Notes under the pieces: model-generated
Databases searched by the model: none
What the model saw: the letters and a program-made list of their open reading frames with translations, nothing else
What the model was told of the DNA's origin: nothing
From: Alphaproteobacteria bacterium
GTDB taxonomy: Bacteria; Pseudomonadota; Alphaproteobacteria; CALKHQ01
DNA: 64,000 nt
Reading direction: 5' to 3'
NCBI GenBank assembly: GCA_965227515.1
Contig: CBDDFZ010000001.1
Coordinates: forward strand, 3,968,001-4,032,000
Part shown: positions 1 to 64,000 of the stretch, piece by piece
How the letters are laid out: each line of letters begins with the position of its first letter
How positions within the stretch are numbered: position 1 is the stretch's first letter
Position numbers and translations under genes: made by a program

Positions 1-1
1 G

Positions 2-1153
2 AAGCCGAACTACCTGGTCGGGCGGTTCGATGCCCGCGAGGGCCACAACTCCGTCACCCTGCGCAACTACGAGGCTGTGAAGCGCGCCATCGGCAAGCCG
101 TTCACGCTGGAGGCGATCCTGCCGTGCCTGGACGGCAACGGCCAGCCGAGTGACGAAGTCGCGATCATGAAGGACGACATGGCATTCCTGGTCGGCTGCT
201 GCGAGGAGGCCGACCTGGAGCCGGACGCGGTGGTGGTGACGCCGTCGACCGATACCAAGTGCACGCTGCCCGACGACGTGTTCCCGCCCTCACCCCCGCT
301 GGCGGAGATCTACGATGCCGCGCGCGCGGCGTTTCCCAATGCGCAGATCGGCGGCGGCATGGTGAGCTACTTCACCGAGCTGAACCGCAAGCGCCCGCCC
401 ACCGACAAGCTCGACTTCATCACCCACACGCTGTGCCCCATCATTCATGCCTGCGACGACATCTCGGTAATGGAGAACCTGGAGGCGCTGCCGCACATCG
501 CGACCTCGGTCCGCGCCCTCGGCGGCGGCCTGCCCTATCGCATCGGCCCGACCGCCATCGGCATGCGCGACAACCCCTATGGCGCGGCGGCCGCCGACAA
601 TCCCGACAACATCCGCATCGCCATGGCGATCAACGACCCGCGCCAGCGCAGCCTGCTGGGTGCGTCCTGGTATGCCGGGCTGTTCGCGCGGATGACAGCG
701 GGCGGGGCCGAGGCCATCTGCCTGGCCACCCTGTCCGGGCCGAACGGCCTGGTGCACACCGACCAGGACTGGCCGACACCGTGGTTCGGCGACCAGCCAG
801 CGGACACCCTGCTCTATCCGGCCTTCCATGTGATCGCCGAGATCAACCGCGTGGCCGGCCGCGCGGTCTACGAAACGGCGTCATCCGTTCCCGGTGCGGT
901 GCAGGCCTTCGCCTACACCTCGTCCACCGGCCCGCGCATCTGGCTCGCCAACCTGACCGGCACCGCGCAGTCCGTGCAGGTCGAGGGCGTCGACCGTTCG
1001 GCGCGCGCCCACATCCACATGATCGACGCCAGTACGTTCACCGACGTCTGCACCGACCTTGGCGGCTTCGACTACGCGACGCGACCGGTCGAAGACGGCC
1101 GGGTCGAACTGGCGCCCTATGCCTGCGGCCGCCTGGACGTGCTGTCGGGGTGA
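2..1153 (+). CDS. apnL: D-apionate lactonase-like protein, C-terminal part (5'-truncated by window edge)
   Basis: Frame is open from position 2 (KPNYLVGRFDARE...). Motifs GGGMVSYFTELNRKRP, CPIIHACDDISVMENLEALP, YRIGPTAIGMRDNPYG and DPRQRSLLGA recall the rhizobial ApnL family (from memory, not searched). Confidence 0.6.
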   Translation, partial: KPNYLVGRFDAREGHNSVTLRNYEAVKRAIGKPFTLEAILPCLDGNGQPSDEVAIMKDDMAFLVGCCEEADLEPDAVVVTPSTDTKCTLPDDVFPPSPPLAEIYDAARAAFPNAQIGGGMVSYFTELNRKRPPTDKLDFITHTLCPIIHACDDISVMENLEALPHIATSVRALGGGLPYRIGPTAIGMRDNPYGAAAADNPDNIRIAMAINDPRQRSLLGASWYAGLFARMTAGGAEAICLATLSGPNGLVHTDQDWPTPWFGDQPADTLLYPAFHVIAEINRVAGRAVYETASSVPGAVQAFAYTSSTGPRIWLANLTGTAQSVQVEGVDRSARAHIHMIDASTFTDVCTDLGGFDYATRPVEDGRVELAPYACGRLDVLSG

Positions 1154-1175
1154 TGCCCCGGGGGTTAGACGCGTA

Positions 1176-1400
1176 TCACGACCAGGTAAAGTCGTCGAAA
1201 AAGTCCCAGAACCTATGTCTGCGAACGCGTAGCCGCCCGTCCTTGTAGACCAAGGCAACATTGGATCGGCGGCAGTGCTGGCAGTGCGTGTAGTTCTTCT
1301 TGGCGCCCAAGAATGCAACCAACGGCAGTTTGACGATTGCCTGAGTTTTTTGGCCGCAGTGCAGGCAGTCGAATTCGCGCCCTATCTGCTGGTGGATCAT
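1176..1400 (-). CDS. Small zinc-ribbon protein (74 aa)
   Basis: ATG at 1400 after a G-rich tract; two CxxC pairs (CLHC, CQHC); aromatic C-terminus. Confidence 0.5.
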   Translation of the reverse strand: MIHQQIGREFDCLHCGQKTQAIVKLPLVAFLGAKKNYTHCQHCRRSNVALVYKDGRLRVRRHRFWDFFDDFTWS

Positions 1401-1566
1401 CCCGCCCCCCGAGTCTTCTTGTGCCAGCGCATTCGAACTCATTTGCGCAGGGTGCGACGACCATACACATAAATGCAACTTGGCGAAGCGTCAGGGGGCG
1501 GCATCCACGCCCCGTCTTCGCGGTGCGTGGTACCTGAAATCGGAACCGAGATGTCGCCTGGCTGCC

Positions 1567-2184
1567 TTACTCCGGCGCGGTCTGGCGGATCGCCTCGAAC
1601 TCCAGGATAACCTCGACCTCGTCCTCGACCATGGGCAGGAAATAGGTGATGCCGAAGTCGGAGCGATTGAAGGCGGCACGCGCCGAGATGCCCATGGAAT
1701 ATTGCGGCGGGCCGAACGGATAGTCGGCGCTCTTGTTCCATGTCACGTCGACCGATACCGGGGCTGTGACACCGGCAACTGTCAGGTCGCCGTGGACGAC
1801 GCCGGTGCGCTCGCCGGTCTGTTCCACCTCGCGGCCGACGAAGGTGATCTCCGGGTGTTCGGCCGCGTTCAGGAAGTCGTCGCTGCGCAGGTGGTTGTCG
1901 CGCGCGTCGTGGTTGGTGAACACACTGCCGGCCTGGATCGTGAAGCTGATGTCGCCGACCTCCAGCGCCTCCTCGTCGAACTCGAACGAGCCGCCCGCCT
2001 CCAGGAACATGCCGACGACCTCCGCGTAGTCGAGGTGGCCGACCATGAACACGACCGAAAGGTGGGTCTGGTCCATCTCATAGGTCGCCATCTCCGCCGC
2101 GGCCGGCGTGGCCATCAGGCCGAAGGCAGCCGCCAGACCGGTCAGTGCGGGCGCGCGGCGGCGCAGGTATTCGGGCTTGCTCAT
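1567..2184 (-). CDS. yceI: YceI family lipid/polyisoprenoid-binding periplasmic protein
   Basis: Signal peptide ending TPAAA; motifs YEMDQTH, RDNHLRSDDFLNA, GDLTVAGVT, FNRSDFGI. ATG at 2184 with GGGAG upstream. Confidence 0.9.
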   Translation of the reverse strand: MSKPEYLRRRAPALTGLAAAFGLMATPAAAEMATYEMDQTHLSVVFMVGHLDYAEVVGMFLEAGGSFEFDEEALEVGDISFTIQAGSVFTNHDARDNHLRSDDFLNAAEHPEITFVGREVEQTGERTGVVHGDLTVAGVTAPVSVDVTWNKSADYPFGPPQYSMGISARAAFNRSDFGITYFLPMVEDEVEVILEFEAIRQTAPE

Positions 2185-2319
2185 GTCGTCAGGGCTCCCT
2201 CGATCGCGTATGTGTAGCTGGTTGCGACGATTGATATGGCAGCCTGCAACAGTTGGGCCAGAGGTCTGGCGCCGGTGCGGCATCACGACCCTGTCAGGAC
2301 CGCTGTAACGGGAGACGAG

Positions 2320-3321
2320 ATGACCGGCGAGCACGAGGCGAGTGCATTCTGGCTGGAGCGCCCGGGGCACGGCACGCTGCGCCGCCAGCCGGTGCCGCTG
2401 TGCCAGCCGGGCGCGGTGACGGTGGCGACCCGGTGGACCGGTATCAGTGCGGGCACCGAGCGCACCGTGTTCGCCGGCCGGGTGCCGGAAAGCCAGCACC
2501 AGGCGATGCGCGCGCCATTACAGGAAGGCGACTTCCCGGCGCCGGTGAAATACGGCTACAGCGCGGTCGGCGTGGTCGAGGACGGTCCCGCCGCGTTGGC
2601 TGGCCAATCGGTGTTCGCGCTCCACCCGCACCAGTCCCGGTTCACGGTGCCGACCGACGCGGTGGTGCCGATCCCCGACAACGTGCCGCCAAGCCGCGCC
2701 GTGCTGGCCGCCAACATGGAAACCGCGCTCAACGCGGTGTGGGATGCCGAGGTCGGTGCCAGCGGTACAGGGGGCGACACGGTGACGGTGATCGGCGCCG
2801 GCGTCGTCGGCTGCCTGGTCGCCTATCTCGCCCGGCACCATTGCGGCGCCGACGTGGAGCTGGTCGACATCCTGCCGCAGCGGGCCGATATCGCGGCAGC
2901 GCTCGACATACCGTTCCGGCTCTCCGCCGAGGCCACGTCGGAGCGCCCCCTGATCTTCCACACCAGCGGCCATCCCGGCGGCCTGGTCCACGCGCTTTCC
3001 CTCGCCGCGTTCGAGGGCCGCATTTTCGAACTGAGCTGGTATGGCGACCGCAGCGTGCCGTTGCCGCTGGGCGAAGCGTTCCACAGCCGCCGGCTGAGCC
3101 TTGTTTCCAGCCAGGTCGGCCACGTCGCCACCCCGCGCCGCGCCACCACCAGCTATCGCGACCGGCTGAGCCAGGCAATCGCCCTGTTGGCCGACGACAG
3201 GCTTGACGCCCTGATCGAACGCGATATTGCTTTTGCCGACCTGCCGGCGACCATGGCGGCGCTGGTCGACGATGCCACGCCCGTGCTGTGCGTGCGGGTG
3301 TGCTACCCAGCCAACGAGTGA
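2320..3321 (+). CDS. Zinc-binding alcohol dehydrogenase-like (MDR family) oxidoreductase
   Basis: [17 protein letters not shown], Rossmann motif [20 protein letters not shown] before ATG 2320. Confidence 0.85.
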
Positions 3322-3338
3322 CGAACCAGCGAGGCCGC

Positions 3339-3746
3339 ATGTATTCCCTGACCGTCCGCGACCACTTCATGATTGCCCACAGCTTCAAGGGCGAGATCTT
3401 TGGCCCAGCGCAGAAGATGCACGGCGCCACCTATGTGGTGGACATGGAGGTCAGACGCCCGGAGCTGGACGCCGACGGGCTGGTGGTCGACATCGGCCTC
3501 GCCTCGCAGGTGCTGCACGACGTGCTGTCAGCGTTGAACTACCGCAATCTGGACGAGGAGCCGGACTTCGCCGGCCAGAACACCACCACGGAGTTCCTGG
3601 CCAAGGCGATCTTCGACCGCATGGCCGCCCGCATCGCCGCCGGCGACCTGGGCGCCAACGCACGCGGACTGACGGTGCTGAAGGTGACGCTGGGCGAATC
3701 CCACATCGCGTGGGCGGCCTATGAGGGCGCGCTGCCCGGCGCCTGA
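3339..3746 (+). CDS. 6-pyruvoyl-tetrahydropterin synthase/QueD-fold protein (atypical COG0720 subfamily)
   Basis: [47 protein letters not shown]. Lacks the canonical CxxxHGH motif. Confidence 0.85.
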
Positions 3747-3785
3747 TACCGCGCCCGCGGCCGCCCGAACAGCGCGACGCGCCCG

Positions 3786-4826
3786 ATGCCGGGCTTCGTC
3801 CTTGTCTACCCCGGCGATCTCGCGACGCCGACCGGCGGCTACCGCTACGACCGCCGGATCGTGGAGGACTGTCTCGCGGTCGGTTGGACAGTGGATGAAG
3901 TAAGCCTCTCCGCCGCGTTCCCCGCGCCAGCCGGTGCCGACCTGGACCATGCCGATCAGGCGCTGAGCCAATGCCCCGATGGCACGCTGGTGGTGTGCGA
4001 CGGCCTCGCCTTTGGCGCCATGCCCGATGTGGCGGCCAGCCACGCCTTGCGCCTGCGCCTGGTGGCGCTGGTCCACCACCCGCTGTGCGACGAGACCGGG
4101 ATCGGCGCGGACGACCGCGAACGTCTGTTCGAATCCGAGCGGCAGGCGCTGTCGCACGCCAGGCACGTCATCGTCACCAGCCCGGCGACGGCACGGCGGC
4201 TGGCGGACTTCGACGTCCCGCCTGAGCGCATCTCGGTGGTGGTGCCCGGCGTCGACATCGGCCCGGCGGCAACGCCGCATGCCTATGGCCCCTGCCGCCT
4301 GATCTGCGTGGCCAGCCTGACCCCGCGCAAGGGGCATGACGCTTTGCTGACCGCACTGGCGCGCTGCGACGACCTGGACTGGCAACTCACGCTCGTCGGC
4401 CCGACCGACCTGGACCCGGCGCACGCCGACAGGGTGGCCGAGCAGGCCGAGGTTTTCGGCGACCGGGTCACCATCACCGGCCCACTCCCGCAACAGGACG
4501 TCGCCGCCGCTTTGGCCGCGTCGGACGCCTTCGTGCTGGCATCCCACTACGAGGGCTATGGCATGGCGTTCGTCGAGGCGATTGCCGCTGGCCTGCCCAT
4601 CGTTGCCACGGCAGGCGGCGCCACGGCGGACACAATTCCAGCCGGCACCGGCCTGTTGAGCCCCCCCGGCGACGTCGAAGCACTGGCAGCCAATCTGCGC
4701 TGCATCATCGGCGACTGGGACCGGCGCGAGGAGATGCGCCGGGCGGCCGTCGCCGCGCGCGAGCATTTGCAAAGCTGGCGCGACGCCGGCGCGGCGTTCC
4801 GCGCCGCCCTGGAGCAGGTCGCGTGA
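3786..4826 (+). CDS. Glycosyltransferase family 4 (GT-B)
   Basis: TGGYRYDRR, RKGHDALL, SHYEGYGMAFVEAIAAGLPIV (EX7E motif). Confidence 0.9.
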   Translation: MPGFVLVYPGDLATPTGGYRYDRRIVEDCLAVGWTVDEVSLSAAFPAPAGADLDHADQALSQCPDGTLVVCDGLAFGAMPDVAASHALRLRLVALVHHPLCDETGIGADDRERLFESERQALSHARHVIVTSPATARRLADFDVPPERISVVVPGVDIGPAATPHAYGPCRLICVASLTPRKGHDALLTALARCDDLDWQLTLVGPTDLDPAHADRVAEQAEVFGDRVTITGPLPQQDVAAALAASDAFVLASHYEGYGMAFVEAIAAGLPIVATAGGATADTIPAGTGLLSPPGDVEALAANLRCIIGDWDRREEMRRAAVAAREHLQSWRDAGAAFRAALEQVA

Positions 4827-5635
4827 CCGACGGCAGTTTCGATGCCGGCTGGCTGGCGCTCAGGCGGCCCTACGATCATGCCGCCCGGGACAATGCCGCC
4901 TGGCAGGCCTGCCGCGACTGGGCGGCAACCCGCGACCGCCTGCGCATCGTCGACCTCGGCGCCGGCAGCGGCTCGAACCTCGCCTTCATGGCCGAACGGC
5001 TTGAGGTGGCGCAAGACTGGGTGCTGGTCGACAGCGATCCGGCATTGCTGGAAGCGGCGGCACGTCAGGCACACCCGCAAGCGACTGTTTCGACGCGCGA
5101 AGCGGACCTCGCCAAGGCGGATCTTGGCGAGCTGATCTCAGGCGCCGACCTGGTGACGGCGGCGGCGCTGCTCGACCTGGTCAGTGCGGACTGGGTGGCG
5201 CGCCTGGTCGGGGCATGCCGCGATCAGGCGGTGGCGCTGCTGGCGACGCTGACCGTCGACCGCCGGCTGGACTGGCAACCGGCGCTGGCCAACGACACGG
5301 ACATCGCGGCGGCCTTCCACCGCGACCTGCAACGCGACAAGGGCTTCGGTCCAGGCCTCGGCCCCGATGCCGCCGCACTGCTGGTCGAGTTGTTGGGAGA
5401 GGCCGGCCTTGCCGTGACCCGAGCCACGAGCGACTGGGCCCTCGGCCCCGGCGACGAAGCGATGGCCGAGGCGTTGATCGGCTTCTATGCGGATGCCGCC
5501 GATCGCGCGCCCTCACTTTCGCCAACGAAATTGTCAACGTGGCGGACGGCCCGCCAGCAAAGCCTGAAGACCAACGCCTGGTCGCACCTTGTCGGCCATG
5601 TGGATGTGTTTGCAAGGCCCGCCGAGATCACCTAG
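4823..5635 (+). CDS. Class I SAM-dependent methyltransferase-like protein
   Basis: IVDLGAGSGSN motif I, WLALRRPYDHAAR, TAAALLDLVS. GTGA overlap with the GT4 stop. Confidence 0.75.
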   Translation: MTDGSFDAGWLALRRPYDHAARDNAAWQACRDWAATRDRLRIVDLGAGSGSNLAFMAERLEVAQDWVLVDSDPALLEAAARQAHPQATVSTREADLAKADLGELISGADLVTAAALLDLVSADWVARLVGACRDQAVALLATLTVDRRLDWQPALANDTDIAAAFHRDLQRDKGFGPGLGPDAAALLVELLGEAGLAVTRATSDWALGPGDEAMAEALIGFYADAADRAPSLSPTKLSTWRTARQQSLKTNAWSHLVGHVDVFARPAEIT

Positions 5636-6467
5636 CCAGCGCCCCGTCGGCGGCGGCCGACAGGTCGAAATCGAACAGCACGTCGTCGCCCAAACGATAG
5701 GCCTGGCACGGCGGGCGCAGTGCGTCGTCGAGGCGCTCAACGACCGGCAGGCTGAGCGACGGACGTCCCGATCCGATCAGCAGCGGCGCAACGCAGAGTT
5801 GAAGACGGGTCAGGCATCCCGCATGCAGGAAACGCGAAACCGTGGTCCCGCCGCCTTCGATCAGCAGGCGGGTCAGCCCCCGTTCCGCCAACGCGGCGAC
5901 GACGGCGCGGCAGTCGAGACCGCCGTCGGCCGCGGAGGCCAACGCCAGCCGCGCGACGCCGTTCACGCCTTCCGACGTGCCGGAATCGCCGATGGAAACG
6001 ACCACCGTCGGCGCCGCACCATCGCGCAGCAAGCCGCTGTCAGCCGGCAGCCGGCCGCGCGGATCGATCACCACGCGGGTCGGGTTGGGGCCTGCGACCC
6101 GCCTGGTGGTCAGCCGCGGCGCGTCCGCAATCGCGGTGCCGACGCCGATGACCACGGCATCGCACAGCGCGCGCAGGCGGTGCAGATGGACCAGGCTCTC
6201 CGGCCCATTGACGTAATGCGAGTGGCCACTTTCAGTTGCAATACGCCCATCGACGCTTTGGCCGAGATGGGCCACCACCCAACCCGGCTGGCGGGATGCA
6301 TCGGCCAGCGGCCCGAATAGTGCATTCAGTTGAGCGACGGCCGCATCGCCATCGGGTAACGCCGCCAGGGCATCCGGACGCGCGCCGCGATCGACCATGG
6401 CACGTCGATCGAGCAGCACGGACCAGGCGGCCTCCGTCTCGGCGCTACCGGAATCGGCGGGAACCAT
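5628..6467 (-). CDS. RibD C-terminal (pyrimidine reductase) domain protein, no deaminase domain
   Basis: AHLGQSVDGRIA, HRLRALCDAVVIGVGT, DAPRLTTR, LLIEGGG. RBS GAAAGGA before ATG 6467. Confidence 0.85.
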   Translation of the reverse strand: MVPADSGSAETEAAWSVLLDRRAMVDRGARPDALAALPDGDAAVAQLNALFGPLADASRQPGWVVAHLGQSVDGRIATESGHSHYVNGPESLVHLHRLRALCDAVVIGVGTAIADAPRLTTRRVAGPNPTRVVIDPRGRLPADSGLLRDGAAPTVVVSIGDSGTSEGVNGVARLALASAADGGLDCRAVVAALAERGLTRLLIEGGGTTVSRFLHAGCLTRLQLCVAPLLIGSGRPSLSLPVVERLDDALRPPCQAYRLGDDVLFDFDLSAAADGALAR

Positions 6468-6627
6468 CGCTGTCCTTTCGACGTTGTGATGCTGCGTCAG
6501 GCAATCGTGTGCGCGCTGCCTTCCGGTGGCCAACTAAGGCAATTTTATGGCTGAAAATCATGGCCTTACCGCATAGCAACATAAAGCAAAGGTTACTTGC
6601 AACCGCTGCTGGCTTCACTCATAGAAG

Positions 6628-7746
6628 ATGGCCATGGGGGAACTGACCCAACACTGCCGGACCGCCGTCGCCGTCGAGCGCGCGGTCTTCGAATGTCGCG
6701 CCGGCCGCGCCGTCGAGGTGTTCGACGCGCACTCCCGGCTGCTGGCGGCACCACTGCAGCACGATCCGGAGCAGCAACTGGCGGCCTGGCGGCCACTGGT
6801 GAACGGGCACGTGTCGCTGCTGCTGAGCGGCCATCGGATGGCGCAGCTTGGCGGATCGCGGTCCGCAACGATGATCGAGCTGCCGTCGAGCTGTTCCGCC
6901 GACGACCTGGCGGACCTGGCCGTTGGCCATCCGCACCGGTCCGCGCCCCGCGCCCGCATGGCCGGCGGCATCGATGTCGGTGACTGCTCGCTGGCCCGCG
7001 CGGCGATCCGGCTGGCCTGCCTGGCCGAGACCATCCCCGCGCTGCTGGTGGTGCGCGCCAGCAATGACGGCACGCCGTTCAAGGCGCCGCCGGACTGTCT
7101 TTCGGTCAACGCCGCGGCGGTCGAGGCCCACGCCTTCGACCTCGCCACCAGGGTGAGCCGGGTCAGCCAGGCGCCGGTGCCGATCCCCGACAATGTCGAC
7201 TGCCGCTTCGTGGCCTATCGCACGCGGCTGTCGAGCACCGAGCACATCGCCGTCGTGCAGGGGACAAGCGCGCCCGGCGATGCGCCGCTGGTGCGCCTGC
7301 ATTCTGCCTGCCTGACCGGCGATGTCTTTCATTCCATGCGCTGCGACTGCGGCGAGCAGTTGTCGTCCACCATCTCGCGCATGGCCCAGGCCGGCGGCGG
7401 CATCGTCTGCTATCTGGCGCAAGAGGGCCGGGGCATCGGGCTCAGCAACAAGCTGAAGGCCTACACCTTGCAGGATGACGGTCTCGACACGCTGGATGCC
7501 AACGAGGCCCTGGGCTTCGCCCGCGACGAGCGGCTGTTCAACATCGCCGCTGGCATGCTGAGCGACCTGGGCGTTGCGCGGGTGCGGCTGATGACCAATA
7601 ATCCGGACAAGATCGCCGGCCTGAAGAGCTGTGGCATAGAGGTGGTGGAACGCGTGGGCCTGCCCTCGACCGTCAATCGTCATAACGAGCGGTACATGAC
7701 CGCCCGGGCCGAGCGCTCGGGGTATCTCTTCGCGCCCAGCCGCTGA
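6628..7746 (+). CDS. ribA: GTP cyclohydrolase II with a divergent ~180-aa N-terminal domain
   Basis: RLHSACLTGD, RCDCGEQL (Zn cysteines), QEGRGIGL, NKLKAYTLQD, RLMTNNPDK. Confidence 0.9.
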   Translation: MAMGELTQHCRTAVAVERAVFECRAGRAVEVFDAHSRLLAAPLQHDPEQQLAAWRPLVNGHVSLLLSGHRMAQLGGSRSATMIELPSSCSADDLADLAVGHPHRSAPRARMAGGIDVGDCSLARAAIRLACLAETIPALLVVRASNDGTPFKAPPDCLSVNAAAVEAHAFDLATRVSRVSQAPVPIPDNVDCRFVAYRTRLSSTEHIAVVQGTSAPGDAPLVRLHSACLTGDVFHSMRCDCGEQLSSTISRMAQAGGGIVCYLAQEGRGIGLSNKLKAYTLQDDGLDTLDANEALGFARDERLFNIAAGMLSDLGVARVRLMTNNPDKIAGLKSCGIEVVERVGLPSTVNRHNERYMTARAERSGYLFAPSR

Positions 7747-7766
7747 GTTCATGAACTGCTGAGACA

Positions 7767-9002
7767 ATGAGCCAGGCGCCGTCCGCGACCAGCGGGCTTT
7801 CCGGCAGCACCCGCGACGTACGCGTCGACTTCTTCCGCGGCATCGCCATGCTGATCATCTACATGGCGCATATGCCCGGCAACCGCTGGGGCGAGTTCAT
7901 CCCTGCCCGCTTCGGCCCCAGCGACGCCACCGAATGGTTCGTGTTCTGCGCCGGGTTCGCCTCGGCCATCGCGTTCGGCGGCGTGTTCGTGCGCCGCGGC
8001 ATGGCGATGGGCACCGCGCGCATCCTGCATCGCTGCTGGCAGATCTATTGGGCGCACATCGGGCTGTTCTTCGCCGTCGCCGCGCTGTGCGTGGCCGGCA
8101 ATTTCTATCTCGGCACCGAGAAGGACTACGTCGGCAACCTCAACCTCTATCCGTTCGTCAACGACGACACCATGCGCGGCATCTTTCACCTGATGACGCT
8201 GACGTACGTGCCGAACTATTTCGACATCCTGCCGATGTACATGGTGATCCTGTTGATGGTGCCGATCGTGATGGCGCTGGCGAGGATTCACGCGGCGTTC
8301 GCCGGTGCGTTCTGCGTGGCGGTGTACGTGGCGACCTGGGTGTGGGGCCTGAACTTCCCGGCCGAGTGGTGGACCGAACGGCAGTGGTTCTTCAACCCGC
8401 TGGGCTGGCAGGTGGTGTTCTTCCTGGGCTTCGCCACCTCGGCCGGGTGGATACGACCGCCTCGTCCAAACTGGTGGCTGACTGGTGCTGCGATCCTGTT
8501 CGTCCTGGCCATCCTGCCGTTCAAGTACGCGCCGATCTGGGAGAACGTCGGCTGGATCAACGCGTTCAGCTACGAGTTGCTGCCGGGCTTCGAGAAGACC
8601 GACTTCGGTCTGCTGCGCCTGCTCCACTTCATGTGCCTGGCCTATCTGGCCTACGCCGCCTTCCTGGGCCGCGAGCACTGGCTGGCGATGGACTGGGCGA
8701 AGCCGATCGTGAAGGTCGGACAGAATTCGCTGCCGGTGTTCCTGTCCAGCATGTGGCTGTCGTGGGCAGGCGGGATGGTGCTGGACCTGATCGGCCGCGA
8801 CGACCTGACGTGGGCGCTGGTCAACCTGGGCGGCATCGCCATCCTGATCGGCGTGGCCTACGGCGCCGCATGGTTCCGCGCCCAACCGTGGCGCAAGAAG
8901 CGCGATCACGCAGCGGCCAGCGCTGCCGATAGCCAAGCCGAGCCGCGCTACGTCAGCAGCCGACCCACGTTCGGCGACCGAAGGCTGGCGCCCGGCGAGT
9001 AG
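7767..9002 (+). CDS. opgC: OpgC family periplasmic glucan succinyltransferase (multi-TM)
   Basis: RDVRVDFFRG, SDATEWFVF, YFDILPMY, WFFNPLGWQ, VGQNSLPVF. Confidence 0.85.
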   Translation: MSQAPSATSGLSGSTRDVRVDFFRGIAMLIIYMAHMPGNRWGEFIPARFGPSDATEWFVFCAGFASAIAFGGVFVRRGMAMGTARILHRCWQIYWAHIGLFFAVAALCVAGNFYLGTEKDYVGNLNLYPFVNDDTMRGIFHLMTLTYVPNYFDILPMYMVILLMVPIVMALARIHAAFAGAFCVAVYVATWVWGLNFPAEWWTERQWFFNPLGWQVVFFLGFATSAGWIRPPRPNWWLTGAAILFVLAILPFKYAPIWENVGWINAFSYELLPGFEKTDFGLLRLLHFMCLAYLAYAAFLGREHWLAMDWAKPIVKVGQNSLPVFLSSMWLSWAGGMVLDLIGRDDLTWALVNLGGIAILIGVAYGAAWFRAQPWRKKRDHAAASAADSQAEPRYVSSRPTFGDRRLAPGE

Positions 9003-9012
9003 CCGGTCCCGT

Positions 9013-9414
9013 CTATTCCGCTTCGGCGGTCCGCTGGTTGCGAATGTTGCGCTCCGCCATGGCGGTCAAGGTTTCGCGCATGCGGTTCTTGAAGCCCTGA
9101 AGGTGCGTCATCGACACGACGCACAGGATCGTCAGGGGGATCAGCAACATCACCCTCACCGGCATCGGCAAATTGATCGCGAACATGGCCAGCAGCAGCA
9201 CGATCGCAATCGGTAGCGCGATCCAGTTGATCGTGTCGTACTTGCGCTTGAAGTCCGGATACGCGGCGCTGAATGCGCGTGTGGCCTCAGGACCGGAGAG
9301 ATGGCTCCTGCAATCGGATGGGACACCCGCCAGCACGCGGTTGAACAGCCTGCGCTCATAGCCTCTGAGCTCGACGGCCAGGGTTTCGTTTTCTCGCATA
9401 TCGAGCGCTTGCAT
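9013..9414 (-). CDS. Hypothetical membrane protein (2 TM, 133 aa)
   Basis: GAGGAGG RBS before ATG 9414; two hydrophobic helices. Confidence 0.6.
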   Translation of the reverse strand: MQALDMRENETLAVELRGYERRLFNRVLAGVPSDCRSHLSGPEATRAFSAAYPDFKRKYDTINWIALPIAIVLLLAMFAINLPMPVRVMLLIPLTILCVVSMTHLQGFKNRMRETLTAMAERNIRNQRTAEAE

Positions 9415-9551
9415 ACCCACCTCCTCAGTCAATCCGGCTGAAGGTAGGACGCTTCTGGCTCGATGGAGGTTCATCTCATCGCCTAGTTGCGTATGACGCC
9501 GCGATTGCTCAGTCTCCCATGGACGAGCGGTAAAGTTAGGGAGGAGGACCC

Positions 9552-9770
9552 ATGCTGCAAACGGTCGTTGCCGTGATTCTTCTGTGTTTTGGCGAACAGT
9601 GTGAGCTGTTGAAAGGCTACCCGCTGTCGTTCGGCAGCCTGGAGGATTGCAAGGGGCACATTGCGGAGATGACCGCGTCGGCCATCCCGGCCGTCGATGC
9701 CAAAGGGACAATCATGACCTTCTGCACGGAGCATTTCGAGATCGTCGAAGGGACCATCATGGCCCTGTAG
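9552..9770 (+). CDS. Small hypothetical exported protein (72 aa, 4 Cys)
   Basis: Strong RBS GGAGGAGG; hydrophobic N-terminus; CFGEQC...C...C. Confidence 0.6.
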   Translation: MLQTVVAVILLCFGEQCELLKGYPLSFGSLEDCKGHIAEMTASAIPAVDAKGTIMTFCTEHFEIVEGTIMAL

Positions 9771-9800
9771 GCGTCCCCTAGCGGAGACGGATCGCCGGCT

Positions 9801-11750
9801 TCAGGCGGCTTCCACCGAAGGCGCGTCAGAGTGCACCACGTCTGATGCGGGAATGCCGGTGACCCTCAGGTCGCCGGCGCCCTCGTCCAGCAACGCGACG
9901 TCGGACGCGGCGCGCGACGTGCGGTCGCCGATGTCGAGCAGGCGGCCGTCGGCATGGAACAGGGTCGGCTCGATACCGGGAGAGATCTCCTCCGGTGTGG
10001 CGCAGAGGCCAATGGCCGTCATCGCGCGCCCGAAAATCCGGGACGACGTGAACGCGGTGAAGGGTGCGGCCAGCAACAGGCCGACCAGGATGGGTGCGGC
10101 CCACGGCAGCAGCGCCGGCACCGACACCGCCAGCACCGCCGTCAGCACGACGCCGGCCAGCATCTGCGGCCACAGCGCCTTCGATGCCGCGCCCAGGGGC
10201 ACCGACCACGCGCCGCGGGTCTGCGCATCCCAACTGATGGTGCGGCCGAACAACATGCCGACAATGAAGATCGTGTGCGCCAAAGCCATCACCGGCGACA
10301 TCAGGAACGAGAAGAGCAGTTCCAACAGGGCGCCTGCCACGACCCGGAACCCGCCGCCGTAGCGCCGGCGCCGCCGCGCCGACGACAGCACGTCGAACAC
10401 ACCGGCCAGCTTGGGCGCGAAGGTCATGGTCAGGATCGCGATCATGAAGACGATGGCCGAACCGCCGATCTCGATCGCCCATGGGTTGTTCCCCGCCACG
10501 TCGCCGCCGCTGGACAGACCGGCATAGACCGCGCCACCGAATGCGAACATCAGGAACGCCATCCAGCATGGCGACGAGACGTACATCAGGATCGCCAGCA
10601 GCAACTGGACACGGCCCATCGGCCGGAAGCCGGGGCGCCGCAGCAGGCCGACGTACTGCATGTTGCCCTGGCACCACCGCAGGTCGCGCTTGGCATAGTC
10701 GATCAACGACGGCGGATTGTGCTCGTAGCTGCCGTACTCGTCGGCCAGCACCCGGACCTCATAACCGGCCGCCCGCAGGCGCGCCGCCTCAACCTGGTCG
10801 TGGCTGAGGATCTGGCCGCCGAAGGGCTTGCGCCCCGGCAGCTCAGGCAGCTTGCAGTGGGCGCGAAACGCATCCACCCGGACGATGGCGTTGTGGCCCC
10901 AGTACGGGCCGGCGTCGCCCTGCCACCAAGCGCTGCCCAGCGTGTAGGTGCGCATGCCGTGGCGCATGCCGAACTGGAACGTGCGCGCGAAGGCGCTCTC
11001 CGCCGGCAGCCCGACCACCAGCGTCTGCAACAGCCCGACCTTCGGATTGGCGTCCATCAACCGCGCCAGGCGGGTGATCGCGGCGCCGGACATCAGGCTG
11101 TCGGCATCCAGCACCAGCATGTAGTCGTAGTCGTCGCCGTGGTAGTCCAGGAAATCCCACAGATTGCCGGTCTTCTGGCCCGCATTGTCCTGCCGGCGGC
11201 GATAGTGGATGCGGAACGGCCGTGTCGCATCGCGCCTCAGCGCCGCGAACATCTCCGCCTCAGCCGCCACGATCTGCGCGTCGGTCGTGTCGCTGAGGAT
11301 GAAAAGGTCGAAGTGCTCCGCGTCGCCAGTCGCCTCCAGGCTCGCCAGCATGGCGCGCAACTGGCGTGCGATCAGCGCCGTATCCTCGTTATGGATCGGC
11401 AGCACGATGGCGGTGTGACCCGCGATGGGGGCGGCTGTGTCGAGCGTGTCGAGGCACGGCGTCACCACCGCGGCCGCGCGGTCGCCATGGCGCAGGATCA
11501 GCGCCAGCCCGATCAACGCGTTCCAGAAGCCGATGACGGTCCAGGGCAGCGTGCAGCCGAACAAGACGATCATCGCAATATCGACGAACGAGGTGCCGTC
11601 CGAGGTCAGGATCAGCGTCATCGCCGCCAGCGCCGCCAGCATGGTCACGCCAACGAGCGTGGCAAAGATCGCGCGCCGCAATGGCAATGGTGAGCGTTCG
11701 ACCGTCCCAGTGCCGGCGGCCATGGACTGCATTTCTGTGTGTAGTGTCAA
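9801..11750 (-). CDS. opgH: Glucan biosynthesis glucosyltransferase H (GT2)
   Basis: PIHNED, FILSDT, YRRRQDNAGQKTGN, VLDADS, YWGHNAI, LSHDQVEA, RDLRWCQGN. Exact start uncertain (11750/11732/11723). Confidence 0.95.
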   Translation of the reverse strand: MTLHTEMQSMAAGTGTVERSPLPLRRAIFATLVGVTMLAALAAMTLILTSDGTSFVDIAMIVLFGCTLPWTVIGFWNALIGLALILRHGDRAAAVVTPCLDTLDTAAPIAGHTAIVLPIHNEDTALIARQLRAMLASLEATGDAEHFDLFILSDTTDAQIVAAEAEMFAALRRDATRPFRIHYRRRQDNAGQKTGNLWDFLDYHGDDYDYMLVLDADSLMSGAAITRLARLMDANPKVGLLQTLVVGLPAESAFARTFQFGMRHGMRTYTLGSAWWQGDAGPYWGHNAIVRVDAFRAHCKLPELPGRKPFGGQILSHDQVEAARLRAAGYEVRVLADEYGSYEHNPPSLIDYAKRDLRWCQGNMQYVGLLRRPGFRPMGRVQLLLAILMYVSSPCWMAFLMFAFGGAVYAGLSSGGDVAGNNPWAIEIGGSAIVFMIAILTMTFAPKLAGVFDVLSSARRRRRYGGGFRVVAGALLELLFSFLMSPVMALAHTIFIVGMLFGRTISWDAQTRGAWSVPLGAASKALWPQMLAGVVLTAVLAVSVPALLPWAAPILVGLLLAAPFTAFTSSRIFGRAMTAIGLCATPEEISPGIEPTLFHADGRLLDIGDRTSRAASDVALLDEGAGDLRVTGIPASDVVHSDAPSVEAA

Positions 11751-12000
11751 ACCGCTTGAACCCTATCTGGACACATGTGCGGATCCCCCTGCCGTCGACG
11801 CCCGTCGCAAATTCAAACTACTTGACTTATTCGCGCGCCAACTTCGTAGTCACGGATATTAGCATCGTTGGTGCAGTGCACAAGAGCGCATGACCAAGAC
11901 TTCAGATATATCGCGCACTTGTGAGGCAATGTCAGGGCGCGCACCGCCTTCGGCTACGCCCAGGTCCTCGCAGGTTTCGTGCCAATCGCGGGACGCAACG

Positions 12001-12031
12001 AAAAGCCCCCGCTACTAGGGCGGGGGCGCTT
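12001..12031 (-). terminator. Intrinsic terminator downstream of clpV
   Basis: GCCCCCGC-loop-GCGGGGGC hairpin followed by TTTT on the minus strand. Confidence 0.75.
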
Positions 12032-12052
12032 CGGCTGGTGGGGACGCTGCGG

Positions 12053-14764
12053 TCAGGTGATCTGGAAGCCGATGCCGCCGTTCTCGTCGGCGGTCAGCGC
12101 GATGGTGCTGATCGGCTCGTTATCCGCCATGCGGCCCAGCACCTGGGCGGAGATTTCCGGCAGGATGGTGCCGGTCAGGATATTATCGATGTTACGCGCG
12201 CCGGCATCGCTGTCGGTGCAGCGCTCGGCCAGCGCCTTCACCACCTCGTCGGAATAGGTGAAGTCGGCGCCATGGTTGGCCTTGATGCGCTTGACGATCT
12301 TGTTGAGCTTCAGGCGCGTGATCATGTCGAGCATGCTCTCGTCCATCGGGTAGAACGGCACCAGCACCATGCGGCCCAGCAGCGCCGGCTTGAACTTCTT
12401 GTTCAGGTCCGGGCGAATCGCCTCGATGATGTCGTCCGGCTCCGGTCGCTCGGCGCCGCGACCGCACATCGACATGATGGTGTCGGTGCCGACATTCGAC
12501 GTCAGGATGATCACGCAGTTCTTGAAGTCGATCTCGCGGCCCTCGCCGTCCTCCAGATTGCCCTTGTCGAACACCTGGAAGAACAGCTCCATCACGTCCG
12601 GGTGGGCCTTCTCCACCTCGTCCAGCAGCACCACCGAATAGGGCCGGCGGCGCACCGCCTCGGTCAGCACGCCGCCCTCGCCATAGCCGACATAGCCGCG
12701 CGGCGAGCCCTTGAGGTTGGAGACGGTGTGCGCCTCCTGGTACTCGGACATGTTGATGGTGATGATGTTGCGCTCGCCGCCATAGAGCAGATCGGCCAGC
12801 GCCAGCGCCGTCTCGGTCTTGCCGACGCCGGACGTGCCGACCAGCATGAACACGCCGATCGGCTTGCCGGGATCGTCCAGATTGGCGCGTGCGGTGCGAA
12901 TGCGGCGCGAGATGATGTCCAGCGCGTGGTTCTGGCCGATCACCCGCTTGCCCAGCGTCTCGTGCAGCGTGAGGACCGACGTGATCTCGTCCTTCACCAT
13001 GCTGCCGAGCGGAATGCCGGTCCAGGCCGACAACACCTCGGCGATGGTCGCACCGGTGACGGTGGTGTAGACCAGCGGCGTCTCGCCCTGCAGCGCCTCC
13101 AGCTGCGCCGTGAGCTCGGCCATCCGTTCGGCCGACGCGGGCTCGGCGTCGCTGTCCTCGCCCGCCGCCTCGCCCCCTTCGGCGGCCTCCGCCGGCGCGC
13201 CGGTGTCGGCGCTGCCAGCCTCGACCTCGGCCGCGGTCACCGGCGTCTGGCCCGGCACGCCTTCCAGCTCGCTGCGCATGCGGTCCAGCTTCTCGACCAG
13301 CGCCTTCTCGCGGGTGAACTTGTCCTGGAAGTTGGCCAGCTCGCTGGTCAGGTTGGCGGTCTCTTCCTCCAGCGCGGCGATGGTGTCGGCGTGGTCGACG
13401 CCGATCTTCTGCTCGCGGCGGAGCACGTTGAGCTCCACGTCCAGCGCCTCAAGCCGGCGGGTGATGTCCTCGATCGCAGCCGGCGTGGAGTTCTGCGAGA
13501 TCTTCACCCGCGCGCATGCGGTGTCGAGCAGGCTGACCGCCTTGTCCGGCAACTGGCGCCCGGCCAGATAGCGGTTGGACAGCCGGACCGCGGCGTCGAT
13601 GGCCTCGTCCAGCACCCGCACCTTGTGGTGCTTCTCCATGGTGTCGGCGACGCCGCGCAGCATGATGATGGCGCGCTCTTCGTCCGGCTCCTCCACCTTC
13701 ACCACCTGGAAACGGCGGGTCAGTGCCGGGTCCTTCTCGAAGTACTTCTTGTATTCCGACCATGTGGTGGCCGCGATGGTGCGCAGTTCGCCACGGGCCA
13801 GCGCCGGCTTCAACAGGTTGGCGGCATCGCCCTGCCCTGCCTGGCCGCCGGCACCGATAAGGGTATGCGCCTCGTCGATGAACATGATGATCGGGTCGGG
13901 GCTCTTCTTCACCTCGTCGATCACCGCGCGCAGCCGGCGCTCGAACTCGCCCTTCACGCTGGCGCCGGCCTGCAGCAGGCCCAGGTCCAGGCTCAGCAGG
14001 GTCACCCCGTGCAGGATTGGCGGCACGTCGTCGTTGGCGATGCGCTGGGCCAGCCCCTCGACCACCGCCGTCTTGCCGACGCCGGCCTCGCCGGTCAGGA
14101 TCGGGTTGTTCTGGCGGCGGCGCGACAGGATGTCGACCATCTGGCGGATCTCGGCATCTCGGCCCAGCACCGGGTCGATCTCGCCGGCCTTTGCCCGCTC
14201 GGTCATGTTGATGGTGTACTTGCCAAGCTCGCCCTTGCCGATGGTCGACGGGCCCTTGCCCTGCGCCGCCTCGGCCGCCGCGCGATCGGATTCGACCGAG
14301 CCGTCGGTGATGTTCTCGAAGTCGGTCTTCAGCTTGTCGGTGTCGATGGCCCCGAAGATCGGCGAGATCGTCTCCAGGATGATGCCCAACTCCGTGCTCT
14401 GCAGGCCTGCGAGCAGCAGGTGGCCGGAGCGCATCGCAGGCGCCTCCAGCTCGACCGACGCCAGCTTCCACGCGCCCTCCAGCATCTGTTCAATGCGGCC
14501 GGAGAATGAGGGGATGCCTGTGTTGCCGGCCTTGTGGTTCCCCAGCGCCTTGTCGATATCGGCGCGCAGCCGGTCCTCCGACTGGTCGAACGCGCGCAGA
14601 ATGCGGTGGATGTCGGTATCGTCGCGCTCCAGCAGGGCGGCGAAGATGTGGGTGATGTCGGCTTCGTAGTGGGTGCGCGCCTTGCAGATCGAGGCAGCCT
14701 CGCCGAAGGACTGCATGCAAACCGGGTTCAGTCGCTTGATCAGCGATTGCAGGGACGAAGCCAT
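12053..14764 (-). CDS. tssH: T6SS AAA+ ATPase ClpV
   Basis: Two Walker A motifs (GEAGVGKT, GTSGVGKT); RRRQNNPIL; GYVGYGEGGVLTEAVRR; T6SS context. Confidence 0.95.
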   Translation of the reverse strand: MASSLQSLIKRLNPVCMQSFGEAASICKARTHYEADITHIFAALLERDDTDIHRILRAFDQSEDRLRADIDKALGNHKAGNTGIPSFSGRIEQMLEGAWKLASVELEAPAMRSGHLLLAGLQSTELGIILETISPIFGAIDTDKLKTDFENITDGSVESDRAAAEAAQGKGPSTIGKGELGKYTINMTERAKAGEIDPVLGRDAEIRQMVDILSRRRQNNPILTGEAGVGKTAVVEGLAQRIANDDVPPILHGVTLLSLDLGLLQAGASVKGEFERRLRAVIDEVKKSPDPIIMFIDEAHTLIGAGGQAGQGDAANLLKPALARGELRTIAATTWSEYKKYFEKDPALTRRFQVVKVEEPDEERAIIMLRGVADTMEKHHKVRVLDEAIDAAVRLSNRYLAGRQLPDKAVSLLDTACARVKISQNSTPAAIEDITRRLEALDVELNVLRREQKIGVDHADTIAALEEETANLTSELANFQDKFTREKALVEKLDRMRSELEGVPGQTPVTAAEVEAGSADTGAPAEAAEGGEAAGEDSDAEPASAERMAELTAQLEALQGETPLVYTTVTGATIAEVLSAWTGIPLGSMVKDEITSVLTLHETLGKRVIGQNHALDIISRRIRTARANLDDPGKPIGVFMLVGTSGVGKTETALALADLLYGGERNIITINMSEYQEAHTVSNLKGSPRGYVGYGEGGVLTEAVRRRPYSVVLLDEVEKAHPDVMELFFQVFDKGNLEDGEGREIDFKNCVIILTSNVGTDTIMSMCGRGAERPEPDDIIEAIRPDLNKKFKPALLGRMVLVPFYPMDESMLDMITRLKLNKIVKRIKANHGADFTYSDEVVKALAERCTDSDAGARNIDNILTGTILPEISAQVLGRMADNEPISTIALTADENGGIGFQIT

Positions 14765-14965
14765 GACGTTTCCTCAGGTTTTCAGGTGTGGCGCTGGGGA
14801 TGCGGAGCGACCGCATGGTACGGCAGCCAAGGTGTCAAAAGCAATTGAAGTCAACCGCATAGGGGTGCGCAAAAGAGGGAGGCGATACCTCGAATTGGGG
14901 AGACTGACGCAAGAACTCGCCACTGCGCGCTGCCGCATTCGGGCGTTCGAAACAGCGACGGATTG

Positions 14966-15358
14966 CTAGGGGACCGTGGTCTGGACTTGGCCGGGATTGA
15001 GGATGGAGATCACCCCGCCGTAGGAGCACATGCACTGGCAGGTGTTGTCGAGCGCAGGCATGTTGCCGACCATGGTCGTCGCCTCGCCGGGCACCCAGGG
15101 GCTCGCGGTCGCCGGCACACAGGGCATCGGTGTCAGCACGCCCAGTGCCGCCGACGTCGCCGAGGCCACCGTCGGATTGCTGACCGTCGTGCACATGCCG
15201 AACGTGGGGATGTTGGTGATCGGCGCGAAGTCCATGATGTTGGCCGACAGCATGTTGCCGCATATCGGCCGCGTGGGGTCGGTCACGATCAACGTGGCGG
15301 GTGCGACGCCGAAGGAGCATTGCATCGTCGCCCCCATCACCACTTGCAATGCCGCCAT
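14966..15358 (-). CDS. PAAR-like DUF4280 spike-tip protein
   Basis: GATMQCSFG, NIPTFGMC, CVPATASPW, CMCSYGGVISI. Confidence 0.85.
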   Translation of the reverse strand: MAALQVVMGATMQCSFGVAPATLIVTDPTRPICGNMLSANIMDFAPITNIPTFGMCTTVSNPTVASATSAALGVLTPMPCVPATASPWVPGEATTMVGNMPALDNTCQCMCSYGGVISILNPGQVQTTVP

Positions 15359-15408
15359 AACCCCTCCGAAGTTCGATCACAGGCGCCAGCGGTGGCCGGC
15401 TCAGCCGC

Positions 15409-16779
15409 CTACTGCACTTGCGCCAGGAATGCCGCGCGTTCCTTGTCATTGGGAATGTGCTCGGCCAGCTTCTCGCATAGCTCCTTGAAGCTGCCGGCGG
15501 TCGGCACCGCGCGCTTGACCATGACCTTGGCGATCGGGCCCAGGTGCACGGCCAGCGCGCGCTGCGCGCGCACGATCTCGTCCGGCGATATGCTGACCGC
15601 AGCCGGTGCGGCCGCCGGGGCGGCAGCGGCCTGGGCCTTGGCCGCCGCACCATTGCCGCGCGACAGGAAGGACTCGCGGTCGTCCGCGTTCTGGATCGAC
15701 GTCGCCACCGTGCGATAGAGCGTGCCCAGGTCCTCGGTCTGCTTGGCCGCCTGCTCCACCACCACCTTGGCCACCGGCCCGATGTGGTAGGACAGCGCCT
15801 CGGCCACCTGGCGCAGCGTCTCCTCGTTGCGGATGCCGGTTTCCTCGGTCGGGCTGGCCATGAATGGGCTGCTGTCGTCGGCCTGCCCGCTCGGCGCAGA
15901 CGGCGCGGTCGGGCGCGGCGGCGCCTGCATCAGCACGGTCGCGTCGTCCATCGCTGGCGCGGTCGCCTCGGCCTGCAGCAGCATCTGCTTGAACTCGGCC
16001 GCGGTCGCGAACCGGTCGTCCGGGTTGCGCGACAGCGCCTTCAGCACCACCGCGTTCATAGCGATCGGCAGCGACGGGTTCAGTTCCGTCACCGGGCGCG
16101 GCGCGTGGTTCAGCAGCTTGTACATCACCTCGGTGGCGCGCTTGCCGGGGAACGGCTTGTGGCCGGTCAGCAGCTCGAACAGCACCACGCCGGCGGAGAA
16201 AATGTCGGTCCGCTTGTCGATGTCCTGGCCGGTGAACTGCTCCGGCGACATATAGCTGGGGGTGCCGACCACCGAGCCGTGCGCGGTCATGCTGGTGGAA
16301 TCGATGCGCGCGATGCCGAAGTCGGCCACCTTCACCCGGTCGCCCGGCAGCAGGATGATGTTCGCCGGCTTGATGTCGCGGTGCACGATGTTGTGGGCGT
16401 GGGCATAGTCCAGCGCGTCCAGCACCTGGCCGACGATGGCGACGGCCTTGTCGCGCTCCAGCACCTTCTGGCGCTTCAGCACGTCGGCCAGTTCCTCGCC
16501 CTCGATGAACTCCATGGCAATGTACGGCGCGTCGTCCTGCTCGCCGTATTCGAACACGGTCACGATGTTCTGGTGCAGGCAGCGGCCGGCGGCCCGCGCC
16601 TCGCGCCGGAAGCGCTGCAGCCACTCCTCGGCCTCGTCGCCGGACAGCAGGTTCCGGTGCACCATCTTGATGGCGACGTGCCGGTCGATGCCAGGGTCGT
16701 AGCCTTTGTAGACCATGCCCATGGCGCCGCGCCCAAGCAGCTTCTCCACCTGGTAGCGCCCGATCGTCTCGATCGTCAT
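15409..16779 (-). CDS. Hanks-type Ser/Thr kinase, soluble, with two C-terminal ~45-aa repeats
   Basis: LGRGAMGMV, VAIK, HRDIKPAN, DFG, GTPSYMSPE; no TM segment seen. Start at 16779 (AGGA RBS) or 16800. Confidence 0.9.
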   Translation of the reverse strand: MTIETIGRYQVEKLLGRGAMGMVYKGYDPGIDRHVAIKMVHRNLLSGDEAEEWLQRFRREARAAGRCLHQNIVTVFEYGEQDDAPYIAMEFIEGEELADVLKRQKVLERDKAVAIVGQVLDALDYAHAHNIVHRDIKPANIILLPGDRVKVADFGIARIDSTSMTAHGSVVGTPSYMSPEQFTGQDIDKRTDIFSAGVVLFELLTGHKPFPGKRATEVMYKLLNHAPRPVTELNPSLPIAMNAVVLKALSRNPDDRFATAAEFKQMLLQAEATAPAMDDATVLMQAPPRPTAPSAPSGQADDSSPFMASPTEETGIRNEETLRQVAEALSYHIGPVAKVVVEQAAKQTEDLGTLYRTVATSIQNADDRESFLSRGNGAAAKAQAAAAPAAAPAAVSISPDEIVRAQRALAVHLGPIAKVMVKRAVPTAGSFKELCEKLAEHIPNDKERAAFLAQVQ

Positions 16780-16890
16780 GTTTTCCTGATCCGCAGCCAT
16801 ACTGCTATCCGGCTCCCATACATGCATTCGTTGCGCCGGGCCGCCCACCGGGCCATGTCGGCACGGCCCCGGGCGGAAGGCGCAGTATTC

Positions 16891-17769
16891 CTAGTCGTCC
16901 AGCATCTTCATGGCGTTCTCAAGGCTACGCCGCATGCGGTTGAACGACGTCGACAACGACGCGATTTCGTCCTTGCCGGTACGCGTGTATTCCTCGACCT
17001 CGCCGTCGCCCAGGCTCACCCGTTCGGCGATGTTCGCAATCTTCAACACAGGCTTTATGACGACGAACTGCAAGATCAAGTTAATCAAGATCAAGACGAG
17101 GATGAAAACGCTCGCCAGCGCCACCATGATCACCAGGAACACCGTGCGCGCGCGCTCCAGCGGCACCGACATCGGCACCGTCACCATCTGGGCCGCGATC
17201 ACCTCGCCAACCTCCCAGCCGAACCCGTTCTGGTCGCCATAGAGGTCCAGCATCGCCGGCGGCGCAACGTCCGGCGTCGAGTGGCACGAGGAACACTCCG
17301 CCGACATCCGAATCGGCCGCGCCAGCACAAGGCTGGGGCCGTTCTCCGTATCGCGCTGGGCGATAATCTCGCTCAGGTTATCGTCGTCGATGAACTGGTT
17401 GATGATGGCTGCCTCGTAGTCGTCGGCCAAGTCGTCGACCACATTGGTCGGGTTGAGCGACGCCTCGCGATAGCTGAAGGCGGGGAAACTCTCCTGCACG
17501 TCGCGGAAGATCTGGCGGGCCGGCACGGTGGGCACCGACAGCGGCAGGAAGTTGCCGGTCTGCTCCATCATCACCCGCAACAAGGGGCTGACGTCGTCGC
17601 GGATGTGCGCCCGCACGGCGGTTGCCTGCTCCATCATGATCTGGGCGTTGAGGATGACCTCCTCGCGGGCGTTGTCCTCGGCGATGCGATAGGACAGGAA
17701 CCCGGCCAGGGCCAAGCCGATCACGAATGCCAGTATCAGCACCATATTGAACTTGGTGCGCAGCCCCAT
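16891..17769 (-). CDS. Membrane sensor: DUF3365/Tll0287-like c-type haem domain + HAMP, no output domain
   Basis: TM1, periplasmic domain with YREASLNPTN and CSSCH, TM2, HAMP (DEIASLSTSFNRMRRSL), then stop. Confidence 0.85.
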   Translation of the reverse strand: MGLRTKFNMVLILAFVIGLALAGFLSYRIAEDNAREEVILNAQIMMEQATAVRAHIRDDVSPLLRVMMEQTGNFLPLSVPTVPARQIFRDVQESFPAFSYREASLNPTNVVDDLADDYEAAIINQFIDDDNLSEIIAQRDTENGPSLVLARPIRMSAECSSCHSTPDVAPPAMLDLYGDQNGFGWEVGEVIAAQMVTVPMSVPLERARTVFLVIMVALASVFILVLILINLILQFVVIKPVLKIANIAERVSLGDGEVEEYTRTGKDEIASLSTSFNRMRRSLENAMKMLDD

Positions 17770-17971
17770 CGCGTCAGTCTCCTTGCGGTATGCCTAGTCG
17801 AACGGCCACGTCGCGGCCGCGCATCAACTCGCGGTAACCATACCGCACAACACCTGCCGAATTCTTTCCTGGCACGAATTTTTGTCCGGGCCTACGTGCC
17901 CGAGACCTCGGGAACGGGCGCGCCAATCAGGCGCCCGAACTCCCTATGGAGAGCTCCCTAGGGGCAACTCC

Positions 17972-18727
17972 CTATGGACCGCCCCCAGGCAGCGCGTCCA
18001 CCACCACGGCGGTCACGTTGTCCCTTGCGCCCCCGTCCAGGGCCGCGTCGATCAATGCATCGGCCGCCGCCTCCGGAGGCTTTGCGGCCAGGATGGCGGC
18101 AATCTGCTCGTCGCTGGCCAGTCTGGTCAGCCCGTCGCTACATAGCACAAATCGATCGTTGGGACCCAACTCTCCGGTCGCCACGTCCAGGTCCAACGCA
18201 TGCTCGGTGCCCACCGCCCGGGTCACCACGTTGGCGTAGGGGTGGCTGTTAGCCCGCTCCGGCGCCAGCATGCCGCCGTCGATCAGCTCCTGCACGTAGC
18301 TGTGGTCGTGGGTGAGCTGCGATATGCCGCCGTCGCGCGCCAGATAGATGCGGCTGTCGCCCGCCCAAAGGCACGCATAGTGGCGCTGAAATGCCATCAG
18401 CACGACCACGGTGCTGGCAATCACGGTGCCGGGCCCGCGCTCCACCGCCGCCTGCTGCAGCGTGGTATGGGCCGCCTGCAGCCGCGCCTTGATGTCCTGC
18501 ATCAGGTCGCGGGCCGATGTCGGCGGCGCCGTCGCGGTCAGGTTCTCGACGATCAGGTTGCTGGCATAGTCGCCGGAGGTATGCCCGCCCATGCCGTCGG
18601 CCACCGCCCACACGCCGATGTCGTCGCGGGCCATGAAGGCGTCCTCGTTGTAGGGCCGCACCTTGCCGCAGTGCGTGCGCCCGCACGAGGTGAACACGAA
18701 AGCGCCGGGCTGCATGGTCGTGTCCAC
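17972..18727 (-). CDS. pppA: PP2C-family Ser/Thr phosphatase (T6SS PppA)
   Basis: RPYNED, VADGMGGH, WAGDSR, LCSDGL, DNVT. Confidence 0.9.
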   Translation of the reverse strand: MDTTMQPGAFVFTSCGRTHCGKVRPYNEDAFMARDDIGVWAVADGMGGHTSGDYASNLIVENLTATAPPTSARDLMQDIKARLQAAHTTLQQAAVERGPGTVIASTVVVLMAFQRHYACLWAGDSRIYLARDGGISQLTHDHSYVQELIDGGMLAPERANSHPYANVVTRAVGTEHALDLDVATGELGPNDRFVLCSDGLTRLASDEQIAAILAAKPPEAAADALIDAALDGGARDNVTAVVVDALPGGGP

Positions 18728-18740
18728 GTACCGTCCGCCC

Positions 18741-19499
18741 TTATCGCACGCTCAGCCGGATCGCTTCGGCGCGATCGGGTTTGTTGTCCCAGCCCCACTT
18801 CGACCAGTTGCCGTCCAGGAAGGCGGCAAAGCGGTCGGCGGTGGGCAGGCCGCGGCAGGCCAGGAACACCGGGTCCACCTCCTCCGACCCCATGGTCCAC
18901 CACAGGCTGTAGGGGTTCAGGGTCCAGGCCAGCGTGCGGTCCAGCATGTCGGGATAGGCGAGTTGCAGGTCGTCGCCCCCGCCCAGGTCGATGCGCAGGC
19001 TGTCCGGGCCATAGCGCGCGCCGTTGTCGGCCTGGCCCACGCCGACGCCGGGCGTCAGGCACCCGTCGGGCAGCCCGATGTCGCGCACCGCCGCGTCGAG
19101 CACCGAGATCTCGAACGCCTCCTCCAGCGAGGCCAGGATGGCGCATTCCGCCTTCCAGTACCAATCGCCCTCGGTGGCGGCGACGATGGCCGGGCGGACG
19201 TGCGCCGGCACCACGGCGGCCAGCGACAGCGGGAAATAGCGCCCGACCTTGTCGACGCTCGGCATCATCACGCCGACCGCCGGGTGCGGCCCGCAGATGT
19301 CGCCGGAAATGGCGAACCGCCACACCGGGCTGGTCAGATAATACTTCAGCCAGTCCTGCCCCAGGTCGGTGCGGCTGCGGTCGATGGCGGTCTGCAGCCA
19401 CGCATCCCATGGCCGCAGGAACGTCTCCGCCAGTCCGTTGCGAATGAAGTCGCCCGTCAGCGGCACTTTGCCGAAATATCCGCAGCCTATGCGATCCAT
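18741..19499 (-). CDS. tagF: T6SS-associated repressor TagF
   Basis: GYFGKVPLTGDF, WDAWL, PSVDKVGRYFPL, SLWWT; follows tssM. Confidence 0.9.
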   Translation of the reverse strand: MDRIGCGYFGKVPLTGDFIRNGLAETFLRPWDAWLQTAIDRSRTDLGQDWLKYYLTSPVWRFAISGDICGPHPAVGVMMPSVDKVGRYFPLSLAAVVPAHVRPAIVAATEGDWYWKAECAILASLEEAFEISVLDAAVRDIGLPDGCLTPGVGVGQADNGARYGPDSLRIDLGGGDDLQLAYPDMLDRTLAWTLNPYSLWWTMGSEEVDPVFLACRGLPTADRFAAFLDGNWSKWGWDNKPDRAEAIRLSVR

Positions 19500-19504
19500 C
19501 GATT

Positions 19505-22500
19505 TCACAGCGTGGTTGGACACCTGAAATCCTTCAGTTCCGGCAGCAGGAACGGGTTGCGCACCGTTGCCGCAGTCACTTCGAATGTCACCGACCGTTC
19601 GCCCACCGTCAATGTCGCGTTGACCTTTTCCGGCTGGGCGGTCGCCGTGGTGGTGCCTTCCAGCACATGGAACCACGCCCACGGGCCCTCCACCGTCGTG
19701 CCGTTGGGCTGACCTTCCAGCGAAGGCGTGAACGACAGGTTGACGCCGGCCGGCCCGTCCGGTCCGGGCCACTGGTAATCGGCCGGAATCTGCGGCCCGT
19801 GGCTGTAGCTGAACTGCGGCTGGCCATCGATGGTCAGCAACACGCGGTTGGCGGTCTGCGACAGTTCCACCGGCAGCAGGGTGAATTTGACCAGGGGGGT
19901 CGCACTGCTGCCGAAGAAGACATCGCGGATGGTCGCCGCACGCTCGAATTGCGCCAGGGCCGCCGACGACAGCCCCAGGCTGACGGTGCCTTCCTTCCAT
20001 TTCCAGGGCGACACCGAGATGTCGGCGTGCGGCGCCAGCGATTCGGTGAAGAACTTGTCCAGCAACTGGCCGGGGCCGAAGATGCGCGCGAAATCGTCCA
20101 GGGTGACATCGGCCGGCGCCGTCGCCTCGAACGGGTAGCGCCCGCCGATCGCCGCATCGCATTCCGGCTTGATGGTGGTGAGGTAGCTGTCGCGCAGGTC
20201 GCTGCGCGCGCCGCCGGCACTGGCGCTCTCGGAGCCGGCGATGACCTCGGCAACCAGGCCCGCCACCGGCTCCGGCAACGCCGCACTGCTGCTGTCGAGC
20301 TGCTGTAGCGCCTGGGTCAACTCGGCCGGAATCGTCGACCCGCCGGCACGGGCCGCCGCATTCAGCCCCTGATAGACCGCGCGCATGTCGGACAACACGT
20401 CGTCGATTCCCGGCGGCTGGCCATCGGCGCCGAACACCATGTCGTGCAGGTCCTCGAACTGGTCGTTGACGAACTGGCCCGGCTGCGGCGCGGCATTGGC
20501 GGCCGGCTGGCTGACGCCCGGAATGCCGTCCCCGCCACCGGCATCGCCGCTGCCATCGCCGCTGCCGTCGGCGGCTCCGTTGCCTGCCGCCGCGCCATCG
20601 CCGCTGGCGCCGTCCGCCGGGGCCGGCGCCGGGCGCACCAGCATGGTCTGGTTGGCCACCGAGGTCAGGAACTCCTTCAACGGCGAGCCCGCGCCCGACA
20701 ACACGTTCAGCACGTCACGCGCATCGTCCAGGTTGGTGATCGGGCGCACCGCCACGTCGTTCAGCAACTGGTCCCACTTGAACACGTAGTCGTCGACGTA
20801 GAGGCCGATCACGTCGTCCTTGAAGCCGTCGAGCAGGGCCTGGGTGGTGGCGTCCGGCGCGTCGTCGATGAAGACGAAGCTCTCCGCGGCGATCTCCTGG
20901 GCAATGCGGTCGAGCGCCGGCAGCAGAACGTTGTGAAAGCCCTCGTAGGTGTAGAAGCCCTCGATGCCGGACCGCAGCGTCGCGCCCGAACGGCGCACCA
21001 GCACCCGTTCCGGCGACGCCCCGGCGTTGTCCGAAATCCGCCACTCGCGAATGTTGCGGGCGGCCGCACTGCCGCGGATCGAGTCATAGGTGGCGCCGGC
21101 CAGCCCGGTCAGGTCCAGGTTCGGCCGTGCCGCCTGCACCAGCCCCTCGTCCAGGGTGAAGTTGAAGCTGAGGCCCAGCGGGTCGTTCAGCAGCGCGTCC
21201 AGATGGGTCTGCAGATGGCTGCGCAGGGTGGCGTTGTCGTCGCCGGGATAGAGGTCCGCCCAGTCCGATTGCATCAGCCGCTCGATCTGATCCGGGACGA
21301 GCGTGCCGCGCCCGCCCAACATCAGGTAGGCGCGCATGTAGCGGTAAAGGTTCTCTTCGTTGTCCAGATTGTCGCGGATCTTGTCTTCCAGGTGCAGGAA
21401 CAGGCGCGGCGCCAGCAGGTTGTTGAGCGCTCGGCGATACGACGCATTGGCCGCCGTGCCGAGCTTCTCGCCCTGGTAGAGGCCGAAGGTGTATTCCAGC
21501 GGCGGGTCGTCCAGCGGATCGCCGACGGCACCGGGCAGGCCGCGCACGATGTCCAGCAGCGGCGAGACCTTGGCGAAGTCGGTGTCGCTGACAGCTTCGG
21601 TCTCCACGTCGGCCAAGCCGGCGTTGTAGCGCTCGACCCCTTCCTCGGCCTCCTCCACCAGCTCCATGTTGTTGAAGTAGCTCCACGTCCAGCCGCCCAG
21701 CACCGCCAGCGTTAACAGCGCCAGCGTGGCGTAACCGGTGCGGCGCACCCAGACCCGCCGCTTCTCGCGCGCCGGTTCCACGCTGGCCAGCTCGGCCTCC
21801 GGGAACGCCACATTGCGCAACAGCCGGGTGACGAAGTAGCTGCGGCCGCCGCCGCTGAACGCCGGCAGCGCGCTACGGCTGACCCCGAACCGGGTGGCGA
21901 GCGCGCCCATCATGCGGTCGATGGGGGTGCCTTCCTGGGTGCCGCTGGTGAAGTAGACACCGCGCAGCAGCGGCTTCTCCTCAAACTGGCTGGGGCGGAA
22001 CACCGCGTCCAGGAAGTCCTGCAGCAGGTCGCGCAGGGAGGCCATCTGGCTGGGGAAGCCATAGATCAGCGCCCGGCGCTGAACGTCGATCTGACGATGG
22101 ACCTTGTCGAGCAGCCGGTCGTTCAACCGCTCCATCAACAGGTCGTACTCGCGGTTGAAGGTGGCCGCCGTGCCCTCCGCCGCGCGGTCGTTGTTGCCCA
22201 GCGGGAAGGTCATGCCCCAGACCTGCTGGCGCTCCTCGCGCCCCAACTCGTCGAAGAACTCGATGAAGCCGGCGATCAGGTCGCACTTGGTGAACAGCAC
22301 ATAGATCGGGAAGCGCAGCTTGAAGCGGGCGTGCAGCTCATTGATGCGGGCACGGATAATACCGGCGTGCTCGGCCCGCTCCTCCTCCGACATCGCCATC
22401 ACCTCGTTGATGGCGAAGACGATGAAGACGCCGTTGATCGGCCGGCGCGGCCGGTTGCGGCGCAACAGGTCGAGGAACCCGCCCCATGCCGCCTGGTCGA

Positions 22501-23110
22501 CCCCGGCGCGCGCATCCTGGGTGGTGTAGCGCCCGGCGGTGTCGATCAGCACCGCCTCGTCGGTGAACCACCAGTCGCAGTTGCGGGTGCCGCCGACGCC
22601 GCGCACCGCCTCGTTGCCGAGCTGGTCCTGCAGCACGAACCGCAGGCCGGACTTGACCAGGGCCGTCGTCTTGCCGGAACCCGGCGGGCCGATCAGCATG
22701 TACCACGGCAACTGGTAGAGGTAGCGCCGGCCGAAGCCGCGGCCGAACTTGGCCTTCTTCAGCAGCACCATCGCCTGGCGCATGCGGTCGCGCAGGGTCA
22801 GCACCTCCTGCGCCGAAAGCTCGGCCTCCTCCGCCGACGCCTGGGCATCGGCGGCGGTGTCCAGTTCCTCCACGATCATCGAGTTGCGCCGCTGCGCCCG
22901 GACCAGCGAGACGAACACCACGATGATGAAGATGACGAGGATGACCAGAACCGCGATCAGGCGGTTGGTCAGGTCCTCCAGCGGATAGGAGTCGCCGATC
23001 GGCACGTAGCGCAGCACGTACCAGACAAGCAGGCACGCCAGGATCACGCCGATGACCGACCAGAACCACGGCCACTTGATCAGCCGCACCAGTGCCGACA
23101 GCACCTTCAT
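19505..23110 (-). CDS. tssM: T6SS membrane subunit TssM/IcmF
   Basis: YLYQLPWY, GPPGSGKT, NCDWWF, IDTAGRY, RGVYFTSGTQEG, GRYPF. Confidence 0.95.
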   Translation of the reverse strand: MKVLSALVRLIKWPWFWSVIGVILACLLVWYVLRYVPIGDSYPLEDLTNRLIAVLVILVIFIIVVFVSLVRAQRRNSMIVEELDTAADAQASAEEAELSAQEVLTLRDRMRQAMVLLKKAKFGRGFGRRYLYQLPWYMLIGPPGSGKTTALVKSGLRFVLQDQLGNEAVRGVGGTRNCDWWFTDEAVLIDTAGRYTTQDARAGVDQAAWGGFLDLLRRNRPRRPINGVFIVFAINEVMAMSEEERAEHAGIIRARINELHARFKLRFPIYVLFTKCDLIAGFIEFFDELGREERQQVWGMTFPLGNNDRAAEGTAATFNREYDLLMERLNDRLLDKVHRQIDVQRRALIYGFPSQMASLRDLLQDFLDAVFRPSQFEEKPLLRGVYFTSGTQEGTPIDRMMGALATRFGVSRSALPAFSGGGRSYFVTRLLRNVAFPEAELASVEPAREKRRVWVRRTGYATLALLTLAVLGGWTWSYFNNMELVEEAEEGVERYNAGLADVETEAVSDTDFAKVSPLLDIVRGLPGAVGDPLDDPPLEYTFGLYQGEKLGTAANASYRRALNNLLAPRLFLHLEDKIRDNLDNEENLYRYMRAYLMLGGRGTLVPDQIERLMQSDWADLYPGDDNATLRSHLQTHLDALLNDPLGLSFNFTLDEGLVQAARPNLDLTGLAGATYDSIRGSAAARNIREWRISDNAGASPERVLVRRSGATLRSGIEGFYTYEGFHNVLLPALDRIAQEIAAESFVFIDDAPDATTQALLDGFKDDVIGLYVDDYVFKWDQLLNDVAVRPITNLDDARDVLNVLSGAGSPLKEFLTSVANQTMLVRPAPAPADGASGDGAAAGNGAADGSGDGSGDAGGGDGIPGVSQPAANAAPQPGQFVNDQFEDLHDMVFGADGQPPGIDDVLSDMRAVYQGLNAAARAGGSTIPAELTQALQQLDSSSAALPEPVAGLVAEVIAGSESASAGGARSDLRDSYLTTIKPECDAAIGGRYPFEATAPADVTLDDFARIFGPGQLLDKFFTESLAPHADISVSPWKWKEGTVSLGLSSAALAQFERAATIRDVFFGSSATPLVKFTLLPVELSQTANRVLLTIDGQPQFSYSHGPQIPADYQWPGPDGPAGVNLSFTPSLEGQPNGTTVEGPWAWFHVLEGTTTATAQPEKVNATLTVGERSVTFEVTAATVRNPFLLPELKDFRCPTTL

Positions 23111-24438
23111 CGCGGCGCCACCACTTCAATGTCGACACGGCGGTTCTTGGCCAGATCGGCGGGGGTGGTCGCGTTCTCGACCACCGGGTCGGCGTCGGCC
23201 CGGCCCTCGGCACTCAGCCGGGTCGGGTCCATGTACTCGGCCAGGATGTCGACGACCGAGGTCGCGCGGGCCTGGGACAGCTCGAAGTTGGACGGGAACT
23301 GGATGGTGCGGATCGGCACGCTGTCGGTGTGGCCAACCACCAGGATGTTGCCCTGCACCGTGCCCAGCGCGTCGGCAATGCGCTTCCAGATCGGGTCATC
23401 GTCGTTCGCGACCCGGGCCGACCCGGTGCCGAACATGCCGTCGGTGCCGATGCGGATGGTGACCTTGCGGTCGTCGCCGAACACCTCCACCTGATTGGCC
23501 GCAATCTCCGGCGCCAGGAACTGCTGCAAGGTTTGCAGCGTGGTCGGCGGCGGCGGGGTGTCGGGCACCGCCGGCGTCGGCGACACGGGCGCAGCCGGCG
23601 GCTCCGGCCGGACCAGGGTCACGTCGTCGCGCGGCTCAAGCTGCACGATGCTGCGGAAGGTCGGGTCGGACTCCTCGCCCAGGATCAGGCTGAAGATCCA
23701 GAAGCCGGCGACCAACAGGGCAATCGAGATCAGGATCGCCACCCACAGCGGCACCGGCGCACGTGAGCCGCTGCGCGACGCGGTCACGCCCTCCCAATGC
23801 GGCGACAGCTCGCTCTCGTACTCGCCACGGCGGCGGCGGATCAGCCGGTGCAGCGCGTCGCGGATGCGGGTCAGTTCCGCCGCCCCGTTGGGCAGCACCC
23901 GCAAGCGCCCCTCGAAGCCCAGCGCCAGGCACAGGTACATCAGCTCCAGCGCCGCGAAGTTGCGCTTGGTGTCGCGCTGCATGTGGTCGAGCAGGGTATA
24001 GAACCGGTCGCCGCCCCACGCCTCGCGGTGGAAGGTGGTGACCATGCCCCGCTTCGACCAGTTGCTGGCCCCGCCCCACGGCGTGTTCAGCACCACGTCA
24101 TCGACGGTCGCGCACAGCGCATATTGTCCGGCACCGACCACGCGCGGCTCGATGCCAGCGGCAATCGCGCGCCGGGTGAACTGCTTGATCTCGTCGATCA
24201 GCTGGCGGCGCAGTTCCTCGACATTGGCATGCCGCGCGGTGTTGCGGATGCGGTTGATCAGCGCCAGCAGCGGCGACGCCTCGGTCACCAGGGGGTTGAT
24301 GCCCGGATGGCGCGGCAGCGGTGGGGTCGCCGGCTGGGCCGCGCGCATGCGTTCGGCCGCGCGCCGGCCGCCGGGACTTGGCCGGACGATGGTCGATTCT
24401 GTATCGCCGTAATCGGCGAAGGGGTCGGCCCCGCTCAT
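23107..24438 (-). CDS. tssL: T6SS TssL/DotU fused to an OmpA/MotB peptidoglycan-binding domain
   Basis: YALCATVDDVVLNTPWG, LALGFEGR, TM, GHTDSVPI, NFELSQARA, NRRVDI. Confidence 0.95.
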   Translation of the reverse strand: MSGADPFADYGDTESTIVRPSPGGRRAAERMRAAQPATPPLPRHPGINPLVTEASPLLALINRIRNTARHANVEELRRQLIDEIKQFTRRAIAAGIEPRVVGAGQYALCATVDDVVLNTPWGGASNWSKRGMVTTFHREAWGGDRFYTLLDHMQRDTKRNFAALELMYLCLALGFEGRLRVLPNGAAELTRIRDALHRLIRRRRGEYESELSPHWEGVTASRSGSRAPVPLWVAILISIALLVAGFWIFSLILGEESDPTFRSIVQLEPRDDVTLVRPEPPAAPVSPTPAVPDTPPPPTTLQTLQQFLAPEIAANQVEVFGDDRKVTIRIGTDGMFGTGSARVANDDDPIWKRIADALGTVQGNILVVGHTDSVPIRTIQFPSNFELSQARATSVVDILAEYMDPTRLSAEGRADADPVVENATTPADLAKNRRVDIEVVAPR

Positions 24439-24451
24439 CTAACGGTTCCCG

Positions 24452-25786
24452 TCAGCTCCTGATCGCCCAAAGCTCCATCACCACTTTGGGGAAGTCGCCC
24501 GCCAGGTGGATGGCGATCCCGCCCGATTGCGTCAGTTGCTTCCAATAGGTGCCGGTGCGGTCCAGCTCGAAGTAGCTCGCGCCCGCATTGAAGGGGATTT
24601 GACGCGGCGCCACCGGCAACGGGCTGACCGTGATGCCGGGCAGTGCCGCGTTCACCAGATTGCGGATCTGCTCCACCGGGCCGATCTTCACCTGGGTCGG
24701 GAAGTGGCGGCGGATGCTCTCCGAGGCCGCCTGCGCGCGCACCGACAGCACGAAGCTGGCGCTGGTCAGCAGGCTGCGGTCGGCGATCTGGCCGACGCGG
24801 ATGCCGTACTTGCGCTCCTGCAGAGGGATCTGGATCGCGGAGGTCTCGAACACCGCGCTCAGCGAGCGGCGCAGCGCCGTCATCACCGGGTGGAACGTCG
24901 CCTGCAAGTCCTCGTGATTGTACGCGGGGAAATCCGCCGGGCGCTTGCGTGCCTCGGTGAAGGTGGCGAACTCGCCGGCCATGCTCAGCATGGTGCGATA
25001 GAGCATCTCCGGGTGGACGGTGTCGCTGGCGACCAGATGGCCCAGCAGCGGCTCCTGCCGGTTGACCGACATCAGCAACAGGAAGTCGGCGATCTCCGCC
25101 ACGCCCTTGGTCTCGCCCTCGGCCGCGCGCGCCGCCAATGCCTCGCCGCGCTGGTGCAACAGGCCCTGCAGCTCGGTCAGATAGCCGGCCAGTACCGTGG
25201 ACGCCGATATGTCCATCGACGGCGGCACGTAGGCAGTGTCCAGCTTGATCTTGCGGTCAGCGCCCACTTCCACGATGCGCGCCAGGCCGATGCGCATGTA
25301 CCCGGCGGTCTCCGCGCCCTGTGTGCGGTAGCTGAGGTCGAGCTTGCCAACCTCCAGTTCCGCGACCGCCTCCGACCCCACGACCGCATCCGTCGCCTCG
25401 AACCGGGCGGTGCGGTAGCGGGTGATGGCGTCGTCGTTGTCGGGTGCCGCGTAGTCGTAGCTGCCGGGCTGGCGGGTCGGCAGGCAGAGGTAGACGATCT
25501 GGTCGCGGGTGTTCTCGCTCGGCTCCAGCGGCGTCGGGTGATCGCAGTCCTCGGGAATCGCGAACGGCGTGCCGTCCGGCAGCACGCCGCGGCAGCTGTT
25601 GACGGCGAAGCTGCCCGCCTCCAGCAGTTCGCGGTTGATGCTCAGCTCGCTGACACCCCAGCGATAGGGCGCCATGGCCTGGGTGCGGGCGCGCACCAGG
25701 CGCTCGACATAGCGGTCGAACTGCTGGAAATGCTGCGGGCGGAGGAACATGCCCTCCGACCAGACGACCTTGTTGTCCCAGGACAT
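24452..25786 (-). CDS. tssK: T6SS baseplate TssK
   Basis: KVVWSEGMFLRPQHFQQ, PVAPRQIPF, ELWAIR. Confidence 0.95.
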   Translation of the reverse strand: MSWDNKVVWSEGMFLRPQHFQQFDRYVERLVRARTQAMAPYRWGVSELSINRELLEAGSFAVNSCRGVLPDGTPFAIPEDCDHPTPLEPSENTRDQIVYLCLPTRQPGSYDYAAPDNDDAITRYRTARFEATDAVVGSEAVAELEVGKLDLSYRTQGAETAGYMRIGLARIVEVGADRKIKLDTAYVPPSMDISASTVLAGYLTELQGLLHQRGEALAARAAEGETKGVAEIADFLLLMSVNRQEPLLGHLVASDTVHPEMLYRTMLSMAGEFATFTEARKRPADFPAYNHEDLQATFHPVMTALRRSLSAVFETSAIQIPLQERKYGIRVGQIADRSLLTSASFVLSVRAQAASESIRRHFPTQVKIGPVEQIRNLVNAALPGITVSPLPVAPRQIPFNAGASYFELDRTGTYWKQLTQSGGIAIHLAGDFPKVVMELWAIRS

Positions 25787-25830
25787 CGCGGCGCTATCCG
25801 GCCCTGCCGGCACGTGCGGCCGACGGCAGC

Positions 25831-26541
25831 TCAGCTATTGGAGTCATCGCTTTGGGGCTCCGTCAGTTCGCGGACCGGAATGTCCTGTTCGTCGATCGGA
25901 ATGTCCAGATCCTCCAGTTCCTCCAGGCTGTCGACGACGATCGGCGCCTCCGGGGCCTCGATCTTGATGGAGTTCGACTGCAGCTTGATGGTGACGTCAA
26001 CCGGCTCGCCCGGCACGTGGATCGGTGTGGTGGCCCGGAACTGGGCGTCGTTGATGTTGCGGAACGCGGCCAATACCGCCAGCACGGCCGCATCGTTCGG
26101 CAGCGCGACATTGAGCTCGGTGACATCGCCGGGCGCGATGATGAATTCCTCGCTCGACTTGATGGCGTCGCCCAGCACGTCCTGGTCCTTCTCATAGAGA
26201 TCGAAGAACCCGGCGTCGTTGAAGGCGGTGTCCTCGGTCAACCCGTAGATGCGCACCACCACCGGGGACGGGCGGTTGTTGCGATCCGGGTTCAGGAACG
26301 GCGATGCCGCCACCGCGATGCCGACGGCCGTGGGCGGCGGGTCGGTCGATTCGTCGCCGCCGCACGCGGTGACCGCGACACCGGTTCCGGCGATCAGCAA
26401 TGCGGCGCAACTGCGCGCGATGGCGCGCCGCACGCAGCCAGTCCGGCGACGGGAACCGGCGCGGCCTCGGTCACGCGGGGGGCGCGCCCGAAACCCGTGT
26501 CCGGCTCGGGCAGTTTGGGGCCGGTTGGCAAGGCCGGTCAT
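25831..26541 (-). CDS. tssJ: T6SS outer-membrane lipoprotein TssJ with acidic C-terminal tail
   Basis: Lipobox VTAC; LNPDRNNRPSPVVVRIY; AAFRN. True start probably a downstream GTG. Confidence 0.85.
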   Translation of the reverse strand: MTGLANRPQTARAGHGFRARPPRDRGRAGSRRRTGCVRRAIARSCAALLIAGTGVAVTACGGDESTDPPPTAVGIAVAASPFLNPDRNNRPSPVVVRIYGLTEDTAFNDAGFFDLYEKDQDVLGDAIKSSEEFIIAPGDVTELNVALPNDAAVLAVLAAFRNINDAQFRATTPIHVPGEPVDVTIKLQSNSIKIEAPEAPIVVDSLEELEDLDIPIDEQDIPVRELTEPQSDDSNS

Positions 26542-26553
26542 TGTGCGTCGTGT

Positions 26554-28164
26554 TCACCGAAGTTTCTTTGACTGCTCTTCATACGCTTCTGAGAACTGTT
26601 TCGTAAAGAACTCATGAAACTCGGATTCTGCGTCTCCGGCGATGGACGCATAAAAGTCGCAGAACAATTCCCAGTACTTCGATTTTCGTGCCGCCGGCAA
26701 AAGATTGCCCAGCATCGAGCGTTCTTCCAGCCGCTGCTCCAGGGCCTTGGGGTCGAATTTCTCCAACAGCCGGCGCAGCGCCAAGTGCATGGCGGCCATC
26801 GTCGCCATCTGGTGGGCCTGAATGTCTTGGAATCCCTGGTCCACCGCCTCGGTCGGGCTCAGGAAACCGCCGCCCGGCTGGCGCAGCATGGCGACAACCG
26901 CCTCGTCCTCCGACAGGCCCAGTTTCAGGGGGTTGTTGCTGGTGCGCCCGATCATGGTGCGCGAGACGTCCAGCTCGTCCTTGATCTCGGCGCGGGTCGC
27001 CAGCGCCTCCTGCAGGCCGGCCACCAGCCTGCGAAACACGTGGCCGGCATCCCGCATCAGCTGGATGGCCTGGTCCTCGGACAGCTTCATCCGGCCGAGA
27101 CCCGCACCCTCCAGGAACACACGCAATGCCGCCGCATCGGCAACGCCCCCGCCACCGGCAGACGCCGGCTGCGGCTGCGGTGCCGCCGGGCGCGGCTGAG
27201 CTGGCGGCGCAGGCTGCGCGGGCGGCGGGTCCGACGGTGCCAGGAACGGCGACGCGGTCTCGTCCGGCGGTGCGTCCAGGTCCCCGCCCAAATCCGCGCC
27301 CATGTCCGCGCCCAGATCGTCCAGGTCCCAGTCGTCCGGAATCGCGCCTGCATCCGGCTTCTGCTCAGCCGTGACCTTGGGCGGCGTGAACTGCTGGTTC
27401 TGCGACGGCACGTCGTCGGGCATCGGCGGCTGGTCCCACGCCTCGCCAATCTCGTCGTCGCCGTCGTCGAACGGGTTCAGCCCGCTATCCTGGCCCAGGC
27501 TGCCGGCCTTGGCGTAGAGCGTCCCTTCCGGCCCATGCGGCAGCAACGATTCGCCGCTTTCACGGTCGCCCGCATCGTCGAAGTCGTCCAGCGGCAGCGG
27601 CGGGCCGGATGCGCGATGCTGCGGCGGCGACCCGCCGGAACGCCGCGGCGGGTCGTCGAAGGGATTGACGTCGACCCCCAGGTCCGCGCCGACGTCTTCG
27701 AAATCGTCGTCGTCGCCGATGCCGAACGGATCGTCAGCGGCGGCAGCAGGCTTCGGCGCGCCGCCACCGAAAGGAGACGGCGCCACCATGGTGCTGTCGG
27801 AGTCCGCCGCCCCGGCCGGGACGCCCGCGCCAGCCCCGCTGCCCTCGGCAATCTCAGCCACCAGCTCGTACTCGCCGATGCGCAGGCTGTCGCCCGGGTT
27901 CAGCGCCACCGTCTGGTCGCGGCCCACCCGCTCGGCCGCGCCGTTCATGAACACCCCGTTGGCGCTGGTATCGGTCAGCGTATAGGCACCGCCGCCGCCC
28001 TCGATCCGACAATGCCATTTCGACAATTGGCGCGCGCTGTCGGCCAGCACCAGGTCGTTGTCCGGCGCACGCCCGATGGTGATGCTGCCTTCGTCCAACT
28101 CGACGCTGCTCTCGAACCCGGGCGGGACCGCACCAGGATCGACGATGGATATCCGTAAGGTCAT
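26554..28164 (-). CDS. tagH: T6SS FHA-domain protein TagH/Fha
   Basis: FHA motifs IGR, SKWH, DTSANG; long acidic/Pro-rich linker; C-terminal NNPLK, HQMA, YWELF. Confidence 0.9.
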   Translation of the reverse strand: MTLRISIVDPGAVPPGFESSVELDEGSITIGRAPDNDLVLADSARQLSKWHCRIEGGGGAYTLTDTSANGVFMNGAAERVGRDQTVALNPGDSLRIGEYELVAEIAEGSGAGAGVPAGAADSDSTMVAPSPFGGGAPKPAAAADDPFGIGDDDDFEDVGADLGVDVNPFDDPPRRSGGSPPQHRASGPPLPLDDFDDAGDRESGESLLPHGPEGTLYAKAGSLGQDSGLNPFDDGDDEIGEAWDQPPMPDDVPSQNQQFTPPKVTAEQKPDAGAIPDDWDLDDLGADMGADLGGDLDAPPDETASPFLAPSDPPPAQPAPPAQPRPAAPQPQPASAGGGGVADAAALRVFLEGAGLGRMKLSEDQAIQLMRDAGHVFRRLVAGLQEALATRAEIKDELDVSRTMIGRTSNNPLKLGLSEDEAVVAMLRQPGGGFLSPTEAVDQGFQDIQAHQMATMAAMHLALRRLLEKFDPKALEQRLEERSMLGNLLPAARKSKYWELFCDFYASIAGDAESEFHEFFTKQFSEAYEEQSKKLR

Positions 28165-28382
28165 GGGCGTGTCTGTCCGCTCAATCTAGTGGCCCAGGCG
28201 CCAAAGCGCCCCGCCACGCGCGCGTGCCTGGCTAGGGCGCTCGCCCACCATTGCCGGTCCGGTTTTTCCGGCCAAGGCTGTTCGCAATGTTTCGCACGCA
28301 CTGCGTTCGCGCTGCCAAAATGGGCGCGGTCAGCCATCGGCGTCAACCCTCGCCTCGCGCATGCAAGACATGCCGCGGCGGA

Positions 28383-28964
28383 TCACCCCGATCGCCCGTC
28401 GCCGCCATCCGCGATGTTGGCCGCCTGGGCGAGGAATCGCTTGAATTTCGCCTCCGCCTCCTCGGCCTCGGGCTGAACCGCGGCCAGCATGACCGAACCG
28501 AACACGGCGGTCGCGGTCATGGTCTCGGCGGGCTCCACCGCTGGCAGGTCAGGCTGTGAGATGCTGCCGCCGCTCCAGAACGCGCCGGCCGCGGTCCAAT
28601 GCGCGGCACGATTGAACTCGGTCGCCTCGGCCAGCTCCATTGCCGCACGCCGGTTCTTGTCGGTCGGGCGATAGACCCAGGCTTCGCTCGCCTTGATGAT
28701 CTCGGCGTCGGCGGGGTCCGGCGGCTTCGTCAGCGACTGGCGCGCGCAGGTGCACGCCCACCACACCGCTTCTCGCTTCGGCAGCGCGTAGGCAAACACC
28801 TTCAGCGCGTCCGGCCACATCTCCTCTTCCACCAGCTTGGCGATCAGCGACTTGATCGGCGCCCGTTCGACGATCAGCGGCTTCGCCTCGTCGGAAAAAT
28901 CCGCGACCGCCGCAACGTCGCCGGCGGTATGCATGGTGAACTTCTTCAGGCTGCCGAGCTGCAT
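28383..28964 (-). CDS. DUF6931-like T6SS-associated protein
   Basis: AYALPKREAVWWAC, AWVYRPT, AFWSGGS; directly downstream of vgrG. Confidence 0.7.
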   Translation of the reverse strand: MQLGSLKKFTMHTAGDVAAVADFSDEAKPLIVERAPIKSLIAKLVEEEMWPDALKVFAYALPKREAVWWACTCARQSLTKPPDPADAEIIKASEAWVYRPTDKNRRAAMELAEATEFNRAAHWTAAGAFWSGGSISQPDLPAVEPAETMTATAVFGSVMLAAVQPEAEEAEAKFKRFLAQAANIADGGDGRSG

Positions 28965-28978
28965 GGCGGCTAGTCGTC

Positions 28979-31051
28979 CTAGTTGATCTTGATGATGCCG
29001 CCCTTCAGCGCCAGCACCCCGCTGCCCTGCACGGTCGCCATGGCGCCCTCCAGGGTAGCGGCCCCGGTGGCCGAGGCCTTGACCAGCGTGCCGTTGATGG
29101 TGACGCCGGACATGTCGATCTTCACGCTGTTGGAGCCGACCTTGAGCTCGATGCCCTGCATCGCCTCCATGGTGATCTTACCCGCCGACGCCTTGATGGT
29201 GATGTTACCGGTGTTGGCCGTCAGCGTGTCGTCGCCTGACGATACCGTGACCTTGCGGTCGCCGGAACTGACCGTCAGCGCGTGGTCGCCGGTGACGTCA
29301 TAGGTCGCATCGCCCTGTATCGTCTCGGAGGAGTCGCCCTGCACGGTGTCGCTGCGGTCGCCCTCGATGGTGACCGTCTCGTCGGCTTTCACCGTCTCGG
29401 TGCGGTTGTTCTCGATCGTGATGGTCTCGTCGTTCTTGACGGTCTCGGTGCGGTCATTCTCGATCGTGATGGTCTGATCGTTGCCGACATCCAGGGTGTC
29501 GTCGTTCTCGACCTCGCGCTTGAAGTCCTTCTCGGCGTGGAAGAAGATTTCCTCCGAGCCCTTCTTGTCCTCGAACCTGAGCTCGTTCGCCGTGTCGGTC
29601 GAGCCTCCGGTCGAACTGCGGGTCAGGATGCCGGACTGGGTCTTGTTGCTGTCCAGCGTGTAGGGCGTGCCGTTGTCGCCATTGTAGACGGTGCCGACCA
29701 CCAGCGGCCGGTCGGGGTCGCCGTCCAGGAACTCGACCACCACTTCCATGCCGACCCGCGGCGTGAAGATGGTGCCCCAGTTCTTGCCCGACCACATCTG
29801 CGCCACCCTGACCCAGCACGACGAGTTTTCGTCGGACTTGCCGTAACGGTCCCAGTGGAACTGCACTTTGACGCGGCCGTACTTGTCGCAGTAGATCTCC
29901 TGGCCCGACTGGCCGACGACAATGGCGGTCTGCGGCCCATGCACCATAGGCTTCGGCGTTTCGCGCGCCGGCCGGAACACCGTGTCGGCGGGCACGCAGC
30001 TGAACGAGTTGGAGTAGCTCTCGCCCCCCGCCATGCCGCTGACCAGGGTGCCGCCGCTCGCGCTGTGGCTGACCGAGGTCAGCACGAACTGGTTGTTCGA
30101 GGCCCCGGTCACCGGCTCGTTCTTCAGGGTAAACTTGCCGCCCGGATAGAACGAGGCCAGGTCGCCGTCGCCGTCGATGATCTCGTAGCGGCCCTCCAGC
30201 TCGGTCATCCTGACCTTCGTCAGCATGGTGCCGTTCGATTTCTGCACGTATCCGCCGGGATAGTGGAAGCGCTCGTAGCTGCTGAACGCACTGACGTCGA
30301 CGGAGGTGTCGGACTCCGCTTCCAGGCTCTTCACATTGCCGGGATTCTCGAAATCGAAGTCCCGCTGCACCCACTTGCCGGACTGGAACTCATAGCGCGG
30401 CCGCCAGTTGTTGACCGCACGGGAAAGCATCGTGTCGGTATTGTAGGTGACCTCTTCCTCGTCGACGTCGCCATAGCCGGACACGTGGTCCGACAGCACC
30501 ATGGTGTGCTCGCCGTCCTTGTGCTCGAAGTAGTAGTAGATGCCCTCTTCCTGCATCAGGCGCTGGGTGAAATCCAGGCAGGACTCACCGTACTGAACGC
30601 AGTACTCACGCTCGGCGTGGGTCTCGTTCATGGCGCCCTTGCGGTAGGCCGTGAAGCTGCAGGCCTTGAACACATCCTCGATGATGGCGACCGCAGTCTT
30701 GCTTTGAAAAATCTTGAAGTCGACGGTCTGCGACAACAGCCAGAATTCCGGCACGATCTCGGCCGAGTAGCTGCGCAGGTCGCGGGTCGCCATTGGGCCG
30801 ACCGAAAACCGCCGCACGATGCCGTTGATATACCGAGGATCGCTGGACGGCCGCTTGATTGTGACGGTGACCGACTTGCCCAGGATATCGCTGGGCTTGA
30901 GGCTGCCGTCCTGCGACAGAAGGTCGAGCCGGAATTCGAACGGGCGCGACATGCGCTCGACGCCGTTCAGGCCGGAGATCAGCAGTACATCCTGGCCAAG
31001 CGGAGTGTCTACCGACAGCCAGCGATCGCCCTGCTCGATGGTTTCACTCAA
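28979..31051 (-). CDS. vgrG: T6SS spike VgrG (no C-terminal effector extension)
   Basis: YCVQYGES, GIYYYFEH, GPQTAIVVG, GRVKVQFHWDR, PRVGMEV, DPDRP; gp5-like octad repeats at the C-terminus. Confidence 0.95.
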   Translation of the reverse strand: MSETIEQGDRWLSVDTPLGQDVLLISGLNGVERMSRPFEFRLDLLSQDGSLKPSDILGKSVTVTIKRPSSDPRYINGIVRRFSVGPMATRDLRSYSAEIVPEFWLLSQTVDFKIFQSKTAVAIIEDVFKACSFTAYRKGAMNETHAEREYCVQYGESCLDFTQRLMQEEGIYYYFEHKDGEHTMVLSDHVSGYGDVDEEEVTYNTDTMLSRAVNNWRPRYEFQSGKWVQRDFDFENPGNVKSLEAESDTSVDVSAFSSYERFHYPGGYVQKSNGTMLTKVRMTELEGRYEIIDGDGDLASFYPGGKFTLKNEPVTGASNNQFVLTSVSHSASGGTLVSGMAGGESYSNSFSCVPADTVFRPARETPKPMVHGPQTAIVVGQSGQEIYCDKYGRVKVQFHWDRYGKSDENSSCWVRVAQMWSGKNWGTIFTPRVGMEVVVEFLDGDPDRPLVVGTVYNGDNGTPYTLDSNKTQSGILTRSSTGGSTDTANELRFEDKKGSEEIFFHAEKDFKREVENDDTLDVGNDQTITIENDRTETVKNDETITIENNRTETVKADETVTIEGDRSDTVQGDSSETIQGDATYDVTGDHALTVSSGDRKVTVSSGDDTLTANTGNITIKASAGKITMEAMQGIELKVGSNSVKIDMSGVTINGTLVKASATGAATLEGAMATVQGSGVLALKGGIIKIN

Positions 31052-31125
31052 TCAGCCGACTCCCGATCAGGGATATGTCCATTTGCGTCGTGCCGTGCGC
31101 ACAGCGGCGCCACACGACGATCGGC

Positions 31126-31166
31126 ACAAAAACATTGGGCCTGCGAGGATTCCTGCGCAGGCCCAA
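31126..31166 (-). terminator. Intrinsic terminator between hcp and vgrG
   Basis: 11-bp stem TTGGGCCTGCG/CGCAGGCCCAA (31135-31166) followed by TGTTTTT on the minus strand. Confidence 0.7.
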
Positions 31167-31203
31167 CGGTTTTCGGGTCGGGCAGCGCCCGCAACGGTAT
31201 GCG

Positions 31204-31683
31204 TTAGACCGACTTGCCAGTCGAAATGTCAAAGCCCTTGGTCTTCGGATCGCCCAGCGTACCGTCCACCTTGCGCTCGGTATTGGTAATGCTGATCTTG
31301 GTGAAGTTCAGGCTGATCGACTCAGAGGGCTGGTCGCCGCCCGAGGACGCTGAATAGCCGCTGATCAGCACGTTCTCCAGCGTAATCACCAGGTACTTCT
31401 CGCCCGGGTCGCCGGTCTGGATGAACGTGAATTCCGCCTTCATGCCGGCTTCCTTGCCGACGCAGGCCGACGCGAACAGCTCGGTCGAGCAGTTGTCCAG
31501 CGACTTGGTGAAGGTCACTTCACTGACGCTGGCATTGGATGACTCACGGCTCAGGGCGGAACCGGTCGGCGTCATGATCGATCGGCCGACGCCGAACTGA
31601 ATGCTGTTGCACTCAATTTGCTTCTCATAACCCGACGTGGTGACGTTTCCCTCGTACTTGCCCAGCTTCAAATAGATTGGCAT
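31204..31683 (-). CDS. hcp: T6SS tube protein Hcp
   Basis: IYLK, SEVTFTKSLD, ITLENVLIS, ESISLNFTKI; 159 aa. Confidence 0.95.
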   Translation of the reverse strand: MPIYLKLGKYEGNVTTSGYEKQIECNSIQFGVGRSIMTPTGSALSRESSNASVSEVTFTKSLDNCSTELFASACVGKEAGMKAEFTFIQTGDPGEKYLVITLENVLISGYSASSGGDQPSESISLNFTKISITNTERKVDGTLGDPKTKGFDISTGKSV

Positions 31684-31960
31684 CGTTCCGACTCCCGGTT
31701 CCGTTGGCTATAGGCGGGGGACCAGCGCAACAGCTCCCCAGATGCGAGGCGACTGTAGCATTGGCATTTGGATTTCCTCAAGGCGATTTGCCCTGCGAGC
31801 ACCTTAGACTGTGATAACTTAATACAGGGTTGGCGACACGACAGTGACGCCTGTCACGGCGTGAATACAACATTGTCTGCATCGGCGCACTGGAGCATCG
31901 GGATAGCTTGCTTACCCCCGTTCGGGGTAGTGGCCCGCCGGCTGCGGGCCGCGAGAAGAT

Positions 31961-33058
31961 TCATACCACGGTGAACTGGGCGTCCGAGGCGTCGTGTGCC
32001 ATCGGCCCGCACTTGGCCCAGGTGTTCAGGCCCAACCGTGGGCCGCTGGGGCCGTCCAGCAACTGACAGTCGGGAATATTGTCTTTGGCGATGGTGAGCC
32101 GCAGCACCACCGCGAACGTCAGGCCCAGATACATCAGCAGCAACGCGCGCAGACGCTGATAACCGGGCTGGCCTGGCAACAGGTCGCTGAAGGTCGCCAA
32201 CGACAGCGGCCCCACTTCCAACCTGATCATGCTTTGCACGTCCCACACCCGCGTGCCGGCCAGCGCGGTGATGCCGAGCTGGGCGTTCAGCCCGCGCGGA
32301 TGGCGCGGCGACGGCAACTGCGTGCGCACATCGGGCGCCAGGGTCATCCAGTGGCCATGGAACTGGCGCACCTTCACCCGCCGGGCGAAGAAGTCCGACA
32401 GCACCGCCTGCAGCCCCTGCACCGAGCGCGGCCAGTGGCTGAAGTGGCCCGCATAGTGCAGATAGGTCTGGTCGTTGACCGATTGCCGCGAGCGCTGTTT
32501 CGACTGCGCCAGGCCGACACTGGCCGCCACCAGCCGGCTGACCCCATCGCCGCCGCGGCCGTGGTCGCTCTCGAACGAGAACGGCATGCGGTATTTCTGC
32601 CAGGCGCGATAGAACAGCGAGATCGTGCGGTGATTGAACAGGTCCAGGAAATCGCGCAGCGCGAAACTGCGGTCGCGGATCGAACGGACCAGTACCTCGG
32701 TATAGACCTGCGGCAGCACGCCGGAGGGACCGGTCAGCCCCATCAGGTCGACCACCAGTTGCGGCGGCGCGGCACGCGGTGCCGGCGCGCCCTCAACCGC
32801 CTGCGGCGGCGGCGCCTGCATCATGCGGCGCGCCTCGCTGGCCGAGAACGTCAGGCTGGGCGAGGCCCGGAACCGCACGACCTCGTCGCGCGGCGCCGCA
32901 TCGCGCCCGACCGGCCGGTCCGCGCGCGGCACCAGCGGTGCGCCGACCCGCGCCGCCTGCTCCAGCATCCGCACGGCTTGGAAGAACGAGACCGTGTTGG
33001 GCGCCGACTGCAGGCGCGCCATCAGATCAGCGTCTGATCGCCCGCCCTTGGTGGCCAT
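31961..33058 (-). CDS. tssG: T6SS baseplate TssG
   Basis: FFQAVRMLE, GLTGPSGVLP, DFLDLFNHR, LFYRAWQKY, RLGLNTW. Confidence 0.9.
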   Translation of the reverse strand: MATKGGRSDADLMARLQSAPNTVSFFQAVRMLEQAARVGAPLVPRADRPVGRDAAPRDEVVRFRASPSLTFSASEARRMMQAPPPQAVEGAPAPRAAPPQLVVDLMGLTGPSGVLPQVYTEVLVRSIRDRSFALRDFLDLFNHRTISLFYRAWQKYRMPFSFESDHGRGGDGVSRLVAASVGLAQSKQRSRQSVNDQTYLHYAGHFSHWPRSVQGLQAVLSDFFARRVKVRQFHGHWMTLAPDVRTQLPSPRHPRGLNAQLGITALAGTRVWDVQSMIRLEVGPLSLATFSDLLPGQPGYQRLRALLLMYLGLTFAVVLRLTIAKDNIPDCQLLDGPSGPRLGLNTWAKCGPMAHDASDAQFTVV

Positions 33059-34839
33059 TTCAGTGGCGCTCCCTTGCGGCCGCGCACATGCGCGACCAAT
33101 TGCGTGAACCCGTTGACCCAGGTGTACATGCCGAAGAAGCGCTCCAGCACGCTGGCCATCAGGTAGAGGCCCTGGCCGGTGAACTGCCCCGGGTCCAGGG
33201 TGACGTGGATCTGCAGGCCCCGGCACACCGCGCCGGCGACACCGCCCGGTGCGCGCGCGGTCGCCGCTTCCGCGCGCACGTCGACCACCCCGCCGATCAT
33301 GCTGCGGGTCTCCGGCGCGTTGCGGAAGTCGTACAGCGACAGGATCTCGCGCAGGCTGGCCGCCGCCTCGTCACCCACCAGCGACAGGTGGTTCAGCGCC
33401 AGGTGCGAGACCAGTCCGAAATACCCCTCCTCGCCGCGCGGCGGGCGCAGGGTGGGCGTCGGCGCGGTCACGCACGAGATCGAGGTGATCGCCGCATTCG
33501 GCTCGCTGAGATCGAGCGCCGGCTGGCCGCCGCCGAACGGCAGGTCCGCCGGCACGTCGCGGTTCAGGCAGGTGGTCTCGATCGACAGCACCAGGTCCTC
33601 GGGCACGTTGGGCTGGAACGCCAGGTCGACCAGCGCCAGATAGGTCTGCGACCCGGTCAGCTTGCCGATGGATTGCTCGCGTCGCGCATGCCAGTAACGG
33701 TGGCCCGGGCTGTCGGTCTCGGCATGATGCAGGCCGAAGAAGCTGTTGAACGATACCCGCTCGCCTTCCTTGGTGGTGCCGGCCACATCGTCGACGGAAT
33801 AGACCTCGACACCGCGCGGGCGGCGCGCGTCGGGCACCACCCGGTACTCGTGGGTGGTCTGGGTCAGGCGGATCGGGTCGGCGCGCTGCTTGAACAGATT
33901 GACGATGGGCGCGCAGCCGAGCGCAAAGGTGGACTCGCTGACGCCGCGCTCCAGCACCGTGCTCGACCGGTCGAAATAGACGAAGATCTCCAGCGTGCGC
34001 CCAGCGCCGCGCAAGGTCTTGCCGTCGAACCCAGCGATATCGAAGAACAGGAACTTTTCCGGGAACACGAAGAACTCGGTCAGCAGCCGGTAGCCGATGA
34101 ACGAGCGCGGCGAATAGGGCAGCATGCCCTCGTCTTCCTCAAACCCAACCGCACGGATGACATCGGTATCGCAGATCACCGGCGACTGGTCGGAGGGCCC
34201 GTCGGCGAACGCCACCGAGACCGCATCGTTGAACAGCGCCTCATACAGCGGATAGACGGTCTGCGGCTGGCCGCGCAGGAAGAAACGCACGGTGTCGGGC
34301 GCCAGGTCGGTGAAGGTCATGCCGTCGTCGACGCACGACAGGGTCAGCCGCAACGCCGCCGGGGCGTGCGGCGCGCGCGGGTTCGGCGGCGCCACGATGG
34401 GGCTGCCATAGAACTGCGCGTTGTCCAGCTTGATCGGCCACACCGTGGTGTCGAAGCAAGTGCGGAACCGGCACGGCTCGCGACCCACCGGCTCGGTGTC
34501 GATCTCGGTGCCGCGCGGCAAGGTGACTGCGCCCTCCGAGGCCGGGTCGCAGCCGAACTGGGCGATCGCCATCGACGGGATCGGCGCCAGGAAGTGCGGG
34601 TAGAGGACGTCCAGCAGCGCGTCGGTCAGCTCGGGGAAGTCGTCGTCGAGCTTCATGCGCGTGCGCGCGTTCAGGAACGCGAACGCCTCGATCAGGCGCG
34701 AGACGTGGGGGTCTTCCACCGTGTCGCGGCTCAGCCGCAGGTGCCCGGCGACACGCGGATGCTTCTCGGCGAACTCCGCCGCCATCTGGCGCACGAAGGC
34801 CAGCTCGCGGTTGTAGTAGTCGAGCAGGTCCTCAGACAT
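33022..34839 (-). CDS. tssF: T6SS baseplate TssF
   Basis: LLDYYNREL, DPHVSRLIEAFA, GYRLLTEFF, NLF, WPPRAG. Confidence 0.95.
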   Translation of the reverse strand: MSEDLLDYYNRELAFVRQMAAEFAEKHPRVAGHLRLSRDTVEDPHVSRLIEAFAFLNARTRMKLDDDFPELTDALLDVLYPHFLAPIPSMAIAQFGCDPASEGAVTLPRGTEIDTEPVGREPCRFRTCFDTTVWPIKLDNAQFYGSPIVAPPNPRAPHAPAALRLTLSCVDDGMTFTDLAPDTVRFFLRGQPQTVYPLYEALFNDAVSVAFADGPSDQSPVICDTDVIRAVGFEEDEGMLPYSPRSFIGYRLLTEFFVFPEKFLFFDIAGFDGKTLRGAGRTLEIFVYFDRSSTVLERGVSESTFALGCAPIVNLFKQRADPIRLTQTTHEYRVVPDARRPRGVEVYSVDDVAGTTKEGERVSFNSFFGLHHAETDSPGHRYWHARREQSIGKLTGSQTYLALVDLAFQPNVPEDLVLSIETTCLNRDVPADLPFGGGQPALDLSEPNAAITSISCVTAPTPTLRPPRGEEGYFGLVSHLALNHLSLVGDEAAASLREILSLYDFRNAPETRSMIGGVVDVRAEAATARAPGGVAGAVCRGLQIHVTLDPGQFTGQGLYLMASVLERFFGMYTWVNGFTQLVAHVRGRKGAPLKWPPRAGDQTLI

Positions 34840-35323
34840 CCATCACGCTCCTGACCGTGAACGTCCGGGTCACCGGCTCCAACAGGCTGTCATAGGCGAC
34901 CAGCTCCGGCACCGGCTCGGCCGCGATCACCGCATCGATCCTCAGCCGCACCGTGCGCTCCAGCGAATCGTCGTCATGCACCAGGGTAACGTGAACCTCG
35001 CGGAACCGGGGCTCGAACCGCCGGATCGACGCCTCCACCTCGGCGCGTAGCGCCTCACGCTCGGTCTCCGAGGCAATCGAGGCACCGGCGAAGTCTGGCA
35101 CGCCATAGTTCACCAGCGACAGCGGCAGCTCGTCCAGGCCCTTGGGCAGCTCGAAACAGCTCTGGCGGGTGTTCAGCAGCATTTCCAGGTCGCGGCCCAC
35201 CGCCCGGCGCAGATGGTCGATGGTGTAGGACTGGCTGTCGCGCAGCGACGTGATCTCGGTACCGAGCAGCAGCCGGTCGAGCACCGACAGCAGGGGGCGC
35301 TGTTCTTCCTGGTTATCGGACAC
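34832..35323 (-). CDS. tssE: T6SS baseplate TssE (gp25-like)
   Basis: SVLDRL, RDLEMLLNTR, YGVPD, FEPR. Confidence 0.9.
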   Translation of the reverse strand: MSDNQEEQRPLLSVLDRLLLGTEITSLRDSQSYTIDHLRRAVGRDLEMLLNTRQSCFELPKGLDELPLSLVNYGVPDFAGASIASETEREALRAEVEASIRRFEPRFREVHVTLVHDDDSLERTVRLRIDAVIAAEPVPELVAYDSLLEPVTRTFTVRSVMDV

Positions 35324-35367
35324 GCGGCACGCTCGTGTGGGTATTCATGATTACAGGCACGATGAGG

Positions 35368-36792
35368 CTAGGACCGCTGCGCCGAGCGCATCTCGGTGAC
35401 CAGCTCGAAGGCCGACGCCAACTGGTCGAGCTGGAAGTGCGGGCGCAGGTGCACGGTGGCGAAGTACTGGCCGGGGCGGCCCGGCGGCTCGCGCACGATG
35501 ACCCGCGCCTCGCGCAGCGGATAGCGCGCGCGACGATCCTCGCTGCCGTCGTCGCTGGCATCGACATAGCCGCGCAGCCATTCCGCCAGTTGGCGCTCGC
35601 AATCCTCCGGCGACGCAAACGAGCCGACCTTGTCGCGCCCCATCACCTTCACGTAGTGGGCGAAGCGCGACACGCAGAGCACATATTGCAGCATGGTCGA
35701 CATGCGCGCGTTCACCCGCGCCGCCTCGGCACCATAGCGGCGCGGCACCTGCAGCGACTGGTTGCTGTAGAACGCCGAGTAGGGCGAGTCCTTGCAGTTG
35801 AGGAGCGGGATCACACCGCTGTCGCTGAGCGCAATGTCCTGGGTCTCGGTCAGCGAAACATCGGTGGAGAACTTCATCGCCGCACCCTCGCGGTCGGTGT
35901 GGAAGCTGTCCACGGGCAGGTCGGTGACCAGCCCGCCGCTGATCGAGCCGCGCCGCGCACCGCGTATGTCGGCAAACCAGCCGAACGACGAGAAGGCGCG
36001 GATCAGAGTGCGCCCGAAGGCGTAGATCGCGCTGCCCCACAGGTAGTTGTCGCCGCTCAGCGGGTCGACGTCCTCGTGGAAGCGCAGCGTGTCGCGGCGG
36101 CGTCCGACATCCCGATACGGCGTGCGCATCAGCACGTGCGGCATGGTGATGCCCATGAAACGGCTGTCGTCGCTCTCCTGCAGCCCGCGCCAACGCGCGT
36201 ACTCGGGCTGCTGGAACATGCCGTGGAAGTCGGTGGTCGCGCCGAGGTCGGAGAAACGCTCGACGCCCAGCAATGCCGGCGACGCCCCGATGATAATGGG
36301 CGCGAAGGCGGCGGCCGCCACTTCCGCCAGCCGCTTCAGCGTCGACACATCATCGGTCGGCTTGTCGGCGGTCGGCGTGTGCTGGATTTCGTAGTCCATC
36401 AACAGCACGCCATAGGGTTCACCGCCCGGAATGCCGAACTCCTCGTCATAGACCTTGTCGAAGAGCTGGCTCTGGTCGAACTCGATGGCGCGTTCCAGGT
36501 CGCGGCAGATCGACCGCCACGTCACGTTCAGCAGCTTGACCTTGATCCGCTCCTTGACGCCGATCGCGGCCACCAGATAGGCGACGCCGCGCCAACTTGC
36601 CTCCAGCTTCTGAAATCTCGGGTGGTGCAGGATCGCGTTGAGCTGGCTCTCGATCCGTTGGTCGAGGTCGGCGATGGTGCGCTCCAGAATGCCGAGCACC
36701 GCCGCGCGCCGACGTGCCGGCTGCTCGGCCAGCACGTGCTGCAACCCGCGCAGCATCGTCACGCCAGGATTGGCCGGCCACGGCGCGTTCAC
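35368..36792 (-). CDS. tssC: T6SS sheath large subunit, second divergent copy (TssC2)
   Basis: QLNAILHHPRFQKLEASWRG, EFGIPGGEPYG, SRFAHYVKV, LRPHFQL. Confidence 0.9.
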   Translation of the reverse strand: MNAPWPANPGVTMLRGLQHVLAEQPARRRAAVLGILERTIADLDQRIESQLNAILHHPRFQKLEASWRGVAYLVAAIGVKERIKVKLLNVTWRSICRDLERAIEFDQSQLFDKVYDEEFGIPGGEPYGVLLMDYEIQHTPTADKPTDDVSTLKRLAEVAAAAFAPIIIGASPALLGVERFSDLGATTDFHGMFQQPEYARWRGLQESDDSRFMGITMPHVLMRTPYRDVGRRRDTLRFHEDVDPLSGDNYLWGSAIYAFGRTLIRAFSSFGWFADIRGARRGSISGGLVTDLPVDSFHTDREGAAMKFSTDVSLTETQDIALSDSGVIPLLNCKDSPYSAFYSNQSLQVPRRYGAEAARVNARMSTMLQYVLCVSRFAHYVKVMGRDKVGSFASPEDCERQLAEWLRGYVDASDDGSEDRRARYPLREARVIVREPPGRPGQYFATVHLRPHFQLDQLASAFELVTEMRSAQRS

Positions 36793-36817
36793 CCGCCCAA
36801 CTCCGTCATCGTGGGAC

Positions 36818-36854
36818 GAAAACGCAAACGCCCGCCGGCCAAGGCCAGCGGGCG
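36818..36854 (-). terminator. Intrinsic terminator/attenuator between tssC1 and tssC2
   Basis: Stem CGCCCGCTGGCC/GGCCGGCGGGCG followed by TTTGCGTTTT on the minus strand. Confidence 0.6.
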
Positions 36855-36947
36855 CGCGTCAAACATATTCGTGCCGCCGGCCGCAGCCGCCCATCGGCCC
36901 ATCCGGGCCGGCTGGCAGCGTGCGGTCGATGGCAGCACCACGTGGCG

Positions 36948-38440
<1,493 letters not shown>

Positions 38441-38441
<1 letters not shown>

Positions 38442-38971
38442 TATTCAGACCCCTCCCCGTCGGGCTTCGATTCCCCGGCCTCGACGCCGAGTTGGTCACC
38501 AAGCGACTTCAGTTCCTCGCTGTTCTGCAGCACCTGCTCCAGCAGGTTCTCCAGGTCCTCCGAGCGGTCCACCTTCGACATCAGGTCGCGCAGCTTGTTG
38601 CGGGTCTCCAACAGCTTGCGCAACGGCTCGACCTGGTTGACCACGCTGGTCGGGTCGAAGTCGTCCATCGACGAGAACTTCAGGTCGACCGCCATCTCGC
38701 TGCCGTCGCCGGCCAGCGTGTTCTCGACCTTCATCTGCAGGCCCGGCGTCATGCGCTTCATGACGTCGTTGAAGTTGTCGCGGTCGATCTGGACGAACTT
38801 GCGGTCCTTCAAAGACTTCAAGGGCTCGGTCGGATCGCCGGAGAAGTCGCCGAGCACGCCGACCACGAACGGCAGCTCGCGCTCCACCATGGCGCCCTCG
38901 GTCTCGACTTCGTACTTGATGTGGACGCGTGGCTTGCGAACCCGCTCCAACTTGTTGTGTATGCTCGCCAT
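38441..38971 (-). CDS. tssB: T6SS sheath small subunit TssB
   Basis: [32 protein letters not shown]. Confidence 0.95.
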
Positions 38972-39297
38972 CGGAATTCACGCCTCCAAATGTCTGATGG
39001 TTGGCGGCCGGCCTGGCCTGAACGAATGCGCACTCGGCTGACCCAGGTCCGTCCTCGGCCTGGTCCCGGTCGATGGTCCGGCTGGGGTGCCGGACGTCAA
39101 ACGTAACCAAAGCAAGGACATGGACGCCATCGCTCGTGCGCAGGCCCATATCTCACAGCCAGGTTACTGATTTGCAACCATCGCCACTGCATTGGTATCA
39201 AGGGAGGTGGATACTAACGCCTCACACCCCTGTTTTGAAACAAATTTGCGTGCCTCAGAAGCATACCCCCGAAAGGATGTAACGGGTGTGATGCCGA

Positions 39298-40443
39298 TCA
39301 TTCCTCGTCGGGCTGTTCGATGCTGTTGCGCATGCCGGCGATGGTCACGAAGGTGCGCCGCGCGTCCTCGTCCGGAATAAGCTCCCGGATCAGGTCGGAC
39401 AGCGGCATGCGGCCGCGCCGCACCAATTCCTCCAGCGTGAACGAGATCGGCGAGTGCGGTTCGTTCTTGCGGAAGTACTCCGCCGCCTTCAGCACCAGGC
39501 GGAATGCGTCCTCGCGATTGTTGATCACGTCCGGCCTGGCCGCCGCCGGTGCCGCGCCGCCTGCCGCCGGGGCTCCGCCCTCCGCCGCGGCCGCCGCCTC
39601 GCCGTCCTCGCCCTCGGCCGGCTCGTCGCCGCCGTCAAGCGGCAGCCGGTCGCGCGCCACGTATCTCACCAGGTCGAGCACTTCGTTCAGCGCCGAGCGG
39701 ATCTGGCCGACCGGCGGCCCATCGGCGCCGCACTTCTCGGTCAGGGTTGCGTCCAGCGCGGCAAACGCCTCCACCGCCGCCTCGCCGTCCTCGATCAGCG
39801 CGACATAGAAGTCCGACGACGTCGATGCCACGGCGGCATTGAACTGGTCGATGGTCAGCGCGCCGGCGGCGATCCGCGCCTCGCGCTTCTCTTCATCGGT
39901 AATCTGCGACAGCGCGCTGGCCTGCTGATGATGCCACAGCGCCATCGGCCCCAGGTCGCCTGGCTCGGTGAGCGGGATCTGGCGGATCGGCTGGATCAGG
40001 GTGCCGTCCGCGCCCTCGCCGTTCAGGCCGGTCAGCGGCGCGATCTTGGTCTCCAGGCCATCCTCGTCTTCCAGCGGATAGACGTCGTCCCAGTAGAGCT
40101 TGATGATCTCGTCGGTCAGGCGGAACCCGTCGCGAAGCCCGGCGAAGCCATGGAACCGCACCAGCGCCTCGGTGATCCAGGCGCACACCTCCAGGTCCTT
40201 CGCCTTCTCCTGCAGCGCCTCCGGCCCCATCTCCAGGATGTTGCTCCAGGCCGCGGGCACATGGTCGCTTTCGCCCTCCATCGCCGCCGACCGTTCCTCG
40301 GCCCGTGCGGTCGACCGGGCATCCTTCAGCGCGAAATAGACCGATGTCGGCGACGCATCGTTGCGCAAATCCTCGCCAACGGGATTGTCGTCGCTGATGG
40401 GCTGCGTCAGTGCAGCAATGTCCAGGATTTCCGGTGTCGCCAT
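39298..40443 (-). CDS. tssA: T6SS TssA (ImpA N-terminal domain)
   Basis: PISDDNPVGEDLR, KDLEVCAW, REDAFR, EPHSPIS. Confidence 0.9.
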   Translation of the reverse strand: MATPEILDIAALTQPISDDNPVGEDLRNDASPTSVYFALKDARSTARAEERSAAMEGESDHVPAAWSNILEMGPEALQEKAKDLEVCAWITEALVRFHGFAGLRDGFRLTDEIIKLYWDDVYPLEDEDGLETKIAPLTGLNGEGADGTLIQPIRQIPLTEPGDLGPMALWHHQQASALSQITDEEKREARIAAGALTIDQFNAAVASTSSDFYVALIEDGEAAVEAFAALDATLTEKCGADGPPVGQIRSALNEVLDLVRYVARDRLPLDGGDEPAEGEDGEAAAAAEGGAPAAGGAAPAAARPDVINNREDAFRLVLKAAEYFRKNEPHSPISFTLEELVRRGRMPLSDLIRELIPDEDARRTFVTIAGMRNSIEQPDEE

Positions 40444-40729
40444 GGGGGGTCGTTCCTATGCGAGTATTCGGGCGAATGGTGTGGCGCCGGGTCGCGGTGC
40501 GCCCTCCATCTAGCATATGGTCGCGCATTGAGGATAGCGCGCCTGGGGCGCACGGTCGTTGCGGGCCGCCACAACGGCGGAGCGCGTGTTGCGCCTGTGC
40601 TAGGAATACATTAGTCCAACTGTCGCATAATCTGCCCCAGCCCCGCCAAAATCTGGCGGCAGATTCCGAAATATTGGCCGCCCCAACCGATCGTCCGCCA
40701 ATCGATCATTCGCCAGTGGCAGAGAACCG

Positions 40730-43138
40730 ATGCAACGCCGACGCCCCGTCCTGAACGCCCTAGCCATTTCCTGCGCGCTGTGGAGCCTGCCGCTGTCCGC
40801 GAGCGCGCAGTCGGAGGACGAGACCGAGCGTTATGCGTTGGTGATCGGCAATGGCTCGTACACAGCGCTTCCGTCGCTACCGTCCGCCAGCGCCGATGCC
40901 GCCACCGCGGCCACCACGCTGCGCGATGCAGGTTTCGAGGTGACGGAGCTGCTGAACGTGACCCAGGGCGATTTCCTGGCCGCCAACCAGCGTTTCGTCA
41001 CCTCCATCGACGACGACGACATCGTCTTCTACTACTTCTCCGGCCACGCCCTTCAGTTCAACGGCAACAACTTCCTGCTGCCCAGCAACGTGCGCATCGA
41101 TGGCGCCACCAGCCTGCTGACGGCGGGCGTACCGCTGTCGTCGGTGGTGCGTCAGTTGTCGGGCACAGGCGCGCGCGAGATCTACGTGGTGATCGAGGCC
41201 GGCGCCCAGATCGACCTGGTGGCCAGCGGCGACATCTCCCCCGGATTGGCCGTGCCCCGCCCCTCGGACGCGCCGGTGATGTACATGTTCTCCGCTGCGC
41301 CGGGCGCGGTGCGGCAGGCGCCGGCCGACCCGCTGGCCGAGTTCACCACTCTGTTGTTCGAAACCCTGGCGGTGCCGGGCACCAGCGTCGAAGACGCGAT
41401 GGCGGAAGTGCTGGCCGCCGCGGAGTCGGGCGGAGCGACCCCGCCCCCCTGGTTCCGCAACGGGATCGAGATGCCGCTGGTGCTGTTCGAAGGCCAGGAC
41501 GAACCGCCCCTGCCGCCGCCGACCGAACTGACCGCCGAAGAGCAGATGTGGCAGCGCATCAACGAGCTGGAAGACCAGTCGATGCTGCCGACCCTGCTGC
41601 AGTCGTACCTGCTGCTTTATCCCGATGGCGAATTCGCCGCCGACGCCGTGGCCCGGCTGGCGGCCCTGGAGCAGGCGGCTGCGGACGGCCCCGACAACAC
41701 CGGTAACGACACGCCCGACGACACACCCAACCAGGCCCCTGAGATGGTGGAGCCGAACCCGCTGTCGATCTGGGAAGGCGCCTCAGAGGTCGCCTTCATC
41801 ATGCCCGAGCCGACCGACCCGGATGGCGACCCGCTGCAGGTGGAGATCATCGACCTGCCCGAACTGGTCGACGTGGCGACCGACACCGGGCCGCTGAGCG
41901 AAGGCGAAGTGCTGGACGTGGATGTGCTGAGCACGCTGATCGTCTCCGCCGCCGACGGCACCAGCGGCAGCGACGAATTCGTCATCCGCGTGGTCGACCC
42001 GGATGGCGCCTCGGTGGCCGCGACCCTGCACATCACGGTGGAGGGTCGGCCCAACCGGCCGCCCATCGCTTTCGATTCCGATCCGATCGAGCTTCCGGCG
42101 GACGGCGATCCGGTCGCGCTCAATTTCGCCACGCCGACCGATCCGGACGACGACGCGCTGGCGATCACTGTCACCGAGCTGCCGAGCGCGGGCACGGTGG
42201 CGCTGCCGAGCGGCGAACTGGCCCTGTTCGACGTGATCTGGGTCTCCGACCTCGGCGAGCTGACCTACGCGCCGGATGGCGAGACCGTCGGCCCGGTCGG
42301 TCGGCTGGCACTGTCGGTCGCCGATGGCTACGACGGCGTCGCGACGATGGCGGTGGAGATATCCCTGACCGAGCCGGAGGTGCCGGACGGCCCGCCGGTG
42401 GCCGAGATTACCGAGGTCGGGGCCGAGCTGTGGTCGATCGCGGCGACCACCCGCGACGACCGCATCCAGTTGCAGCGGGCTCTGGGCGCCATCGGCTTCT
42501 ACGACGGCGCGCTGGACGGCATTCTGGGCCGCCAGTCGCAGGAAGGCATTGCCGCCTATCAGGCCACCATCGATGCCGAGCCGACCGGTGAACTCACCAA
42601 CCGCCAGCGCGCAATGCTGTCGGTCGACGCCGCGAAAGCGGTGGCGGCCGAGGCGGAGGCGACGGCGGCCGCGGCACGCGATGCCCGCGACCGCACCCTG
42701 GAGGTGCTGGAGACCGACGACATCGTCGAGATCCCGTTCGTCGGCGGGTCCTATCGCGGCCAGGCCGACGATCAGGGCTTGAACGGCCTGGGCACCCTGG
42801 AGGCCGGCAACGGCCAGAGCTTCACCGGCGAGTTCCGCGACAACGAGCCGGTCATCGGCGTGCACGCCTTCGATAATGGCGACCGCTACGAAGGCATGGA
42901 AGCGGCGCGCAAGCCCGAGGGGCTGGGCGTCTGGTACTACGCGAACGGCATCGTCTATTCCGGGGAGTGGGAGGACGGGCGGATCAGCGGGCTTGGCGTC
43001 AACACGTCGCCGGGCGGGGTCGTGATCAGCGGCCTTTGGTCGGCCAACCGGCCGGCCGGCTTCGGCGGCGTCACCGACGCCAATGGGCTGACCCGCTATG
43101 GCCTGCTGGAAGGCGACCGCTTCCTGGTCCTGTACTGA
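40730..43138 (+). CDS. Exported caspase-like (C14) multidomain protein: pseudo-caspase + 2 Ig/cadherin-like repeats + peptidoglycan-binding domain + MORN repeats
   Basis: Signal peptide; RYALVIGNGSY; FSGHA (His kept) but IEAG in place of LDAC; two PTDPDxD repeats; LQRALGAIGFYDGALDGILG; YSGEWEDGRISGLG-type repeats. Confidence 0.8.
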   Translation: MQRRRPVLNALAISCALWSLPLSASAQSEDETERYALVIGNGSYTALPSLPSASADAATAATTLRDAGFEVTELLNVTQGDFLAANQRFVTSIDDDDIVFYYFSGHALQFNGNNFLLPSNVRIDGATSLLTAGVPLSSVVRQLSGTGAREIYVVIEAGAQIDLVASGDISPGLAVPRPSDAPVMYMFSAAPGAVRQAPADPLAEFTTLLFETLAVPGTSVEDAMAEVLAAAESGGATPPPWFRNGIEMPLVLFEGQDEPPLPPPTELTAEEQMWQRINELEDQSMLPTLLQSYLLLYPDGEFAADAVARLAALEQAAADGPDNTGNDTPDDTPNQAPEMVEPNPLSIWEGASEVAFIMPEPTDPDGDPLQVEIIDLPELVDVATDTGPLSEGEVLDVDVLSTLIVSAADGTSGSDEFVIRVVDPDGASVAATLHITVEGRPNRPPIAFDSDPIELPADGDPVALNFATPTDPDDDALAITVTELPSAGTVALPSGELALFDVIWVSDLGELTYAPDGETVGPVGRLALSVADGYDGVATMAVEISLTEPEVPDGPPVAEITEVGAELWSIAATTRDDRIQLQRALGAIGFYDGALDGILGRQSQEGIAAYQATIDAEPTGELTNRQRAMLSVDAAKAVAAEAEATAAAARDARDRTLEVLETDDIVEIPFVGGSYRGQADDQGLNGLGTLEAGNGQSFTGEFRDNEPVIGVHAFDNGDRYEGMEAARKPEGLGVWYYANGIVYSGEWEDGRISGLGVNTSPGGVVISGLWSANRPAGFGGVTDANGLTRYGLLEGDRFLVLY

Positions 43139-43150
43139 CCGGCGCATGCC

Positions 43151-43696
43151 ATGCCACCGGCGCCGCTGACCCATCGGCTGGCCACCCGGGATGACCTGCC
43201 GGCGTTGAAGGCCCTGATGGACGCGGCCATCGACGTGCTGCAGTCCGACTACCTGACGCCGGCGCAGATCGCATCGAGCCGCGCGATCATGGGCCTGGAC
43301 ACCCAGCTGATCGACGATGGCACCTATTTCGTGGTCGAGGCCGGCAGCGCCATCGCCGGTTGCGGCGGCTGGAGCCGACGGGCGACGCTCTATGGCTCAA
43401 ACGCCACGCCCGGCCGCGATGCCGCCTTGCTGGACCCGGCAACCGATGCCGCGCGGGTGCGCGCGATGTACACCCATCCGGACCACACACGTCGCGGCGT
43501 CGGCCGCATGATCCTGAGCCTCTGCGAGGCGGCGGTCCGGGCCGAAGGCTTCGTACGGGCGGAACTGATGGGCACCATGGCTGGCGCGCCGCTCTATCGC
43601 GCCTGCGGCTTCGAGGTCGTCGAGGAAGTGGTCAGCGACGTCGGCGGCACCCCGGTGCCGTTGGTCCGCATGCAAAAGGCGCTATCCCCGACATAG
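43151..43696 (+). CDS. GNAT family N-acetyltransferase
   Basis: RAMYTHPDHTRRGVG (acetyl-CoA motif), PLYRACGF. Confidence 0.85.
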   Translation: MPPAPLTHRLATRDDLPALKALMDAAIDVLQSDYLTPAQIASSRAIMGLDTQLIDDGTYFVVEAGSAIAGCGGWSRRATLYGSNATPGRDAALLDPATDAARVRAMYTHPDHTRRGVGRMILSLCEAAVRAEGFVRAELMGTMAGAPLYRACGFEVVEEVVSDVGGTPVPLVRMQKALSPT

Positions 43697-43767
43697 GCGC
43701 CCGCCGTAAGCGCCCGACGTGAGCAATGGATACGAAGTTTTAACCGAGACTGCGCTTCTCTGCGCCC

Positions 43768-44499
43768 ATGGGAAGCGCCGCGCACGCCATTTCCGACGAG
43801 ATTTCCGTGCTGATCCTGGCCGGTGGCCGGGGCACACGCTTGCGTCCAGCGACCGGCGCGGTACCGAAACCGATCGTCCCCGTTGCCGGCCGCCCCTTCC
43901 TCGACCACCTGCTCGACCAGGTCCGCGCCGCCGGCTTCGACCGGGTCACCCTGGGCGTCGGCTATGGCGCCAGCGCCGTGGAGCAGACCATCGGACAGGC
44001 GCGCCGCGGCCTGGACATCCACTACGCCTACGAGACCCAGCCACTGGGGACGGCAGGCGCCATCCGCAACGCGCTCGATGTCTGCCAGGCGCCGGAAATC
44101 CTGGTGCTGAATGGCGATTCCTACTGCGACATCGATCTCGCAGAATTCGTCGCCGCGCACCGGGAGCGCGGCACCCCGGCGTCTATGGTCCTCGTCGAGT
44201 GCCCCGACCGGTCGCGGTTCGGCGGCACCGATACCGACCCGCAAGGCCAGGTGATCGCCTTTCATGAAAAGCGCGAGAACGCGGGACCGGGCCTGATCAA
44301 CGCCGGCATCTACCTGCTGGCCCGGCGCGACATCGCGGCGTGGCCGGACGTCCCGCTTTCCCTGGAACACGACATCCTGCCCGACCTGATCGAACAAGGA
44401 CTGTTCGGCTGGCAGGCAGACGCGGACTTCATCGATATCGGCACGCCGGAAAGCTACGGCCGTGCCCAGACATTCTTTGCAAGCGAGGCAGCGGCGTGA
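43768..44499 (+). CDS. hddC: Nucleotidyltransferase, likely D-glycero-alpha-D-manno-heptose 1-phosphate guanylyltransferase
   Basis: ILAGGRGTRL, PKP, PLGTAGA, LNGDSY, FIDIGTPE; operon with an hddA-like kinase. Confidence 0.75.
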   Translation: MGSAAHAISDEISVLILAGGRGTRLRPATGAVPKPIVPVAGRPFLDHLLDQVRAAGFDRVTLGVGYGASAVEQTIGQARRGLDIHYAYETQPLGTAGAIRNALDVCQAPEILVLNGDSYCDIDLAEFVAAHRERGTPASMVLVECPDRSRFGGTDTDPQGQVIAFHEKRENAGPGLINAGIYLLARRDIAAWPDVPLSLEHDILPDLIEQGLFGWQADADFIDIGTPESYGRAQTFFASEAAA

Positions 44500-45497
44500 A
44501 CATTCTCATCACTGGCATCACCGGCATGGTGGGCAGCCATCTGGCCGAATTCGTGCTCCGCGAGCACCCCGAGGCCCGTGTGCACGGCCTGATCCGCTGG
44601 CGCAGCCCGCGCACCAACATCGCCGGTATCGAGAGCCAGGTGACGCTGCACCAGGGCGACCTGCGCGACCTGGCGAGCCTGATCCACGTGATGCGGACGG
44701 TGCGCCCGGACCGCATCTTCCACCTCGCCGCCCAGTCCTATGTCGACCAGAGCTTCGTCGCCCCGGCCGACACCCTGCACAGCAACGTCATCGGCACCAC
44801 CAACCTGCTGGACGCGGTGCGGATCGCCGGCCTCGAGAGCCGCATCCACATCTGCTCGTCGTCGGAGGTCTACGGCCAGGTCACCGAGGACGAGGTGCCG
44901 ATCCGCGAGACCAACGTGCTGCGCCCCGCCAGCCCCTATGCCGTCTCCAAGGTCGGCGAGGACATGGTCGCGTTCCAGTACGGCATCTCCTACGGCATGC
45001 ATATCGTGCGCACCCGCATGTTCACCCACACCGGCCCGCGCCGCGGCGACGTGTTCGCCGAGAGCGCCTTCGCCAAGCAGATCGCGGAGATCGAGGCCGG
45101 CGTGCGCCATGGCCCGGTCAAGGTCGGCAACCTGGACAGCGTGCGCACCATCGCCGACGTGCGCGACACGGTGCGCGCCTACTGGATGCTGCTGGAGAAG
45201 TGCCCGCCGGGCGAGGTCTACAACATCGGCGGCAACGAGGTTGCGACGGTCGGCGAGATCCTGGAGATGCTGAAGTCGATGGCGCGGGTGCCGATCCAGC
45301 ACGAGGTCGATCCGGCCCGCCTGCGCCCGTCCGACGTGACGCTGCAAATCCCCTGCATCGACAAGTTCCAGCAGGCGACCGGTTGGGCGCCGCAGATCTC
45401 GATGCGCCAGACCATGTCCGACCTGCTCGACTATCACCGCGCGCGCCTCGGCACGCTGGACGCGCCCACCGCCGCGCCGTTGCTGAAGGCAAGCTGA
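44496..45497 (+). CDS. GDP-sugar 4,6-dehydratase (DmhA/WcbK-like, GDP-manno-heptose)
   Basis: GTG start overlapping the hddC stop; ITGITGMVGSH, HLAAQSYV, SPYAVSK, RMFTHTGPRRGDVFAES, RPSDV. Confidence 0.8.
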   Translation: MNILITGITGMVGSHLAEFVLREHPEARVHGLIRWRSPRTNIAGIESQVTLHQGDLRDLASLIHVMRTVRPDRIFHLAAQSYVDQSFVAPADTLHSNVIGTTNLLDAVRIAGLESRIHICSSSEVYGQVTEDEVPIRETNVLRPASPYAVSKVGEDMVAFQYGISYGMHIVRTRMFTHTGPRRGDVFAESAFAKQIAEIEAGVRHGPVKVGNLDSVRTIADVRDTVRAYWMLLEKCPPGEVYNIGGNEVATVGEILEMLKSMARVPIQHEVDPARLRPSDVTLQIPCIDKFQQATGWAPQISMRQTMSDLLDYHRARLGTLDAPTAAPLLKAS

Positions 45498-46543
45498 TGC
45501 CGATCGTCATTTCCCGCACGCCCTACCGGGTGTCGTTCTTCGGCGGTGGGTCGGATTACCCGGCCTGGTACCTGCGCGAAGGCGGGGCGGTGCTGTCCAC
45601 CAGCATCGACAAGTACTGCTATCTGAGCTGCCGCCAGTTGCCGCCCTTTTTCAACAACCGGCACCGGGTGATCTGGAAACACATCGAGCAGGTCAATTCG
45701 ATCCACGAGATCCTGCACCCCGCCGTGCGCGAGTGCCTGTTGCACCTGGGCTTCACCGACGACGTCGGCCTGGAGATCCAGTACCAGGGCGACCTGCCGG
45801 CGCGCAGCGGCATGGGATCGAGCTCCGCGTTCGCGGTCGGCCTGATCAACTCCCTGCTCACCCTGCGCGGCGAAGCCGTCGACCAGCACACGCTGGGGCT
45901 GAAGGCGATCGAGCTGGAGCAGACGGTGATGGGCGACCCGGTCGGCAGCCAGGACCAGATGGCCGCCGCCGTCGGCGGGCTGAACGTCATCCGCTTCCGC
46001 AAGACCGGCACCATCGACATCGAGCCGGTGCGGCTGGCCGGCGGGCGGCGCCGCGCGTTGGAAAACCGGCTGATGCTGTTCTACACCGGCACCAGCCGGC
46101 TGGGCGCGAAGGTCGCCAAGAACGTGATCGACAGCCTGTCGGTGCGCGAGCGCACCATCCGCAAGATGCACGACATGGTCGACATCGCCCGCGACGTCAT
46201 CGCCGGCGGGGACCTGGACGATTTCGGCCGGATGCTCGACGAGACCTGGCAACTGAAGCGGTCGATCGCGAGTTCCGTGTCGACCCCGCTGGTCGACGAC
46301 ATCTACCAGACCGCGCGCAGCGAGGGCGCACTGGGCGGCAAGCTGCTCGGCGCCGGCAATTCCGGCTTCATGATGTTCTACGTGCCCTGCGAGCACCGCA
46401 AGGCGGTGTCGCACGCACTGCGCCACTTCCTGGAAGTGCCGTTCCGGTTCGAGCGCACCGGCACCAGCATCATCCACAATTCCGAGGGCGCGCTCGACAT
46501 GAACGAGGCGCTGGACCGCGGCAGCGCCGTCGCCGCGGCGTGA
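45497..46543 (+). CDS. hddA: GHMP kinase, D-glycero-alpha-D-manno-heptose 7-phosphate kinase
   Basis: RTPYRVSFFGGGSD, LPARSGMGSSS, GSQDQ, GGKLLGAG. TGATG coupling to the upstream gene. Confidence 0.8.
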   Translation: MPIVISRTPYRVSFFGGGSDYPAWYLREGGAVLSTSIDKYCYLSCRQLPPFFNNRHRVIWKHIEQVNSIHEILHPAVRECLLHLGFTDDVGLEIQYQGDLPARSGMGSSSAFAVGLINSLLTLRGEAVDQHTLGLKAIELEQTVMGDPVGSQDQMAAAVGGLNVIRFRKTGTIDIEPVRLAGGRRRALENRLMLFYTGTSRLGAKVAKNVIDSLSVRERTIRKMHDMVDIARDVIAGGDLDDFGRMLDETWQLKRSIASSVSTPLVDDIYQTARSEGALGGKLLGAGNSGFMMFYVPCEHRKAVSHALRHFLEVPFRFERTGTSIIHNSEGALDMNEALDRGSAVAAA

Positions 46544-46566
46544 CCGCGAAGCCATGCTAGCCGGGT

Positions 46567-47160
46567 ATGGCCACCATGCCTGACGATCAGCACGCCAAGA
46601 GCCGCAGTATCGCCTTCCAGACCCCCTGGTTCACCATCCAGTCGGTGCCGGCGACGGCGGACGGGCGCGGCGAGTATTACACCTATGATTCCGGCGACGG
46701 CGTGGTCGCGTTGCCGATGACCCCGGACGGCGCCTTCCTGATGGTGGAGCAGTACCGCCCGCCGCTCGGCGCGCTGACGCTGGAGTTTCCGGCCGGCGAG
46801 CTGGACCCCGGAGAGACCGAGGTGACGGCGGCCGCGCGCGAGACCCTGGAAGAGACCGGCCATGTCTGCGAACACTGGCAGTTGCTTTCGCCGGCGCGCA
46901 CGCTGCTGAACCGCTCGTCCCACCGCGAGTTCTTCGTCCTCGGCATCAACGCCCGACCGGTCTCGGATTGGACGCCCGAGGAGGACGTTCGCCCGCGGAT
47001 ATTGTCGCGGCGCTATCTGGCCGAGCGCATCCGCGGCGATATGTTCGAGCACACCATGGCGCTGGCCGCGTTCACCATCGCACGCGAGAAGCTCGGCATC
47101 GACCTGCTGCACGACGACCCCCAGACCATCGCCGCCGCGATCCGGGCAAACGCCGGATAG
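46567..47160 (+). CDS. Nudix hydrolase (NDP-sugar pyrophosphatase-like)
   Basis: Nudix box GELDPGETEVTAAARETLEETG; QYRPP..LEFPAG. Confidence 0.85.
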   Translation: MATMPDDQHAKSRSIAFQTPWFTIQSVPATADGRGEYYTYDSGDGVVALPMTPDGAFLMVEQYRPPLGALTLEFPAGELDPGETEVTAAARETLEETGHVCEHWQLLSPARTLLNRSSHREFFVLGINARPVSDWTPEEDVRPRILSRRYLAERIRGDMFEHTMALAAFTIAREKLGIDLLHDDPQTIAAAIRANAG

Positions 47161-47220
47161 CGGGGTGCATCGGCCGCCCCCGTGCGTTAGCCTGACGCTC
47201 CAAAGCATTCGGGGGAAAGC

Positions 47221-48390
47221 ATGCAAATTGGGGAGTCTCTTTGCGCCGGCGCGGTCGGCGCTGCGCTTGTCTGCATGCCACTGACGGCCACGGCCTTCGA
47301 ATTGACGACGGCACTGCCCGGCGACGATCGCTTCACCGGTATCGCGACGATGGCCAACGGCGACCTTGTGGCCGTCGGCAGCATCGACATCGAGGGCGAT
47401 TGGCACGGCCGCATCGTGCGCCTGGACGGCGACGGCAATGTGGTCTGGGAGCAGTCGATGAACGTCGGCGACGACTGGGACCGCTTCAGCGACGTCACGG
47501 CCCTGCCCGATGGCGGCATCGTCGCCGTGGGCACCGCGCGCGTCGGCGGGCAGGATCATGGCTGGGCCGTGAAGCTGAGGGCCGACGGCTCGTTCAACTG
47601 GGAACGCACCCTCGGCGATATCGACCGCGGACTGAGCTCGCTGGCATCGGTCGTTGTCGATGACGACGGCTCGCTAGTGATCGGCGGTTATGCGGCGGGC
47701 GAGGACGGCAGCGGCGATGACGGGTGGGTCGTCCGGCTGGATGCCAACGGCCTCTATGTCAGCCAAACCAAGGTGCACCACGAGGGCCAGGACGAGATCA
47801 AGGCCATCACGCTCTTGCCCGATGGCGCCGTCGCCTTTGCCGGCCAGGCTGACGCAACCAACGAGCGGACCGGCCTGGTCGGCGTGATCGATGCGTCCGG
47901 CGAACTGGCCTGGAAGCAGGCCATCGGCAAGGGCCGCGGCACGGCGTTCTGGGGCATCGTCGCATTGGCGGACGGCACGCTGGTGACCGCCGGCGCGGCG
48001 CGGGCCGACAATGGCGACCGCAACGGCCTCGTGGTCGGTCTTAGCGCGGATGGCGAGCCGGTATGGAACAGTTTCCTGCCCGGCGACGGCACCGCCGCCC
48101 TGCTCGACTTGGCGTCCAATCGCACGGATGGCCTGTTCAAACCAGCCGGTCTGGTCGGGGTCGGTTGGACCTATGCCAACGACAGCGCTCTGCAGGGCTG
48201 GATTATCGCGCTCGACAGCGCGGGCGCAATGACCTGGCAGGAAACGTTTGGCGGCCCCGGCAACGGCCGGTTCTCGGCCATCGCCCCCCTCGGCGACGCA
48301 TCGCTGGTGGCCGCCGGCGCCACGGACGGCGAAGGCCCTTCAAATGAAGAAGATGGCTGGATACTGACGCTGCCCGCGACGCGGGAATAG
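47221..48390 (+). CDS. Exported beta-propeller repeat protein
   Basis: Signal peptide; about seven repeats of the type DGxxVxxG...GW(V/I)VxLDxxGxxxW. Confidence 0.75.
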   Translation: MQIGESLCAGAVGAALVCMPLTATAFELTTALPGDDRFTGIATMANGDLVAVGSIDIEGDWHGRIVRLDGDGNVVWEQSMNVGDDWDRFSDVTALPDGGIVAVGTARVGGQDHGWAVKLRADGSFNWERTLGDIDRGLSSLASVVVDDDGSLVIGGYAAGEDGSGDDGWVVRLDANGLYVSQTKVHHEGQDEIKAITLLPDGAVAFAGQADATNERTGLVGVIDASGELAWKQAIGKGRGTAFWGIVALADGTLVTAGAARADNGDRNGLVVGLSADGEPVWNSFLPGDGTAALLDLASNRTDGLFKPAGLVGVGWTYANDSALQGWIIALDSAGAMTWQETFGGPGNGRFSAIAPLGDASLVAAGATDGEGPSNEEDGWILTLPATRE

Positions 48391-48438
48391 CGGGCACGCG
48401 ATCTTCAATAATGCACTTCGTCGCCCTCGCGCTTGTCG

Positions 48439-48705
48439 CCAACACACAATCGTCATCCTCGCCCTTGTGGAGAGGATCCATTTATGTCCAAACTATCAAT
48501 GGTTTATGGGATTTGCACCGGCCGAGGGCGATCGACTGATTGTCAATGTGCCGCGCAGGCGATGCGCACACTAGGCTCGTTTCGAGACCTTGCCCATGAA
48601 TGGGTCCTCGCCACAAGGGCGAGGACGACAACTTCTTTTTTGTCTTAGCGCGTAGCCTGTTTGGAACGAAGTGGAACCCGGGTTTCGCTCCGCTCCACCC
48701 AGGCT
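48439..48705. repeat. 267-bp composite repeat, copy 1 (REPIN-like inverted-repeat element + GTAG-REP doublet), interrupted at its end by the IS
   Basis: Gap-free alignment to 50176-50442 with 9 mismatches by manual count. Confidence 0.9.
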
Positions 48706-48754
48706 TCTGTAACGGGCCATTGTTGGTCAATCCCTTTTTCGTCGTCCCGGCGCC

Positions 48755-48905
48755 TGGGTCATGCTTCTGTACGGGGTCGGCGCACGGCCGCCACCAAGAT
48801 GGATATGCGAGGATCGGTCGGTCCAATCTACGGAAGCGTGCTCTCGTGCGAGGCGACATCCTGGATGGCGGCCTGACCTGATCCATCGTCCCGGCGCGGG
48901 ACGGC
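48755..48905 (-). ncRNA. Putative bridge/seek RNA of the IS1111-type element
   Basis: 5' hairpin 48887-48903; loop closed by 48811-24/48870-84 carrying matches to the target; second loop carrying matches to the circle junction. Boundaries approximate. Confidence 0.65.
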
Positions 48906-48978
48906 GCTTGACGGGCCGGTGTCTGCGCCCGCCGAAGCTCGTGTGCTGGTTCTCCCTATGCGGCGGTCGTCTTTGCCA

Positions 48979-50022
48979 TTAGGCCGCTGCCATCGCCGGG
49001 CGCACCGGTCCGGCATGGTTGAACGCGGTGCCGTCAACCCACATCCGGTGCATGATCACGGCCAGCCGGCGCGCCAGCGCGACCTTCGCCTTCCTCATGC
49101 CGGCTCGCCTGGCCAGCTTCATCGCCCAGCTCTTCAACCACCCGCCCTTGATCGGCCGGGTCAGGATTACGTGCGCCGCCTCGTAAAGCGCTGCACGCAC
49201 GTCCGCATCGCCCACCTTCGAGATCCGCCCCGTCATCTCGCTCTCGCCCGACTGGCGCTTGGTCGGCGTCAGGCCGAAGTGCGCCCCCACCAGGCGCGAC
49301 GAGGCAAACCGCCCGGGGTCGTCCACTCCCGACAAGTAGGTCAGTCCGACAATGCTCCCCACGCCCGGCACCGTCATCAGCAGGCGAGCGCGATCGTCCG
49401 CCTGCGATGCCGCTCGGACCTGCCGGTCCAGCGCCGTGAACGATAGCAACAGGCCATCGCGTGCCGACAGCAGCGCCCCCGCCACCGCCTCCAGTACCGG
49501 ATGCCCCGCCACAAGCTCCGAAATACGTGTCGAAAAGCTGCGCCTGGTGGTGTGCCCTACCTTCAGCCCGAAGTTCCGCAGCTGACCACGAAGGTGCATC
49601 TCAAGATCGTGCAGCTTCGCGCGGAGCTGGTCGCGACCCTTCAAAAGGGCCCGCATCTCCTGGGCCGCCAAAGACTTGCAGTGAACCGGCCGAAACCAGC
49701 CCACACGCATCAGCTGAGCAATCCCGCGTGCGTCCGAGCGGTCCGACTTCACCGGCATCGTCGAAAGGGCTCGCGCAACATGACGCGTCTCCAGCAACTC
49801 AACCGAAAGACCGCCCTCGCTACATCCCCGCACAAGCCATTGCGACAACGGCCCCGCCTCAAGACCAATCCGCTCAACCGAAATCCCCAAAGACCCAAAC
49901 CACAACAACAAACCCGCCGGCGTGCTCGCAATACGAGCCTCGCAGACAATCCCGCCCGCGCCGTCAACAACGCACACCGATGACCATTCCAAAGAAACGT
50001 CAATCCCGGCATAGTAGTTCAT
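48979..50022 (-). CDS. IS110-family DEDD recombinase/transposase
   Basis: YAGIDVS, GLEAG, KSDRSDA (DEDD); LMTVPGVG, RQSG (catalytic Ser), GRISKVGD, VALARRL. RBS GAGGAGA. Confidence 0.95.
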   Translation of the reverse strand: MNYYAGIDVSLEWSSVCVVDGAGGIVCEARIASTPAGLLLWFGSLGISVERIGLEAGPLSQWLVRGCSEGGLSVELLETRHVARALSTMPVKSDRSDARGIAQLMRVGWFRPVHCKSLAAQEMRALLKGRDQLRAKLHDLEMHLRGQLRNFGLKVGHTTRRSFSTRISELVAGHPVLEAVAGALLSARDGLLLSFTALDRQVRAASQADDRARLLMTVPGVGSIVGLTYLSGVDDPGRFASSRLVGAHFGLTPTKRQSGESEMTGRISKVGDADVRAALYEAAHVILTRPIKGGWLKSWAMKLARRAGMRKAKVALARRLAVIMHRMWVDGTAFNHAGPVRPAMAAA

Positions 50023-50175
50023 GGTCGTCTCTCCTCGATGTCTTGGAGCGGCAAACCCGACTCCGTGTATGACACCGACATCTTGAGGGACGACCACTCA
50101 TGCACGCCACCAAACAAGGGCCGTTAGCCCATCTACGATGCCCAGCGCTTGTCGCCGCGAAATTCACACTTCTCA

Positions 50176-50442
50176 CCAACACACAATCGTCATCCTCGCC
50201 CTTGTGGCGAGGATCCATTTATGTCCAAAGTATCAATGGTTTAGGGGATTTGCACCGGCCGAGGGCGATCGACTGATTGTCAATGTGCCGCGCAGGCGAT
50301 GCGCACACTAGGCTCGTTTCGAGACCTTGCGCATGAATGGGTCCTCGCCACAAGGGCGAGGACGACAGCTTCTTTTTTGTCTTAGCGCGTAGCCTGGGCG
50401 GAACGAAGTGGAACCCGGGTTTCGCTACGCTCCACCCAGGCT
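50176..50442. repeat. 267-bp composite repeat, copy 2 (intact GTAG-REP doublet ending CCCAGGCTAC)
   Basis: Near-identical to 48439-48705. Confidence 0.9.
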
Positions 50443-50456
50443 ACGGTGCTGGTTTA

Positions 50457-50486
50457 CCCTCTCCCAGCGGTACGCTCGGGAGAGGG
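50457..50486. repeat. CCCTCTCCC...GGGAGAGGG palindrome (REP-like hairpin) just downstream of nrdA
   Basis: 9-bp perfect inverted repeat; may also act as a terminator. Confidence 0.55.
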
Positions 50487-50511
50487 AGAGGAGTTCGTTT
50501 TCGCGGGACGC

Positions 50512-52590
50512 CTACTGGCAGCTCAGGCATTCCTCGTAGTTGCGCGGCTCGACGGGATCGGCCTTTTCCGAGGGCGTGAGCGCGATGGTCTCCGCCCGCT
50601 CGGCGCGCTGCATCGACTTCGAGCGCAGGTAGTAGAGGCTCTTCACGCCCTTCTTCCAGGCCTGGAAGTGCAACTGGTGCAGGTCGCGCTTGTGGATGTC
50701 GGCCGGCAGGAAGATGTTCAGCGACTGCGACTGGCTGATATGCGGCTGGCGGTCGGCGGCATGCTCGATCAGCCACATCTGGTCGAGCTCGAAGGCGGTC
50801 TTGTAGACGTCCTTCTCGTGCTGGGTCAGGAAGTCCAGGTGCTGGACCGAGCCTTCGTTGGTGACGATGGACGACCACACCTCGTCGGTGTTCTGGCCCT
50901 TCTCCTCCAACAGCGCCTCAAGCGTCTTGTTGCGCACGCTGAACGAGCCCGACAGCGTCTTGTGGGTGTAGGCATTGGCCGCGATCGGCTCGATACCCGG
51001 CGAGGTGCCGCCGCAGATGATCGAGATCGAGGCGGTCGGCGCGATCGCCATCTTGTTGGAGAACCGCTCCTTGATGCCGTAGTCGGCGGCATCCGGGCAG
51101 GCGCCGCGCTCGTCCGCCAGCACTTCGGAGGCGGCGTCCACCTTGGTCTGGATGTTCTTGAAGATGCGCTTGTTCCACACCTGCGCCATCACCGATTCCA
51201 TCGGAATGTCGCGAGCCTGCAGGAAGCTGTGGAAGCCCATGACGCCGAGGCCGACCGAGCGCTCGCGCATGGCGGAGTACTTGGCGCGGCTCATGGAGTC
51301 GGCAGGCGCGTTATCGATGAAGTCCTGCAGCACGTTGTCCAGGAAGCGCATGACGTCCTCGACCATCGTCGGATGGTCGTGCCACTCGTCGTAGCGCTCC
51401 AGGTTCAGCGACGACAGGCAGCACACGGCGGTGCGCTGCTGCCCGTCCGGGTCCAGCCCGGTCGGCAGCGTGATCTCGCTGCACAGGTTCGACATTTTCA
51501 CCGGCATGCCGGCCAGCTTGTGATGCTCCGGGATCGCCCGGTTCACCGTGTCGCCGTAGATGATGTACGGCTCGCCGGTTTCGATCCGCGAGGTCAGGAT
51601 GCGGATCCAGATCGAGCGCGCCTTGATGGTGCGGATGATCGTGTTGTCCTTCGGGCTGACCAGCGCCCAGTCCTCGTCGTTCTCCACCGCGCGCATGAAC
51701 TCGTCGGTGATGACGACGCCATTGTGCAGGTTCAGCGCCTTGCGGTTGGGGTCGCCGCCGGTGGGCCGGCGGATTTCGACGAACTCCTCGATCTCGGGAT
51801 GGGAGATCGGCAGGTAGACGGCAGCCGAGCCGCGGCGCAGCGAACCCTGGCTGATCGCCAGCGTCAGCGAATCCATCACCCGGATGAACGGCACCACGCC
51901 GGAGGTCTTGCCGTTGCGGCCGACGGTCTCGCCGATGGAGCGCAGATTGCCCCAGTACGAGCCGATGCCGCCGCCGCGCGCCGCCAGCCAGACGTTCTCG
52001 TTCCACAGGTCGACGATGCCTTCCAGGCTGTCGGACGCCTCGTTCAGGAAGCACGAGATCGGCAGGCCGCGCTTGGTGCCGCCGTTCGACAGCACCGGCG
52101 TCGCCGGCATGAACCAGAGCTTGGAGATGTAGTCGTAGATGCGCTGGGCGTGCGCGCTGTCGTCGGCGAAGTGGGTGGCCACCCGCGCGAACAGGTCCTG
52201 GAAGCTCTCGCCCGGCATCAGGTAGCGGTCCTGCAAGGTCTCCTTGCCGAACACGGTCAGCAGGGCGTCGCGGCTTCGGTCCAGGCGCACACGGATGCCG
52301 CGCTCGTTCTGGAACACGTCCAGCACGGTCTCGTCGGCATGCGGTTCGCTCGCGGGGGTCTGAAAGTCCAGCACCTGACCATTCTCTTTCGACTGCGGGC
52401 CAGCGTCGACATCTGATTTGGCGACACCCGATTTGGCGGCCCTAGCTTCGCCATTCTTCAGCGACGCCCGTTCGCCCCCCGAACGGTACGGCACAGCACC
52501 ATTCTTCGCCACCTCGCCGTTTACACCCGGCGCCGCACCGGCTTCGTCACCGGATGCACGCGAATGCTGAACCGCAACCGCACCGTCCAT
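50512..52590 (-). CDS. nrdA: Class Ia ribonucleotide reductase alpha subunit
   Basis: ATPVLSN, PISCFL, SNLCSEI, APTAS, KSLYYLR, C-terminal CLSC. Start at ATG 52590 (GGAG RBS) preferred over TTG 52623. Confidence 0.95.
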   Translation of the reverse strand: MDGAVAVQHSRASGDEAGAAPGVNGEVAKNGAVPYRSGGERASLKNGEARAAKSGVAKSDVDAGPQSKENGQVLDFQTPASEPHADETVLDVFQNERGIRVRLDRSRDALLTVFGKETLQDRYLMPGESFQDLFARVATHFADDSAHAQRIYDYISKLWFMPATPVLSNGGTKRGLPISCFLNEASDSLEGIVDLWNENVWLAARGGGIGSYWGNLRSIGETVGRNGKTSGVVPFIRVMDSLTLAISQGSLRRGSAAVYLPISHPEIEEFVEIRRPTGGDPNRKALNLHNGVVITDEFMRAVENDEDWALVSPKDNTIIRTIKARSIWIRILTSRIETGEPYIIYGDTVNRAIPEHHKLAGMPVKMSNLCSEITLPTGLDPDGQQRTAVCCLSSLNLERYDEWHDHPTMVEDVMRFLDNVLQDFIDNAPADSMSRAKYSAMRERSVGLGVMGFHSFLQARDIPMESVMAQVWNKRIFKNIQTKVDAASEVLADERGACPDAADYGIKERFSNKMAIAPTASISIICGGTSPGIEPIAANAYTHKTLSGSFSVRNKTLEALLEEKGQNTDEVWSSIVTNEGSVQHLDFLTQHEKDVYKTAFELDQMWLIEHAADRQPHISQSQSLNIFLPADIHKRDLHQLHFQAWKKGVKSLYYLRSKSMQRAERAETIALTPSEKADPVEPRNYEECLSCQ

Positions 52591-52617
52591 ATCGATCTCC
52601 AGCCCCTGTCCCGAGGA

Positions 52618-52664
52618 CATCAAGATGTAGCGTCAAGAGACCAGAACGATACCAAATGTGGCGA
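52618..52664. promoter_or_regulatory. Tandem NrdR boxes upstream of nrdA
   Basis: Cores CAAGATGTAG (52621-30) and CCAAATGTGG (52652-61) match CwAtATaTwG and lie 31 bp apart. Confidence 0.75.
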
Positions 52665-53111
52665 ATATGTGAAAAGCGCTGAAAGGTTAACGCGGCGAAT
52701 TTTTCTCCATCCAGTTCATGAGGCATTTCCGGTAATACACTGAAATAAATGGAGAATTCGACTTGGACATTTCTCCACGATCAGCCGATTTGTGGCGTCG
52801 CGGCAACACCGCAAGCCCTTGAACACCCTCCCAACGCCCTTCCGGATAGTCTACATATCGGTCCACGAGTGTAAACAAATATCGAACATATCCATATGTC
52901 GTGGTCGGGCCGCCAGACGGCGCGATGGCCCATCTTCGGTGCGCGGGTCGCCGCGAAGCCCGGAATTCCCCCACCGACTCCAGCGCGGCGCGAGTCGTCC
53001 CGCACAGACTCGATATTGGGCTCGATATAGGGCGATTCTCGCCCCGGAGTCGGCGCCGCGAAACCGCCCGATATTGACGGCTTGCCTGGCACCACCTAGA
53101 TCATGGCGGCC

Positions 53112-53669
53112 ATGGCAAAGCTTCCGATCATCTCCGCCCCCGACCCCCGTCTCAAAGGCGTTGCGACCCCCGTCGACACGGTGGACGACGACGTGCGCCA
53201 ACTGATGGACGACATGCTGGAGACCATGTACGCCGCCCCCGGCATCGGGCTCGCCGCGCCGCAGGTCGGCGTGTCGAAGCGCATCATCGTCGTCGACATC
53301 ACCGACCCGGCGGACGGCCCGAAGAACCCGGCGCTGCAGATGGTGAACCCGGAAGTCGTGACCGCGTCCGACGACACCAACGACCATGAGGAAGGCTGCC
53401 TGTCGCTGCCGAACCAGTTCGGCACCGTCACCCGGCCGGCCGCGGTCACCGTGCGCTACATCGACCGCGACGGCGAGGAGCGGACCATCGAGGCCGACGG
53501 CATGCTGGCGACGTGCATCCAGCACGAGATCGACCACCTGGATGGCCTGTTGTTCGTCGACCATATGTCGTCGCTGAAGCGCGGCATGATCCTGCGCAAG
53601 CTGACCAAGATGAAGCGGACAGGCGACCTGCCTGATTACGCCGAAGAACAGCACTCGCGCGTCGCCTGA
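53112..53669 (+). CDS. def: Peptide deformylase
   Basis: GIGLAAPQ, EGCLS, QHEIDHL. Confidence 0.97.
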   Translation: MAKLPIISAPDPRLKGVATPVDTVDDDVRQLMDDMLETMYAAPGIGLAAPQVGVSKRIIVVDITDPADGPKNPALQMVNPEVVTASDDTNDHEEGCLSLPNQFGTVTRPAAVTVRYIDRDGEERTIEADGMLATCIQHEIDHLDGLLFVDHMSSLKRGMILRKLTKMKRTGDLPDYAEEQHSRVA

Positions 53670-53693
53670 CCGGCGCCCGCCAGGCTGATCCCC

Positions 53694-54674
53694 ATGAGCG
53701 CCCCCGCACCGGAACGCGTGCCGCCCGAAGCCCGCGACCGCACGCTGCGGATCGTCTTCATGGGCACGCCCGACTTCGCCGCGGTGTCGCTGCAGCGGTT
53801 GCTTGACGCCGGCCACCAGATCGCCTGCGTCTACACCCAGCCGCCGCGCGCCGCCGGCCGCGGACAAAAGCCCCGCCCATCGCCGGTGCAGCGGGTGGCG
53901 GAGTCGGCCGGGCTGACTGTGCGCACGCCGACCTCCCTGAAGGGCGAGGAGGAGCGCGCCGCGCTCGCTGCCTTCGAGGCCGATCTTGCCGTGGTCGCGG
54001 CCTATGGCCTGCTGCTGCCGCAATCGATCCTGGACGTGCCGGCGCTCGGCTGCGTCAACGTGCATGCGTCCCTGCTGCCACGCTGGCGGGGTGCCGCGCC
54101 GATCCAGCGCGCCATCGAGGCCGGCGACTCCAAGACCGGCGTCACCATCATGCAAATGGATGCCGGCCTGGACACCGGGCCGATGCTGCTGGCCGTCGAG
54201 ATGCCGATGCCCGAGCGGGTGACCGGCGGCGAGCTGCACGACCTGCTGGCCGACATCGGCGCCGAGGCCCTGCTCGCCGCCATCGACGACCTTGCCGCCG
54301 GCACCGCGACACCGGTGCCGCAGCCCGCCGAGGGCGCCACCTACGCGGCCAAGCTGGACAAGGCGGAGGCGGCCATCGACTGGCAGCGCCCCGCCGCCGA
54401 ACTCGACCGGCGCATCCGCGCCTTCACGCCCTGGCCCGGCGCGCATTGCACCCTGGATGGCGTCCGGCTGAAGGTGCTGGCCGCATCGCCCGCCGCAGAC
54501 ACGGCAGCGGCAGAAAGCGCCGCGCCCGGCACAGTCGTCGCCGTGCCGTGCGTGGTCGCCACCGGGGCCGGCGCGTTGGCGTTGGAGCGTGTACAGGCCG
54601 CCGGCAAGGCGGCGCTGGCCATCGAGGACTTCGTGCGCGGCCGCCCGATCCCCATCGGAACATGCTTGAAGTAG
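53694..54674 (+). CDS. fmt: Methionyl-tRNA formyltransferase
   Basis: IVFMGTPDFA, NVHASLLPRWRGAAPI, MDAGLDTG. Confidence 0.97.
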   Translation: MSAPAPERVPPEARDRTLRIVFMGTPDFAAVSLQRLLDAGHQIACVYTQPPRAAGRGQKPRPSPVQRVAESAGLTVRTPTSLKGEEERAALAAFEADLAVVAAYGLLLPQSILDVPALGCVNVHASLLPRWRGAAPIQRAIEAGDSKTGVTIMQMDAGLDTGPMLLAVEMPMPERVTGGELHDLLADIGAEALLAAIDDLAAGTATPVPQPAEGATYAAKLDKAEAAIDWQRPAAELDRRIRAFTPWPGAHCTLDGVRLKVLAASPAADTAAAESAAPGTVVAVPCVVATGAGALALERVQAAGKAALAIEDFVRGRPIPIGTCLK

Positions 54675-54700
54675 GCGGCAGACAGCTTTAGGCCCGGCCC

Positions 54701-55444
54701 ATGCGCCGACTGAAACTCACCATAGAATATGACGGCACCGGCCTGGTCGGCTGGCAACGCCAGGACAACGGGCCCTCGGTCCAGGCAGCCCTGGAGGCCG
54801 CCATCCACGCCTACAGCGGCGAGACCGTGCTGGTGCAGGGTGCGGGCCGCACCGATGCCGGCGTCCATGCGCTGGGCCAGGTCGCCCATATCGACCTCGC
54901 CCGCCCCGATCCGCCCGACAAGGTGCGCGCCGCCGTCAACGCCCACCTGGCCGGCAGCGCCATCGCGGTGCTGGAGGTGGCCGAGGCGGCAGACGACTTC
55001 AATGCGCGCTTCGATGCCACCGGCCGCCGCTATCTCTATCGCATCCTCAACCGCCGCCCGCCGCCGACCCTGGACCGCGACCGGGTCTGGCACGTCAGCC
55101 GCCCGCTTGACGCCGCCGCCATGCACGAGGCGGCTCAGCACCTGGTCGGCCACCACGACTTCACCAGCTTCCGTGCCGCCGAGTGCCAGGCCAAGTCGCC
55201 GGTGAAGACGCTCGACCGACTGTCCGTGACCCGGCGCGGTACGGAAATCGAGGTGGAGGCGGCGGCACGCTCGTTCCTGCACCATCAGGTCCGCAACATC
55301 GTCGGCACCCTGAAGCGGGTCGGCGAAGGCGCGTGGCCGCCGGACAAGCTGGCCGCGATCCTGGACGCACGCGACCGGGCCGCCGCCGGGCCGACCGCGC
55401 CGGCCTGCGGGCTCTATCTGGTCGAGGTGCGCTACGACGGCTGA
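54701..55444 (+). CDS. truA: tRNA pseudouridine(38-40) synthase
   Basis: [30 protein letters not shown]. Confidence 0.97.
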
Positions 55445-55672
55445 AAATACCGCCCAGGAATCGCCCACAAGTCGCCTGCAAATCGGCGGCACGCCGGCGC
55501 GTCATTGCCGCACCTGCTCCCCACCTGACCCATCACACTGGCCCGCGCCTTGTTGCGGCCCTATCATGGCCACGCATACAGGCATCGCGCAGGGCGACAG
55601 ACCGATGTCGCCTTGACGGTAGCCCTGTGGCATGTTGGGTTGCCGACTCGCGCGAATTTGCAGATCAAGCTT

Positions 55673-56911
55673 ATGACTGACGAAAGACTGGCGCAGGACA
55701 GCCGGAATAGTGCCGGCATGTCGACCTTGCTCATCACCTCGCTGCTGATCGCGGCTGTGTCGGTGACGATGCTGGCGACCGAACTGACGATTCCGTCCAA
55801 CCCGTCGCTGCCTGAATTCTTCGGAGTCTCCGAGGCCGCCATCATGGTCAGCATGGTGCTGAACCTGCTTGGCTATGCCGTGGCACCCCCGATCCTGGGC
55901 TCGCTGTCGGACCGGTTCGGCCGGCGGCCGATCCTGCTCATCTGCCTGTTCGTGTTCGCCGCCGCCAGTGCGCTGGCCGCGATCGCCTGGACGGTGGAGA
56001 TCTTCATCGTGGCGCGCATGCTGCAGGGCCTTGCCGGCGCGGCGGCTCCGGTCATCGGCATGGCCGTGGTGCGCGACCTGTTCGACGAGAAGAACAGTGT
56101 GCGCGTGATCGCGGTGGTCTCGATGTCGATCGCGCTGGTGCCCGCACTTGGCCCGGCCATCGGCGGCTACATCCACAATCTGGCGGGCTGGCAGGCCAAC
56201 TATGCAGCTCTGGCGGTGGCCGGCCTTGTTGTCGTGATGCTGCTGGCGTGGCGCCTGCGCGAGACCATCGACCACTACGACCACAAGGCGCTGACCCTGA
56301 AGCGGTTCTCCGCCAAGTACGGCCAGTTGCTGCGCCATCGCGACTATATCTGCTACGCGCTGCTGCCGACCTGCGGGTTCGCCGGCATGTCCGCCTTCGT
56401 CGCCGGCGGGCCGTTCTATCTGATCGACGTCATCGGCATGACCGAGGTCGAGTACGGCCTGATCCAGGCCGCCCTGGTGGTTTGCTACGTGATCGGCGCG
56501 CTGACCGCCAAGGTCGGGATCGAGCGGATCGGGTTCGAGCGCACCCACCTGATCGGCATCTTCCTGTTCGCGCTGGGCGGTATAGGCGAGTTGCTGCTGA
56601 TGACCCAGACGGCGCCGTCGGCCCTGATGTTCACCATCCCGATGGCGATCTTCATCTGCGGCATGGGCGTGATCTTCGCGACCGCGCCGGCACGTGCGCT
56701 GACGCTGATTCCCGGCCTCACCGGCACCGCATCGGCGATGCTGACGACCCTGGAGATGCTGGGCGGTGCCACCGCCGTGGTCGCCGTCAGCTACCTCTAC
56801 GACGGGACGGCAGGCGCCATTTCGGTGGTCATCGCGATCAGCGCGCTGGCGGCGGTGGGCGTGCAGGCGCTGCTCAGCTACGGCGCCGCGACCCGCGGCG
56901 GCTCGGCGTAG
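55673..56911 (+). CDS. MFS drug:H+ antiporter (Bcr/CflA-like)
   Basis: GSLSDRFGRRPIL motif A, ARMLQG, GPAIGG; ~12 TM helices. Confidence 0.85.
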   Translation: MTDERLAQDSRNSAGMSTLLITSLLIAAVSVTMLATELTIPSNPSLPEFFGVSEAAIMVSMVLNLLGYAVAPPILGSLSDRFGRRPILLICLFVFAAASALAAIAWTVEIFIVARMLQGLAGAAAPVIGMAVVRDLFDEKNSVRVIAVVSMSIALVPALGPAIGGYIHNLAGWQANYAALAVAGLVVVMLLAWRLRETIDHYDHKALTLKRFSAKYGQLLRHRDYICYALLPTCGFAGMSAFVAGGPFYLIDVIGMTEVEYGLIQAALVVCYVIGALTAKVGIERIGFERTHLIGIFLFALGGIGELLLMTQTAPSALMFTIPMAIFICGMGVIFATAPARALTLIPGLTGTASAMLTTLEMLGGATAVVAVSYLYDGTAGAISVVIAISALAAVGVQALLSYGAATRGGSA

Positions 56912-56990
56912 ATTACCCGACCCAGGTAGTCCAGCGGCATGCGCACATCCGGCAACGGTGTCGCTCGATCCCCGCAACAAGAAAAGATAT

Positions 56991-57222
56991 GTCGTCCTCG
57001 CCCTTGTGGCGAGGACCCATGGACATGCAGGGATCGAGCCGCCCCTGATGTGTAACATCCTGCCGGTGCATCGTACGGCGATTGACTGCCACTGACACCG
57101 CGCCTTCACCGCAAGTATTTGAAATTCGGGACATAAATGGATCCTCGGGACAAGCCCGAGGATGACAATAGTGTGCTATTGAGGAGCGCAACCCGGGTTC
57201 TGCTGCGCGCCACCCGGGCTAC
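56991..57222. repeat. Third, inverted and diverged REPIN-like element plus a GTAG-REP
   Basis: GTCGTCCTCGCCCTTGTGGCGAGGACCCAT (56991-57020) ... GGATCCTCGGGACAAGCCCGAGGATGAC (to 57166); REP CCCGGG...CCCGGGCTAC at 57192-57222. Confidence 0.85.
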
Positions 57223-57249
57223 AAGTTTCCGATCCTGATCTAAATCGCC

Positions 57250-57819
57250 CTATGCCACCATCAGCGCGACCGCGGTATCGAGCACCACCTTCAGCAGGAA
57301 GGCGATGCCGACCGGCGCGAACGCCGCCAGCCGCGACAGCTCCAGCGCGACCCGGCTGACGTACCAGACCATCGCGATGGTGGCGATCGTCACCACCAGC
57401 GACAGCGTCTCCACCATCACCCCGGGCAGGATGCCAAGACCGTCGATCAGCCCGATTGCCAGCACCAGGCCGGCAATCGGCACGTCGGTCCAGTTCAGCG
57501 CCACGGCGCCGCGAAAGAACAGCCGCGACCGCCCGACGACCTGGCAGTAGTGGTAGAGGATGAGTTGGAAGGCCAGCCAGTGCACCGCGAAGGCGATCAC
57601 CTCGACCAGGACGATCCGCTCCGACGAGGCGCTGACCGCGACCTGCTCGTAGGCCTGGATCGTGAAATAGGCATAGACCGGCGCCACGATCAGTGCTGCC
57701 GCCAGCGAATTCCAGAAGCCCTGCAGCGTCGCGTTGAAGTGGTGCACGGCGCGCGCGTCGCCGGTGACAAGCCGCACCGCCGCGCGAACCGAGATCGAGA
57801 TTTCCTGGCCGGAGACCAA
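57250..57819 (-). CDS. Hypothetical inner-membrane protein
   Basis: About five hydrophobic segments; GFWNSL, ALNW; follows dapE in the same orientation. Confidence 0.7.
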   Translation of the reverse strand: MVSGQEISISVRAAVRLVTGDARAVHHFNATLQGFWNSLAAALIVAPVYAYFTIQAYEQVAVSASSERIVLVEVIAFAVHWLAFQLILYHYCQVVGRSRLFFRGAVALNWTDVPIAGLVLAIGLIDGLGILPGVMVETLSLVVTIATIAMVWYVSRVALELSRLAAFAPVGIAFLLKVVLDTAVALMVA

Positions 57820-57822
57820 GGC

Positions 57823-59001
57823 TCAGCCCTCGAAGTAGCGTTCGAGGACGCGTTGATAGATCGCGGTCAGCGTCTCGATGTCAGCGACCGCGACCCGCTC
57901 GTCGACCTTGTGCATGGTCTGGCCGACCAGGCCGAATTCCAGCACCGGGCAATAGTCCTTGATGAACCGTGCGTCGGAGGTGCCGCCGGTGGTGCTCAGC
58001 TCGGGCTGACGGCCGCTGACGGCGGCCACCGCGTCGCTGACGATCTCGCTCAGCCGGCCGGGCGGGGTCAGGAAGGATTCGCCGCTGATCCTGATGTCGA
58101 GTTCGACGGCAACGTCGGGTGCGGCGGCGTGGGCCGTCTCGCGCAGCCAGTCCGACAGGCTGGCACCGCTATGCAGGTCGTTGAAGCGGATGTTCAGCCG
58201 CGCGGTCGCCGTCGCCGGTATCACGTTGGTGGCCGGGTTGCCGACATCGACGGTGGTGAATTGCAGCGTCGACGGCTGGAAATGCTCCGACCCCTCGTCC
58301 AGCGGCTCGGCGGTCATCGCCGCCATGATGGCCACCAAATGGTGGATCGGGTTGTCGGCCAGATGCGGATAGGCGGAGTGGCCCTGCACGCCTCGCACGG
58401 TGATGGTGCAGTTCATGCTGCCGCGCCGGCCGATCTTGATCATGTCGCCCAGCGCTTCTGGGTTGGTCGGCTCGCCGACAACGCAGGCGTCGATTGTCTC
58501 GCCCTGCTCGGCCAGCCAGTCGAGCACGCGGGTGGTGCCGTTGACCGCCGGCCCCTCCTCGTCGCCGGTGATCAGCAGGCTGATGCTGCCCGGCACGGTG
58601 CCGCCATGGCGCTCCAGGTAGCGCGCCACCGCCGAGACGAAACAGGCAATGGAGCCCTTCATGTCGGCCGCACCGCGCCCGTGCAGCCAGCCCTCGTCCA
58701 CCGCCGCGTCGAACGGCGCATGCCCCCAGGCATCCTCGGCCCCGGTCGGCACCACGTCGGTGTGGCCGGCAAAGCAGAAATTGGGCGCGGCCGTGCCACG
58801 CCGGGCATAGAGGTTGTCGACCCGCTCCGTCCCCTCGGCCTGGAACGGCAGCCGGTGGCAGACGAAGCCAAGCCCCTCAAGCGCGGCCTGCAGCACGTCC
58901 AGCGCACCGGCATCGGCCGGCGTCACGCTGGGACAGCGGATCAGGTTCCGGGCCAATTCGACCGGATCGACCACCGGCATCGCGCGGCCGTCCGGTGCCA
59001 T
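57823..59001 (-). CDS. dapE: Succinyl-diaminopimelate desuccinylase
   Basis: [48 protein letters not shown]. Start at 59001 or 58980. Confidence 0.95.
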
Positions 59002-59006
59002 GGCGG

Positions 59007-59846
59007 TCAGTCCCGCAACAGTTCGTTGATGGAGGTCTTGGCGCGGGTGCCGGCATCGACCCGCTTGACGATGACCGCGCAATAGAGGCCCGGACCCGGC
59101 GAGCCGTCCGGCAGCGCCTTGCCGGGCATCGAGCCTGGCACGACAACGGCATAGGGCGGCACCTTGCCGCGAAACACCTCGCCGGTCGCGCGGTCGACGA
59201 TCTTGGTCGACGCGCCGATATAGACGCCCATCGAGAGCACCGCACCGCGGCCGACGATAACGCCCTCGGCCACCTCGGAGCGCGCGCCGACAAAGCAGTC
59301 GTCCTCGATGATCACCGGACTGGCCTGCAGCGGCTCCAGCACTCCGCCGATGCCGGCCCCGCCCGATATGTGGCAGTTCTTGCCAACCTGGGCGCAGCTT
59401 CCCACCGTCGCCCAGGTGTCGATCATCGTGCCCTCGTCGACATAGGCGCCCAGATTGACGAAGCTCGGCATCAGGATGACGCCGCGGCCGATGAAGGCGG
59501 AATGGCGCACCACGCAGTGCGGCACGGCGCGGAACCCGGCCTCGCGGAACCGGTTCTCGCCCCAGCCCGCGAATTTGGAGGGTACCTTGTCCCACCAGTT
59601 CGTGCTCTCGCCGGGTCCGCCCGGTATGGGCGTCATGTCGTTCAGGCGGAACGACAACAGCACCGCCTTCTTCAGCCACTCGTTGACTGTCCAGCCGTCG
59701 CCGTCCGGCTCCGCCACGCGGGCCTTGCCGGTGTCCAGCAGGTCGAGGGCGGTTTCGACGGCGTCGCGAATCTCGCCGGAGGTGGTGGTTGAGACGGTGT
59801 CGCGTGTGTCCCACGCCGCCTCGATCGTCGATTGTAGGTTGTCCAT
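59007..59846 (-). CDS. dapD: Tetrahydrodipicolinate N-succinyltransferase
   Basis: [49 protein letters not shown]. Confidence 0.97.
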
Positions 59847-59992
59847 TCTCACGTCGCTGCTGGAAGGTGTGGCGGCCATCGACGGCCGCATCGGTCAAGC
59901 CCGCGGAACATGGCCGCGCGCCTACCGGAAGTCAAACCCGCCCAACGCCATGTGACAATGGGGGCGCGGCACACGTGCCGGACGAACCGGGT

Positions 59993-62900
59993 TCAGTAGT
60001 CCCACTCCACCGCGATACCCACCGATGACTGGCCTTCCTCGTCGACACTGGTGGTCAGATCCAGCCAGTCGAGCACCTGGTAGTCGACCTCCGCGCTGTC
60101 GGGCGACAGGGTCACATAGACATCCTCGGTCGCATAGCCGCTGACCTCGATCTGGCTGGTATCGGTGATGCCGCCCTCAACATCGACCCTGAGACCCTGA
60201 ATGCCGGTCAGCTCGCGCGCCATCGACACGATGCCGAGCCCGCCGCCGCCACCGCCCAGCAGGTCCATCGCCTCGCCCGAGCGTAACGCCTCCGCCGCCG
60301 ACAGGGCACCGAAGCCGCTGCTGAACAGCAGGCGGCTGACGATCTCCTCCTCGGGCAATGCCGGATCGGACGACAGGTCGATACTTGGGTCCGACGCCAC
60401 ACCGCTCACGGCGATGGTCACGACCGCATCCTCGGCATTGATGGTGGCCGCGATGTCGATCTGCGGATCGGGCGGATTGGCGCCGGTAAAGGTGATTACC
60501 CCGCGTTCCAGGTTCAGCGGGTTGCCGGCCACCTCCAGAGACCCGCGCAACACCGAAACCGTGCCGGCGATCCGCGGATCGAGGGTCGACCCACCGATCT
60601 CGAGCTGGCCTTGCCATTCGGAGTCCAGCCCAAGGCCGCGCACGAACACCTGCCGTGGCATGGAGACCGACACATCCAGCAGAATTTCCGGCGCGACCGA
60701 CGATGGCGCCTGCCCCAGATCGACCTCGCGCTCCGCCGGGCCGCCATTGACCTCTATGACATCGAGTTCCACGACACTGGCCGGCAACTGCTCCGGCAGA
60801 TTGATCTCCACGGGCGAGGCGACCAGATCGCCGGTCAGCGCCAGCGCCGACATCGGGCCAACGGCATCGATGCTGCCGCTGACCACCGCGGTCGCCAGGT
60901 CGCTGCCGACGACCGTGAACTCATCGAGGGTGACGTCCGCGTCGACCGTCGCTTCCGGCGATGTGAACTGGAAGCTGCCGGCGCCGGTCAATCGGCCGCC
61001 GCGGCCGTCGGTGGCCGACAAGCGCTCGATGACGATTTGCGAGGCGTTGCCCCGCATCACCACGTCGATGTCGCGGACGTAGATGCCGTTCTGCACGTCC
61101 TCGATACCGCCGTTCTCAAGTTCCAGACCGCCCTGGATCGCGGGGTTGCCCACGGTGCCGCCAAGCTGCATGTCGGCAACCGCCGTACCGCTGAGCAACA
61201 GATAGCCGGTCGGCGAGATCAGGCTGGAGAACTCCGCCAACGCCAGCGGCCCGTCGATGCGCCCGTTCAGCGGCTGGCCTTCGCGCGGCTCGAACACGAA
61301 CGGGTCCAGCGACAAGGTGAACACAGGGCCAATCTCGATCTCCATCGGCGGATCGCCGATGCCGGAGAGGGTGGCATCCAGGCTCATTAGGCCGTCGGTC
61401 ACGTTGGCGACGGCATCGACGGTCAGGCGGGGGCCCAGCCGCAAGGTGTCGCGGAATGCCAGTTCCTCCGCATCCAGCCGGATAACCCCGGACGGCGCGG
61501 ACGACGGCCCGTTCAGGTCGACCGACAGTTCAACCACGCTTCCGGTCAGCACCGGCCCGCCGATCGCTTCGGTGAGCGGTGTCACCTCACCCGGACCGAC
61601 CCGCACGCTGGCCTCGACCGCGCCCGGCGCGACGGTGAGGTCGGCGGCCAGCGGCATGCCGGCCACCTCGCCGGCGAAATCGTTGAGCGCGATCCCATTG
61701 GCGAAGCTCACCTGGAACGTTTGGCCCGTGACCAACTCGAAGTCGGCGTATTGCGCGCTCAGCGAGGCGACCGAGAGCGACGGCCCGCCGCCGATGTCGA
61801 TGGTGCCGGTGGACGCGACCGCAACGTCGGCGTCCCCCACCTCGCCCGCCGTTGCGACCGTGTACTGCCAGCCGCCGCCACCACCGGAGCCGGTCAGCGT
61901 CAGCGTGTCGATGGCGACCCCGTCGGTGGCGATGCCGCTTGCACCCACCCGAAGGGTGCCGCTGGGTGCGGCGATCACCTGCTCGGCCTGCACGGCCACG
62001 TCGGCGGCGGCAACCGATATGACGGAGCCGCCGCTGTCCAGACTCAGACTGCGCAGGTCTGCGTCGAGGTCGACCGAGGCATCGCCGCCGGCATAGACGC
62101 CATTCAGCGCTGCGGTGATGCCACCGCGCGCCTGCAGGCCCGCCAGTTGCGCCACCGGCGCGATGTCGTTGGCGGCGATGGTCAGGTCGGCGCCGTAGCG
62201 CTCCTCGTCGAGCGCCAGGTCGGCGGCACCGTTGGCCCGCACGCCAAGCGCATCGACAGCCAGGTTGGCAATCCGGATATCCATAGAGACCAGGTCCGCC
62301 ACCACGTCAGCGGAGACCGTGCCGTCGCCAAAGGGGCTCTCGATGGCCACCGCCAAATTGCCCGTCACCGCGCCGCCTGCCTGCGGCGCGCCGGTCAGAT
62401 CGACCGCCGCCGAGGAAAAGCCGATGCCGGAGATTTCCATGTCCCGCGCGGTGGCGGAGACCCGCACCACGGGCGCGGTAAGTGCGCCGCTCGCCGCGAT
62501 GTCGGCCACAAGCTGGCCGAGCTGCGTGTCGGGGCCGATCAGCGATTCCGCCACCCCTTCGGCGCCGGTGGTGCGCACCTGCACCGCCAGGTCGACGAAG
62601 TCCTGTTCCGGGTTCACGCCGCCGCTTGCCTCCAGCGACAGCACCGGCGTCTCGAGACTCACCGAGAGGCCCTCGGCGGTGCCGCCGAATCCGATCAGGC
62701 CAGTGGCAGCCAGATTGGCGCTGTCTCCCAGCAACGGCCCGACGGTCGGGTCGGCAAGTGCCACCTGCGACAGCGAAATGTCCGCATCGACCCAGACGAA
62801 TTCCTGCTCGATCTCGGTGGCGAAGCCGATGCTGGACGCCAGCGCGGCGGCGCCCTCGAAACCCGCCATTTGGAGCAACGGCGCGGCATCCTCCGCGTCC

Positions 62901-64000
62901 AGCGTGACATCGCCGCCGACCGACAGGTTCTCAAGGTCGACCGACACGTCGCCGGCCAGCCGCACCGGGGCAACCAGCAGTGTCATCTCGCTGAGATCGA
63001 GGCTGCTGTACTCGGAGTCGTAGCTGGTGCGCGCGGAGAACTGGACCGCGCCGGTGGCGAGCCCTTCGGGCATCTCAAACGGCAGCACCAGGCCGTCGGT
63101 CGCCAGTTCCACATCGACGGCGAGTTTGGGCGCCGCGAAGTCCATGTTTTCGGCGGAGACATTCAGGGTCAGGCCATCGGCGGCGAATCCCTCCACCTCC
63201 ACGTCCCGCCCGGTGAGTTGCAACTGGATGGTGGGCGATGCACTGCCGCCGGTGAGGCGCACGTCGGCCTGCAACGCCCCGTGGATCGGCACCTCGGTCA
63301 GTGCCTGCAAGCCGAGCGCTTGCGGCACCTGGATCGTCGCGTCCACCGACGCGGTCTCGTCGTCCGGCCGCAAGGTGCCGGCGGCCGAGACCTGAACCGC
63401 CGCGCTCTCCACCGACAGTTCCTCTATCGAGACGAGTGTGTCGCTGAACGCAACGCGGCCGGAGGTCGTCAGCCGCCCGATGATGTCGGCCTGCGGCACG
63501 AACTCCAGCGCGACCGGATCGGCGGCGAACGACCATTCCGCGGCAACGCTTTCGTCTGTCTGGGTGATGGCGTAGCTGCCGCCAAAGACGGACTCCCCGC
63601 CGATGCGCGCGTCGACCGTGCCCTGCCACGCCTGCTGACTGCCCTGGCCGTCGACATCGATGGTCAGGCCCGGCAGGTCGGGCTCGCCCAACATCTCGCT
63701 CAGCAAGCCGCCGCTGGGATCGAAGACCTCGACGTCCAGCGAGACATCGTTGAAGGCATCGCCAATCACAGCGTCCACCCGCACATGGCCGCCGGGCTGG
63801 TCCAACCGGTCGACCGCCAGCTTGGCGTCGGCCTCGGCACTGGTGGCGTTGAACGCGCCGGAGACCGCCAGGATCAGGGGCTCGCCCATGATATCGGGCC
63901 CGAGATGCAGTTCCTTGATCTCAAGCGAAGGTGCGGCGACGTCTATCGGGATCAGCGGCCACGGGATCGCCTCGGAAACCGCCTCCTCGACCGGGGTCTC
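59993..64000 (-). CDS. tamB: Translocation and assembly module TamB (5'-truncated by window edge)
   Basis: Long beta-rich repeats; C-terminal DUF490-like FVRGLGLDSEW, LSSDPALPEEEIVSRLLF, terminal EWDY. Frame is open to the window end. Confidence 0.85.
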   Translation of the reverse strand, partial: ETPVEEAVSEAIPWPLIPIDVAAPSLEIKELHLGPDIMGEPLILAVSGAFNATSAEADAKLAVDRLDQPGGHVRVDAVIGDAFNDVSLDVEVFDPSGGLLSEMLGEPDLPGLTIDVDGQGSQQAWQGTVDARIGGESVFGGSYAITQTDESVAAEWSFAADPVALEFVPQADIIGRLTTSGRVAFSDTLVSIEELSVESAAVQVSAAGTLRPDDETASVDATIQVPQALGLQALTEVPIHGALQADVRLTGGSASPTIQLQLTGRDVEVEGFAADGLTLNVSAENMDFAAPKLAVDVELATDGLVLPFEMPEGLATGAVQFSARTSYDSEYSSLDLSEMTLLVAPVRLAGDVSVDLENLSVGGDVTLDAEDAAPLLQMAGFEGAAALASSIGFATEIEQEFVWVDADISLSQVALADPTVGPLLGDSANLAATGLIGFGGTAEGLSVSLETPVLSLEASGGVNPEQDFVDLAVQVRTTGAEGVAESLIGPDTQLGQLVADIAASGALTAPVVRVSATARDMEISGIGFSSAAVDLTGAPQAGGAVTGNLAVAIESPFGDGTVSADVVADLVSMDIRIANLAVDALGVRANGAADLALDEERYGADLTIAANDIAPVAQLAGLQARGGITAALNGVYAGGDASVDLDADLRSLSLDSGGSVISVAAADVAVQAEQVIAAPSGTLRVGASGIATDGVAIDTLTLTGSGGGGGWQYTVATAGEVGDADVAVASTGTIDIGGGPSLSVASLSAQYADFELVTGQTFQVSFANGIALNDFAGEVAGMPLAADLTVAPGAVEASVRVGPGEVTPLTEAIGGPVLTGSVVELSVDLNGPSSAPSGVIRLDAEELAFRDTLRLGPRLTVDAVANVTDGLMSLDATLSGIGDPPMEIEIGPVFTLSLDPFVFEPREGQPLNGRIDGPLALAEFSSLISPTGYLLLSGTAVADMQLGGTVGNPAIQGGLELENGGIEDVQNGIYVRDIDVVMRGNASQIVIERLSATDGRGGRLTGAGSFQFTSPEATVDADVTLDEFTVVGSDLATAVVSGSIDAVGPMSALALTGDLVASPVEINLPEQLPASVVELDVIEVNGGPAEREVDLGQAPSSVAPEILLDVSVSMPRQVFVRGLGLDSEWQGQLEIGGSTLDPRIAGTVSVLRGSLEVAGNPLNLERGVITFTGANPPDPQIDIAATINAEDAVVTIAVSGVASDPSIDLSSDPALPEEEIVSRLLFSSGFGALSAAEALRSGEAMDLLGGGGGGLGIVSMARELTGIQGLRVDVEGGITDTSQIEVSGYATEDVYVTLSPDSAEVDYQVLDWLDLTTSVDEEGQSSVGIAVEWDY

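Follow-up and report, generated by a model that had tools for sequence, protein, structure and literature searches.

A predicted bridge RNA in the 3' end of an IS1111-type insertion sequence, with guides that covary with a genomic REP target

Introduction

In the window, the whole 64,000-nt stretch of alphaproteobacterial DNA analysed here, a recombinase gene on the minus strand is followed by a non-coding region with short segments resembling the two halves of a repeated extragenic palindrome (REP) and the two halves of a circle junction. Does this region encode an RNA that guides the recombinase, and if so, which bases do the guiding? A sequence-only reading had proposed a bispecific RNA of the IS1111 type with a target part and a donor part. 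We examined the proposal in the copies of the element in its own genome and in related loci of other genomes.

Bridge RNAs and seekRNAs of IS110 and IS1111 elements were first described in 2024, according to the accounts in PMC11208160 and PMC11187229. Durrant et al. report a predicted bridge RNA in 93% of the IS1111 elements of ISfinder, located in the right end (PMC11208160). Siddiquee et al. found that 3' non-coding RNAs of 82–96 nt and 148–172 nt co-purify with four IS1111 transposases, including that of ISPa11 (PMC11187229; PMC13604230).

Results

Twenty copies define the ends, the core and the target

The minus strand of the window carries a 1,429-nt IS110-family element of the IS1111 type (Table 1), a length that counts one of its two AG cores, and the genome contains 20 intact copies of it. 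BLAST of the element against its own genome (5.5 Mb, two contigs) retrieved these 20 full-length copies at 93–100% identity, together with one more copy that is internally deleted. The outer flanks of the 20 copies are unrelated beyond the target, while the immediate context is identical and reads ..GTAG, ATGGGCTAACGG ... GTTACAGA, AG CC(T/C)GG(G/A)TG... A single AG is shared between ..GTAG and AGCCYGG.. in every copy, and empty sites read GTAG-CCYGG. Insertion is site-specific, with no target duplication besides the 2-nt core, as is characteristic of the IS110 family. The target is ..(C)GT-AG-CCYGGRTGG, and the circle junction would read ..TTACAGA-AG-ATGGGC... Both agree with the halves predicted from sequence alone. 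GTAG precedes all 20 copies, with a C at -3 in 15 of them. The genome contains 123 uninterrupted GTAG-CCNGGNTGN sites; the natural target, as proposed, is this GTAG-flanked REP. We did not find the element DNA in the 40 other relatives' genomes that were searched.

Table 1. Coordinates of the element, its predicted RNA and its target in the window
Feature	Position	Strand	Basis or remark
Whole insertion sequence, AG core at both junctions	48704..50134	-	Boundaries common to 20 copies
Left core; body; right core	50134-50133; 50132-48706; 48705-48704	-	Minus-strand reading
Left half of occupied target, CGT then core AG	50135..50137	-	20-copy context
Right half of occupied target, CCTGGGTGG, 5' arm of REP hairpin	48695..48703	-	20-copy context
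Uninterrupted target copy CCGT-AG-CCTGGGTGG	50432..50446	-	About 300 nt upstream of the element, same orientation
Left subterminal inverted repeat, starting 6 nt inside the left end	50109..50126	-	18 nt, 78% complementary to 48710-48727
Right subterminal inverted repeat, ending 4 nt inside the right end	48710..48727	-	Partner of 50109-50126
Recombinase gene, 347 aa	48979..50022	-	Pfam, PDB sequence matches, open ORF
Spacer between stop codon and RNA core	48903..48978	-	Poorly conserved
Predicted bridge RNA core, about 159 nt, bounded by closing helix P1	48744..48902	-	Covariance model R1
P1 5' strand GUCCCGCGCCGGG, overlapping the 5' hairpin claimed earlier	48890..48902	-	Compensatory pair counts
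P2 5' strand, stem closing the target-binding loop	48869..48884	-	Pair counts
5' target guide CCAUCCAGG	48860..48868	-	Complementary to top strand of right half-site CCTGG(G/A)TGG
Target-arm distal hairpin	48838..48857	-	Length and sequence vary in relatives; outer G-C and U-A pairs conserved
3' target guide CCGUAG	48828..48833	-	Same sense as left flank and core; pairs with bottom strand CTACGG
P2 3' strand	48811..48825	-	Pair counts
5' donor guide CCAUCUU	48796..48802	-	Complementary to A-AG-ATGG of the circle junction, made up of the final base of the right end, the core and the first four bases of the left end
P3, distal hairpin of the donor part	48775..48792	-	Pair counts
3' donor guide UACAGAAG	48764..48771	-	Same sense as right end and core
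P1 3' strand CCCAGGCGCCGGGAC, including all of ACCCAGGC but its first base	48744..48758	-	Consensus fold
TTGACC, likely -35 box of a junction promoter	48725..48730	-	Sequence reading; putative function

The general anatomy agrees with that of the IS1111 group. Non-coding DNA amounts to 273 nt downstream of the recombinase gene (48978-48706) against 110 nt upstream. The imperfect 18-nt subterminal repeat corresponds to the repeats of about 7–17 bp typical of the group. We looked for homologous repeats in 50 full-length relatives and detected them in 30; the TAACGG/TAATCGG type recurs among these relatives.

At the right end, TTGACC, a 17-nt spacing and GAAGAT would come together across the joint when the element circularises. 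The TTGAC is conserved at the same place in the right ends of most relatives, and a search within the linear element gave no sigma-70-like promoter. Junction promoters are described for the IS110/IS1111 family in PMC11187229 and PMC12288879, and the TTGACC/GAAGAT pair would fit them.

The recombinase has features of the IS1111 group of the IS110 family

The translated recombinase combines an N-terminal DEDD/RuvC-like domain with a C-terminal transposase domain, the arrangement of the IS110 family. PF01548 (DEDD_Tnp_IS110) matches residues 5-150 (9.6e-13; 48.6 bits against a cutoff of 29), and PF02371 (Transposase_20) matches residues 212-287 (1.1e-19; 71 bits against a cutoff of 21.3). By sequence, it also matches two structures in the PDB, the ISCro4 transposase 9t56 (5.6e-11) and the IS621 transposase 8wt6 (1.1e-9). 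The acidic residues are present in the translation as the D of YAGIDVS, the E of LEAGP and the D..D of KSDRSDAR; the D of YAGIDVS and the D..D of KSDRSDAR align to ISCro4. The reading frame is open in all 20 copies (345-347 aa).

IS1111 transposases have 330-350 aa and a GL-P----S(T)G motif (PMC11187229), and the 347-aa protein contains GLTPTKRQSG in its C-terminal domain. The subterminal repeats, the downstream non-coding region, the transposase size and this motif together place the element in the IS1111 group by anatomy, matching the defining features as given in PMC11208160 and PMC11187229. In a protein-seeded scan, the nearest relatives of the recombinase share 68-69% identity over the best segment, and an IS4321-family transposase shares about 25% of its amino acids.

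Four short segments match the target and the joined ends

All the motifs listed in the sequence-only reading are found on the minus strand where it placed them: CCAGG at 48864-48860, CCGUAG at 48833-48828, CCAUCUU at 48802-48796, UACAGAAG at 48771-48764, ACCCAGGC at 48759-48752 and a hairpin-capable stretch at 48903-48887. Two segments (48868-48860 and 48833-28) match the target and a second pair (48802-796 and 48771-64) matches the joined ends, as expected of a bridge RNA. In both pairs the top-strand match precedes the bottom-strand match in the 5' to 3' direction, which is the order reported for IS1111 seekRNAs (PMC11187229).

Each match is short; for CCAGG by itself the expectation is 0.7 occurrences in 273 nt. 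When the 273-nt region was shuffled 20,000 times with its dinucleotides preserved, the four motifs never occurred together, and at least three of them did so five times. The ordered four-motif pattern has 20 occurrences on the two strands of the genome, the same number as the element copies when totals, not positions, are compared.

Between the guide of the window copy and its own site there are eight Watson-Crick pairs plus a U:G wobble; opposite the core G, the loop carries a mismatched base. The 3' target guide is short, and within the genome its specificity beyond GTAG is inseparable from the REP consensus.

A single guide base changes with the target in the genome

Among the 20 copies, two sublineages can be told apart, seven copies having CCAUCCAGG and thirteen CCAUCCGGG at 48868-48860; A48862 of the 5' target guide reads G in the second subfamily. 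All seven CCAUCCAGG (CCAGG) copies lie in CCTGG sites, whereas 11 of the 13 CCAUCCGGG (CCGGG) copies lie in CCCGG sites and two in CCTGG sites, which would allow a G:T wobble. Across the 20 copies, the base in the guide is associated with that in the target (Fisher p=4.6e-4). Compared with the empty sites, the CCGGG type is over-represented in the perfectly complementary CCCGGAT (9/13 occupied against 23/123 empty, p~1e-4), and the CCAGG type is limited to sites with T at position 3 (7/7 against 36/123 empty, p=1.8e-4).

The sublineages differ by four substitutions in the 159-nt RNA core, one of which is the guide base, and by eight substitutions and a 9-nt indel in the 76-nt spacer. We notice the subfamily-B variants at 48862, 48846, 48793 and 48785 also in contigs of four DNA runs, and in one of these runs (X1) a collapsed 1,438-nt contig covers 48699-50136. 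These contigs, which are unable to show circles, contained no empty-site or circle-junction joint at the locus.

Covariation, here and in the relatives described below, is the decisive evidence. The 5' target guide thus spans nine nucleotides, so that CCAGG keeps the role assigned to it earlier but represents only part of the segment, which had been given as five.

Guides track flanks and ends across relatives

The protein-seeded scan, with one genome per species, gave 75 related loci, mostly from alphaproteobacteria, at 37-69% amino-acid identity over the best matching segment. Of the 30 full-length loci with subterminal repeats, 28 had ends that simple rules could place; the other two (L033 and L047) were dropped. 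The targets are diverse, and in each relative a stretch complementary to its own right flank lies at a fixed distance from the right end. For example, AAUCCGCCC occurs with ggcggatt, CAUGCGGG with cccgcatg, GCAUGUCCGCU with AG-cggacatgc, CAAACCUUCU with AG-aaggtttg and UCGAUCCCUG with cAG-ggatcga. A one-base switch comparable to that between the sublineages is seen in two copies from one metagenome-assembled genome (L032 and L033), where CAAUCCGCCC faces ggcggatt and CAACCCGCCC faces ggcgggtt.

For the right flank, loop columns were taken from a model-based alignment and right ends from an independent rule; 15 of the 65 model hits had no resolvable end and were dropped, and collapsing duplicates left 37 guide/flank combinations. 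The 11-nt loop complements the core and right flank over at least 7 nt in 21/37 cognate pairs against 13/1,302 non-cognate pairs, and several of the lower cognate scores reflect single mismatches or wobbles. For the left flank, a guide match of at least 3 nt beyond the core occurs in 14/24 cognate pairs against 7/522 non-cognate pairs. In some loci (L037, L034 and L069), the guide does not match its own flank.

The donor guides behave likewise. The 5' donor guide follows the left end, with ACCCCAUC for ATGGGG, ACACCAUC for ATGGTG, GGCAU for ATGCC and CCCAA for CTTGGG. The 3' donor guide matches the right end and core over at least 7 nt in 29 of 30 elements, and its forms ACAGAAG, AGAGAAG and AGCGAAG track the right-end types ACAGA, AGAGA and AGCGA. 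The bispecific character claimed earlier, with a target part and a donor part, is thus borne out by guides that covary with flank and ends, both within the genome and across relatives.

One could nevertheless read the RNA as a seekRNA in the narrow sense, which picks the target only, while the protein reads the ends through the subterminal repeats and the donor matches reflect shared ancestry with the right end. The predominant short seekRNAs (82-96 nt) found with IS1111 transposases carry target matches (PMC11187229). Moreover, the 3' donor segment is similar to the right end over a longer stretch except for a single missing base (CCCCGU-ACAGAAG against CCCGTTACAGAAG), as expected of a duplicated end, and in several relatives the 5' donor match is only 4-5 nt. 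Yet both donor segments change together with the left- and right-end variants of the relatives and hold fixed places beside a conserved hairpin, and donor-complementary loops are reported in IS1111 elements by Durrant et al. (PMC11208160). We regard this narrower role as improbable.

The guides lie in the loops of a conserved fold

A consensus fold was computed with RNAalifold on 17 diverse sequences and assessed with explicit pair counts. It consists of four helices: the closing helix P1, the target-arm stem P2, the target-arm distal hairpin and the donor hairpin P3. Across the fold, 86.8% of cells hold a pair, compared with 36-47% in controls whose partners were shifted by 1-3 columns; 17 of 30 pairs changed on both sides, and 0/500 shuffles reached these values. 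The inner seven pairs of P1 are 86.6% paired with 4/7 double-changed in A2, and 95.4% paired with 7/7 in A3. The outer part of P1 was seen sequence by sequence, and this long-range helix reaches 13 bp in the window copy. P2 is 89.1% paired with 7/13 pairs double-changed (92.9% and 12/13 on model hits), and P3 is 100% paired with 4/5 double-changed (99.6% and 5/5 on model hits). In the 52 distinct model hits, pairing rises to 94.4% with 25/27 pairs double-changed, in an alignment that was fitted to the model and favours the structure.

All four guides are unpaired in this fold, which is backed by compensatory changes, and do not fall in stems. The target guides lie on opposite sides of an internal loop whose 5' side is always 11 nt long, and the donor guides flank P3. 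The bulged stem read earlier at 48884-48870/48824-48811 is essentially P2 (48884-48869/48825-48811). The 5' hairpin at 48903-48887 can form, but its bases serve mainly as the 5' strand of P1; as a conserved fold we reject it, since many relatives could form it but L089, L068 and L053 could not, and there the long-range helix is the only one possible.

The proposed extra target match ACCCAGGC is likewise present in sequence but belongs to a conserved helix strand. It pairs in P1 with CGCCGGG at 48896-48890, and compensatory pairs such as CUGCCGGG/CCCGGCAG, CUCGCGGG/CCCGUGAG and UCACCUGG/CCAGGUGA replace this pairing in relatives. It is unchanged in subfamily B although the target changed, and its counterpart in L069 and L070, two loci with unrelated targets, is GACCCAGG. 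Its role as a third target guide is therefore rejected.

Two further elements of the donor part were considered. A proximal stem closing the donor loop (P1b) is 52.9% paired and unsupported. The CCCCGU before the 3' donor guide was rejected as a handshake match: CCACGG or CCCCGU stands there in relatives regardless of the left flank. Handshake guides at the core-facing loop ends show no consistent pattern, unlike those described for IS621 in PMC11208158.

The covariance model R1 built on this fold matches 63 of the 75 related loci, and at least seven of the 12 loci without a match are truncated. It gives 65 hits, all on the recombinase strand and downstream of the gene. In the genome itself, R1 matches all 20 copies and the broken copy, with no orphan copies. 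The sense-strand fold has z = -3.0, and one P2 pair is GU in 42 of 52 hits. The G:U pairs and the guide wobbles fit the recombinase strand only.

Taken alone, the window copy folds differently. Its minimum free energy structure (-75.6 kcal/mol) retains P1, but the 5' target guide is base-paired to the region of the 5' donor guide; constraining the fold to the consensus helices costs 6 kcal/mol (-69.5). This guide-sequestering fold could be the true ground state of an auto-inhibitory or switching RNA, mostly inactive until the protein remodels it, and the complementarity is kept in both subfamilies. It is, however, absent from the consensus of 17 relatives and from the minimum free energy structures of seven relatives, six of which form the long-range closing helix and the target-arm stem without constraint. 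It stems from the chance likeness of the half-site (..GGATGG) to the left end (ATGG..), and the presence of 20 intact copies speaks for activity of the element. We consider such a ground state very improbable, even more so than a purely target-picking RNA. That the matches arise by chance, or are DNA-level binding sites for a protein without a functional RNA, or belong to an RNA from the opposite strand, has a negligible probability in spite of their shortness, given the shuffles, the guide/target covariation in two independent data sets, helices preserved by compensatory changes and by G:U changes, which the other strand would show as A:C, and model matches on the recombinase strand only.

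In Rfam, nothing exceeded the threshold; the five matches below it are to unrelated families, the best scoring 20.6 bits where 330 is the gathering score, and R1 had no match in an IS4321-family locus (best 6.2 bits). Kinship to the tested seekRNAs therefore rests on architecture and not on RNA sequence.

Discussion

A predicted bridge RNA for REP insertion

The anatomy of the element, the complementarities, the covariation of guides with targets and ends, and the fold lead us to a reading in which we have high confidence: the minus strand from 48902 to 48744 encodes a bridge RNA, or long seekRNA, that guides an IS1111-type recombinase to the REP.

In the supported fold the RNA forms a Y, with P1 closing it, a target arm made of P2, the internal loop and the distal hairpin, and a donor part around P3. 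According to the proposed mechanism, CCAUCCAGG would pair with the top strand at the right half-site, CCYGGRTGG, and CCGUAG with the bottom strand of the left half-site and core; CCAUCUU and UACAGAAG would do likewise at the joined ends of the element, one on each strand. The RNA-bound recombinase would then carry out strand exchange at the common AG core, which is CT on the plus strand of the window, and the circular element would insert at the foot of the REP hairpin without target duplication. For transcription, probably from the circle-junction promoter, and for processing, protein binding and catalysis, we extrapolate from characterised relatives. The natural guide/target switches suggest that the RNA may be reprogrammable, and the 20 intact copies suggest that the element is active.

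Comparison with known systems

The guide order and the size of about 159 nt fit the IS1111 seekRNAs, whose long forms have 148-172 nt (PMC11187229; PMC13604230). The closest description is that of ISPa11 from Pseudomonas aeruginosa (PMC11187229), also an IS1111-type element at a fixed point in a host REP, whose RNA is encoded 3' of the transposase gene, has the same order of top- and bottom-strand matches, and in its long form measures 172 nt against the 159 nt or so predicted here (PMC13604230). The host class, the REP and the target are different, and the comparison is with the published description of ISPa11. The ISPa11 RNA was co-purified with its transposase, whereas the RNA of the present element is predicted from sequence. 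ISEc11 and IS4321-IS5075 share the subterminal inverted repeats, the 3' non-coding region and the GL-P----S/TG motif, and would share the logic of the junction promoter, although IS4321 is distant in both its transposase and its RNA, as described above. Feature by feature, the element appears to fit the published description of IS1111 seekRNAs, at a distance in sequence from the tested ones.

IS621 (Durrant et al. 2024, Hiraizumi et al. 2024), with a detectably homologous recombinase, resembles the element in its bispecific RNA with separate target and donor parts, in its REP target, and in having two guides per part that read opposite strands around a 2-nt core, CT on one strand. In contrast, its RNA lies upstream of the gene, with the guide order in each loop reversed (PMC11187229), and not downstream as here. 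For the ends of the IS110 group including IS621, PMC11208160 describes at most a short subterminal pattern of 2-3 bp, against the 18 nt found here. Differing from IS621, the present RNA is closed as a whole by a long helix, and neither a supported proximal stem of its own for the donor loop nor recognisable handshake guides were found in it.

ISPpu9 and ISPpu10 of Pseudomonas putida, as presented in PMC12288879, are also multi-copy and REP-targeting, with recombination at an invariant AG dinucleotide present at both ends; unlike the element here, they belong to the IS110 group, lack terminal inverted repeats and carry the bridge RNA upstream of tnp. For ISPpu9, the same source describes a strong native promoter and accessory small RNAs.

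It is conceivable, though we rather doubt it, that the architecture of this alphaproteobacterial clade differs mechanistically from IS621 and from the tested IS1111 seekRNAs, through a P1-closed three-way junction, donor guides in the junction strands beside a hairpin instead of in a stem-closed loop of their own, and a target loop with a fixed 11-nt 5' side. If so, the two sublineages would represent a natural single-base reprogramming experiment and would show strict reading of position 3 in the right half-site alongside tolerance of U:G and G:T wobbles.

Significance for the family

The mechanism is already known, and the element is a well-supported further example without a new one. RNA-guided IS110/IS1111 recombinases are under development as programmable tools for DNA insertion, and Table 1 of a 2026 review lists few orthologues, only a handful of which are of the IS1111 type (PMC13604230). 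The element is a clean and apparently active orthologue, with a fully decodable guide set that covers about 15 target positions. Its added value lies in retargeting by single bases, as it occurs in nature, and in an RNA model at the level of the family. The two one-base guide/target switches, between subfamilies A and B and between L032 and L033, lead to testable rules of specificity and wobble, and the covariance model recovers the RNA in most of the related loci. For annotation, an RNA gene should be recorded in these elements at their 3' non-coding end. Our findings also indicate that REP subtypes can be divided among sublineages of one insertion sequence.

Composite repeat around the element

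The IS1111-type element is flanked by two direct copies of a 284-nt unit, which are 95% identical and consist of the REP and a segment bearing GTCGTCCTCGCCCTTGTGGCGAGGA-type hairpins. Elsewhere in the genome there are about eight further diverged copies (~190–215 nt, ~70–76% identity), together with numerous fragments. The unit looks like a composite REP/MITE-like repeat. Its upstream copy contains an unoccupied target site. The neighbouring ORF, judged by eye from its translation, presumably encodes a protein resembling the class I ribonucleotide reductase large subunit.

Locations of the features in the window, elsewhere in its genome and in related loci
Feature	Location	Strand	Remark
284-nt unit	window 48427-48710		direct copy flanking the element
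284-nt unit	window 50164-50447		direct copy flanking the element, upstream
703-aa ORF	window 50512-52623	minus	directly upstream of the repeat units
Deleted element copy	G000:C1:998355-999181		window's own genome, outside the window
L037	2298-2462		related locus
L044, first model match	2292-2463		related locus
L044, second model match	2545-2716		253 nt from the first

Rearranged and deleted copies

In the related locus L044, the RNA and the right end lie in a tandem duplication, matched twice by the covariance model of the predicted bridge RNA. What follows the first 'right end' is not the target but non-coding sequence of the element itself. The arrangement recalls ISPpu9, for which modular combinations of ends have been reported. 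The deleted copy carries an internal deletion joining ~711 to ~1310; of the element's 3' part only the last 122 nt are left, including part of the RNA, which the model matches with 52 bits.

Guides and flanks in related elements

Comparing the 5' target loop with the element's own right flank revealed no match in three related loci, L037, L034 and L069. With the right flank of L037 set by the end based on the subterminal inverted repeat, its loop is CAUCAUGCUCC and its flank agcggttt. The same flank is present in L035, whose guide, unlike that of L037, matches it. The three mismatches may reflect mobilisation in trans by the RNA of a sister copy, or possibly decay of the guide.

In two further public DNA sequencing runs, the element's assembled contig of X2 shows the letters of subfamily B (guide CCGGG) at all four positions (48862, 48846, 48793 and 48785), and that of X3 at three of the four, with the window's letter at 48846. 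Therefore, the G-guide form exists beyond this assembly too.

L032 and L033 are two copies in a single metagenome-assembled genome. In this pair, the guide CAAUCCGCCC adjoins ggcggatt, and CAACCCGCCC adjoins ggcgggtt. The two copies are a second natural case of one-base retargeting.
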